Of a stretch of DNA of 32,000 nucleotides, positions 1 through 32,000 are shown piece by piece (position 1 is the first letter of the stretch; every line of letters starts with the position of its first letter). The notes beneath the pieces are model-generated. The model saw only the letters and a list, made by a program, of their open reading frames with translations. It was not told where the DNA came from and ran no database searches. Both the position numbers and the translations under genes were made by a program. The DNA comes from Candidatus Saccharimonadota bacterium (GTDB lineage Bacteria; Patescibacteriota; Patescibacteriia; 2-12-FULL-60-25), in the NCBI GenBank assembly GCA_023898425.1, contig CP060222.1, positions 510,001-542,000 on the forward strand, written 5' to 3'.

Positions 1-1
1 C

Positions 2-424
2 ATCTCATCGGTAAATGCAACGTTTCTTTATCATGAAACAGATTTCGTCCAAGGATTTTTCTTGTCACGTGTTGCTGTACTTATCTGTGTAGCACTCGCC
101 CTTGTACTTATTACGGATGTAAGAACTGAACTTTTCCAGAAAAAAGCAAAAGAGAAGAAACCATTTAAGCTCTTTTTCGTGGGGCAAGCAATTGGAGCGG
201 TAGGATTTTTTGGCGTGCAGTATGCACTTTCGTTGCCAGACGGATCAGCATCGGTTGTAAACGCCCTTCAGGCCGTTCAGTTTGGTGCATTAGCGATTAT
301 AACAGGGCTATTCGGCAAGTGGCTTCCACATGCTCTCAAAGAACACTGGTCGGGTATGGTTGCCTTCCTTAAGATTTTAGCATTGGTTTTTGCGGCACTT
401 GGCTTGTCACTGATCACAAAGTAA
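2..424 (+). CDS. integral membrane protein, 3' part (5' end lies outside the window); possibly EamA/DMT-like
   Basis: The reading frame is open from base 2, with no stop upstream of the TTG at 62 that the ORF track uses as a start. It ends at TAA 422-424. The translation is hydrophobic, with several TM-like segments. Confidence 0.5.
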   Translation: MSSVNATFLYHETDFVQGFFLSRVAVLICVALALVLITDVRTELFQKKAKEKKPFKLFFVGQAIGAVGFFGVQYALSLPDGSASVVNALQAVQFGALAIITGLFGKWLPHALKEHWSGMVAFLKILALVFAALGLSLITK

Positions 425-439
425 TACAGTATTGTATTT

Positions 440-1462
440 ATGAAACGTTTTTCTCTTTGGCGGTATCGTTTTCTCTGCGTCTTTATTTTCACGCTGGGAC
501 TTCTGCTCGCATTTCTTTTTATTGGCTGGCCAAAGACAACAAAGCACATCACTTATGGCATCACTTGGAGCATCCCGTATGCGCAGTTTTTAGGCGTTGA
601 CTCACAGGATGGACTATCTGCCGTTTTAACGGAAATGAACATAAAACATGTACGCCTTCCTGCTTACTGGCCTCTCGTAGAACCGTCACCAGATCTTTTA
701 CAGACTGCTTGGCTAAAAGCACAGCTAGACATTGTAGAAAAAAACGGAGCAAAAGCGACGGTTGTATTAGGCGCTCGTCAACCGCGCTGGCCAGAATGCT
801 GGATCCCTGACTGGGCGCTGGCACGAACAGAGCAAGAACAGAAAGACGCCCAGCTGGTTTATATTGATCATGTTTTTGAGACGCTTAAAGACCATCCGGC
901 TATCAGCGCCTGGCAAATAGAAAACGAAGCTAACCTACGCTCATTTATGAAATGTCGAGGTAACGATAATGCATTTGTAAAACAAGAGATCGACCGTATA
1001 CGAGCCATGGAGCAATCAAGACCAAACCCAAGACCTATTGTCACAACCGAGAGCGGAGAGCTAACAAGCTGGCTTACTTTTGCAATGAACGCCGATCAAA
1101 TTGGTTTTAGTGTTTATCGTGTGGTACGTCAGCCTTCTGGTTGGGTATTTCGCTACACTCTCGTACCTCCATGGTTCTATGGACGCAAAGCCGCATTACT
1201 ATCGCCATTTATCAAAAAAACTTACGTAAGTGAGTTTCAGATGGAGCCTTGGGCGACAACGGATATTCGAGAGGCCACCCCACAAGAGAATAATGAGACC
1301 TTTTCCGTAAAAGATGTTGATGCGCACTTTGATTATGCGGAAAAAATGGGCTACCAGCAGATTGATCTCTGGGGAGCTGAATGGTGGTATTGGATGAAGA
1401 CGCAAAAGGGGAATGCTGACTATTGGAATGCGATAAAAGAACGCGTAAATCTAGCGCAATAA
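440..1462 (+). CDS. membrane-anchored glycoside hydrolase-like protein (clan GH-A TIM barrel, GH5/cellulase-like)
   Basis: 340-aa ORF with an N-terminal TM anchor (FLCVFIFTLGLLLAFLFIGW). It carries the WQIENEAN motif typical of the acid/base Asn-Glu of clan-A glycosidases, and a downstream EFQMEPW candidate nucleophile Glu. Confidence 0.55.
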   Translation: MKRFSLWRYRFLCVFIFTLGLLLAFLFIGWPKTTKHITYGITWSIPYAQFLGVDSQDGLSAVLTEMNIKHVRLPAYWPLVEPSPDLLQTAWLKAQLDIVEKNGAKATVVLGARQPRWPECWIPDWALARTEQEQKDAQLVYIDHVFETLKDHPAISAWQIENEANLRSFMKCRGNDNAFVKQEIDRIRAMEQSRPNPRPIVTTESGELTSWLTFAMNADQIGFSVYRVVRQPSGWVFRYTLVPPWFYGRKAALLSPFIKKTYVSEFQMEPWATTDIREATPQENNETFSVKDVDAHFDYAEKMGYQQIDLWGAEWWYWMKTQKGNADYWNAIKERVNLAQ

Positions 1463-1478
1463 TCTAAAATTCTTTGAG

Positions 1479-1507
1479 TTGACAATTATCGCGTATTTCT
1501 TTATAAT
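1479..1507 (+). promoter_or_regulatory. consensus sigma70-type promoter for typA
   Basis: TTGACA (1479-1484), an exact 17-nt spacer, then TATAAT (1502-1507). The ATG at 1521 is 13 nt downstream, so the leader is only about 6 nt and has no Shine-Dalgarno sequence. Confidence 0.7.
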
Positions 1508-1520
1508 CCGCGCATTCTCT

Positions 1521-3329
1521 ATGTTAGACATCCGAAATATTGCGATTATCGCCCACGTTGACCACGGTAAAACAACCCTCGCCGACGCCCTCATGAAACA
1601 GTCAGATACTTTTAAAGACGCAGGTCTTGAAGGTGAGGCTATTCTTGATTCTAATGAACTCGAACGTGAGCGTGGTATTACCATTCTCGCAAAGAACATT
1701 GCCGTTATGTACAACGGCACAAAGATTAATATTGTTGACACTCCAGGTCACGCGGACTTTGGTGGTGAAGTAGAACGTATCATGAGCCTTGTAGACGGCG
1801 CTCTTTTGCTTGTTGATGCAAAAGAAGGTCCAATGCCTCAAACGCGCTTTGTATTAAAGAAGGCGATCGAAGCAGGTCATCGCATTATCGTTGTTATTAA
1901 CAAGATTGATAAACCAGAAGCTCGTCTTGATTGGGTACTTGATCAAACATTTGATCTTTTCGTTACCCTTGGCGCTTCTGACGCGCAAGCTGACTTCCCA
2001 GTTGTTTACGCATCCGCAAAAAACGGTAAAGCCGGTCTAGGCATGGTTCTTGATGAAATGACTGATATCAAACCTATTTTTGAAACGGTTGTAAAAGAAA
2101 TCCCTGCACCAGACGCAGACGAAAATGGCCCACTTCAAGTGTCCGTAGCGAATGTAAGCTACGACAACTATAAAGGTAAGATGGGTATTGGTCGTATTGT
2201 TCGTGGCGTTTTTCGTCCTGGTCCTGTTACTTGGATCAATCGCGCGGGTGTAAAAGCTCCTGCAAAAATCACCAACCTTTTTAGCTTTATGGGTCTTGGT
2301 AAAGTTGAAATCCAAGAAGCAAAGGCGGGGGACATTGTGTCATTTGCAGGTATTCCTGAACTTAATATCGGTGAGACTGTTGCCGATGTTGCGAACCCAG
2401 AAGCACTACCTGTTATTAAGATCGAAGAACCAACCGTCAAAATGACCTTTGGTGTAAATACTTCACCATTTGCTGGTCAAGAAGGTAAATTTACCACCTC
2501 ACGTAATATCAAAGATCGCTTAACTCGCGAGCTACAAAACGACGTTGCTTTAAGCGTTGATCCTGGTAACGGTGATGCGAGCTTTATTGTCTCCGGTCGT
2601 GGTGAGCTTCATCTCTCTATTTTGATCGAAAAAATGCGTCGCGAAGGCTTTGAGCTCCAGGTATCCCGTCCTCAAGTTATTTTTAAAGAAGAAGGCGGTC
2701 AAAAGCTCGAACCATTTGAAGAAGTTTCTATCGAGTGTCCAGAGGTTTACAGCGGTGCAGCCATCGAAAAGATGGGTCGTCGCAAAGGTGAAATGAAAGA
2801 CATGCGTGTTGAAAATGGTATTGCTTATCTCCAATTTGAAATCCCAACTCGTGGTCTTATTGGTTACCGTACCGAATTTATGATGGACACACGTGGACAA
2901 GGTATTATTAATACACTTTTCCTTGGCTACAAACCGTTTGTTGGTAGCATTGATGCTGCACCTCATGGCTCACTTATCTCTCATGAGACAGGCGAAACAA
3001 CGGCTTACGGACTTATCGCCGCTCAAGAGCGCGGTATCATGTTTGTAAAACCTGCCACAAAAGTCTACGAAGGTATGGTGGTTGGCCAAAATGCCAAAGC
3101 AGAAGACATTGCTGTAAACGTCTGTCGTCAAAAAGCCCTTACCAATATGCGTTCTGCAGGTTCTGGTGTTGCCGATGGTCTCAATGCTCCACGTGACATG
3201 AGTCTCGAAGAAGCACTTGAATACCTTGGTGAAGACGAACTCCTCGAAGTCACCCCAGAAAATCTTCGCATTCGTAAAACCTACTTAAAAGAATTTGAAC
3301 GCAAACGCGATCAACAATCTCGCGGTTAA
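1521..3329 (+). CDS. typA: translational GTPase TypA/BipA
   Basis: G1 motif AHVDHGKTTL, G3 motif DTPGHADFGGEV and G4 motif NKID are present, and the EF-G-like domain order matches BipA along the full length. I placed the start at Met15 of the track ORF because the upstream TTG is the -35 hexamer. Confidence 0.95.
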   Translation: MLDIRNIAIIAHVDHGKTTLADALMKQSDTFKDAGLEGEAILDSNELERERGITILAKNIAVMYNGTKINIVDTPGHADFGGEVERIMSLVDGALLLVDAKEGPMPQTRFVLKKAIEAGHRIIVVINKIDKPEARLDWVLDQTFDLFVTLGASDAQADFPVVYASAKNGKAGLGMVLDEMTDIKPIFETVVKEIPAPDADENGPLQVSVANVSYDNYKGKMGIGRIVRGVFRPGPVTWINRAGVKAPAKITNLFSFMGLGKVEIQEAKAGDIVSFAGIPELNIGETVADVANPEALPVIKIEEPTVKMTFGVNTSPFAGQEGKFTTSRNIKDRLTRELQNDVALSVDPGNGDASFIVSGRGELHLSILIEKMRREGFELQVSRPQVIFKEEGGQKLEPFEEVSIECPEVYSGAAIEKMGRRKGEMKDMRVENGIAYLQFEIPTRGLIGYRTEFMMDTRGQGIINTLFLGYKPFVGSIDAAPHGSLISHETGETTAYGLIAAQERGIMFVKPATKVYEGMVVGQNAKAEDIAVNVCRQKALTNMRSAGSGVADGLNAPRDMSLEEALEYLGEDELLEVTPENLRIRKTYLKEFERKRDQQSRG

Positions 3330-3337
3330 TCACCCAT

Positions 3338-3368
3338 AAAAAACCCTGTCTTTTGACAGGGTTTTTTA
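3338..3368 (+). terminator. intrinsic terminator after typA
   Basis: Stem aaaaccctgtc / gacagggtttt with a tttt loop, followed by a T run, 9 nt after the typA stop. Confidence 0.8.
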
Positions 3369-3537
3369 AATAGAAAATGATCAAAACTCTGGTATTATAA
3401 TCGAAAACTTGCGCGTTTTTTTACCATGTTCATGGTGTTGAAAGTTTTTCCACAGGCACACACTTTTTGCTTAAAAACTCAATAAATCGAAGGGTGCACA
3501 GCCTACCTCGCTATGTTATTCTTTTGAACGTTTCATT

Positions 3538-4125
3538 ATGTCTACAAGAAATGAAGTTGTTTTAGATATCGAGACTCGTAATACGTTTCAAGACGTAGGT
3601 GCTTATAATCCTTCCTTATTAAAAATATCCCTTATTGGGTGTTATTTTTACGAAACGGACACCTATGAGTCTTTCTTAGAGGAGGACTTACCAAAGCTTT
3701 GGCCAAGACTCGAACGCGCTGACCGCATTATTGGCTATAATCTCATAGGATTCGATTACCCCTGTATGCAGCAATATTACTCGGGAGACATCATGAAGCT
3801 ACCCACGGTTGATGTCTTGGTAGAAATCGAAAAGTCCTTAGGCTTTAGAGTAAAGCTCGATGATGTTGCACAAGCAACACTCGGAGTAGGGAAGTCAGGC
3901 CACGGTCTCATGGCCGTTGAATACTGGAAAAAAGGAGAGATAGACAAGCTCCGAGACTATTGTCTTCAAGATGTAAAAGTAACCAAGGATGTTTACGAAC
4001 ATGCCATGGAAAAAGGTTTTATCGCGGTAAATAACCGACAGGGACAAAGAATGGAAGTAAAACTCACCATCAAACCCGTTGAAGCTGTGCCAAGACAAAC
4101 CATCAATCTATCCCTTGGTCTCTAA
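3538..4125 (+). CDS. DEDD-family 3'-5' exonuclease (RNase H-like fold, YprB/PolB-exo-like)
   Basis: Exo I motif LDIET, Exo II motif YNLIGFDYPCM and Exo III motif YCLQD all occur in the right order and spacing. Confidence 0.6.
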   Translation: MSTRNEVVLDIETRNTFQDVGAYNPSLLKISLIGCYFYETDTYESFLEEDLPKLWPRLERADRIIGYNLIGFDYPCMQQYYSGDIMKLPTVDVLVEIEKSLGFRVKLDDVAQATLGVGKSGHGLMAVEYWKKGEIDKLRDYCLQDVKVTKDVYEHAMEKGFIAVNNRQGQRMEVKLTIKPVEAVPRQTINLSLGL

Positions 4126-4153
4126 GCCCCTACAAATGTTGTTCGAACTTCGA

Positions 4154-4162
4154 TTATCCACA
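4154..4162 (+). promoter_or_regulatory. perfect DnaA box (TTATCCACA) upstream of the nrd promoter
   Basis: Exact 9-mer consensus, flanked by the short inverted repeat cgat/atcg, and 17 bp upstream of NrdR box 1. Confidence 0.5.
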
Positions 4163-4178
4163 TCGTAAGATCGTTCGA

Positions 4179-4226
4179 CCACTAGATCTTGTGGTATAAT
4201 TCTGATTAAGCCACTAGATCTAGTGG
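4179..4226 (+). promoter_or_regulatory. tandem NrdR boxes overlapping an extended -10 promoter of the RNR operon
   Basis: Box 1 is CCACTAGATCTTGTGG (4179-4194). Box 2 is CCACTAGATCTAGTGG (4211-4226), a perfect 16-bp palindrome. The box starts are 32 bp apart, about 3 helical turns. TGgTATAAT (4192-4200) abuts box 1. Both boxes fit the NrdR consensus acaCwAtATaTwGtgt in the outer CAC/GTG arms. Confidence 0.75.
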
Positions 4227-4341
4227 TTGGGCGACCTTCACTCACACGCTAACTTCTGTGAATTCCGTCATTCTTGAGGCTTTTGCCTCATAAAGACGTC
4301 CTCACGGAGGGTGAAAAGGGCACCCGAACTTGATCATGCGA

Positions 4342-4371
4342 TTTTGCGCTTCGACGCAAAAGTCTTTTTTT
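4342..4371 (+). terminator. terminator-like hairpin plus T7 run in the RNR leader (candidate attenuator)
   Basis: Stem ttttgcg (4342-4348) pairs with cgcaaaa (4355-4361) around the loop cttcga. A T7 run at 4365-4371 follows, 12 nt before the ATG at 4384. Confidence 0.4.
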
Positions 4372-4383
4372 GCAACCCTTTTT

Positions 4384-4860
4384 ATGACACTTCCTCACAA
4401 TTCCACAGGCGAGGCTTTTGTTCCACGCCGTCGTCGTTTACAAGATGAGCGCAAAGCCATCACCCATAAGTTTCAAGTTGGCTCATGCGAAGGGTATGTT
4501 ACGGTTGGTCTTTACGAAGACGGTCAGCCTGGAGAAATCTTTATCAGACTCGCAAAAGAACGCGGCGCTATTGCCGGCATGGTTGACTCACTCGCTACCG
4601 CCATCTCTATCGGATTACAGTATGGCGTGCCCCTAAAAGTTCTGGTAAATAAATTTGCTCACGCAAAATACGAACCCTCTGGTCCTACACAAAATCCAAA
4701 TATTCCACATGCAGAGTCCATTGTTGATTATATCTTTCGTTGGCTTGCTCTGCGCTTTCTCACTCCAGAAGAACGCCAAACCATCGGCGTTGTAGGCGAA
4801 CGCAATCATCATCAGGTACCCGTTAATAATTCCAACCAGACCTTTCTGCAGGTAGAGTAA
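4384..4860 (+). CDS. stand-alone TSCPD-domain protein (resembles the C-terminal domain of class II RNR NrdJ)
   Basis: The stretch RRRRLQDERKAITHKFQVGSCEGYVTVGLYEDGQPGEIFIRLAKERGAIAGMVDSLATAISIGLQYGVPLKVLVNKF matches the pattern RPxxLxGxTxKxxTGxGxLYVT...G.....l..l.G of NrdJ C-termini. I chose the ATG at 4384 because 4336-4383 carries the hairpin plus T7 run. Starts at ATG 4336 or TTG 4330 remain possible. Confidence 0.7.
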   Translation: MTLPHNSTGEAFVPRRRRLQDERKAITHKFQVGSCEGYVTVGLYEDGQPGEIFIRLAKERGAIAGMVDSLATAISIGLQYGVPLKVLVNKFAHAKYEPSGPTQNPNIPHAESIVDYIFRWLALRFLTPEERQTIGVVGERNHHQVPVNNSNQTFLQVE

Positions 4861-4915
4861 CTTAATTCTACGATACCGTCCTTTGCCTATGAGCCCACTC
4901 TTTGGAGCTTGTCCG

Positions 4916-5851
4916 ATGCTCACGTATCGGCCTTTCTACCGCCCATTCGAATACCCCCAATACTTCGAGTTCTTTCAAAAACAAAATCAAGCCCACTGGC
5001 TACCTATTGAGGTGCCTATGGAGTCTGATATTTCAGATTTTCGTTTTAAAATGACAGACGAAGAACGCAATCTCGTTATCCAGATTTTACGTTTCTTTAC
5101 CCAAGGTGATCTTGAAGTAAACAATAACTACAACTCACATTTGATCCCAGCTTTTCCGAAGCCTGAAATCAAGATGATGCTCTCTGCCTTTGCCGCAATG
5201 GAAGGTGTGCACGTGTGGGCCTACTCGTATCTCAATGATTCGCTAGGATTACCAGAAAAAGAATACTCTGCATTTTTAGAATATGATTCTATGCGGGCAA
5301 AGTATGAATATATCCAAGGCTTTGACGTGGACAGTGTAGAAGATCTTGCTATGAATCTTGCTGTTTTTGGTGCCTTTATGGAGGGGGTCAGCCTTTTTTC
5401 TTCCTTTGCTATCCTCATGAACTTTCCTCGCTTGGGCAAAATGAAGGGCGTTGGACAAATCATTACCTGGAGCATTCGTGATGAAACGCTTCATAGCCAG
5501 GGCGTATGCCAACTCTTTCGTGATTTAGTCAACGAAAACAAACATATCTGGACGCAAGACTTTCGTGACAAACTCTATAAAGCCTGTGATGACATGGTAA
5601 AACTCGAAGATAACTTTATCGATACCTGCTTCTCACTTGGCTCGGTTCCAGGTCTTAAGCCTGAAGATGTAAAACAATATATCCGTTACACTGCCGACAA
5701 AAAACTTCATGACCTCGGTCTCGACAAGGTCTATCATGTCGAGAATCCGCTTCAATGGCTTGATGTGATGGTAAACGCCAAAGAACACGCAAACTTCTTC
5801 GAAAATCGTGCTACTGAATACGCCAAAGGCGCTGTGGTAGCTGACTGGTAA
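4916..5851 (+). CDS. nrdB: class I ribonucleotide reductase small subunit (R2)
   Basis: Metal ligands are recognisable: D in FFTQGDLEV, ExxH in AAMEGVH, E in FMEGVSLF and ExxH in RDETLHS. A Tyr sits at +7 from the first Glu (EGVHVWAY), the radical position. GGAG at 4904-4907 lies 8 nt before the ATG at 4916. Confidence 0.93.
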   Translation: MLTYRPFYRPFEYPQYFEFFQKQNQAHWLPIEVPMESDISDFRFKMTDEERNLVIQILRFFTQGDLEVNNNYNSHLIPAFPKPEIKMMLSAFAAMEGVHVWAYSYLNDSLGLPEKEYSAFLEYDSMRAKYEYIQGFDVDSVEDLAMNLAVFGAFMEGVSLFSSFAILMNFPRLGKMKGVGQIITWSIRDETLHSQGVCQLFRDLVNENKHIWTQDFRDKLYKACDDMVKLEDNFIDTCFSLGSVPGLKPEDVKQYIRYTADKKLHDLGLDKVYHVENPLQWLDVMVNAKEHANFFENRATEYAKGAVVADW

Positions 5852-5907
5852 ACAGACATAATAACTCGTACTTTCTCGCTCATTCTTTTCACCCTTACTT
5901 ATCCCTT

Positions 5908-7815
5908 ATGGCCACATACGCTTCTGTCATCGACGCTGTTTCTGCAAACGACCTTAATGCCGCTCGTGATATTTTACTTAGCGAAGTAAAAGAGACAACA
6001 AAAAATCGTAATAGCTGGGACTGCCCTCATTATAATACCGATCGCTCTATCCAAGAGGGTATTCAGGTTACTCATGAATTTGAGACGCTCGCAACATACT
6101 TTGGTCTCGAAAATCTTCGTGATCGTTATTTTTTGCGCGGTGCCGACGGTGAGATCTGTGAAGATATCCAAAAATTCTATACACGCGTTGCAACAGGCAT
6201 GTGTCGTGGTGATCGTGAGCTTGCTCAACGCCTCTATAATTACATGACTCGCTGCTGGTTTGTGCCGGCAACTCCCGTCATGATGAATATCGGCACAAGC
6301 AAAGGCCTCCCGATTTCTTGTTTCTTAAACACTGTTCCAGATACGCTCGAAGGAATCTTTGATATTTATCGCGAAAACGCCTTCTTATCAAAATACGGTG
6401 GAGGTATCGGTACTGACTGGTCACAGCTCCGTGGTCAGAACTCCCCGTTAAAGTCCTCAGGATTGCGCTCATCGGGCGTTATCCCATTTATGAAGATCAT
6501 GGACTCCGAAACGATTGCTATCAGCCGTAACGGGATTCGTCGTGGCGCAGCTGCTGCTTACCTCAGCATTGACCATCCAGATATCGAAGATTTCTTGGAG
6601 ATGCGCAAACCAACCGGTGGTGATATTGACCGTAAGTGCTTAAATTTGAATCATGGCATCACCGTCACGGATGAGTTCATGAAAGCCGTAGAGGAGGGGA
6701 GAGACTATGATTTGATTGATCCTCACTACAAAACGGTCGTCAAACAACTCAATGCACAAGAAATCTGGCGCAAAATCCTCACGATGCGCGCAGAAACAGG
6801 TGAGCCGTATATTATCTTTATCGATACGGTAAACAATGCTCGTCCGCAACATCACAAAGATCTTGGTCTTATGGTGCGTCAAAGTAATCTCTGTACCGAA
6901 ATCGTGCTTCCTACAGACGAGACACGTACCGCGGTTTGCTGCCTTGGTAATCTCAATATCGAAAAATGGGATGAATGGAACGAAGACATCGAGCAAATCA
7001 CTTACGACATCGTGACCGCGCTCGACAACAACCTCGAAGCCTTTATCGAGATGGCAGATCCTGTCGAATTTAAGAAAGCGATCAACTCAGTTAAGCACGA
7101 ACGCTCTATCGGCCTTGGCGCTATGGGCTACCATGGCTACCTCATGTCTAAGATGGTGCCATTTGAAAGCATGATGGCTCGTAATATTAACAAAGAAATC
7201 TTTACGAAGTTTGCTCAATACGCACGTGCTGCATCAGAGAGACTCGGCAAAGAGCGCGGACTCCCGCTTGATGGCGGCACACGTCGCAATAGCTATGTCA
7301 CCTCTATTCAACCAACAGCTTCAACGAGTTTTATCTGTAACGAAGCAACGCCCTCAATTGAGCCAATCTCAGGTAACGCCTTCTTACAAAAAACGCTCTC
7401 TGGTAGCTTCTTGTACAAAAACAAACATCTCGTACGCTTCTTAGAAGAGAAGGGGATGAATACCACCGAGATCTGGAAGCAAATCATCGCTGATAAAGGA
7501 AGCGTCGCCAATGTCGAAGGCCTCAATGACGAAGAACGCGCTGTCTTCCGCACCGCGTATGAGATGAATATGCGCGAAATCATCCAACAAGCCGCAGATC
7601 GTCAGCCGGCTATTGATCAAGCGCAGTCATTAAACGTCTTCTTTCCTACTCCTATTTCCGGTAAGTACTTGAACGACGTTCACATGCTCGCCTGGAAACT
7701 CGGCGTAAAATCGATGTACTACCTCCGCTCAGCCTCACCGATCCAAGCAGAACGCATTGACGGAAATTCTGTCAAAAGAGACGTCGCTAGTGAAGAATGT
7801 GCCGTTTGTCAGTAA
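5908..7815 (+). CDS. nrdA: class I ribonucleotide reductase large subunit (R1), without an ATP-cone
   Basis: Active-site motif SNLCTEI, the ISCFL cysteine, AVCCLGNLN, and a C-terminal CxxC pair (ECAVCQ). At 635 aa there is no N-terminal ATP-cone. Confidence 0.95.
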   Translation: MATYASVIDAVSANDLNAARDILLSEVKETTKNRNSWDCPHYNTDRSIQEGIQVTHEFETLATYFGLENLRDRYFLRGADGEICEDIQKFYTRVATGMCRGDRELAQRLYNYMTRCWFVPATPVMMNIGTSKGLPISCFLNTVPDTLEGIFDIYRENAFLSKYGGGIGTDWSQLRGQNSPLKSSGLRSSGVIPFMKIMDSETIAISRNGIRRGAAAAYLSIDHPDIEDFLEMRKPTGGDIDRKCLNLNHGITVTDEFMKAVEEGRDYDLIDPHYKTVVKQLNAQEIWRKILTMRAETGEPYIIFIDTVNNARPQHHKDLGLMVRQSNLCTEIVLPTDETRTAVCCLGNLNIEKWDEWNEDIEQITYDIVTALDNNLEAFIEMADPVEFKKAINSVKHERSIGLGAMGYHGYLMSKMVPFESMMARNINKEIFTKFAQYARAASERLGKERGLPLDGGTRRNSYVTSIQPTASTSFICNEATPSIEPISGNAFLQKTLSGSFLYKNKHLVRFLEEKGMNTTEIWKQIIADKGSVANVEGLNDEERAVFRTAYEMNMREIIQQAADRQPAIDQAQSLNVFFPTPISGKYLNDVHMLAWKLGVKSMYYLRSASPIQAERIDGNSVKRDVASEECAVCQ

Positions 7816-7820
7816 AATGA

Positions 7821-7856
7821 ATAAAACACCCGCAAAAGCGGGTGTATTATTTAATG
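7821..7856. terminator. hairpin terminator after nrdA (possibly bidirectional)
   Basis: Stem acacccgc (7826-7833) pairs with gcgggtgt (7838-7845) around the loop aaaa. There is an A-rich stretch 5' of it and a T-rich stretch 3' of it. Confidence 0.7.
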
Positions 7857-7889
7857 AAAGCATTAACCCAGAGTATGACAATCAAACAC

Positions 7890-7918
7890 TTGACATAATT
7901 AACAAGATCTGCTATTGT
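7890..7918 (+). promoter_or_regulatory. strong sigma70-type promoter with no ORF behind it
   Basis: TTGACA (7890-7895), a 17-nt spacer, then TGcTATTGT, an extended -10 with its hexamer at 7913-7918. Confidence 0.6.
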
Positions 7919-7924
7919 ACCGCC

Positions 7925-8317
7925 AGTCGAGCAAATAGCTCTTCTAAATTTATTTGGATATCGACAGACGTAATTAACCTGTTGGTAATCCCAGAGAGTT
8001 TCTGGGCATTGGCATGCCCTTACGTGATAACTTTCAGCGCAAGCTGGTTAGTAATTACGTACGAAGTACTAGTTTACTTCGGCATACTCTCGGGTACACG
8101 ATAGGCCAGAGGTGGGTGTTCACACTCCATCTGCTCGCCGAGGCGTGTACTGCCTCATTAAGACTAGGCCCAATCTCATTTCCAAATGGGAGCAAGCTGC
8201 ATCACCTGATTCGTAGGCCTGGAAAACCACGAGTACTGTGCGAGGTGCGTCTTAGTGATTACTTTCTCCCTGGATCTCCCCAGATTGCTTAAAACACAAT
8301 CTGGGGAGTTTTCTTTT
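7925..8317 (+). ncRNA. candidate structured non-coding RNA of about 390 nt, family not recognised
   Basis: The unit is delimited by the promoter at 7890-7918 and a strong terminator at 8276-8317. It has no ORF with an RBS. It contains many local hairpins, including a GNRA-capped one (cagc GCAA gctg, around 8033-8044) and mutually exclusive stems. By eye its 3' half is more GC-rich than other intergenic DNA in the window. Confidence 0.35.
8276..8317 (+). terminator. intrinsic terminator of the ncRNA candidate
   Basis: An 11-bp perfect stem, ctccccagatt (8276-8286) with aatctggggag (8298-8308), followed by ttttctttt. Confidence 0.8.
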
Positions 8318-8320
8318 CAT

Positions 8321-8358
8321 ACCCACACAAAGACATCTGCTTCGGTGGGTGTTTTTTT
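8321..8358 (+). repeat. terminator-like hairpin, copy 1 (attL-like hybrid)
   Basis: acccacacaaag-acatctg-cttcggtgggtg followed by T7. It is about 90% identical to copy 2 at 9036-9076. Its own two arms pair imperfectly. Confidence 0.6.
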
Positions 8359-8442
8359 ATTTTTTTGACGTGACATGTACCGCTTGATAAAAAGATGCGG
8401 CTAAACGCACTTTCCAACCCAAGAATGTGATTTGGAGACGGT

Positions 8443-9030
8443 ATGAATACGGCTATGGTACCAGGTTTGAATCTTTTGCTGCATTTCAAGCCAAGCGCTC
8501 CTCCTAAGATTGCGGTCATGGATGAAAAATTCATCCGCAAACATTTCTCTCACAAGGACCTACGTCAACGAAGACGTCTGGTGCTCGATGTACAGCGATT
8601 CAACGAGTATCGCCAAAAAAACCCCTCAACCAGAATCGAGCTCATTAGACTTGATCTAACGAGATGCGAATTAAGAGGGGCGAATCTACGAGGAGCCTCC
8701 TGCTGGAGAACGATCTTCGACAAGTCTGATTGTCGTGGCGTTGACTTTACGGGGGCGGACTTGGCTTATGCCAAATTCAAACAATGCGACTTGCAACATG
8801 CAACGTTTCGAGAAGCCGGTTTGACTCGTGCCGAATTTGACGAAGCCGACTTTCGAAAGGCTGTGCTCACAGGAGCGCTTGCTCATGGTGCGCGCTTTGA
8901 CGGTGCTGACCTTCGCGAGGCGGACATCAGTAAGCTAGATATCGACGCTGCGTCTTTTTGGAAGGCTCGTCTCAGGCCCGAACAGCAAGAGCATATCCTC
9001 TCACATTTCAAAAACTCCTTTCGGAGCTGA
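8443..9030 (+). CDS. pentapeptide-repeat protein
   Basis: Tandem A(D/N)LxX pentapeptides run through residues about 70-165 (CELRGANLRGASCWRTIFDKSDCRGVDFTGADLAYAKFKQCDLQHATFREAGLTRAEFDEADFRKAVLTGA...). GGAG at 8434-8437 lies 5 nt before the ATG. Confidence 0.85.
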   Translation: MNTAMVPGLNLLLHFKPSAPPKIAVMDEKFIRKHFSHKDLRQRRRLVLDVQRFNEYRQKNPSTRIELIRLDLTRCELRGANLRGASCWRTIFDKSDCRGVDFTGADLAYAKFKQCDLQHATFREAGLTRAEFDEADFRKAVLTGALAHGARFDGADLREADISKLDIDAASFWKARLRPEQQEHILSHFKNSFRS

Positions 9031-9035
9031 CCCAT

Positions 9036-9076
9036 CACCCACGCGAAGATATCTGCTTTGTGTGGGTGTTTTGTTT
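9036..9076 (+). repeat. terminator-like hairpin, copy 2 (attR-like hybrid); functional terminator of the pentapeptide-repeat gene
   Basis: cacccacgcgaag-atatctg-ctttgtgtgggtg followed by ttttgttt. As RNA it forms a 13-bp stem with two G-U pairs. Confidence 0.65.
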
Positions 9077-9077
9077 A

Positions 9078-9120
9078 AAAAAAGAAAAAAGGCCCCGGAG
9101 CAAGTAAAGCTCGACGGGGC
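9078..9120 (-). terminator. intrinsic terminator of the 122-aa gene (minus strand)
   Basis: Stem gccccggagc / gctc(ga)cggggc. An A-rich run on the plus strand at 9077-9090 reads as a T run after the stem on the minus strand. Confidence 0.7.
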
Positions 9121-9140
9121 AGACTCTATAACAAGTCCTG

Positions 9141-9509
9141 TTATTTTTTGCTCTCACGAGAGCGTAGAACAAAGAGCACTTCGCCTTCGGCGAGAAAGAA
9201 CCTCACCGCAAGAGTATGGGTTCTTGTGCTTACCATCAACAACCCTTCGGATATGTGGCTCACGCTTTTAAGCAGGTGCTGATGAATTGCCGCCCAAGCT
9301 TCTTTGTATTCTGGATTTTCTACCAGTTTAAATGAAGCGACGCCTTGGCTTGTTGATGACCTGCCAAATCGACCCTTGATCATCTCTTCGAGTCTTTCCT
9401 CGGCAACCGCTGCGATAACGCTGAGATACAACGTTTCGTGATCACCCCCAATTGATTTCCTCTGTTTTTGATTACCAGAGGCAATACCCGATGTCGTTGG
9501 TACGTGCAT
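9141..9509 (-). CDS. hypothetical protein (122 aa)
   Basis: It forms a complete expression unit: the promoter at 9543-9571, the RBS AAGGAtGGtGG directly upstream of the ATG at 9509, and the terminator at 9078-9120. I recognised no motif. Confidence 0.6.
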   Translation of the reverse strand: MHVPTTSGIASGNQKQRKSIGGDHETLYLSVIAAVAEERLEEMIKGRFGRSSTSQGVASFKLVENPEYKEAWAAIHQHLLKSVSHISEGLLMVSTRTHTLAVRFFLAEGEVLFVLRSRESKK

Positions 9510-9542
9510 TCCACCATCCTTCCCTTGGTAAAAAGGACGCCG

Positions 9543-9571
9543 ACTATAGCATGTCTATAATGTATTGTCAA
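9543..9571 (-). promoter_or_regulatory. sigma70-type promoter for the 122-aa gene
   Basis: On the minus strand: TTGACA (9571-9566), a 17-nt spacer, then TATAGT (9548-9543). Confidence 0.65.
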
Positions 9572-9604
9572 AAACACCACCTTAGCGGTGGTGTTTTTGT
9601 TTTT
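9570..9604. terminator. bidirectional hairpin terminator whose T run overlaps the -35 of the next promoter
   Basis: Stem caccacc (9575-9581) pairs with ggtggtg (9587-9593) around the loop ttagc, with A5 on the 5' side and T5gT5 on the 3' side. On the minus strand it follows the stop of the acidic-protein gene at 9605. Confidence 0.75.
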
Positions 9605-9928
9605 CTACATTTCGTCTTCGATAACGAAGTCTTCACGTTCTGTTACCGTGTCGATCTCTTTTTCTAGACGATCAAGCTCGGCGAGCTCATCGAGCTCTTC
9701 GATACCCGTTTCATCGTCCTCGTCTTCTTCGTCGTCATCAGAAGCAGCAGCTGTCGCTACAGCGTCTGTGTCGAGGCCGTCGTCTTCTTCTTCCTCTTCT
9801 TCTTTGTCGCTGTCACCTTCGAGGTGCATGCCAAGCTCAGCGAGCTTTGCGTCGTCCGGGTCTTCGTCGAGACCGGCCATGTCGCGGTCCCAGCTAGAAG
9901 GACCTACGTTAAGGGGGAGTGCTGTCAT
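9605..9928 (-). CDS. hyperacidic small protein (107 aa, 46 Asp+Glu)
   Basis: I took the start at the internal Met80 of the track ORF, because the upstream part of that ORF would overlap the rmuC 5' region. Sequence: MTALPLNVGPSSWDRDMAGLDEDPDD...EEEEEEDD...DDDEEDEDDE...DFVIEDEM. I recognised no domain. Confidence 0.55.
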   Translation of the reverse strand: MTALPLNVGPSSWDRDMAGLDEDPDDAKLAELGMHLEGDSDKEEEEEEDDGLDTDAVATAAASDDDEEDEDDETGIEELDELAELDRLEKEIDTVTEREDFVIEDEM

Positions 9929-10001
9929 ATGAATGTTCACACATATAACGTATGTGCCTTTGCTTTGCAAGAGGGCGCCAGATTTGATACCTTTAGCCTC
10001 T

Positions 10002-11054
10002 ATGAGCACGACGGACATTTTGTTGGTTTTAGGTGGGATTTTGCTACTCGGCGTAGCGGTAGCTATTGTAGCGATTTTTCGGCAATTAAAGAGCCAGCAA
10101 CCTGCTATTGATCCGCAATTACTGCAGTTTATGCATGAGCGTTTAGAGTCGCTTGATCGCGACATGCGTCAAACACTTACAGAATCAAACCGCACACAAC
10201 AAACAGCAAGCCACCACATGACAGGAGCAGTGCGTGATGTCACCGAACGCCTCGTTAAAATCGAAGAAACCAATAAACAGGTACTCGAATTCTCAGGTCA
10301 GCTAGACCAATTACAAAGAATTCTTACCAATCCAAAACAACGTGGTATTTTGGGGGAGTATTATCTTGAGACACTCTTACGTACGATCTTTGCTCCAGAT
10401 CAGTATCAAATGCAATATAAATTTAAAGACGGAGAAATTGTTGATGCAGCCGTATTCGTCAAAGACAAAATCGTCCCTATTGATTCTAAATTTAGCTTAG
10501 AAAACTACAATCGCCTTGTAGAGGCTCAAGATCCTGCGCAAAGAGCAACCTTCGAGAAGGCTTTTGTAAATGATCTTAAGAATCGTATCAAAGAGACCGC
10601 AAAGTATATCCGCCCAGGCGAAGGTACCATGGATTTTGCATTTATGTTTATTCCGCACGAGGCTGTTTACTATGATTTGTTAGTTAATAAGATTGGTGAA
10701 GGAGGGGAGGATGCCGAAAGTCTTATTCAACGCGCAGCTTCTAAATGGCATGTGATTATCGTCTCACCAACGAGTTTTACAGCCTATCTACAAACCGTTC
10801 TACAAGGCTTACGCGCCATGCATATCGAAGAACAAGCAAAAGAGATCCGTAAACGCGTAGAAGACCTCCAGAGACATATGACGGCTTACGAGCAACACTT
10901 CACCAATCTAGGTAAACATCTTGGTACAGCCGTAGGTCAATATAACTTTGCGGGCAAAGAATTCGTAAAAATTGATAAAGATGTTCTTAAAATCACCGGC
11001 CAAGGTATTGGATTTGAACCTATCTCTATTGATAAGCCTGGCGAGGACGTATAG
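10002..11054 (+). CDS. rmuC: DNA recombination protein RmuC
   Basis: N-terminal TM helix, then a coiled-coil, then an RmuC nuclease-like core (RGILGEYYLETLL...VDAAVFVKDKIVPIDSKF...FMFIPHEAVY). I chose the start at Met24 of the track ORF. Confidence 0.88.
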   Translation: MSTTDILLVLGGILLLGVAVAIVAIFRQLKSQQPAIDPQLLQFMHERLESLDRDMRQTLTESNRTQQTASHHMTGAVRDVTERLVKIEETNKQVLEFSGQLDQLQRILTNPKQRGILGEYYLETLLRTIFAPDQYQMQYKFKDGEIVDAAVFVKDKIVPIDSKFSLENYNRLVEAQDPAQRATFEKAFVNDLKNRIKETAKYIRPGEGTMDFAFMFIPHEAVYYDLLVNKIGEGGEDAESLIQRAASKWHVIIVSPTSFTAYLQTVLQGLRAMHIEEQAKEIRKRVEDLQRHMTAYEQHFTNLGKHLGTAVGQYNFAGKEFVKIDKDVLKITGQGIGFEPISIDKPGEDV

Positions 11055-11056
11055 CC

Positions 11057-11673
11057 ATGAAACTGCTCCTAAAACGCCTAGCCCTCTATAGCGCCGTAAC
11101 CATCGGTGCGGGATTACTTTGTGTTGCAGGAGTTATCGGTTATGTTCAGCTATCCCATATCCAGCAAATACATACGGATATTGATACGCTTTCACCTGCG
11201 CCATATGCCATTATTCTTGGTGCTAGCGTTAAAAGTAATGGCACGCCTTCTGATGCCCTGTATGACCGTATCTACCTCGGTAGTGAGCTCATCAAAGCAG
11301 GCAAGGTAGAGACCCTTCTTATGACGGGTGATGGCGGTGCCTACCATTTAAACGAAGTAGCTGCCATGAAGCGTGTCGCGATGGAGCTAGGCGTACCGAG
11401 AAAGATATTATTGTTGATGGACAAGGCTATCGCACCTACGAAAGCTGCAAGCGCGCGAATCAAATCTATGACATCAAAAAGCGATTGTCGTAACACAGCG
11501 CTTTCACTTGGCTCGCTCTCTTTATCTCTGTGATTTCTTTTCTATTGACGTTCAGGGACTTAGCGCTGATAGACAGAGCTATCAAAGAAACCTCTTTTTA
11601 TAAGCAGAGACTTGCTCTCGAGTGCTAAGGCTTGGTGGGATACGCGGATTCAGGCTCCAATGCGCCGGTGTAA
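11057..11673 (+). pseudogene. sanA: SanA/DUF218 family protein, disrupted by at least 3 single-base frameshifts
   Basis: The N-terminal 115 aa are in frame (ILGASV...LLMTGDGG...NEVAAMKRVAMELGVP). The continuation EKDIIVDGQGYRTYESCKRANQIYDIKK / AIVVTQRFHLARSLYLCDFF...QRNLF / ISRDLLSSAKAWWD is read only after adding one base near 11397, in the A5 run at 11476-11480 and in the T5 run at 11595-11599. It aligns with E. coli SanA (IIITQRFHCERALFIAL). The 3' end is uncertain. Confidence 0.8.
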
Positions 11674-11700
11674 AAAACACACGCAAGTAGCGTGTGTTTT
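11672..11700. terminator. bidirectional hairpin terminator between the convergent sanA and mscL genes
   Basis: Stem cacacgc (11678-11684) pairs with gcgtgtg (11690-11696) around the loop aagta, with A6 on the 5' side and T4 on the 3' side. Confidence 0.7.
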
Positions 11701-12092
11701 ACTAAGATTTCTTTTATCCAATCGCTCGAGATGAAGTTTTTTAAAGACAAAATAGACAACAAAAGCAATAATAACAAAGTCTATGGCGTTAACCGCAAAG
11801 TTACCAAGCATAATTGAACCAATCTTAAAGGATTTTAACCCTTGTGTAGAGCCAAAATCATTCCAATCGCTGGTTGAATAATATCTTGCACAAGCGAGGT
11901 CACAAGTTTGTTTACAGCACCACCCAAGACAAAGGCAATCGCGAGACCAATAATACCTTGTTCACGAATAAACGTCGCAAATTCGAGCATGGATTCTTTT
12001 AATTTCTTTTTTACATCGAGTCGTGGAGCAGGGGAGATGACGGTCGCATCAACTGGCCCTACAACCTTTGGGGATTCTTGCATGTTTTCCAT
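11698..12092 (-). pseudogene. mscL: large-conductance mechanosensitive channel MscL, frameshifted
   Basis: MLEFATFIREQGIIGLAIAFVLGGAVNKLVTSLVQDIIQPAIGMIL matches MscL TM1. The ORF stops at 11835, but the -1 frame continues as GSTQGLKSFKIGSIMLGNFAVNAIDFVIIAFVVYFVFKKL, which is MscL TM2. One base is missing near 11851-11853. The 3' end is uncertain. Confidence 0.75.
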
Positions 12093-12100
12093 ATGACAGG

Positions 12101-12129
12101 ATTATTAAGAAAATACGTAAAAGTTGCAA
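12101..12129 (-). promoter_or_regulatory. promoter for mscL giving a leaderless or near-leaderless mRNA
   Basis: On the minus strand: TTGCAA (12129-12124), a 16-17 nt spacer, then TAATAAT (12107-12101). The ATG at 12092 is 8 nt downstream and has no Shine-Dalgarno sequence. Confidence 0.45.
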
Positions 12130-12173
12130 GGCAAGACGAAAAAGAGATTTGCTCTATACTCTGCTCAACAACT

Positions 12174-12896
12174 ATGTCAGCTATTATATTACAAGATTTA
12201 GCAAAAATCTATGCTACGGGTACACAAGCTCTCAAGAGCATTAATCTCAAGATTGAAGATGGCGATTTTTTGCCTTATTAGGCGCGAATGGCGCTGGTAA
12301 AACAACCATTATTGGTATTTTGACGAGTATCGTTAATAAGACAGGGGCAAGGTAACAGTTTTAGGCCATGATCTTGATAAAGATGTCGACGGCTTAAAGT
12401 CACAAATCGGTGTTGTGCCACAAGAATTCAATTTTAATATTTTTGAAAAGGTTGAGGATATTATTGTTGATCAAGCAGGATTCTATGGAGTGCCGAAAAG
12501 ATCGCCCTTGAGAGAGCAGGGGAGCTTATGAAGGCGCTTGGACTTTGGGACAAGCGACATTCTCCTGCTCGTACCCTTTCGGGAGGAATGAAGCGCCGTT
12601 TGATGGTAGCGCGAGCTCTGGTGCATAAGCCTAAGATTTTATTATTAGATGAACCGACCGCTGGAGTCGATGTTGAACTCCGTTTAGAGATGTGGGACTA
12701 CCTCAAAGAGCTAAATGCCAGCGGAACAACAATTGTACTCACTACCCATTATCTTGAAGAAGTAGAAAGACTCTGTAAGAACGTCGCTATCATGAAGAAA
12801 GGGGAGATCGTTCATCGCTCATCTGTACAAAGTATTATCGAAAAATATCAAAGCGTTGAGAAGGCTTACCTCGCCATTACAAACGAAACTCTATGA
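12174..12896 (+). pseudogene. ABC transporter ATP-binding protein (ABC-2 type), split by 3 single-base frameshifts
   Basis: The pieces read MSAIILQDLAKIY...DGDF / (F)ALLGANGAGKTTIIGILTS...TG / GKVTVLGHD...FYGVPK / KIALERAGELMKALGLW...LSGGMKRRL...ILLLDEPTAGVD. Walker A, signature and Walker B motifs are all present. Each junction is repaired by adding one base: the T6 run at 12266-12271, the G4 run at 12344-12347 and the A4 run at 12496-12499. Confidence 0.85.
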
Positions 12897-13662
12897 TCAA
12901 AACTCAACTGATTGCCATTCAAACAATTTTACGAAGAGAAATTATTCGTCTCTTTCGTATTTGGCCGCAAACATTTTTACCACCGGTAATTACACAAGGT
13001 CTTTACTTTTTGATCTTCGGTACATTTATCGGATCGCAAATTAGACCGATTAACGGTGTATCCTACATGGCGTATATTGTGCCCGGAATCATTATGATGT
13101 CGATGATCACGGCTAGTTATATGAATGTTGTCTTCTCCTTTTTGGAGCGAAGTTTCAACGTCACATCGAAGAACTCCTTGTCGCACCTGTTTCGTATTAC
13201 ACCATTCTATCTGGCTATGTTTTAGGAGGAGTGATCCGCGCATTCATTACTGGATCAATGGTCTTTATTGTTTCATTTATTTTTATCAGACCTACGATTG
13301 AACATCCGTTCATTGTCTTATTGTTCGGACTTCTTACGGCGATTGTTTTTGCCCTTGGAGGATTCTTAAATGCGCTCTATGCCAAGACCTTTGACGATGC
13401 CAATATCTTTACCACATTTGTACTCACGCCATTAACATACCTCGGAGGCGTCTTCTATTCACTAGACATGCTTCCACCGTTCTTTAAGACACTGTCGTAC
13501 GGCAATCCTATCGTCTATATGGTGGATGGATTCAGATATGGCTTCTATGGCTTTAGTCAGGCGAACCCAGTAAATGGTATTATATTCTTAATTGTCGTTA
13601 TCGGCCTCTTAGCAGGTACTAACCTCTACTTACTAAAGAAGGGGACGGGAATACGATCATAA
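12893..13662 (+). pseudogene. ABC-2 family transporter permease, one frameshift
   Basis: The ATG at 12893 overlaps the ATPase stop codon (ATGA). Two ORFs (12893-13225 and 13231-13662) join into one protein (..NVVFSFFGAKFQRHIEELLVAPVSYYTILSGYVLGGVIRAFITG..) when one T is added to the T5 run at 13139-13143. Confidence 0.8.
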
Positions 13663-13674
13663 TCAATTATTAAA

Positions 13675-13703
13675 GCCCTCGACAAAATCTCGAGGGCTTT
13701 TTG
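13675..13703 (+). terminator. intrinsic terminator after the ABC transporter genes
   Basis: Stem gccctcga (13675-13682) pairs with tcgagggc (13690-13697) and is followed by ttttt. Confidence 0.8.
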
Positions 13704-14007
13704 TATTTAAATACGTATTTTATACTGCTTAAAAATAATAATAAATTAGACATTCTAAAGGCGTGTTGAGCTGAGAGAATAGAGCTGCGCCATGGATTTA
13801 TGACAAGCAAGTGTTTTTAACATCGGTAGAAACTAATAGAATCTGATAAGAAAATTAGCTAGGGAATCGTGTTTTAAAACCATAGCTATGCGTCGCACAA
13901 TATATCTTATACGACATAAGGGGTGGGATTTAAGCCAATAAGCCTTTAAAAATGCCTTTTCCTGATATTCGACCCAGACAAGTATTTTTACGAGCCGCTA
14001 GGATGCC

Positions 14008-14226
14008 CTAGGCTGTTTTTGCAGGTCTCCTAGTACCTTGGGCTTTAGACCCTTTGGTAGCCTGGGATGCCTTAGAGGCTCTGAGACGATCCCAGCGTAG
14101 CTGAACCAGCTCGGAGAAGTGTAAGGAGGTCTTTTTAGGGCCTAGCTTCTCTTTGAGTTGTTTAGAGGTTTTTTTACCTCCTTTACTACCTAATAACGCG
14201 GCAGCTTTTCGTATCTCTGTATCCAT
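14008..14226 (-). CDS. small lysine/arginine-rich protein (72 aa), KGG-like motif
   Basis: MDTEIRKAAALLGSKGGKKTSKQLKEKLGPKK...LVQLRWDRLRASKASQ. It resembles the small basic GGKK-containing proteins common on mobile DNA. It looks more GC-rich than the AT-rich flanks (by eye). Confidence 0.45.
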   Translation of the reverse strand: MDTEIRKAAALLGSKGGKKTSKQLKEKLGPKKTSLHFSELVQLRWDRLRASKASQATKGSKAQGTRRPAKTA

Positions 14227-14239
14227 GTCTTTATCATAC

Positions 14240-14259
14240 TATACGAAGCGCTTCGTATA
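14240..14259. promoter_or_regulatory. perfect 20-bp palindrome (candidate operator or 5'-UTR hairpin) upstream of the small basic protein gene
   Basis: TATACGAAGC|GCTTCGTATA, 13 nt upstream of the ATG at 14226. A TATAAT lies further upstream on the minus strand, in the 14270s. Confidence 0.4.
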
Positions 14260-14290
14260 CAAGGGTAAAACCAGATTATATCTTAAAATG

Positions 14291-14299
14291 TTATCCACA
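14291..14299 (+). promoter_or_regulatory. isolated perfect DnaA box (TTATCCACA)
   Basis: Exact 9-mer consensus in intergenic DNA. No other boxes cluster nearby. Confidence 0.3.
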
Positions 14300-14350
14300 A
14301 TAGTATTTTAAGTGATATTTCTGCTACTGATGTAAAAATATTTGCTCTAC

Positions 14351-14381
14351 AAAAAGAGGGGCCCTTTTATATAGCCCCCCT
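14351..14381 (-). terminator. intrinsic terminator at the end of the mreB...ftsQ cluster (minus strand)
   Basis: Stem agaggggc (14355-14362) pairs with gcccccct (14374-14381) with one mismatch. A5 on the plus strand reads as a T5 run after the stem on the minus strand. Confidence 0.55.
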
Positions 14382-14514
14382 ACTCTCTCCCACTACCCCA
14401 CTCCTCTACTTGTGTAATTTATTATTAATTTTATTCTTTCACATAGACGCGTCCCGGTACGCGTACATCGATATAATCGTAAAGCTTTTTCTCGCCTTCA
14501 TCTGTTTTTTTAAA

Positions 14515-15288
14515 TTATTGATACGTCTTTACCTGCATATCTATGGAGGCTGTGATATCCATAATGACTTCTTCGCCATTTTGCGCGAGCACCTCTAACT
14601 GCGTGCTTGATACTGTGGGCGGTGTAAACTCACGAAATTCCATGCCTGCTTTGCGTAAACTATCGTGAAGCTCAATCCATTCTTTTACTTCTCGTACATC
14701 ACCTGTGGTAAAACCCTGTGAAATACCTTCGTCGAGATTGCGTTTGATAATAGGCGCATCATTTGCGTTGGCTGCACGATGCCCAAGGAGTCTTGCTTGT
14801 GCATCTTTTTTTTCTGTTTCATTAAGTTCTGAAGTAACAATACCGTGCAAATCTACCCAGGCGTACTGTTGTCGTGAATGAAAGATAATGCGCTTCGCTC
14901 GTTCTTCTACAGTGATATCGATAGACTGACCAAAGTGTTTTTTTACCGTTACATTGGCCGCAAAGAGTCGTTCTCGTAATACCGTCTCAAGTGCCTTCTC
15001 ATCGAGAAACCACGAATGTCGCTTTGGCCAAGGTCGCCATTGCTGGCGATCATCAAGAATACGAAATACTTCTTTTGTTACGTCAGTTTCATCAAGCGCC
15101 TGTAGGCCTGTCGCACGAACCTCGTTAATCTGTAACGCGTCAGACATCAAGATGACGTATGACCACCCGATGACTGCAATAATGCCAAACAACCCAAAAA
15201 CCGTATCGCGACGCGAAAAACTTCGTGAACGCAAAAAATCATTAAGTTCACTATTTCGATATCGAACCGATCTTCGTGGTATATCCAT
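14515..15288 (-). CDS. ftsQ: cell division protein FtsQ/DivIB-like (POTRA domain)
   Basis: N-terminal cytoplasmic tail, one TM helix (VFGLFGIIAVIGWSYVILM), and a POTRA-like LQINEVRATGLQALDETDV. It lies directly downstream of ddl, which is the classic gene order. Confidence 0.75.
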   Translation of the reverse strand: MDIPRRSVRYRNSELNDFLRSRSFSRRDTVFGLFGIIAVIGWSYVILMSDALQINEVRATGLQALDETDVTKEVFRILDDRQQWRPWPKRHSWFLDEKALETVLRERLFAANVTVKKHFGQSIDITVEERAKRIIFHSRQQYAWVDLHGIVTSELNETEKKDAQARLLGHRAANANDAPIIKRNLDEGISQGFTTGDVREVKEWIELHDSLRKAGMEFREFTPPTVSSTQLEVLAQNGEEVIMDITASIDMQVKTYQ

Positions 15289-15290
15289 GG

Positions 15291-16241
15291 TTAGGACTTC
15301 ATTATGGCATCTTGAATCAAGATATTCAAAAACTGCTCAAAGGTAATACCAGCGACCTTAAGTTCACGTGGCAATAATGACGCGGGCGTTAAGCCTGGCA
15401 ACGTATTCGTCTCAAGTAATACGAGCCCTTTTTTTGGATGAAGAAGAATGTCCGTTCGAGAGTAGGATGAACAACCCAATACTTGATGCGCTTTTAAAGC
15501 CAGGGCTTGGGCTTTACGCGTTAGAGCTGCGCTTATAGGCGCCGGACAAATCTCTTCGGTCGATGTATCGTGGTATTTAGCTTCATACGTAAATTGACCA
15601 TTTTTTGCACGAATTTCTACCGGCGCCAAAGCGCTCTCGCCTAATACACCTACCGTAAGTTCACGACCCTGAATATATTCTTCGATAAGAATCTTGTCGT
15701 GTTTACGCAATAACTTTGTGATGATTGCCTCCCATTGGGTCTTTGGTGGATTAATAGAGACTCCAACACTCGAACCATCGCTAATAGGCTTAACGACAAT
15801 AGCACCGCCAAGCGTCGCGATCTTGCGTCGTAAAATATTTTGCCTATCATCCTTCCATGCTCTTCTGTCGATAATGAGATCTTTCGCCACTGGTAAACCG
15901 TAGGTACGATAGACATCCTTTGCTCGACTCTTATCCATGGCTAATGCTGACGAAAGAACACCGGACCCTGTATATGGGACATTCAAAAGCTCCAGCATTC
16001 CTTGGATGCTGCCATCTTCGCCACCCGGTCCATGCAAAGCAATAAAAACAACATCGTGCTTTGCTTTTTTTAACGCCTGAAAAAACACTTCAAGATCTTC
16101 TATGAGATCATAAGCTTTTGTACGATACCCAGCATTTTTCAATCCCTTTATGACAGCAGCCCCTGTAATAAGCGACACTTCTCTCTCTGCAGATTCACCA
16201 CCCATGATGACGGCAACTCGTAATGCTGGCTTCTTTACCAT
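15291..16241 (-). CDS. ddl: D-alanine--D-alanine ligase
   Basis: RVAVIMGGESAEREVSLITG, VFIALHGPGGEDGSIQGMLE and an ATP-grasp C-terminal half (LETNTLPGLTP). The start is placed at the ATG at 16241; the track uses an upstream GTG. Confidence 0.93.
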   Translation of the reverse strand: MVKKPALRVAVIMGGESAEREVSLITGAAVIKGLKNAGYRTKAYDLIEDLEVFFQALKKAKHDVVFIALHGPGGEDGSIQGMLELLNVPYTGSGVLSSALAMDKSRAKDVYRTYGLPVAKDLIIDRRAWKDDRQNILRRKIATLGGAIVVKPISDGSSVGVSINPPKTQWEAIITKLLRKHDKILIEEYIQGRELTVGVLGESALAPVEIRAKNGQFTYEAKYHDTSTEEICPAPISAALTRKAQALALKAHQVLGCSSYSRTDILLHPKKGLVLLETNTLPGLTPASLLPRELKVAGITFEQFLNILIQDAIMKS

Positions 16242-16278
16242 ATGTACGGAGTATAACGCAGAAACAAGCACATCGTAA

Positions 16279-17385
16279 CTAGTCTACAACAATACGCGAA
16301 AGGTGCGGGCTAATACGCGTTACGATTTCATAATGAATGGTCTTGGCCAACGTTGCTAGCTCATCTGCACTTACTTCATTATCGCCTTGCTTACCGAGTA
16401 AAACGACTTCATCGCCAACCTGTACTGATTGAATGTTTGTAATATCCACCATGCACATATTCATGCATATGCGCCCAATGATTTTGCAACACTTACCACC
16501 AATTAAAACGTAAGCGCGTGATGAAAAAGCCTCACGATCAAACCCGTCATAATAACCAATAGGCAAAACGGCAATGACAGAATCTTTTTCTACCACCTCC
16601 GTCAAACCGTAGCTTACGGGAGTACCCGCTTTGAGTTGTTTGATTTGTGCGATACGTGTTTTCCACGAGAGTACCGGCCGTAGGGTGAATGTGGATTGTT
16701 CACGAATACGTTCTGAAGGCCAAAGACCGTATTGCGCGATACCAATTCGACAATAATCATAACGAATGTCTGGATACATCAACGCCGCACCACTGGCAGA
16801 GAGATGAATACTTACTGAATCAAATTTGTATTCATTTAAAATTTCAATAGCTTTTTGAAGTTCTCGATTTTGCTTATCGGTATAGTCTCTATCTGCAACA
16901 TCTTCTACGTTCGCAAGGTGCGAATAAAGCCCTTCAAGAAAAAGGTCATTCTTTTTTATATCATCCAAAAAATCAGGCAATTCTTTGAGTGTAATCCCTT
17001 GGCGAGATAGGCCAGTTTCAATTGGAAGATGGATCCCCACTTGCCTCTTTAATTGCCTAAGAACACGTAAATATTCACGGTGATAACAGGTTATAGAGAC
17101 ATTTTCCAAAGCATCTAAATCAACGAGCTGATCTTCTGGGATAAAACCCATGATGATAATTGGTGTATCAATACCCTCCCCTCTTAACTGCTGTGCTTCT
17201 TCTATTGAATCCACGCCTAGTAAAGCAATACCGACTTCTTGTGCGAGCTTTGCGCTAACCAAAAGACCATGACCATAAGCATTGGCTTTGATCATGGCTA
17301 TTGGTTTTGCTGGTTGGATAGCGTCTGTTATTACCTTCCAATTATGCTGCCAAGCAGAACGTGAAATCTCAACCCAGCTACGCAT
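16279..17385 (-). CDS. alr: alanine racemase
   Basis: PLP-lysine motif MIKANAYGHG, and a full-length match in domain order. Confidence 0.93.
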   Translation of the reverse strand: MRSWVEISRSAWQHNWKVITDAIQPAKPIAMIKANAYGHGLLVSAKLAQEVGIALLGVDSIEEAQQLRGEGIDTPIIIMGFIPEDQLVDLDALENVSITCYHREYLRVLRQLKRQVGIHLPIETGLSRQGITLKELPDFLDDIKKNDLFLEGLYSHLANVEDVADRDYTDKQNRELQKAIEILNEYKFDSVSIHLSASGAALMYPDIRYDYCRIGIAQYGLWPSERIREQSTFTLRPVLSWKTRIAQIKQLKAGTPVSYGLTEVVEKDSVIAVLPIGYYDGFDREAFSSRAYVLIGGKCCKIIGRICMNMCMVDITNIQSVQVGDEVVLLGKQGDNEVSADELATLAKTIHYEIVTRISPHLSRIVVD

Positions 17386-17388
17386 AGA

Positions 17389-18657
17389 TTATTGGATCGT
17401 ATCAAAACCGGTATAAGGAACCAGTACATCAGGAACCTTAATCGAACCATCTTCTTGTTGGTAGTTTTCGAGTACGGCAATCAAAGCGCGTGCGAGTGAA
17501 ATAGCCGTTCCGTTGAGTGTATGCGCATAGGCCAATGTACCGTCTTTGCCCTTCACACGAACATTTAAACGACGTGATTGGTAGTCTGTGCAGTTTGAGG
17601 TTGATGTTACTTCGCCATAACCACCTTTGCCGTCACCGCGACCCCACATCCAGGCCTCTAGATCGTATTTACGATAAGCAGGACCACCAAGATCACCCGA
17701 GCAAATATCAATCACCTGGTAAGGGATACCGAGCTTAGTAAAAATGCGTTCTTCTAACCGTAAGAGTTCGAGATGAAGCGCTTCGCTTTGCTCTGGTGTG
17801 CAAAAAATAAACATCTCCACTTTTGCAAATTGATGTACGCGATAAAGACCATAGGATTCGCGTCCATAAGCACCCGCCTCAGTACGATAGCAATGCGATA
17901 CACCAACATATTTCAATGGCAATTGCTCTTCAGTGAGTACCTCGTCTTTATGATAACCACCGAGCGTAATCTCTGCCGTACCAACAAGTGAAAGATCGGT
18001 ACCTTCAATAGAGTACGTCTGCGTCTCGTTACCGCGAGGGTTAAAGCCCGTTCCAACCAATACTTCATCACGCGCTACATCTGGCGTAGACATCGCCATA
18101 TAGCCCTCGGCACTGATTTCTTTCATTGCCCAAAGGATAAGCGCCTGCTCTAGTATGGCGAGCTTATCTTTCAAGAAATAAAACTTTGCTCCTGAAACTT
18201 TTGCTGCACGTTCAAAGTCGATTAAGCCAAGCTTATCCGCGAGCTCAACATGGCTCTTTGGATTGCTAAGCTGCTTAATCTCGCCGATGGTACGTAATAC
18301 CTTATTATCATCATCTGTAGAACCGATTGGTGCATCAGGATGTAAAATATTTGGAATCAACAAAAAGGCCGCCTTCCATTCAGTCTCTACGGCTGCATAC
18401 GCGGCTTCTTTTGTTGCGATAGCCTCTTTTAACGCCTTACCTCTTTCGATAAGTGCTGGGCGATCCTCAGCGCTTGCCTTTGGTGTTTGTGCGGCGATTT
18501 CGTTGCGTTCTTTGCGAAGCAGGTCTACTTCTTTTTGTAGGCTAACGCGTTGTTCATCGAGTGCTAAAACACCATCCACATCACATGTGATGCGTTTTTT
18601 GGCTGCATGATCTTTTACGAGCTCAGCGTTTTCGCGCAAAAATTTAATATCTAACAT
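17389..18657 (-). CDS. serS: seryl-tRNA synthetase
   Basis: The N-terminus MLDIKFLRENAELV begins the coiled-coil tRNA-binding arm. Class II motifs are present (FRTEAG-like CYRTEAGAYGR; GTAISLARAL-type motif 3). The start at the ATG at 18657 lies 4 nt after the lysS stop. Confidence 0.95.
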   Translation of the reverse strand: MLDIKFLRENAELVKDHAAKKRITCDVDGVLALDEQRVSLQKEVDLLRKERNEIAAQTPKASAEDRPALIERGKALKEAIATKEAAYAAVETEWKAAFLLIPNILHPDAPIGSTDDDNKVLRTIGEIKQLSNPKSHVELADKLGLIDFERAAKVSGAKFYFLKDKLAILEQALILWAMKEISAEGYMAMSTPDVARDEVLVGTGFNPRGNETQTYSIEGTDLSLVGTAEITLGGYHKDEVLTEEQLPLKYVGVSHCYRTEAGAYGRESYGLYRVHQFAKVEMFIFCTPEQSEALHLELLRLEERIFTKLGIPYQVIDICSGDLGGPAYRKYDLEAWMWGRGDGKGGYGEVTSTSNCTDYQSRRLNVRVKGKDGTLAYAHTLNGTAISLARALIAVLENYQQEDGSIKVPDVLVPYTGFDTIQ

Positions 18658-18661
18658 AGTT

Positions 18662-20128
18662 TTATTGTTTAGGACGAAGCGTTGGATAAAGAATAATCTC
18701 TTTGAGAGACGGTACTCCGGCCAAGATAGCAGCAAAACGATCGATACCTATACCCATACCAGCCGCTGGTGGCATGCCATGCTCAAGCGCTTCTAAAAAT
18801 TCTTCGTCTTTAGGCTGAGCGACTTCACTCCCCGCCTCTGCTTGTTTTGCCTCAATGTCAAAACGCGAACGTTGATCGATAGGGTCATTTAACTCGTGAT
18901 AGTACGCGTTAATAACTTCGGCGCCATGAATAATGAGCTGTGCTGCTGCAGACTTTGTTGGATCTTCGGCGCGATTTGCCAAAGGCTTCATCTCAACCGG
19001 ATAATCAAGCACCCACACAGGGCCCACAATTGCCTTACGCGCGGTTTTTTTATATAACTCGTCCAAGTACTCACCAAGACCGACACAGCCTTTAAAATCG
19101 ACCTTCACTTTATTTGCCTTAATCTCGGTGATAAGTCCTGGAATATCCTTTACCGTATCAATATCAATATTGCAGGCGTTTAAAATAGCTTCACGGAAGG
19201 TAAGTCGCGGGAAAGGCGCTTTAAACGAAAGGTTACCATCCGCATGTTCAACTTCGGTTGTACCAAGTACTGATTGTACCGCTTGAGCGACCATCTGCTC
19301 CAAGAACGAGAGGTACTCGTCTTTTTTTGCATATGCCCAATACATCTCAAGGAGAGTGAACTCTGGATTATGCGAATGATCGATGCCTTCGTTTCTAAAA
19401 CAACGCCCAATTTCATAGATCTTCTCAAAGCCCGCCACAAGCATACGCTTAAGATAAAGTTCTGGCGCAATACGTAAATAGAGATCAATATCGAGCGCAT
19501 TATGATGCGTCACAAAAGGCTTAGCGTTAGCTCCACCTGGCATGGCTTGAAGCATCGGTGTTTCGATCTCGAGAAAATCTGCTTTGTTTAAGAAATCCCG
19601 AAAAGCTGATACGAGCTTAGAGCGTAAAACAAAACGACTACGAACATCGGCGTTTGTAAGAATATCTAATTCACGCTGACGAAAGCGCATCTCCACATCT
19701 TGCAAACCATGCCATTTTTCAGGCAATGGTAAAAGAGCTTTTGAGACCATGCGATAAGAAGAGACGGCAATCGTCTTCTCCCCTCTTTGGGTAATAAATG
19801 GAATACCCGTCACTTGTGCAAAGTCACCCGCATCAAAGAGATCGCGAAAATACGAGAACAACTCCTCGCCCATCTCATCTTGGCGAAAAGAGATTTGCAT
19901 TCTTCCTGTACCATCTTGCAAATCAGCAAACATCATTCCGCCATGGACGCGCATCACCATTAAACGTCCAACGATAGTAACTTCGGTTTTTTGTTCTGCT
20001 AGTGAATCAAAATCAGCAAGAACAGCAGAGATCTCATGCGAGCGCTCTGCTTGTTTTGGATAAGGATCCATTCCTAATTCTTTTGCCCGTTCAAGCTTGT
20101 CTAAGCGGACTCTGCGTTCGTCGATCAT
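18662..20128 (-). CDS. lysS: lysyl-tRNA synthetase, class II
   Basis: OB-fold anticodon-binding N-domain (VTIVGRLMVMRVHGGMMFADLQDGTGRMQ) and class II core motifs (FRNEGID, GMGIGIDR). Confidence 0.95.
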   Translation of the reverse strand: MIDERRVRLDKLERAKELGMDPYPKQAERSHEISAVLADFDSLAEQKTEVTIVGRLMVMRVHGGMMFADLQDGTGRMQISFRQDEMGEELFSYFRDLFDAGDFAQVTGIPFITQRGEKTIAVSSYRMVSKALLPLPEKWHGLQDVEMRFRQRELDILTNADVRSRFVLRSKLVSAFRDFLNKADFLEIETPMLQAMPGGANAKPFVTHHNALDIDLYLRIAPELYLKRMLVAGFEKIYEIGRCFRNEGIDHSHNPEFTLLEMYWAYAKKDEYLSFLEQMVAQAVQSVLGTTEVEHADGNLSFKAPFPRLTFREAILNACNIDIDTVKDIPGLITEIKANKVKVDFKGCVGLGEYLDELYKKTARKAIVGPVWVLDYPVEMKPLANRAEDPTKSAAAQLIIHGAEVINAYYHELNDPIDQRSRFDIEAKQAEAGSEVAQPKDEEFLEALEHGMPPAAGMGIGIDRFAAILAGVPSLKEIILYPTLRPKQ

Positions 20129-20140
20129 ACGACGCCAAGA

Positions 20141-20599
20141 TTAACGGATTTGCTTCACTTCGTACACTGTTGTGCCAGAAGGTGTTTGCACAGGGACTTT
20201 TTGACCGCTGGTCGCACCCAATAATGCCGCGCCGATTGGGGACTCGTTTGAGATTTTGCCTGCAAGCGGGTCAGCTTCATTTGAACCTACAATCGTAAAT
20301 TCTTTTTCTTTGCCGTTTACGGAAACACTTACGGTTGAGCCAATACGTACAGCACCGCCAACTTGTGCCTCAACAATAACCGCATTCTTGAGTATATCTT
20401 CAATTTCAAGGATACGACCCTCAACAAATCCAAGCGCGTCCTTAGCCTCATGATACTCTGCATTTTCTGAGAGATCACCAAGAGCCTTTGCTTCCTCGAT
20501 ACGAAGAGCAAGTTCACGGCGTTTTACGGTTTTTAACTGATGGAGCTCTTCTTTTACTTTTTCAAGAAATTCAGGGCTTACGTATTGGGTATTGTTCAT
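20141..20599 (-). CDS. greA: transcription elongation factor GreA
   Basis: The N-terminal coiled coil with the acidic tip motif (GDLSENAEYHEAK) and the C-terminal globular domain are both present. Confidence 0.92.
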   Translation of the reverse strand: MNNTQYVSPEFLEKVKEELHQLKTVKRRELALRIEEAKALGDLSENAEYHEAKDALGFVEGRILEIEDILKNAVIVEAQVGGAVRIGSTVSVSVNGKEKEFTIVGSNEADPLAGKISNESPIGAALLGATSGQKVPVQTPSGTTVYEVKQIR

Positions 20600-20620
20600 A
20601 GGGTTTTAGGGATATAACGA

Positions 20621-20646
20621 AAGAAAAACGGCGGCTTTCCCGCTCG
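20621..20646 (-). terminator. intrinsic terminator inside the greA leader
   Basis: On the minus strand: cg(a)gcgg GAAAG ccgccg followed by UUUUUCUUU. It lies between the greA promoter and the greA ATG at 20599. Confidence 0.55.
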
Positions 20647-20662
20647 TTTTCTTAACTCCTCG

Positions 20663-20691
20663 ATAGTAGCCTTAGCAGATTAAGCTGTCAA
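20663..20691 (-). promoter_or_regulatory. sigma70-type promoter for greA
   Basis: On the minus strand: TTGACA (20691-20686), a 17-nt spacer, then TACTAT (20668-20663). It begins 10 nt after the mrdA stop. Confidence 0.6.
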
Positions 20692-20700
20692 TCCGGCTTC

Positions 20701-22614
20701 TTATTGGCTTGTTACACTTGAGGAATTACGCATGTCCCACCAAGCCTGTAATACTTTTTGCGCTACCGGAACTGCAACCGACGAACCCTCTCCTCCTTCT
20801 TCAAGTAATACCGTTACAACAATCTCTGGATTTTCATATGGCGCAAAGCTCGTGAACCAGGCGTGATTCGGCTTATCAGTCGCCCACTGAGCGGTACCGG
20901 TTTTACCGGCCACATCTACAGACATTGTAGAAAGGCGGCGGCACGAACCAACCGTAACACAATCTCTCATACCAGCTCTTACCGTATTGATAATATCCTC
21001 ATTAGCAATACGCTCTTTTGAGAGTGTCTCTGTACCTGTATCTCGTTTAAGGTGTGGCGTTACACGGTACCCTCCATTTGCGATAGCTGCTGTATACGCG
21101 GCCACTTGTATTGGTGTTACCAATAAATCACCCTGACCAATCGAGAGATTATACGTATCACCAACATACCAACGCTCATTCTTTTTTTCTAACTTCCACT
21201 CTTGAGAAGGTACGAAGCCTTCATCTTCACCCGTAAGATCTATCCCCGTTTTTTCTGAAAGTCCAAAGCGTCGCATCCAGTCTGTCATCTTATCAACGCC
21301 GAGACCCGTGATGGTGCCATATCCACCGCCAACAGTGTAGAAGAACGTATTCACCGAATTCGCAATTGCTCCTCGGACATTAACAACCCCGTGACCACCC
21401 GCCTTCCAGTCAGGAAAGAACCATTGGCCAATACGAATACCACCTGTAGAAAGAACGGTTGTATTAGGAGTGACGATTTGTTCAGCTAATGCCGCTGTAG
21501 CAACAATAATCTTCGCCGTTGATCCAGACGGATGACTCCCCTGCCAGGCACGAGCAAATAACGGACGATTCTCATTTGTAAGCAAGGCCGAATAGACGGT
21601 CGAAGAGACTTTTCCTGAAAACAGATTATTGTCATAAGCAGGCCACGAAACCAGTGCGAGCACAGATCCATCACGTGGATCGAGCGCAATAACCGCACCT
21701 CTCTCAGCTTTTGCTGTCGCGAGCCACTCCTTAAGTGAATCTTCTGCTACTTTTTGCAATCTTGTGTCTAAGCTCAGTTCAAGATCTGCGCCATCAATTG
21801 CCGCTTGCTCGCCTACCAGAACACCTGCTCTGCCTCGTGCATCGACTTCTGAGGTACGAAAGCCTTTTTCGCCTTTTAACAATGACTCATACGCTTTTTC
21901 TAAACCTGTCTTACCGATAGTATCTACACGGCTATAGCCATCTACCTTTAACACGTCTAATTCTTTTTGTGTGATGATGCCAGCATAACCCAGCAAGTGT
22001 GATAATGATTCAATTTCACCACTCTCTGGATACTTACGACGCGCCGCTACCTGCAACTCAAAAGCAGGAAGATTTGGTTGCTCGATAGCAAAAGCCAATG
22101 ACTGCTCGTAACCCACTTCTTCTGCAACAACAACCGTCTCATCAAAAACAGAAGAGTTCGCCTCAGCATAAGGCTGAATATCATTAATTGATATACCCAA
22201 TACTCGTGCTGCTCGACCAATCATGTCATCGGCTGCTTGTTTATCGAGCGGTAAGCGTGATGGCGTAAAAGCAACTTGAAAACGCGGGATATTTTCTGCC
22301 AACACAACACCATTACGATCTTTGATAATCCCTCTTCTCGCAAAAAGTGATTCTTTACGTAGACGATTGTTTTCAGCTTTTGCACGATAATCTTTGCCTT
22401 GCACCACTTGCATCCACCCTGCACGGCTAAGTAAAGCGATTAAGATCATTACTGCAAAACCAGAGGATGCAATAAAACGCTTTCGCGCAAATGATCCACC
22501 AACAAAAAGCTGTCTACCGCGCAAAGAAGTAATATCTTGCTCAAATAAGACCTCATGCTGTAGGTCTGCTCCGAAGCCACGCTGAAAAAGCTTTTTTAAA
22601 ATATTACGACCCAT
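20701..22614 (-). CDS. mrdA: penicillin-binding protein 2 (elongasome transpeptidase)
   Basis: N-terminal TM anchor and PBP dimerisation domain. Transpeptidase motifs are SxxK (STAK), SxN (SVN) and KTG (KTGTA). It lies immediately after mreBCD. Confidence 0.9.
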   Translation of the reverse strand: MGRNILKKLFQRGFGADLQHEVLFEQDITSLRGRQLFVGGSFARKRFIASSGFAVMILIALLSRAGWMQVVQGKDYRAKAENNRLRKESLFARRGIIKDRNGVVLAENIPRFQVAFTPSRLPLDKQAADDMIGRAARVLGISINDIQPYAEANSSVFDETVVVAEEVGYEQSLAFAIEQPNLPAFELQVAARRKYPESGEIESLSHLLGYAGIITQKELDVLKVDGYSRVDTIGKTGLEKAYESLLKGEKGFRTSEVDARGRAGVLVGEQAAIDGADLELSLDTRLQKVAEDSLKEWLATAKAERGAVIALDPRDGSVLALVSWPAYDNNLFSGKVSSTVYSALLTNENRPLFARAWQGSHPSGSTAKIIVATAALAEQIVTPNTTVLSTGGIRIGQWFFPDWKAGGHGVVNVRGAIANSVNTFFYTVGGGYGTITGLGVDKMTDWMRRFGLSEKTGIDLTGEDEGFVPSQEWKLEKKNERWYVGDTYNLSIGQGDLLVTPIQVAAYTAAIANGGYRVTPHLKRDTGTETLSKERIANEDIINTVRAGMRDCVTVGSCRRLSTMSVDVAGKTGTAQWATDKPNHAWFTSFAPYENPEIVVTVLLEEGGEGSSVAVPVAQKVLQAWWDMRNSSSVTSQ

Positions 22615-23122
22615 ATCCTTTTGATTTAAAGCGCACTAATCGTCCATCACTCCAGGAGATAATGCCATAACCAATAACGGTCAAAAGCACCTCCCATACA
22701 AGAATAGAAATCCAATGATCTGGCAAACTAAAAGAAGACGAAAAACCTAATACGATACCGATGCCAGAAAGCATCCATGCACTGAACCAATCGAGTGACT
22801 GAAACGCTAGCACCAAAAAACATACAACATAGAGCGAGCGATTCGTTAAGAAGCGCTCTGCCAACCATTGCATCAGTCCATAGATAATCGTCCAGCGTAA
22901 GAGAGCGCTATCGAAGCCATCCCAACGAAAAATATCCTGTACGGCAGCACCAACAAATAGCGCAATAAAAGCATGACGATATCGTTCTGTAAAAAAACAA
23001 AAGAATGCAAACGGCACAATAAGCCGAATAGAGATCCAAGACGGCAAAAAACTCGCACCACTAATATCCCACATGGCAAAAAGAAGGACACCAAGCAAAA
23101 AGAGTATCCATCGAATAATCAT
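22604..23122 (-). CDS. mreD: rod shape-determining protein MreD
   Basis: 172-aa polytopic membrane protein. It follows mreC with an ATGA overlap and overlaps the mrdA start by 11 nt. The call rests on position and topology. Confidence 0.7.
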   Translation of the reverse strand: MIIRWILFLLGVLLFAMWDISGASFLPSWISIRLIVPFAFFCFFTERYRHAFIALFVGAAVQDIFRWDGFDSALLRWTIIYGLMQWLAERFLTNRSLYVVCFLVLAFQSLDWFSAWMLSGIGIVLGFSSSFSLPDHWISILVWEVLLTVIGYGIISWSDGRLVRFKSKGYGS

Positions 23123-23910
23123 AGCTTTGGTGCGAGCGCTGTTGGACGCAAAACAGAAACAAGCGTTACCTCATCAAAACGCACTAATGACTCAATAGAA
23201 GCATCAATAAATGGATCTGTTGGCTGACCTCGCACAATACTGACAAATCCAATTGGTAGATTGGCAGGTACTTTTTCTTCGGTTCCTGCAGTAATAAGCA
23301 ATTGATCTGTTTTTAATTGTGCTGACGACGGAACATAGGTCAAAATCATTGCCCCATTGCCCTTACCCTCAAGAACACCTGTCAAACGCCCTTCTCCCTG
23401 CAAGGCGCTTGCTACGCGGCTTTTTGCATCCGTAAGTAAGACGACCTCGGCAACACGATCGTAGATTTGAGAAATTTTACCAATCATCACACCGTTATCG
23501 GTAATAACAGCCTGGCCGATTTCAAGCGCATCATCACGACCACGATCAATAAGAAAGGATGCCCGCTGACCTTCTAACTCACGTCGAATAACGCGTGCTC
23601 CTACTGAGTCGTAACCAGAACGATCCAAGAAACGTGCCTGTGCTTTTAATCCACGGTTTTCTTCTTCTAGCGCACGTAAGCGAACATAATCCGCTGTAAC
23701 CGCCGTGAGGCGATTTTCTAGATCCTGAATACGATCATCAGGATTTTGAGAGGTAGAAATCGAAGAACTCACTCCAACAAACCAACGGCTCATGGGGAGT
23801 AAAAGGGATTGCGCCCAATTTTGAATAGGGCGAAAAATCCCAGTCATGACAAAAACTCCGAGTAAGATTATACCCAGCGTATATCGTAGCCATCGTGGGA
23901 TCGTTGTCAT
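23119..23910 (-). CDS. mreC: rod shape-determining protein MreC
   Basis: N-terminal TM helix, a coiled coil (RIQDLENRLTAVTADYVRLRALEEENRGLKAQ) and beta-rich C-terminal domains. It lies directly downstream of mreB. Confidence 0.85.
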   Translation of the reverse strand: MTTIPRWLRYTLGIILLGVFVMTGIFRPIQNWAQSLLLPMSRWFVGVSSSISTSQNPDDRIQDLENRLTAVTADYVRLRALEEENRGLKAQARFLDRSGYDSVGARVIRRELEGQRASFLIDRGRDDALEIGQAVITDNGVMIGKISQIYDRVAEVVLLTDAKSRVASALQGEGRLTGVLEGKGNGAMILTYVPSSAQLKTDQLLITAGTEEKVPANLPIGFVSIVRGQPTDPFIDASIESLVRFDEVTLVSVLRPTALAPKL

Positions 23911-23923
23911 GCCAGTTGTTTAC

Positions 23924-24976
23924 TTATAGACCTTTCATCATTTCGGTAGCAGAGATACCGATATCATTAAGGAGTCGCTCGTCCTCTAAAAGGATACCGG
24001 TACCTTTTACGATACAATTTGCCGTATCTTCTGCCACACGCACCGGTAAACCGGTACCGCGACTAATAGCCGTATCAAGACCGTGTAATAATGCTGTGCC
24101 ACCCGTTAAGACAATGCCGTGCTGCTGAATATCTGCCACAAGTTCTGGAGGCGTGATTTCAAGAATGGATTTTACCTGATCAACAATAGCTTTTACAGAA
24201 CGAGCTATAGCTTCACGAATTTGTGAGTCATTTACTTCGATCTCACGAGGCAAACCCGAGAGCAGATCGCGTCCGCGCATCTTCGCGGTCATGGGAGCTT
24301 CGAGCTCGACGGCAGAACCTATTTTCATTTTAATTTGTTCAGCAACACGTTCACCAAGAAGTAGGTTGAATACGTCACGTGCGTACTGAGTAATATTTTT
24401 GTTCAGCTCTTCACCTGCGATAGGGATGCTCTTGGACGTTACAATACCGTTCAGTGAAAGAACGGCGATCTCGGTTGAACCTGCCCCAAGATTCACGATC
24501 ATCTGGCCAACAGCTTCTCCAATATTGATCCCAGCACCTAAGGCGGCCGCGAGTGGCGCTTCTACCACCATTACATCACGTGCACCGGCGCTTGTTGCCG
24601 CATCACCTACGGCTTTGCGTTCTACCTCGGTAACATCGAGCGGAACACAAATAACAACGAGTGGACGCGGAATCGTTAACGACGTGTCTTCGTGTACTTT
24701 ATCAAAGAAGTATCGTAAGAGTTTTTCTGTCACCTCAAAGTCTGCAATAATACCTCGTTGCAAAGGACGGCTAACATGAATAGATGCCGGTGTCTTACCA
24801 ATCATCGCTAATGCCTGCTCACCTACCGCCATCACTTGGTTGGTTCTTTTGTTGATCGCCACAACGGATGGCTGCTGAATAACAATCCCCTGTCCTTTGA
24901 CAAAGACGCGTGTATTTTCTGTGCCAAGATCAATGCCGAGTTGCTTGGTGAGTCCTGAAAGAAATGAAAGCCACAT
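23924..24976 (-). CDS. mreB: rod shape-determining protein MreB (actin-like ATPase)
   Basis: Phosphate-1 motif GIDLGTENT, plus NLGAGSTEIAV and LTGGTALLHGL. The start is at the ATG at 24976; a GTG at 24985 is also possible. Confidence 0.95.
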   Translation of the reverse strand: MWLSFLSGLTKQLGIDLGTENTRVFVKGQGIVIQQPSVVAINKRTNQVMAVGEQALAMIGKTPASIHVSRPLQRGIIADFEVTEKLLRYFFDKVHEDTSLTIPRPLVVICVPLDVTEVERKAVGDAATSAGARDVMVVEAPLAAALGAGINIGEAVGQMIVNLGAGSTEIAVLSLNGIVTSKSIPIAGEELNKNITQYARDVFNLLLGERVAEQIKMKIGSAVELEAPMTAKMRGRDLLSGLPREIEVNDSQIREAIARSVKAIVDQVKSILEITPPELVADIQQHGIVLTGGTALLHGLDTAISRGTGLPVRVAEDTANCIVKGTGILLEDERLLNDIGISATEMMKGL

Positions 24977-25029
24977 ATGTCGCACATCTTAATAGGCCGT
25001 GAACAATCTGACCAATTATGTCAACGGGT

Positions 25030-25419
25030 TTAGCCTCGATGACCTTCGTCAATCAGTAATAAAAGATACTCAATCACACCAATAGCGGCGAGTAAAAAGA
25101 GAAAAATAGACCAACTTAGCCAATTTTGTGCAGATAGCACTAAAAGAATAACCGAAAACGCTGATAATAAAAGAGCATGACGAAAAGCAACCTTAACCTC
25201 ACGAAATGAGGCGTCCTCACGACGTCTTACCTTGACACGCCAAATCGTCCCGATAAAAGACAATGTTCCGAGTGCCGCAATAAAAACCGAGAGGTAAAAT
25301 GCGAGGAGACCAAAAATACCGGACTGATTCGGATCAACAAAAAAGAGCACCGATAGTAGGGTTGCCCAGGACAACAATGTTCCTAGCAAAAGGACAAACA
25401 AAAATGAACGAAAACTCAT
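25030..25419 (-). CDS. small membrane protein with four hydrophobic TM-like segments (129 aa)
   Basis: I started it at Met72 of the track ORF (MSFRSFLFVLLLGTLL...). That ATG overlaps the stop of the upstream DUF721 gene (ATGA at 25416-25419). The N-terminal 71 aa of the track ORF are read out of frame across that gene. Confidence 0.6.
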   Translation of the reverse strand: MSFRSFLFVLLLGTLLSWATLLSVLFFVDPNQSGIFGLLAFYLSVFIAALGTLSFIGTIWRVKVRRREDASFREVKVAFRHALLLSAFSVILLVLSAQNWLSWSIFLFLLAAIGVIEYLLLLIDEGHRG

Positions 25420-25733
25420 GGGAGCATTGTAAGGGATCCGTGCCTGATATTCAATGACAAGACGGCCTTCATCCCAACCATGCGGTTTATCTCGTTTCGT
25501 AAACGCATTTCGCTCACACGCAATTCTTGAACGGCCGCAGGAGCGGATGCATAAACCGTTAATTGACCTTCGGCAAAAGACTGAAACTGTACATAAGCAG
25601 CTTTTTCTTCTCCCCAAAGCTTTACGAGACAATCATGAGCCATCTGCAAAACCCGAGTCGCCTCAACTTTTTTGGCGACCTCTCGATTCATGATAGCGCC
25701 CGGAAGGATACGCCGTATTGGTTGCCATGCCAT
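25416..25733 (-). CDS. DUF721 / DciA-like protein (candidate replicative helicase loader)
   Basis: 105 aa. The pattern ...A.RVLQMAHDCLVKLWGEE....V...SF.EGQLTVYASAPAAVQELRVSEMRLRNEINRMVG...V..L.IR matches the DUF721 signature (W..ivG......t.p..l..g.L.v.v.s.aw..eL). Confidence 0.65.
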   Translation of the reverse strand: MAWQPIRRILPGAIMNREVAKKVEATRVLQMAHDCLVKLWGEEKAAYVQFQSFAEGQLTVYASAPAAVQELRVSEMRLRNEINRMVGMKAVLSLNIRHGSLTMLP

Positions 25734-25751
25734 AAGATGGTTCTACTATGG

Positions 25752-28736
25752 CTAAATAGCACGCTGATCGCAAATAGCTCTAAAGTCACAATGTTTACAG
25801 GTAAAGACGCTAGGCTTTGCCTGAAAGTCAGAGGTGGCTAAGTTTTCGATACGTTCGTTTAATGAATCGGCAAAATCTGTTTTCCCTGCCTCATCCAAGA
25901 CTTCTACATCAAGCTCTGACCAGTCTTGGATATAGCGATAGACCATACGGCTCACCTTGCCCCAACCTCGTTGTTCAAAGGCGCATTGATAGATATAGAG
26001 TTGTTCTTTTTCTTCTGCCGCTAATTTTGTTTTTGGATTACCTGTCTTATAATCGATAATCATAAAGGTTCCGTCGGGGAGCTTATCAATACGATCTATT
26101 TTACCCTTCATCGAGTAGGTGCCGAGCACCCAGGTAAAGTCCTGCTCCACGGCAAAAACATTAGGCACTTTTTCGTGGCAATCCTTCCAAAACTTTTCGA
26201 CAGCGCTTTGAGCTAATTCGTAATATTCATCATGTCGCTCACGTGAATCAAACCATTCGTCAATCCAACACTCGTCCACGAGTGCTTTTGCCTCCTCGAG
26301 TGTTACGAGAAATCCGTCTTTTTTAAGGCCAGCTGGCGTTGAGAAAAGATCTGCTTGCTGTGGCGAGGCGCGACGTGCATGTAACTCGAGCATATTTTGA
26401 AACATTAAATGGACGGCCTGACCAAAGCTCTTATGATGATTGCCAAATTTTGGGATACGATAAATATGCTCGTATTTATATTGCAGAGGACATGAGCGAA
26501 AAGCGGCGAGCTGCGTAAAGCTCACCCGTTTCTTTAATTCGTAATGCAACACGTCAGAGACAGGTTTTGGTTCTTCTGGCACTCTGAGACGATGTGCTGT
26601 CTTATCTAAAACCGTTTTTGGTATTTGAGCATCTAATCCAAGCTCGACCAAAAAGGCGGATGGTTTTTTTGCACGTGTCCCGCCATAGTTGGTTGCCCCG
26701 GTAAGATAAAGACCGTCTTTTGCACGAGTCACAGCAACATAAAAGAGACGGCGCTCTTCTTCGACATGATCTTGTGTTGTTGGTTTCTTTTCTGTCACGA
26801 GCCCTGCTGGTAATGGAAGGTCCTCGCTGCGAGCACGTGCCGGAAAGCGCTGATCAACCAGCGAAACAACAAAAACATAACGAAACTCTAACCCTTTAGA
26901 GGCGTGAATCGTCATGATTTTTACAAACTCTGGGCCAGTATCTGGATCAAATGGCAAGCTTCCCTCTTCTCCGGATTCCATTTCGACATGAAGTTCATCC
27001 AAAAAGCCTCGTAACGATGCATCAGCAGTAGCAATCTCATAACGCTTAATACGGTCAGCGAATGCCTGAAGATGCTGCAATTGCTCACGCTTCATATTGT
27101 CTGGATTCTTCATCACCATCTCGAGATATCCGGTGGCATCAAGCACGTGCTTTAAAGCAGCTATTGGTGAAAACTGACGTATATTTATTTGCAACTTTTC
27201 GACTCCATGAACCAAGCGCTTTAAGATTAAGCGCCCATCTTGAGAGATAAAGATGCGATCTGTTTTTTCTTCTTCGATGATCTCTGTCGGGTCTTCCATT
27301 GGTTGACGTGATGCGAGCAAGACGACTTGCCACAAGGCTCTCCCCTTACGTTTGGCATACATCATGAGACTAGCAAGGTCTTTACTCGAAATATTTACAC
27401 TGGGCATCTTTAAAACCCTCCAAACAGCCGATGGCTCATGATAGCCGTCTAACAAAGACATGTAGGCCACAAGATCTAAAACAATCGGCTTAGTATAAAG
27501 ACCGCGTAACGCTAAAAATTGATATGGGACCGCTGTTTGATCGAGTGCCTGCACAAATGGTTCGGCTCCATCATTTGAACGCGTCAAAATAACAAAGTCG
27601 TTCCAAGTTACCGTTGGATCCATCGATTTAATGCGCTGGATTTCTTTGGCGACTTTTTCTGCCTCATCCTCCACGGAATGCTCCCAAAATAACTGCACGA
27701 CACCGCCTTCACCGCGTGCCGGGATTAACTCTTTTGTGAGTCCCAGATCAGCTAGCTGAACCTCAAGGCGATGTGGGTTATTTTGCTGGATACTTTGATA
27801 GGCCGTTTTTAAAATCTCCCCATAAGAACGGTAGTTCTCTTTCAGAACAATTGTACGCGCCTCCGGAAAATCCGCGCGAAACTTTAGAATATTTGCGAGC
27901 GATGCCCCGCGAAACTTGTAAATCGCTTGATCATCATCACCGACAACCGTAATAGCCTGATCATCTCGTAATAACATTCTTACGAGCTCATACTGCGACG
28001 TATTTGTGTCCTGGTATTCATCAATCAAGACATGCGCAAATTGTTCTTGGTATTGTCTCAAGACTGCTTTACGCTCTGTAAATAAGCGTCGTGTTTGCAT
28101 CAATAAATCAGCAAAGTCCATTGCACCCTCTTCACGCAAGAGGCGCTCATAGACTTCGTACACTGCCGCGATCTCTAATAATCGCGCACGTTCTTCCTCC
28201 ATCACATCCTCTTCACATTCAAGCTTGGCTGTTTCTGCAAAGGCCTTATACATCTCTGGCGTTATACCTTCGTCTTTGGCGCGGGAGATATGCGAAAGAA
28301 TGGCACGCAAAAAACGCACAGGGTTACCGAGAGGTCGATAGTAATTGAGCGGCAACTCGTCTACATGACGCTTAAGCATGAGCCAAGCGTCAGTTTCAGT
28401 AAGTAAACGAAAACGATTTGGTAAGCCAATTTCTAACGCATGACGTTCAAGAATGCGCTGACAAAATCCATGAAAGGTCGCAATCCAAAAATCATAAGTA
28501 CCCGTCTCAAGCTTTGTGACGACACGATCCTCCATTTCTCCGGCGGCTTTTTTCGGTAAAGGTGAGGGCGAGAATGCGCTCAGTATTTTTGTCATTTTTT
28601 CAAATAGGTGAAGATAACGATCTACAAGAACCGTTGTCTTTCCTGTGCCTGCCCCAGCCACTATCAAAAGCGGACCCTCTTCATGAAGAACAGCTTCACG
28701 TTGCGCATCATTCAATCGTTCGAGATCAAGATTCAT
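25752..28736 (-). CDS. UvrD/PcrA-type superfamily 1 helicase fused to a C-terminal Cas4/AddB-type PD-(D/E)XK nuclease with a four-Cys cluster
   Basis: Walker A motif AGAGTGKTT, motif II IDEYQDTN, and motifs V/VI (TIHASKGLEF, VAVTRAK). The C-terminus carries C-x(n)-CxxCxxxxC (CPLQY...FTCKHCDFRAIC) with IDRID, IIDYKTG and QLYIYQ. Motif Ia is scrambled by a compensated frameshift (see findings). The start is at the ATG at 28736. Confidence 0.9.
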   Translation of the reverse strand: MNLDLERLNDAQREAVLHEEGPLLIVAGAGTGKTTVLVDRYLHLFEKMTKILSAFSPSPLPKKAAGEMEDRVVTKLETGTYDFWIATFHGFCQRILERHALEIGLPNRFRLLTETDAWLMLKRHVDELPLNYYRPLGNPVRFLRAILSHISRAKDEGITPEMYKAFAETAKLECEEDVMEEERARLLEIAAVYEVYERLLREEGAMDFADLLMQTRRLFTERKAVLRQYQEQFAHVLIDEYQDTNTSQYELVRMLLRDDQAITVVGDDDQAIYKFRGASLANILKFRADFPEARTIVLKENYRSYGEILKTAYQSIQQNNPHRLEVQLADLGLTKELIPARGEGGVVQLFWEHSVEDEAEKVAKEIQRIKSMDPTVTWNDFVILTRSNDGAEPFVQALDQTAVPYQFLALRGLYTKPIVLDLVAYMSLLDGYHEPSAVWRVLKMPSVNISSKDLASLMMYAKRKGRALWQVVLLASRQPMEDPTEIIEEEKTDRIFISQDGRLILKRLVHGVEKLQINIRQFSPIAALKHVLDATGYLEMVMKNPDNMKREQLQHLQAFADRIKRYEIATADASLRGFLDELHVEMESGEEGSLPFDPDTGPEFVKIMTIHASKGLEFRYVFVVSLVDQRFPARARSEDLPLPAGLVTEKKPTTQDHVEEERRLFYVAVTRAKDGLYLTGATNYGGTRAKKPSAFLVELGLDAQIPKTVLDKTAHRLRVPEEPKPVSDVLHYELKKRVSFTQLAAFRSCPLQYKYEHIYRIPKFGNHHKSFGQAVHLMFQNMLELHARRASPQQADLFSTPAGLKKDGFLVTLEEAKALVDECWIDEWFDSRERHDEYYELAQSAVEKFWKDCHEKVPNVFAVEQDFTWVLGTYSMKGKIDRIDKLPDGTFMIIDYKTGNPKTKLAAEEKEQLYIYQCAFEQRGWGKVSRMVYRYIQDWSELDVEVLDEAGKTDFADSLNERIENLATSDFQAKPSVFTCKHCDFRAICDQRAI

Positions 28737-28780
28737 GTGCAGAATATGCCAGTTAGGTAATGGCTCGTCCACTCTTATTT

Positions 28781-28813
28781 AAGAACGAAAAAACCGCGTT
28801 CAAAAACGCGGTT
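28781..28813 (-). terminator. intrinsic terminator after the 28813-29407 gene (minus strand)
   Basis: Stem aaccgcg (28792-28798) pairs with cgcggtt (28807-28813). The A run on the plus strand 5' of the stem reads as UUUUCGUUCUU after the stem on the minus strand. Confidence 0.6.
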
Positions 28814-29407
28814 CAGTAGAAAACAGGGGTCTTAATAGTTGTTTTTACGAAGATAAACCACTCGCCAAGTCCCCAGATTCGTTTTTCGGGAGTAAGCCTC
28901 AGGCGATAGATATACTTGTCCTGGGCTTGAACAAACTCTGCAGAACACGTGAGGATATGCATTTTATGCTCGATATACACGGTTGAGCCAAAACAAATCA
29001 ACTCTTCTTGTGTGTGCCAACGTCCGTGAGATTGCAGTGTTTTCCACTTAGGATCTTTTACCTGCTCATTGCGATACTCGATATATCGACACATCTCAGC
29101 GAGATTGGCTGGACAAAAGCCTTGACCTTGCTGTTCATAAAGCACCTGGTCTGTTGAAAACATCTTACGTTCAGGTTGACGAAAGACCTTATACTCAACC
29201 ATCCCTTTTGTGGAACGTTGCCGATCTCGCGTTGGATGCTCAATCAAGTTCTTTGACTCCCTCAAGACTGGGTCGATACCCCATTGAAGATCTCGTCGAG
29301 TTTTTGAGGGATCGATATTCGCTGGGATGTACTTTGAGTTCTGCGATATCAAGATCTTTGAGCATCTGCTGTACATGACGATCGAGCGCATTGTTAATCG
29401 AATCCAC
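28813..29407 (-). CDS. hypothetical protein; the 5' part is ambiguous (possible frameshift, or two genes)
   Basis: The long ORF ends at 28813. The best start signal is GGAGG (29417-29413) followed 5 nt later by the GTG at 29407, but that is in another frame which closes at 29240 after 55 aa. The frames can be joined at the T5 run at 29301-29305. Alternatively the long frame starts at the ATG at 29202 (MVEYKVF...). Confidence 0.4.
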
Positions 29408-29456
29408 GTTGACCTCCGTTGGTAATGAGCTGGCAGAAACTTAATAGATATTTTAA

Positions 29457-29475
29457 TAGGCGTCAATGACGCCTA
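29457..29475. other. 19-bp perfect inverted repeat overlapping the tgt stop codon
   Basis: TAGGCGTCA-A-TGACGCCTA. There is no clear U tract on either strand. Confidence 0.4.
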
Positions 29476-30577
29476 TTTTCTTAACTCTTCCATCAAGCGC
29501 AAATAAAACCTTAGATTCATCATCGTTGCTAAGCGTTGACCAAGCATTTCGTCGACCGTAAACAAGTGACGTAAATACCCCATTGTATAGCGAGAGAGCT
29601 CTTCGTCGACCGGTGTATGAATATCGTCTTTTTCTACGAGTGGCTGTTTTGAATCCTTCCATTTGGCATTATGGATATTGGCGACTTCGTAAAAATCTCG
29701 CTGAGTAAGATCTGTACTCTTCTTTAGATAGATCGATCCATGTCTAGCATTACGCGTTGGGAGCACACAATCAAACATATCAATACCTCGCGCTGTGTAT
29801 CCAACGATCTCATGTGGTTGCGCACCACCCATAAAGTAACGTGGCTTATCCTTTGGCAAGATTTCATCAAGAGCTTCTAGAACTTTACATGCTTCTTCGA
29901 ATGGCTCCCCAACAGAAAGACCGCCAATAGCATATCCATCAAACCCAATCTCCATCAACTCTTTGGCACTTCTGATACGTAAATCAATATCTGTGCCACC
30001 CTGAATAATACCAAAAAGCTTAGCACCTGGATTTAATGAGCCTTCGCGCGTTTTTTTCGAATTGTTCTTTTGAACGTTTTGCCCAACGCGTGGTCAGCTC
30101 TAATGCTTCGATAAGTTTTTCGCGTGTTGCAGGTAACTCCGTGCAAACATCTAGCACCATCACGATATCACTACCGATGGTACGCTGAATATCCATACAG
30201 AGCTCAGGCGTGAGCATCATCTTGGCGCCATCAATATGCGATTGAAACTTTACACCTTCTTCAGTGAGCTTACGAAGACCTTTTAAACTAAAGACCTGAA
30301 AGCCACCAGAATCGGTTAAGAGCGCTCCGTTCCAGTTCATAAAGCTATGCAGCCCTCCCATCTCCTTCATGATCTCCATGCCCGGTCGTAGCCACAAATG
30401 GTAGGTATTAGAAAGAAGGATAGGTGAGCCAAGTCGTTCAATATCAAAAGATGAAAGTGTTTTTACCGCGCCCTTGGTGGCGATAGGCATGAAAAACGGC
30501 GTCGCTAAATCTGCATGCGGGACTTTTTAGCATGCCCGTTCTCCCCTGTTTGGTTCGTCCAAATAATTCAAAACTCA
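29473..30577 (-). pseudogene. tgt: queuine tRNA-ribosyltransferase, two frameshifts
   Basis: There are three in-order pieces. The first is MSFELFGRTKQGRTGMLK. The second is PHADLATPFFMPIATKGAVK...LTDSGGFQVFSL...EQFEK. The third is EGSLNPGAKLFGIIQGGTDIDLR...GYAIGGLSVGE...PRYFMGGAQP...DCVLPTRNARHG. The junctions fall at the T5 run at 30524-30528 (one base too many) and the T7 run at 30051-30057 (one base too few). Confidence 0.85.
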
Positions 30578-31255
30578 TATGTATGCTATTTCGGAATATA
30601 CTTTTTAATGCTGGCACTCTACGCAGAATCAAGATCGTGGCCAATAATGCAATCGCGAGAGATGCTAATAGCAATTTACCAGCAGGGTTAAGGACCGCCT
30701 CACCCAGAAGGGTAAACACAATCGTTGCCGGCAGTGTACCCACAAAGGTCGCCATAAGAAATGTTTTAAAGGGCATCCGCGTAAGCCCCGAACCAAGACT
30801 CACAAAATCAGAAGGCACAAATAATAACCGCATCAACATCACCGGGATAAATCCTTCTGCTGTAAGAAGATGGTCAAGTTCTTTTACCCAGCCTTTTTCT
30901 TTTTCTTGCACAAAGTGCTGACCAAAAAAAAAACGCGCTAAACCAAATGAAATCCAAGCGGTAAGATTTACACCAAAGACGGCTATCAATAAACCAAGCC
31001 ATGGACCAAATAATGCACCAGATACGATGGCAAAACCCGTTGTTGGAAAAGGTAACAATAGTTGATACAGCATAAACTCCCGTCATCATAACTGGACCCC
31101 AAGCTCCAGATCTGATGAATGACTGATCTGGATAAGATTTGCGAGATCTCGAAAGAGAGTCCTTGCACCGTCATAAATAGATACATCAACCCAAGAATCA
31201 CGAGATAGATGCCAAGGACAGCTAATTTTACATAATGTTCGCGTTTAGACTCCAT
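30574..31255 (-). pseudogene. DedA/TVP38 (SNARE-associated) family membrane protein, at least 3 frameshifts
   Basis: MESKREHYVKLAVLGIYLVILGL... / ..FIRSGAWGPVMMTGVYAVSTIVTF / PTTGFAIVSGALFGPWLGLLIAVFGVNLTAWISFGLARFF... lie in three different frames. The last frame runs without a stop into the tgt N-terminus. Removing one base from the run at 30602-30606 restores a TGA that overlaps the tgt ATG (ATGA). Confidence 0.7.
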
Positions 31256-31256
31256 A

Positions 31257-32000
31257 TTACAATTGGTCTTTTTTATCTTTCATATAATAAAACCATTCTT
31301 CTAGTGCCTGCAAGAAAATCTTGAATGGAGCCTCAAGCACAACATCAAAAAGAATACGATCACATTAAACCTCGAAACGGTTTCGGAGAGAAAACGACCC
31401 ACTTTCAAAACAGGCAACGAAAAGAAGTCGATAATCAAACCACCGACACCCGTTTGCTTTTCATAGGCAACATACTCTTTTGAGGCTAATCGTAAACGAT
31501 ACGCAAAGAAACTCACGACACATAAAAAGAATACAAATACTGCCATACTAATCCAGGTATAACCGATGAGTGACAGGAGCCAGAAAATCAAACCAAAAGA
31601 AACGACAAACATAAAGATATAGCCCAAGGCTAACATCGTGGCACCAAACGTTGAGTAGTGACGTTTACCGCGTAGCTCTATCGCCGTAATGCCCTCGATA
31701 CTCAATAACTCTTCAACGCCGTTTACAATACGTGTGACATTTTCTTTAACGGGCGGACGAATCATCGCACCTACAATAATCATAAGTACCGGTGGAAACA
31801 GCATATTGATAAGCAGTGCTTGTACATGAGGCTTACCGTAAAGTGCAATTTCAATTGGATACTCGAGCACCGCTGCAAAAAGCATCTTTGTTAAAAAGAG
31901 ATAGATAATCGCTCTTACAATACCTCGAGATAAACGACGCTTCGAATCTTGAATACGTACTTCTGCAACACGTTCAATCGCCTTCTTTAAGGCACTTGGA
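31257..32000 (-). pseudogene. polytopic membrane protein of unknown function (5' end outside the window), frameshift near the 3' end
   Basis: The frame is open from the window edge. The track ORF ends at 31301. Adding one base to the A5 run at 31347-31351 gives a clean C-terminus, ...FFLDVVLEAPFKIFLQALEEWFYYMKDKKDQL*, which stops at 31257, one nt before the next ATG. Confidence 0.5.

Follow-up and report, generated by a model that had tools for sequence, protein, structure and literature searches.

6S RNA and the CsrB-type RNAs (180–370 nt) are independent units of a few hundred nucleotides that run from a sigma-70 promoter to a terminator, are non-coding, and have a multi-helix body. Type I toxin mRNAs are orphan-like transcripts of 200–400 nt that are strongly folded and carry their own promoter and terminator. 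T4-type phages reportedly contain so-called PeSL cassettes, which are gene cassettes composed of a promoter, a payload, and a stem-loop. Spare DNA is scarce in the ultra-small Patescibacteria, and to our knowledge almost nothing is known about their regulatory RNAs. Large orphan structured RNAs, such as raiA, ROOL, GOLLD, HEARO, and OLE, have come from the intergenic length/GC surveys of the Breaker laboratory (e.g., PMC8632094); these classes rest on covariation seen in many genomes and are included in Rfam.

Here, we analyzed a window of 32,000 nt (G000:C1:510001–542000) from the 1.03-Mb single-contig genome of a Candidatus Saccharimonadota bacterium; positions refer to this window unless preceded by G000. 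An initial annotation had proposed a promoter-to-terminator unit of about 390 nt between nrdA (5908–7815, with the domains Ribonuc_red_lgC and Ribonuc_red_lgN) and a pentapeptide-repeat gene, and our analysis confirmed this layout, with bounds at 7890–7918 and 8276–8317. Our best reading, to which we assign a probability of roughly 0.45, is that the unit encodes a structured small RNA that stands alone, is accessory, and was acquired horizontally; we name no partner for it.

The unit shares with 6S RNA and the CsrB-type RNAs the general architecture described above but differs in being accessory and species-specific, and in having no Rfam match, no 6S-like long irregular hairpin, and no repeated GGA loops. 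As in the RNAs of the Breaker surveys, there is a long ORF-free spacer with several helices and a GC content above that of ordinary spacers; unlike those RNAs, the unit matches no described family and has no second representative. The likeness to PeSL cassettes lies in the fact that the unit and the pentapeptide gene each have a promoter at the start and a related terminator hairpin at the end, and that the content of the slot differs between close relatives. In contrast to PeSL cassettes, one payload is non-coding here, the host is a cellular Patescibacteria genome, and any movement of cassettes by recombination is putative. Finally, the unit is similar to hok-like type I toxin mRNAs in length, strong folding, possession of its own promoter and terminator, and orphan distribution, whereas it lacks both an antisense RNA promoter and a hydrophobic ORF led by a Shine–Dalgarno sequence.

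The near-consensus promoter described in the initial annotation was recovered in a promoter scan as a sigma-70-type site on the plus strand (7890–7918; TTGACA–17 nt–TATTGT), with an upstream TG that makes it an extended −10 promoter. It was the sole promoter-like site that the scan found in region 7000–9500, which counts in favor of an RNA gene. The promoter begins about 45 bases past the terminator hairpin of nrdA (ACACCCGC-AAAA-GCGGGTGT; 7826–7845), which is bidirectional and forms the left edge of a species-specific insertion, and the terminator stem of the unit lies about 360 bases beyond the promoter. Judged from the sequence, transcription would start near 7925. Across the genome, sigma-70-type sites with at least 10 of 12 matches occur 178 times, versus 17 times in a first-order Markov simulation, and those with an extended −10 TG occur 26 times, versus two in the simulation; 43% of such promoter sites fall in the 13% of the genome that lies outside long ORFs. 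This tenfold enrichment indicates that the organism uses such a promoter signal and, hence, that the site at 7890–7918 is probably real. Outside genes, 11 sites carry an extended −10 TG; their spacer measures 17 nt in 10 cases and 16 nt in one, and nine of them begin with TTGACA in its exact form. The promoter used by this CPR organism appears to be very canonical.

A 14-nt stretch upstream of the promoter (7864–7877; TAACCCAGAGTATG) is 86% complementary to 8083–8096, which is the 3′ strand of the closing stem of the junction described below, and also repeats the CCCAGAG of 7990–7996. The complementarity probably reflects chance and could be relevant solely in read-through transcripts from nrdA.

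At the other end of the unit, the strong terminator stem that had been predicted is present, but it is a perfect 12-bp stem and not one of 11 bp. This intrinsic terminator on the plus strand (T1; 8276–8317) consists of stem strands 8276–8287 and 8297–8308, separated by a 9-nt loop and followed by TTTTCTTTT (also written UUUUCUUUU), which extends to 8317. The stem has a pairing probability of 1.0, and its perfect pairing together with the U tract again counts in favor of an RNA gene. A second plus-strand terminator (T2; 8321–8362) follows, which is a copy of the hairpin at 9036–9075 (T2′, plus strand). The genome contains only these two copies of the T2/T2′ hairpin family.

The unit has no coding capacity. 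All frames are interrupted by stops, and the longest open frame comprises 104 aa (7978–8292). The hexamer score of this frame was −0.23 bits, compared with 0.70 ± 0.26 bits for true frames (5th percentile, 0.27) and −0.92 bits for wrong frames (95th percentile, −0.29); the six frames of the unit were alike in this score, which was negative in every one of them. The period-3 power of the unit was at noise level, and none of its start codons has a usable Shine–Dalgarno sequence at a workable distance. A GTG codon at 8116 is preceded by GAGG at only 3 nt and lies inside the strongest hairpin. A search of 1.84 billion protein representatives yielded no relatives of the 104-aa frame, nor did this frame have a Pfam or PADLOC match. 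The two ORFs discussed in the initial annotation (7757–8104 and 8014–8292) exist, and both lack a Shine–Dalgarno sequence and run into terminator stems, as had been stated. Reading TGA as a sense codon (genetic code 25) does not generate any longer plus-strand frame, and these two ORFs remain the longest. The hexamer scores, the missing Shine–Dalgarno sequences, and the missing protein relatives support the earlier view that the unit holds no credible ORF.

All helices listed in the initial annotation are present in the sequence, and the description of the unit as rich in structure holds for its 5′ two-thirds (7926–8160), where there is excess folding, but not for 8153–8275, where folding is at chance level (z = −0.18). 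Compared with shuffled sequences, the whole unit (393 nt) had a z-score of −5.4 for the plus strand and −5.0 for the minus strand, and minimum free energies (MFEs) were −141.5 and −133.7 kcal/mol, respectively. Folding of the plus strand is preferred, and the helices carry G–U pairs. Without the terminator, the z-score was −3.8. Divided by part, it amounted to −2.6 for 7925–7990, −5.9 for a core comprising residues 7991–8152, and, rounded, −0.2 for 8153–8275. This last segment, corresponding to one third of the RNA, is unstructured, which counts against an RNA gene.

In the same genome, RNase P RNA and tmRNA scored −2.4 and −2.6, respectively, compared with −5.4 for the unit, and random 393-nt windows gave a mean of −0.9 ± 1.5 and a minimum of −4.7 (n = 53). 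The MFE of the core was −70.6 kcal/mol, compared with a genome mean of −38.4 ± 9.1 kcal/mol, and in a GC-corrected MFE scan of the whole genome (12,750 windows) the core ranked among approximately the top 0.2–0.6%. Since 4 of 246 random 162-nt windows of the genome (about 1.6%) had z-scores of −5 or below, the fold z-score alone is no proof. The adjoining pentapeptide coding region showed no excess folding (z between +0.1 and −1.9), which indicates that the excess is particular to the unit rather than shared by the inserted DNA in general.

The predicted structure starts with two AT-rich plus-strand hairpins (7929–7941 and 7959–7987, with pairing probabilities of 0.99 and 0.96, respectively). 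The second of these contains G–U pairs, which fits with the plus strand being the RNA strand. Next is a three-way-junction domain on the same strand (7991–8093), which is part of the core with z = −5.9. The junction spans 7994–8091 and is closed by a stem formed by 7994–7999 and 8086–8091 (pairing probability, 0.72), and its hairpins are located at 8004–8019 (0.94), 8021–8061 (0.97; with a GCAA tetraloop), and 8062–8081 (0.97). The domain is followed by a long irregular plus-strand hairpin with a UUCA loop (8094–8150), for which pairing probabilities are 0.89–1.0. The remaining segment (8151–8275, plus strand) is GC-balanced and without significant structure (pairing probabilities of 0.3–0.45), and its 3′ end is a C/U-rich run, UUUCUCCCU.

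The GC content is 0.51 in 7991–8152 and 0.49 in 8153–8275, compared with 0.41 ± 0.07 in the short spacers of the genome. The initial annotation had noted that the 3′ half is richer in GC than true spacer DNA, which is indeed the case (0.49 in 8153–8275 versus 0.34 in 13700–14000), but the structure assumed there is at chance level. The co-inserted pentapeptide gene has the same GC content as the unit; this value may therefore reflect the composition of the donor rather than selection for RNA structure, which makes it weak evidence. The threefold occurrence of TAGGCC, previously put forward as a recurring motif, is also at chance level, given that 40% of shuffled sequences hold some 6-mer at least three times. 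Hence, what stood of the candidate novel structured RNA originally proposed is a self-contained, non-coding unit with no Rfam match and over-folded 5′ two-thirds, whereas the TAGGCC motif and the structure of the 3′ half did not stand.

Region 7800–9150 is free of tandem repeats, and we found no tandem or terminal repeats belonging to the unit itself. A 17-nt direct repeat (7900–7916 and 9129–9145), whose spacing equals the length of the insertion, was judged to be due to chance; by our own estimate, about one such pair is expected per 1.35 kb, and the copy at 9129–9145 lies in ancestral DNA. Similarly, a match to "AAAGCATTAACCCA" at G000 312709 falls within an unrelated minus-strand gene, at its 3′ end, and was considered a chance match.

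The unit does not belong to any known RNA family. No match at the gathering score was obtained with Rfam anywhere in the window, in line with the initial annotation, which had failed to match the unit to known RNAs and had suggested this search. At E-values up to 10, Rfam 15 yielded terminator look-alikes only, the best being the trpB motif, which scored 32 bits versus a threshold of 59 bits and coincides with the two terminators. That the unit is not RNase P RNA, tmRNA, or 6S RNA was also confirmed. RNase P RNA and tmRNA are encoded at G000 880095–880516 (178.7 bits) and G000 805524–805930 (113.9 bits), respectively, and the 6S model had no match anywhere in the genome. ARAGORN detected no tRNA or tmRNA within the window. 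The location of RNase P RNA and tmRNA elsewhere, and the absence of the unit from both same-genus genomes, rule out a housekeeping RNA.

Several other element classes were considered, and most of them could be rejected. A hok/sok-like type I toxin–antitoxin system does not fit, there being no ORF led by a Shine–Dalgarno sequence and no promoter-like site on the minus strand in 7000–9500. The lack of tandem repeats in the region excludes a ToxI-like antitoxin, and the downstream protein, which would be the toxin of a ToxIN-like type III system, is a pentapeptide-repeat protein without a PADLOC match. PF00078 had no match in the whole genome, and with no reverse transcriptase encoded, a retron or DGR RNA is excluded. 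BLASTn, short-word BLAST, nhmmer, and the covariance model all showed the unit to be single-copy, which rules out a dispersed repeat, a MITE, or a REP element. As for a riboswitch or attenuator, we found no match to a known aptamer and no evident competing helix; two terminators stand in tandem, behind which the downstream gene could plausibly be served by its own promoter. Complementarity between the unit and the 5′ region of the pentapeptide gene was at chance level.

Searches for relatives of the unit gave no matches. BLASTn found none in the rest of the genome, in 40 related genomes, in 400 genomes of the phylum, or in phage or plasmid records, and a covariance model of the core found none in 127 genomes of the family (equivalent to the order) or 150 genomes of the class. 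When the model was run with filters off against 25 nrdA loci of the family (those of the two congeners plus 23 others), the best score was 10 bits. The counterparts downstream of nrdA that the initial annotation had suggested comparing for covariation are thus missing from these 25 loci. An ORF-free gap comparable to the unit is absent from all 29 nrdA loci examined in the family, and exact-pattern scans of viral, metagenome, and genome collections revealed no relative of the unit. At the loci of relatives of the pentapeptide protein in three collections, we found just two distant matches to the repeat region, with 33% identity. The unit is, hence, a single-genome orphan among the collections searched, which counts against an RNA gene.

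Within the genome, the core model scored only 6 bits, which is no match, against a leader of about 490 nt located elsewhere, and no kinship was found with other over-folded loci among those checked. Among the non-genic loci of the genome, over-folding is strongest at G000:C1:215461–216189, with GC-corrected z-scores of −8.2 and −6.2; this locus contains direct repeats of 63 nt and 36 nt, each present in two copies 568–587 nt apart, around CCCTCTCTC...GAGAGGG hairpins. At G000:C1:106030–106460, there are four hairpin modules with a spacing of 64/130 nt, each ending in TGTCGAAAGACTA (GAAA loops). Neither of these loci has an Rfam match. A perfect 25-nt inverted repeat without a spacer is located directly 3′ of a tRNA gene (G000:C1:454091–454140; positions 892–941 of locus L051).

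The unit and the pentapeptide-repeat gene lie together in an insertion of about 1.23 kb (7846–9076, plus strand), with T2′ at its right edge, which is missing in both same-genus genomes (L013 and L014). In these two genomes, the C-terminal halves of NrdA are 95–97% identical to that of the window, and a hairpin equal to window positions 9086–9118 lies almost directly 3′ of nrdA (in L013, of the nrdA terminator). The gene order in both is nrdA, this conserved hairpin, a variable gene, and a conserved gene for an acidic protein (67–73% identical). Neither genome gave a BLASTn or covariance-model match to the unit. The absence of 7846–9076 from the congeners identifies this segment as an insertion and the unit as an accessory element in a variable slot. 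Being accessory and horizontally acquired, the unit is excluded as an essential RNA. In the window, three elements occupy the slot between nrdA and the acidic-protein gene (7846–9600), namely the RNA unit, the pentapeptide gene, and a gene for a 122-aa protein; each congener has a different minus-strand gene there, and the 122-aa protein is 24% identical to that of L014.

The pentapeptide-repeat gene (8443–9030, plus strand) encodes a nearly orphan protein of 195 aa and has a GGAG ribosome-binding site. Reading of the sequence upstream of this gene suggests a plus-strand promoter at 8365–8393 (TTGACG–17 nt–TAAAAA with an upstream TG), which is below the threshold of the scan. The U tract of T2 is fused to the TTGACG, which is the likely −35 element of the pentapeptide gene, in 8357–8372. 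A ribosome-binding site and a promoter-like site of its own, located behind two terminators, set this gene apart and count in favor of a stand-alone unit. A pentapeptide protein with 97% identity is encoded in Logan assemblies, as P0002 on a contig of 37,421 bases and as P0122 on one of 3,569 bases.

The main rival to an RNA gene is that the unit is a functionless transcribed relic, i.e., a leftover from the donor, for instance of an untranslated region or of a gene in decay, that arrived with the pentapeptide cassette, retained or acquired a promoter and a terminator, and contains hairpins that are not under selection. This would account for the occurrence of the unit in one species only, in a slot that holds different genes in each congener, for a GC content (0.49–0.51) that is that of the neighboring foreign gene, and for the lack of structure in the 3′ third. 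We nevertheless consider a relic unlikely, because a z-score of −5.9 over 162 nt would be rare for a decayed gene, while the intact foreign neighbor is not over-folded, because no coding signal or protein similarity is left in any frame, and because neither the near-consensus promoter nor the perfect terminator looks decayed. The chances that the unit is a long cis-acting leader of the pentapeptide-repeat gene, i.e., a riboswitch or attenuator in which the folded domain senses a signal and gates read-through of the two terminators by transcripts from 7890, seem slim. Promoter, folded RNA, terminators, and gene do follow each other in this order on one strand, and the gene's own promoter did not reach the scan threshold. 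Such a leader would, however, have to overcome two strong tandem terminators with no evident antiterminator to compete with the perfect 12-bp stem; TTGACG–17–TAAAAA with its upstream TG is joined to the U tract of T2, and T2 and its copy flank the pentapeptide gene, marking it off as a separate cassette. Moreover, Rfam contains no riboswitch or leader matching the unit, and the other leader of the genome reached only the above 6 bits with the core model.

It is also rather improbable, if less so than a leader, that the unit is the mRNA of a small protein, possibly a type I toxin-like (hok-type) message that hides a short ORF, or else a gene that assembly errors have disrupted. The resemblance to type I toxin messages in length, folding, signals, and orphan character is real, a frame that is open from 7709 to 8104 reads hydrophobic over 7925–8104, and GTG 8116 adjoins a GAGG in the strongest hairpin. 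On the other hand, 3 nt between GAGG and GTG is not a workable Shine–Dalgarno arrangement, the minus strand has no antisense promoter, hexamer scores are negative in all frames, the 104-aa frame is without protein relatives, the two longest ORFs enter terminator stems, and TGA as a sense codon gives no longer plus-strand frame. The least probable explanation is that the hairpins act in DNA, as a recombination site, as a single-strand origin of replication left over from a plasmid or phage, or as a miniature mobile element. The nearly equal fold excess of the minus strand (z = −5.0) and the related terminator hairpins bounding the insertion would agree with such a role, but the segment is single-copy even by short-word BLAST and nhmmer, itself contains neither tandem nor terminal repeats, and resembles no phage or plasmid record, and its limits coincide exactly with a promoter and a terminator on the same strand.

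Returning to the reading of the unit as a small RNA gene, we infer that the unit is transcribed and that the RNA is the functional product, with a mode of action that could be as follows. Transcription would proceed from the sigma-70-type promoter of the unit, with a start near 7925, and would stop at the terminator at 8276–8317, with the second terminator serving as a back-up. The resulting RNA is predicted to have two parts, namely a compact and well-determined 5′ domain (7929–8150) consisting of two hairpins, the three-way junction, and the long hairpin, and a mostly single-stranded tail of about 125 nt that precedes the terminator. The folded domain may act as a stabilizing or protein-binding platform, and the open tail (8151–8275), with its C/U-rich end, is a candidate for contact with a partner RNA or protein. 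The unit would have arrived by horizontal transfer, as a cassette of promoter, payload, and terminator, and would have landed beside a separately promoted pentapeptide-repeat gene, in the slot of variable content that nrdA and the conserved acidic-protein gene delimit. One could go further and envisage the unit as the first member of a new class, comprising mobile, cassette-borne structured RNA genes of Patescibacteria that spread between genomes through recombination at terminator hairpins; its partner would be the neighboring pentapeptide-repeat (DNA-mimic-type) protein, which it might, for example, regulate or with which it might form a defense or counter-defense pair. We regard this as doubtful, and about as improbable as a small-protein mRNA.

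Taken together, the unit is a plausible yet unproven orphan RNA gene, which is new in that it matches no known family and is ordinary in kind; it is a lead for transcriptomics and not a discovery. If real, it would be a horizontally acquired RNA gene that is packaged like the protein-gene cassettes of the same genome, which would mean that RNA genes are part of the same swappable accessory pool.

Follow-up and report, generated by a model that had tools for sequence, protein, structure and literature searches.

How did a single gene for a pentapeptide-repeat protein (PRP) come to lie between two hairpins whose arms match across the copies better than within them? The window, a 32-kb stretch of Patescibacteria chromosome, contains this gene (8443..9030, plus strand; 195 aa; Pfam PF00805, E = 1.8e-24) between an upstream hairpin, H1, and a downstream one, H2, spaced 716 nt apart in direct-repeat orientation. 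H1 reads ACCCACACAAAG-ACATCTG-CTTCGGTGGGTG (8321-8351), followed by T7AT7 (8321..8366 in all, plus strand), and H2 reads ACCCACGCGAAG-ATATCTG-CTTTGTGTGGGTG (9037-9068), followed by T4GT3 (9036..9076, plus strand). A sequence-only reading of the locus had described the pair as terminator-like direct repeats around the gene, as they indeed are, and as ~90% identical; an alignment covering the hairpin and the first part of the T-tract gives 31 matches in 36 positions (~86%). Its account of the arms also holds. The left arm of H1 (8321-8332) is complementary to the right arm of H2 (9056-9067) at 12 of 12 positions, in the majority haplotype only, and the reverse complement of the left arm of H2, CTTCGCGTGGGT, matches the right arm of H1, CTTCG-GTGGGT, which is one base short. 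Within a copy the pairing is weaker: the 13-bp stem of H2 includes two G-U pairs (local fold -20.8 kcal/mol, z = -6.1), and the stem of H1 is interrupted by a bulge and a mismatch (-12.4 kcal/mol, z = -3.4). From this pattern it had been proposed that two distinct perfect hairpins recombined within their loop and left hybrid attL- and attR-like sites at the ends of an inserted mini-cassette.

We favour a different answer, to which we assign a probability of roughly 0.55. H1 and H2 would be two diverged copies of one Rho-independent terminator. They would lie at the edges of units that carry promoters, within a hyperplastic spacer, and act there as short homologies for the gain and loss of units. 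In this account, the swapped arms arise from ordinary point mutations, without a new recombination system.

The anatomy of the hairpins is that of intrinsic terminators. A T-tract lies directly 3' of every hairpin copy, at the 3' end of a unit, and this combination of a GC-rich hairpin and a T-tract on the coding strand makes both H1 and H2 predicted terminators. H2, which begins 6 nt past the PRP stop codon, is the top-ranked terminator-like site and the predicted terminator of the PRP gene, while H1 follows a non-coding RNA unit. The terminators of these genomes have a common ACACCC...GGGTGTTTT style, and our hairpin model, R1, gives weak matches to T0 (described below) and to others among them. 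Nonetheless, H1 and H2 have their loop and inner stem in common beyond this generic style: copies of the H1/H2 type score 62-65 bits (H1 63.9, H2 62.6) versus 21-30 bits for other terminators, and a 22-nt core pattern of the hairpin occurs twice in the window and in none of 100 shuffles. The further copies that the sequence-only reading had suggested seeking beside single accessory genes were found neither in the window nor in the ~178 kb of related DNA searched. Scans of GTDB representatives (7 single matches) and JGI metagenome contigs (11) gave no match resembling the hairpin (0/18), and a scan of IMG/VR gave one single match (L054); none of these scans returned the source locus.

The hairpins belong to a larger island (7846..9068) in the spacer that separates the ribonucleotide reductase operon from a convergent gene, among housekeeping neighbours. 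The island is made up of two units, a non-coding one followed by that of the PRP gene, and both have a copy of the hairpin at their end. It is bordered on both sides by GGGTGT and is absent from the sister species. Its left edge is T0 (7826..7845), the bidirectional terminator hairpin behind the gene for the reductase large subunit (ACACCCGC-AAAA-GCGGGTGT), which scores a weak 21-22 bits against R1 and has orthologues after the same stop codon in L030, L032, L033 and L045. T0 is followed by an AT-rich tract with a sigma-70-like promoter (7846..7925, plus strand; TTGACA-17-TATTGT at 7890-7918). This regulatory segment recurs, 89-96% identical, at positions 983-1050 of L006, a strain of the source species, directly behind a hairpin copy that we call H1', such that T0 and H1' each precede the same ~70-nt AT-rich/-35 segment. 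The promoter leads into a candidate structured non-coding RNA, RNA 1 (7926..8317, plus strand; MFE -141.5 kcal/mol, z = -7.2), which ends in a terminator of its own (stem at 8276-8308 and a T-tract behind it; -21.6 kcal/mol); no homologues of RNA 1 were found outside the source species. Behind H1, the PRP gene has a putative promoter at 8365..8393 on the plus strand (TTGACG, 17 nt, TGnTAAAAA). Read by eye from the sequence, this site is weak because its last -10 position lacks a T, and it is absent from the list produced by a consensus promoter scan. H2 forms the right edge of the island. Beyond it lies the terminator of the convergent 122-aa gene (9085..9120, minus strand; GGCCCCGGAGC...GCTCGACGGGGC; -23.3 kcal/mol on that strand), which is kept in the sister species and represents the ancestral right flank; the flank 3' of H2 is orthologous to the flank 3' of the sisters' T0. 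None of the units matched Rfam at gathering thresholds or at relaxed E-values. The possibility that the non-coding units are decayed TrmB or PRP genes was rejected, as tblastn searches were empty and L006 and L045 have no common open reading frame. Two or three candidate RNAs of ~350-400 nt, strongly structured and without annotation, are present at the locus and merit separate study.

Comparison with other species indicates that this arrangement is derived. The PRP gene is missing at the site in lineages whose reductase is 97, 96, 94, 89, 83 and 82% identical to that of the window, and neither the PRP unit nor the non-coding unit (7846-8320) is found downstream of ribonucleotide reductase in any related species examined. 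Empty sites occur in L026-L033 and L051-L053; in several of these relatives, a single terminator (the T0 hairpin) is followed straight by the convergent terminator. L049 has a TrmB gene and 560 bp of non-coding DNA at the site, and L045, the nearest outgroup, has a non-coding unit only, with a single hairpin. Judged by these alignments, the hairpin-bounded promoter and PRP gene form an insertion relative to other species. The proposed mini-cassette of hairpin, promoter and gene is to this extent borne out, and empty sites exist in sister species; the reconstructed perfect chromosomal hairpin was not found in the nearest outgroup, and an att-type origin of the hybrid arms is not supported by the comparison.

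The insertion is not recent. The PRP unit is present in all ~30 contigs of the source species, and its gene differs from that of strain L047 by 13 synonymous and 6 non-synonymous codons, an excess of synonymous change. Its divergence between strains (96.4% nucleotide identity) equals that of the flanking core genes. On these sequence comparisons, the PRP unit is as old as the strain split and fixed in the source species. The protein itself is an orphan confined to that species: beyond same-species matches, a protein search reached 44% identity over 57% of the query. A Qnr/MfpA-type identity was rejected, since the best NCBIfam match, Qnr, reaches 57.6 bits against a cut-off of 240, the protein falls below the cut-off of all named families and only generic Pfam repeat models are passed. 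No relatives were found in viral contigs, neither viral-contig nor protein searches identified a donor, and PADLOC returned no defence match for the PRP or the 122-aa protein. Foreign composition was also considered and set aside, the difference in GC content (0.47-0.54 in the gene, 0.43-0.48 nearby) being too small to use.

Within the source species, it is the neighbouring unit that comes and goes. Two strains from independent samples, L006 and L007, have an extra ~450-bp non-coding unit bounded by the same hairpin, in the order hairpin-promoter-RNA2-terminator-hairpin, at the point where the window has the single H1; in L006, three hairpin copies bound three units. These strains show the presence or absence of a whole unit at the same hairpins. 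H1 matches H1' up to CTTCGG and H1'', the copy at the other end of the extra unit, from GGGTG onwards, flank included. It has the appearance of a chimera between the hairpins on either side of the L006 extra unit, with one informative site per side, and on these few sites the crossover falls in the right arm, outside the loop. Since a homologue of RNA2 exists in the outgroup L045 (two compensatory pairs are seen in its 5' hairpin), loss of the unit is the simplest explanation of the window type. When viral sequences were scanned with a 14-mer taken from RNA unit 2, too short a pattern for this use, there were chance matches only.

These comparisons bear directly on the proposal that H1 and H2 are attL and attR, the products of recombination in the loop between a chromosomal hairpin and a similar hairpin on a ~0.7-kb circle, with the recombinase encoded elsewhere. 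The geometry, with 12-13-bp arms on either side of a 7-nt centre, is that of a core site for tyrosine recombinases, the arms pair across the copies at 12/12 and, with one gap, at 11/12, units in L006 are bounded by as many hairpin copies as there are units, and the site is empty in sister species. The proposal predicts TTTCTTTTCATACCCACACAAAGA[CT]ATCTGCTTTGTGTGGGTGTTTTGTTTAAAAAAAG at the empty site and GAGCTGACCCATCACCCACGCGAAGA[CT]ATCTGCTTCGGTGGGTGTTTTTTTATTTTTTTGACG on the circle. The nearest single-hairpin relative, L045, does not match the expected unoccupied site of attL-left arm, core and attR-right arm: its arms, ACCCACACGA and TTCGGTGGGTG, are both of the bulged H1 type (A7 bulged, G9 and C4) rather than those of a perfect chromosomal hairpin. 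Its loop also differs in length from that of H1 and H2, which themselves differ (ACATCTG versus ATATCTG). The arm states segregate as three haplotypes, the PRP unit dates back to the strain split, and an allele lacking it was found in none of the ~30 contigs with an exact PRP, reductase or 122-aa protein match, all of which have both hairpins. The crossover of the neighbouring event, as far as its few informative sites place it, lies outside the loop, and there is no additional hairpin copy in the window or related loci. As had been noted at the outset, no recombinase is apparent, with no family match among the scanned window ORFs of at least 110 aa (several of which match no Pfam family at all), and no pair of RYYYAAC/GTTRRRY attC boxes came up when both strands of 8201-9200 were searched by regular expression. 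Taken together, we consider recombination between two perfect hairpins distinctly unlikely. A dif/Xer site was considered and put aside: the hairpin arms show no evident likeness to the dif consensus, and the L045 loop is of another length.

A second alternative dispenses with any role for the repeats. The hairpins could be passive by-products of the arrival of the PRP unit and, earlier, of the RNA units, through illegitimate joins (microhomology or template switching) made at a terminator or following its local tandem duplication, and the difference between L006 and the window a single slippage accident. The island is bordered by no more than GGGTGT, the L045 insertion is bordered by an 11-nt repeat, GGGTGTTTTTG, common to T0 and the L045 hairpin, the terminators of these genomes resemble one another in style, and the PRP unit is old and fixed, all of which would fit. 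Against this stands the likeness of H1 and H2, which by alignment and R1 score far exceeds that of other terminators. Furthermore, the polymorphic unit has the same hairpin at both ends and its promoter segment is duplicated too; the repeats therefore meet rearrangement end-points more than once. We regard passive origin as somewhat unlikely.

The swapped arms themselves are polymorphic. Three haplotypes were observed, A9/T4, A9/C4 and G9/T4, in which the first state refers to the left arm of H1 and the second to the right arm of H2. The helix between these arms has 11 of 12 pairs in L047, with an A.C mismatch in its middle, and 11 Watson-Crick pairs plus one G-T in L006. Both changes, G9>A in H1-left and C4>T in H2-right, are CpG transitions, the commonest substitution class between strains; transitions between strains are 3.4x more frequent at CpG sites. 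The left arm of H1' and the right arm of H2 in L047, taken as ancestral states, are also exact complements, as the loop-recombination proposal would have it, such that the presumed ancestral G9/C4 and the derived A9/T4 both keep the arms complementary at 12/12. By rough estimate, the chance of a complementary double change is ~0.5-2% for a given pair of mutations, rising to ~5-10% if all five hairpin polymorphisms are counted. Under pure neutrality, complementarity kept through a double change is a mild surprise.

One way to account for it would be selection on a functional 12-bp long-range RNA helix closing a read-through transcript of the PRP unit. The MFE structure of a hypothetical 8316-9078 transcript uses this helix and is 7.2 kcal/mol better than the two local hairpins, and the haplotypes, which give G-U, A-U and A.C at one pair, follow the pattern of a compensatory path. 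Such a transcript is difficult to reconcile with the position of H1, which precedes the PRP promoter-like site and comes immediately after the strong terminator of RNA 1 (8276-8317), and in L006 H1' is separated from the PRP gene by an entire additional unit that has another terminator. In addition, either arm can fold locally once transcribed, L047 tolerates its mid-helix mismatch, and both changes belong to the class most common between strains. We consider a selected helix highly improbable. Alternatively, the hairpin may be the core site of an unrecognised, trans-acting recombination system that moves small promoter-bearing cassettes (structured RNA genes, the PRP gene) into and out of terminators in Patescibacteria. 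Excision would have to restore a functional terminator, and selection would for that reason preserve complementarity between the outer arms of adjacent copies. If true, this would account for the 12/12 match through the double change; we view it as speculative and quite improbable.

We are now able to set out how terminator copies acting as short homologies could have produced the locus. Each unit would comprise an AT-rich tract with a promoter, a cargo, either a structured non-coding RNA or the orphan PRP gene, and a terminator. The repeated hairpin (~31-40 bp) and the repeated promoter segment (~70 bp) would provide short direct homologies, on which host recombination or replication slippage may remove or add entire units, after which a single chimeric hairpin remains. 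A length of 31-40 bp at ~86% identity is short for recombination of the RecA type. The PRP unit would have entered likewise, or through a microhomology join at a terminator, in an ancestor of the species, and become fixed since. As the searches found neither a PRP donor nor a second locus with this hairpin, we infer the recombination mechanism and the route of arrival from the behaviour of the neighbouring unit. The swapped pattern would postdate the duplication: in H2 the ancestral bulged A may have changed to G and paired with an inserted T, and two independent CpG transitions later chanced to be complementary. Cross-complementary arms of duplicated palindromes can come from CpG transitions, and an att reading of such arms needs an outgroup. 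If our preferred account is correct, gene-sized gains and losses in the reduced chromosome of an uncultured member of the Patescibacteria have duplicated terminator/promoter cassettes at their ends. This would be a simple route, without a dedicated recombinase, by which orphan and new RNA genes could arrive ready for expression.

Several known systems resemble this locus in part. Like integron cassettes, the units combine a single gene with a structured, imperfect palindrome, the sites are direct repeats at the boundaries, and the cassette itself has no recombinase. An attC site measures 55-141 bp, whereas the hairpin here measures 31-32 bp. As the sequence-only reading had observed, the integron boxes are missing from 8201-9200; an integrase is absent among the scanned window ORFs, no IntI or attI accompanies the locus, and two hairpin copies in 32 kb do not amount to an attC cluster. 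Unlike integron cassettes, the units also have promoter-like sites of their own and a T-tract after each site.

Phage morons, whose architecture is reviewed in PMC3594210, are likewise independent units of a promoter, one gene and a factor-independent terminator between genes that are adjacent in relatives. The present unit differs in lying in a chromosome without prophage context and in the absence of PRP relatives from the viral contigs searched, and moron is a term for an architecture rather than for a mechanism. Minimal mobile elements of Neisseria, by the definition quoted in PMC3787668, occupy a fixed position between conserved genes and carry cargo that varies among close relatives; here too the site may be empty or hold an RNA unit, RNA and PRP, or TrmB and non-coding DNA. 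Following transformation, these elements are exchanged through homologous recombination within the genes on either side, whereas the units described here additionally have internal boundary repeats.

The cassette organisation resembles, by analogy, the promoter-early stem-loop (PeSL) cassettes of T4-type phages (Arbiol et al. 2010, PMC2839356; Comeau et al. 2014, PMC4122927), in which cassettes of a stem-loop and a promoter flank ORFans and a single chimeric cassette is left after excision. In both systems, ORFan units of a hyperplastic region are separated by a repeated terminator stem-loop joined to an AT-rich tract and a promoter of sigma-70-like type, and every unit has its own promoter and terminator. 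This succession is found at T0, H1' and H1, the H1 promoter (TTGACG-17-TAAAAA) being weak by consensus. Relatives in both cases differ by whole units, with a single chimeric cassette retained in the genome from which a unit is missing, as in the comparison of L006 and L007 with the window, for which there is one informative site per side. The locus differs from PeSL in its host, a Patescibacteria chromosome rather than a phage; in its 2-3 copies at a single locus versus ~50 per phage genome; in having the hairpin as the main shared repeat, with differing downstream promoters; and in that two of its three cargoes are non-coding RNAs. Cassette-marked gains and losses of this kind are already known in T4-type phages, and their occurrence here would add to our picture of genome plasticity rather than open a new field.

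A series of self-contained units makes up the spacer 3' of the ribonucleotide reductase large-subunit gene (5908-7815). The reductase terminator hairpin, T0 (7826-7845), is followed by a promoter segment comprising an AT-rich tract and a good sigma-70-like promoter (7890-7918), and then by a non-coding unit of ~390 nt on the plus strand (RNA unit 1, 7926-8317), which runs from promoter to terminator and ends in a strong terminator (8276-8317). Beyond hairpin H1 (8321-8351) lies the pentapeptide-repeat protein (PRP) unit, consisting of a weak promoter-like site (8365-8393), the PRP gene (8443-9030) and hairpin H2 (9037-9068). The convergent terminator of a 122-aa gene on the minus strand follows at 9085-9120. 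An Rfam search of the region downstream of the reductase returned no matches, and no tRNA genes were found there. The remaining genes of the window are housekeeping (RmuC, Ddl, Alr, SerRS, LysRS-type, GreA, PBP2, MreBC and an AddA-like helicase), and the gene scan found no recombinase, as had been noted from the sequence alone.

H1 reads ACCCACACAAAG-ACATCTG-CTTCGGTGGGTG followed by T7AT7, and H2 reads ACCCACGCGAAG-ATATCTG-CTTTGTGTGGGTG followed by T4GT3. They form a pair of direct repeats spaced 716 nt apart and identical at 31/36 aligned positions; two copies of their core pattern are present in the window and none in any of 100 shuffles. The left arm of H1 is complementary to the right arm of H2 at 12/12 positions, and the left arm of H2 to the right arm of H1 apart from a single missing base. 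Pairing is weaker within each copy: H2 alone folds to 13 pairs, two of them G-U (-20.8 kcal/mol), and H1 to a stem with a bulge and a mismatch (-12.4 kcal/mol). The sequence-only reading had described the hairpins, their direct repetition and their swapped arms in these terms, and as a description it is accurate.

Related spacers, ordered by reductase protein identity, place the units in context. The spacer is empty in L026-L031 (96%), where a single terminator is immediately followed by the convergent terminator, and likewise in L032 (94%), L033 (89%) and L051-L053 (82%). L045 and L046 (97%; 84% at the nucleotide level) carry a single promoter and non-coding unit with one H-type hairpin at its end, and no PRP gene. 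L049 (83%) holds a TrmB-family regulator gene and then ~560 bp of GC-rich non-coding DNA (5986-7285 together), the latter unmatched in Rfam and dissimilar to the other units. Orthology between the sequence following H2 and that following T0 in the sisters makes the whole of 7846-9068 an island, and the reductase spacer is a hot spot. The PRP gene is missing from the spacer in all of these lineages, and its interpretation as an insertion was correct.

The small convergent gene adjoining the island (9141-9509, minus strand) evolves extremely fast: it has counterparts in L030, L032, L033 and L045, yet its protein is 24% identical to that of L033 and has no detectable similarity to the other three, whereas the adjacent reductase is still 89-97% identical across those lineages. 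This protein has no family match in Pfam, NCBIfam or PADLOC. A 107-aa protein (9605-9928, minus strand) consists mostly of Asp/Glu runs and has sister-species counterparts, with 72-79% identity by BLASTP local alignment. It lies inside a longer mechanical ORF (9605-10165), which overlaps the RmuC gene start on the opposite strand.

The PRP gene itself encodes a generic pentapeptide-repeat protein (Pfam PF00805, E = 1.8e-24) that falls far under every cut-off for the named families; outside the species its next match has 44% identity across 57% of the query, and no close homologue was found. It is 3.6% diverged in L047, a strain of the source species, and 13 synonymous versus 6 non-synonymous codon differences show it to be under purifying selection. 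The PRP unit and both hairpins are present in all of the ~30 contigs, from many metagenomes, that encode identical PRP, reductase or 122-aa proteins. The unit would have entered in the species ancestor and is now fixed. Contig JAGQLA010000014 of MAG GCA_020429715.1 matches the window at no less than 99.4% identity. Compared with contig L001, 103 of 107 differences, including all 14 gap positions, fall within 11000-14000, where the window has its DUF218, MscL and ABC-transporter genes in fragments; the TGT gene (29473-30490) is also split in two. These fragmented genes could be assembly-error frameshifts or real pseudogenes.

RNA unit 1 folds much better than shuffled sequence (z = -7.2), contains no plausible ORF, is restricted to the source species and resembles an unannotated gene for a structured RNA. 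Two strains from separate samples, L006 and L007, carry an extra unit in place of the single H1: a first H1-type hairpin (H1'), a ~70-nt promoter-segment copy 89-96% identical to window 7846-7914, a second RNA unit, a terminator and a second H1-type hairpin (H1''). RNA unit 2 (L006 1055-1398; L007 61-416) is ~340 nt long, differs from RNA unit 1, is highly structured (z = -9.6), has no Rfam match and is carried by only some strains of the species. As it is homologous to the L045/L046 unit (~7010-7400; 72% identity with L045 across the first 160 nt), the three-unit arrangement is probably the older, and the window type probably arose by deletion between two directly repeated hairpins. L045 keeps the long 5' hairpin of RNA unit 2, in which two pairs are compensatory and three changes one-sided. 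In agreement with a deletion, window H1 equals H1' through CTTCGG and H1'' from GGGTG onward, including the flank, with one informative site per side.

We favour, at a probability of about 0.55, a reading in which the hairpins are intrinsic terminators copied as units were added, and in which the repeated hairpin and promoter segment provide short stretches of direct homology for the loss or gain of whole units. Such loss or gain is shown for RNA unit 2, and for the PRP unit we infer it. Alternatively, the hairpin copies could be a passive by-product of an illegitimate join, which we consider unlikely though worth keeping in mind.

The swapped arms had been taken as the mark of attL/attR-like hybrids, formed when a perfect chromosomal hairpin and a perfect cassette hairpin recombined in their loop. 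Site geometry and arm cross-complementarity favour such site-specific recombination. However, the L045 outgroup hairpin (CACCCAC-A-CGA...TCG-GTGGGTG) is of H1 type in both arms, missing base included, and is not the perfect chromosomal form. Measured against an L045-type ancestor, H2 is the derived copy, in which the bulged A7 became G, pairing with an inserted T and strengthening the stem from -12 to -21 kcal/mol. The 12/12 match also needs G9>A in H1-left and C4>T in H2-right, and these two changes are polymorphic: A9 occurs with C4 in L047, G9 with T4 in L006 and A9 with T4 in the majority type. Both are CpG transitions, and between the window and L047 (3000-12800) transitions hit CpG sites 3.4 times as often (4.8% vs 1.4% elsewhere); the window shows no CpG depletion (odds ratio 1.16). 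Because a left-arm CpG pairs with the CpG of any right arm, such hits are complementary by construction. From the CpG and non-CpG transition rates, our own arithmetic puts the chance that a given mutation pair is cross-complementary at ~0.5-2%, or roughly 5-10% when the five hairpin polymorphisms are all taken into account. The cross-complementarity is a mild coincidence and no evidence for a recombination product. Site-specific recombination, which we regard as improbable, is further weakened by the differing loops, by fixation of the PRP unit and by the failure to find a recombinase or further sites. In a hypothetical transcript reading through the PRP unit, a long-range RNA helix joining the outer arms is preferred thermodynamically by 7.2 kcal/mol. 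Against a functional role for this helix, H1 comes after a strong terminator and before the PRP promoter-like site, and the helix is broken in L047, making such a role very improbable indeed.

In representative genomes and metagenome contigs the hairpin pattern gave isolated matches, none resembling the H hairpin, and in viral contigs a single match; the source locus itself was recovered from none of the three collections. A covariance model (R1) built from six hairpins was run over 178 kb of source and related genomes, and no further copies appeared: scores of 55-65 bits were confined to the reductase spacer, the next matches being a sister-species terminator (30 bits) and T0 copies (21-26 bits). 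Judged by these scores, the H hairpin lies at the extreme of a local style of terminator (ACACCC...GGGTGTTTT). Across the six sequences 96% of cells are paired, with no significant covariation. The 30-bit terminator, ACACCCACGA-GCT-TCGTGGGTGT, has a stem nearly that of the H hairpin and lies in a 56-bp spacer of sister species L026 (12634-12690); the corresponding AT-rich window spacer (13700-14515) spans ~850 bp and may be a second plastic spacer.

Overall, the observation of paired hairpins and the insertion of the PRP unit stand, while recombination of two perfect hairpins is not supported, the outgroup and the strain polymorphism counting against it. The structured RNAs of the locus are the most promising by-product of the analysis. 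An integron cassette is ruled out, failing on size, core boxes, integrase and the promoterless-cassette criterion; no attC core boxes were found at the locus, consistent with the R/L box consensus not having been seen earlier. Among documented systems the nearest is the PeSL cassette of T4-type phages, in which ORFans of hyperplastic regions are flanked by stem-loop and early-promoter motifs, and recombination between cassettes deletes or inserts a unit, leaving one chimeric cassette, with mini-circles detected (PMC2839356; PMC4122927). The PRP unit has the architecture of a phage moron (PMC3594210), and the locus overall resembles a minimal mobile element in its behaviour (PMC3787668). On the favoured reading, unit shuffling via terminator and promoter repeats is of a kind already known, here on a Patescibacteria chromosome with RNA genes as cargo.
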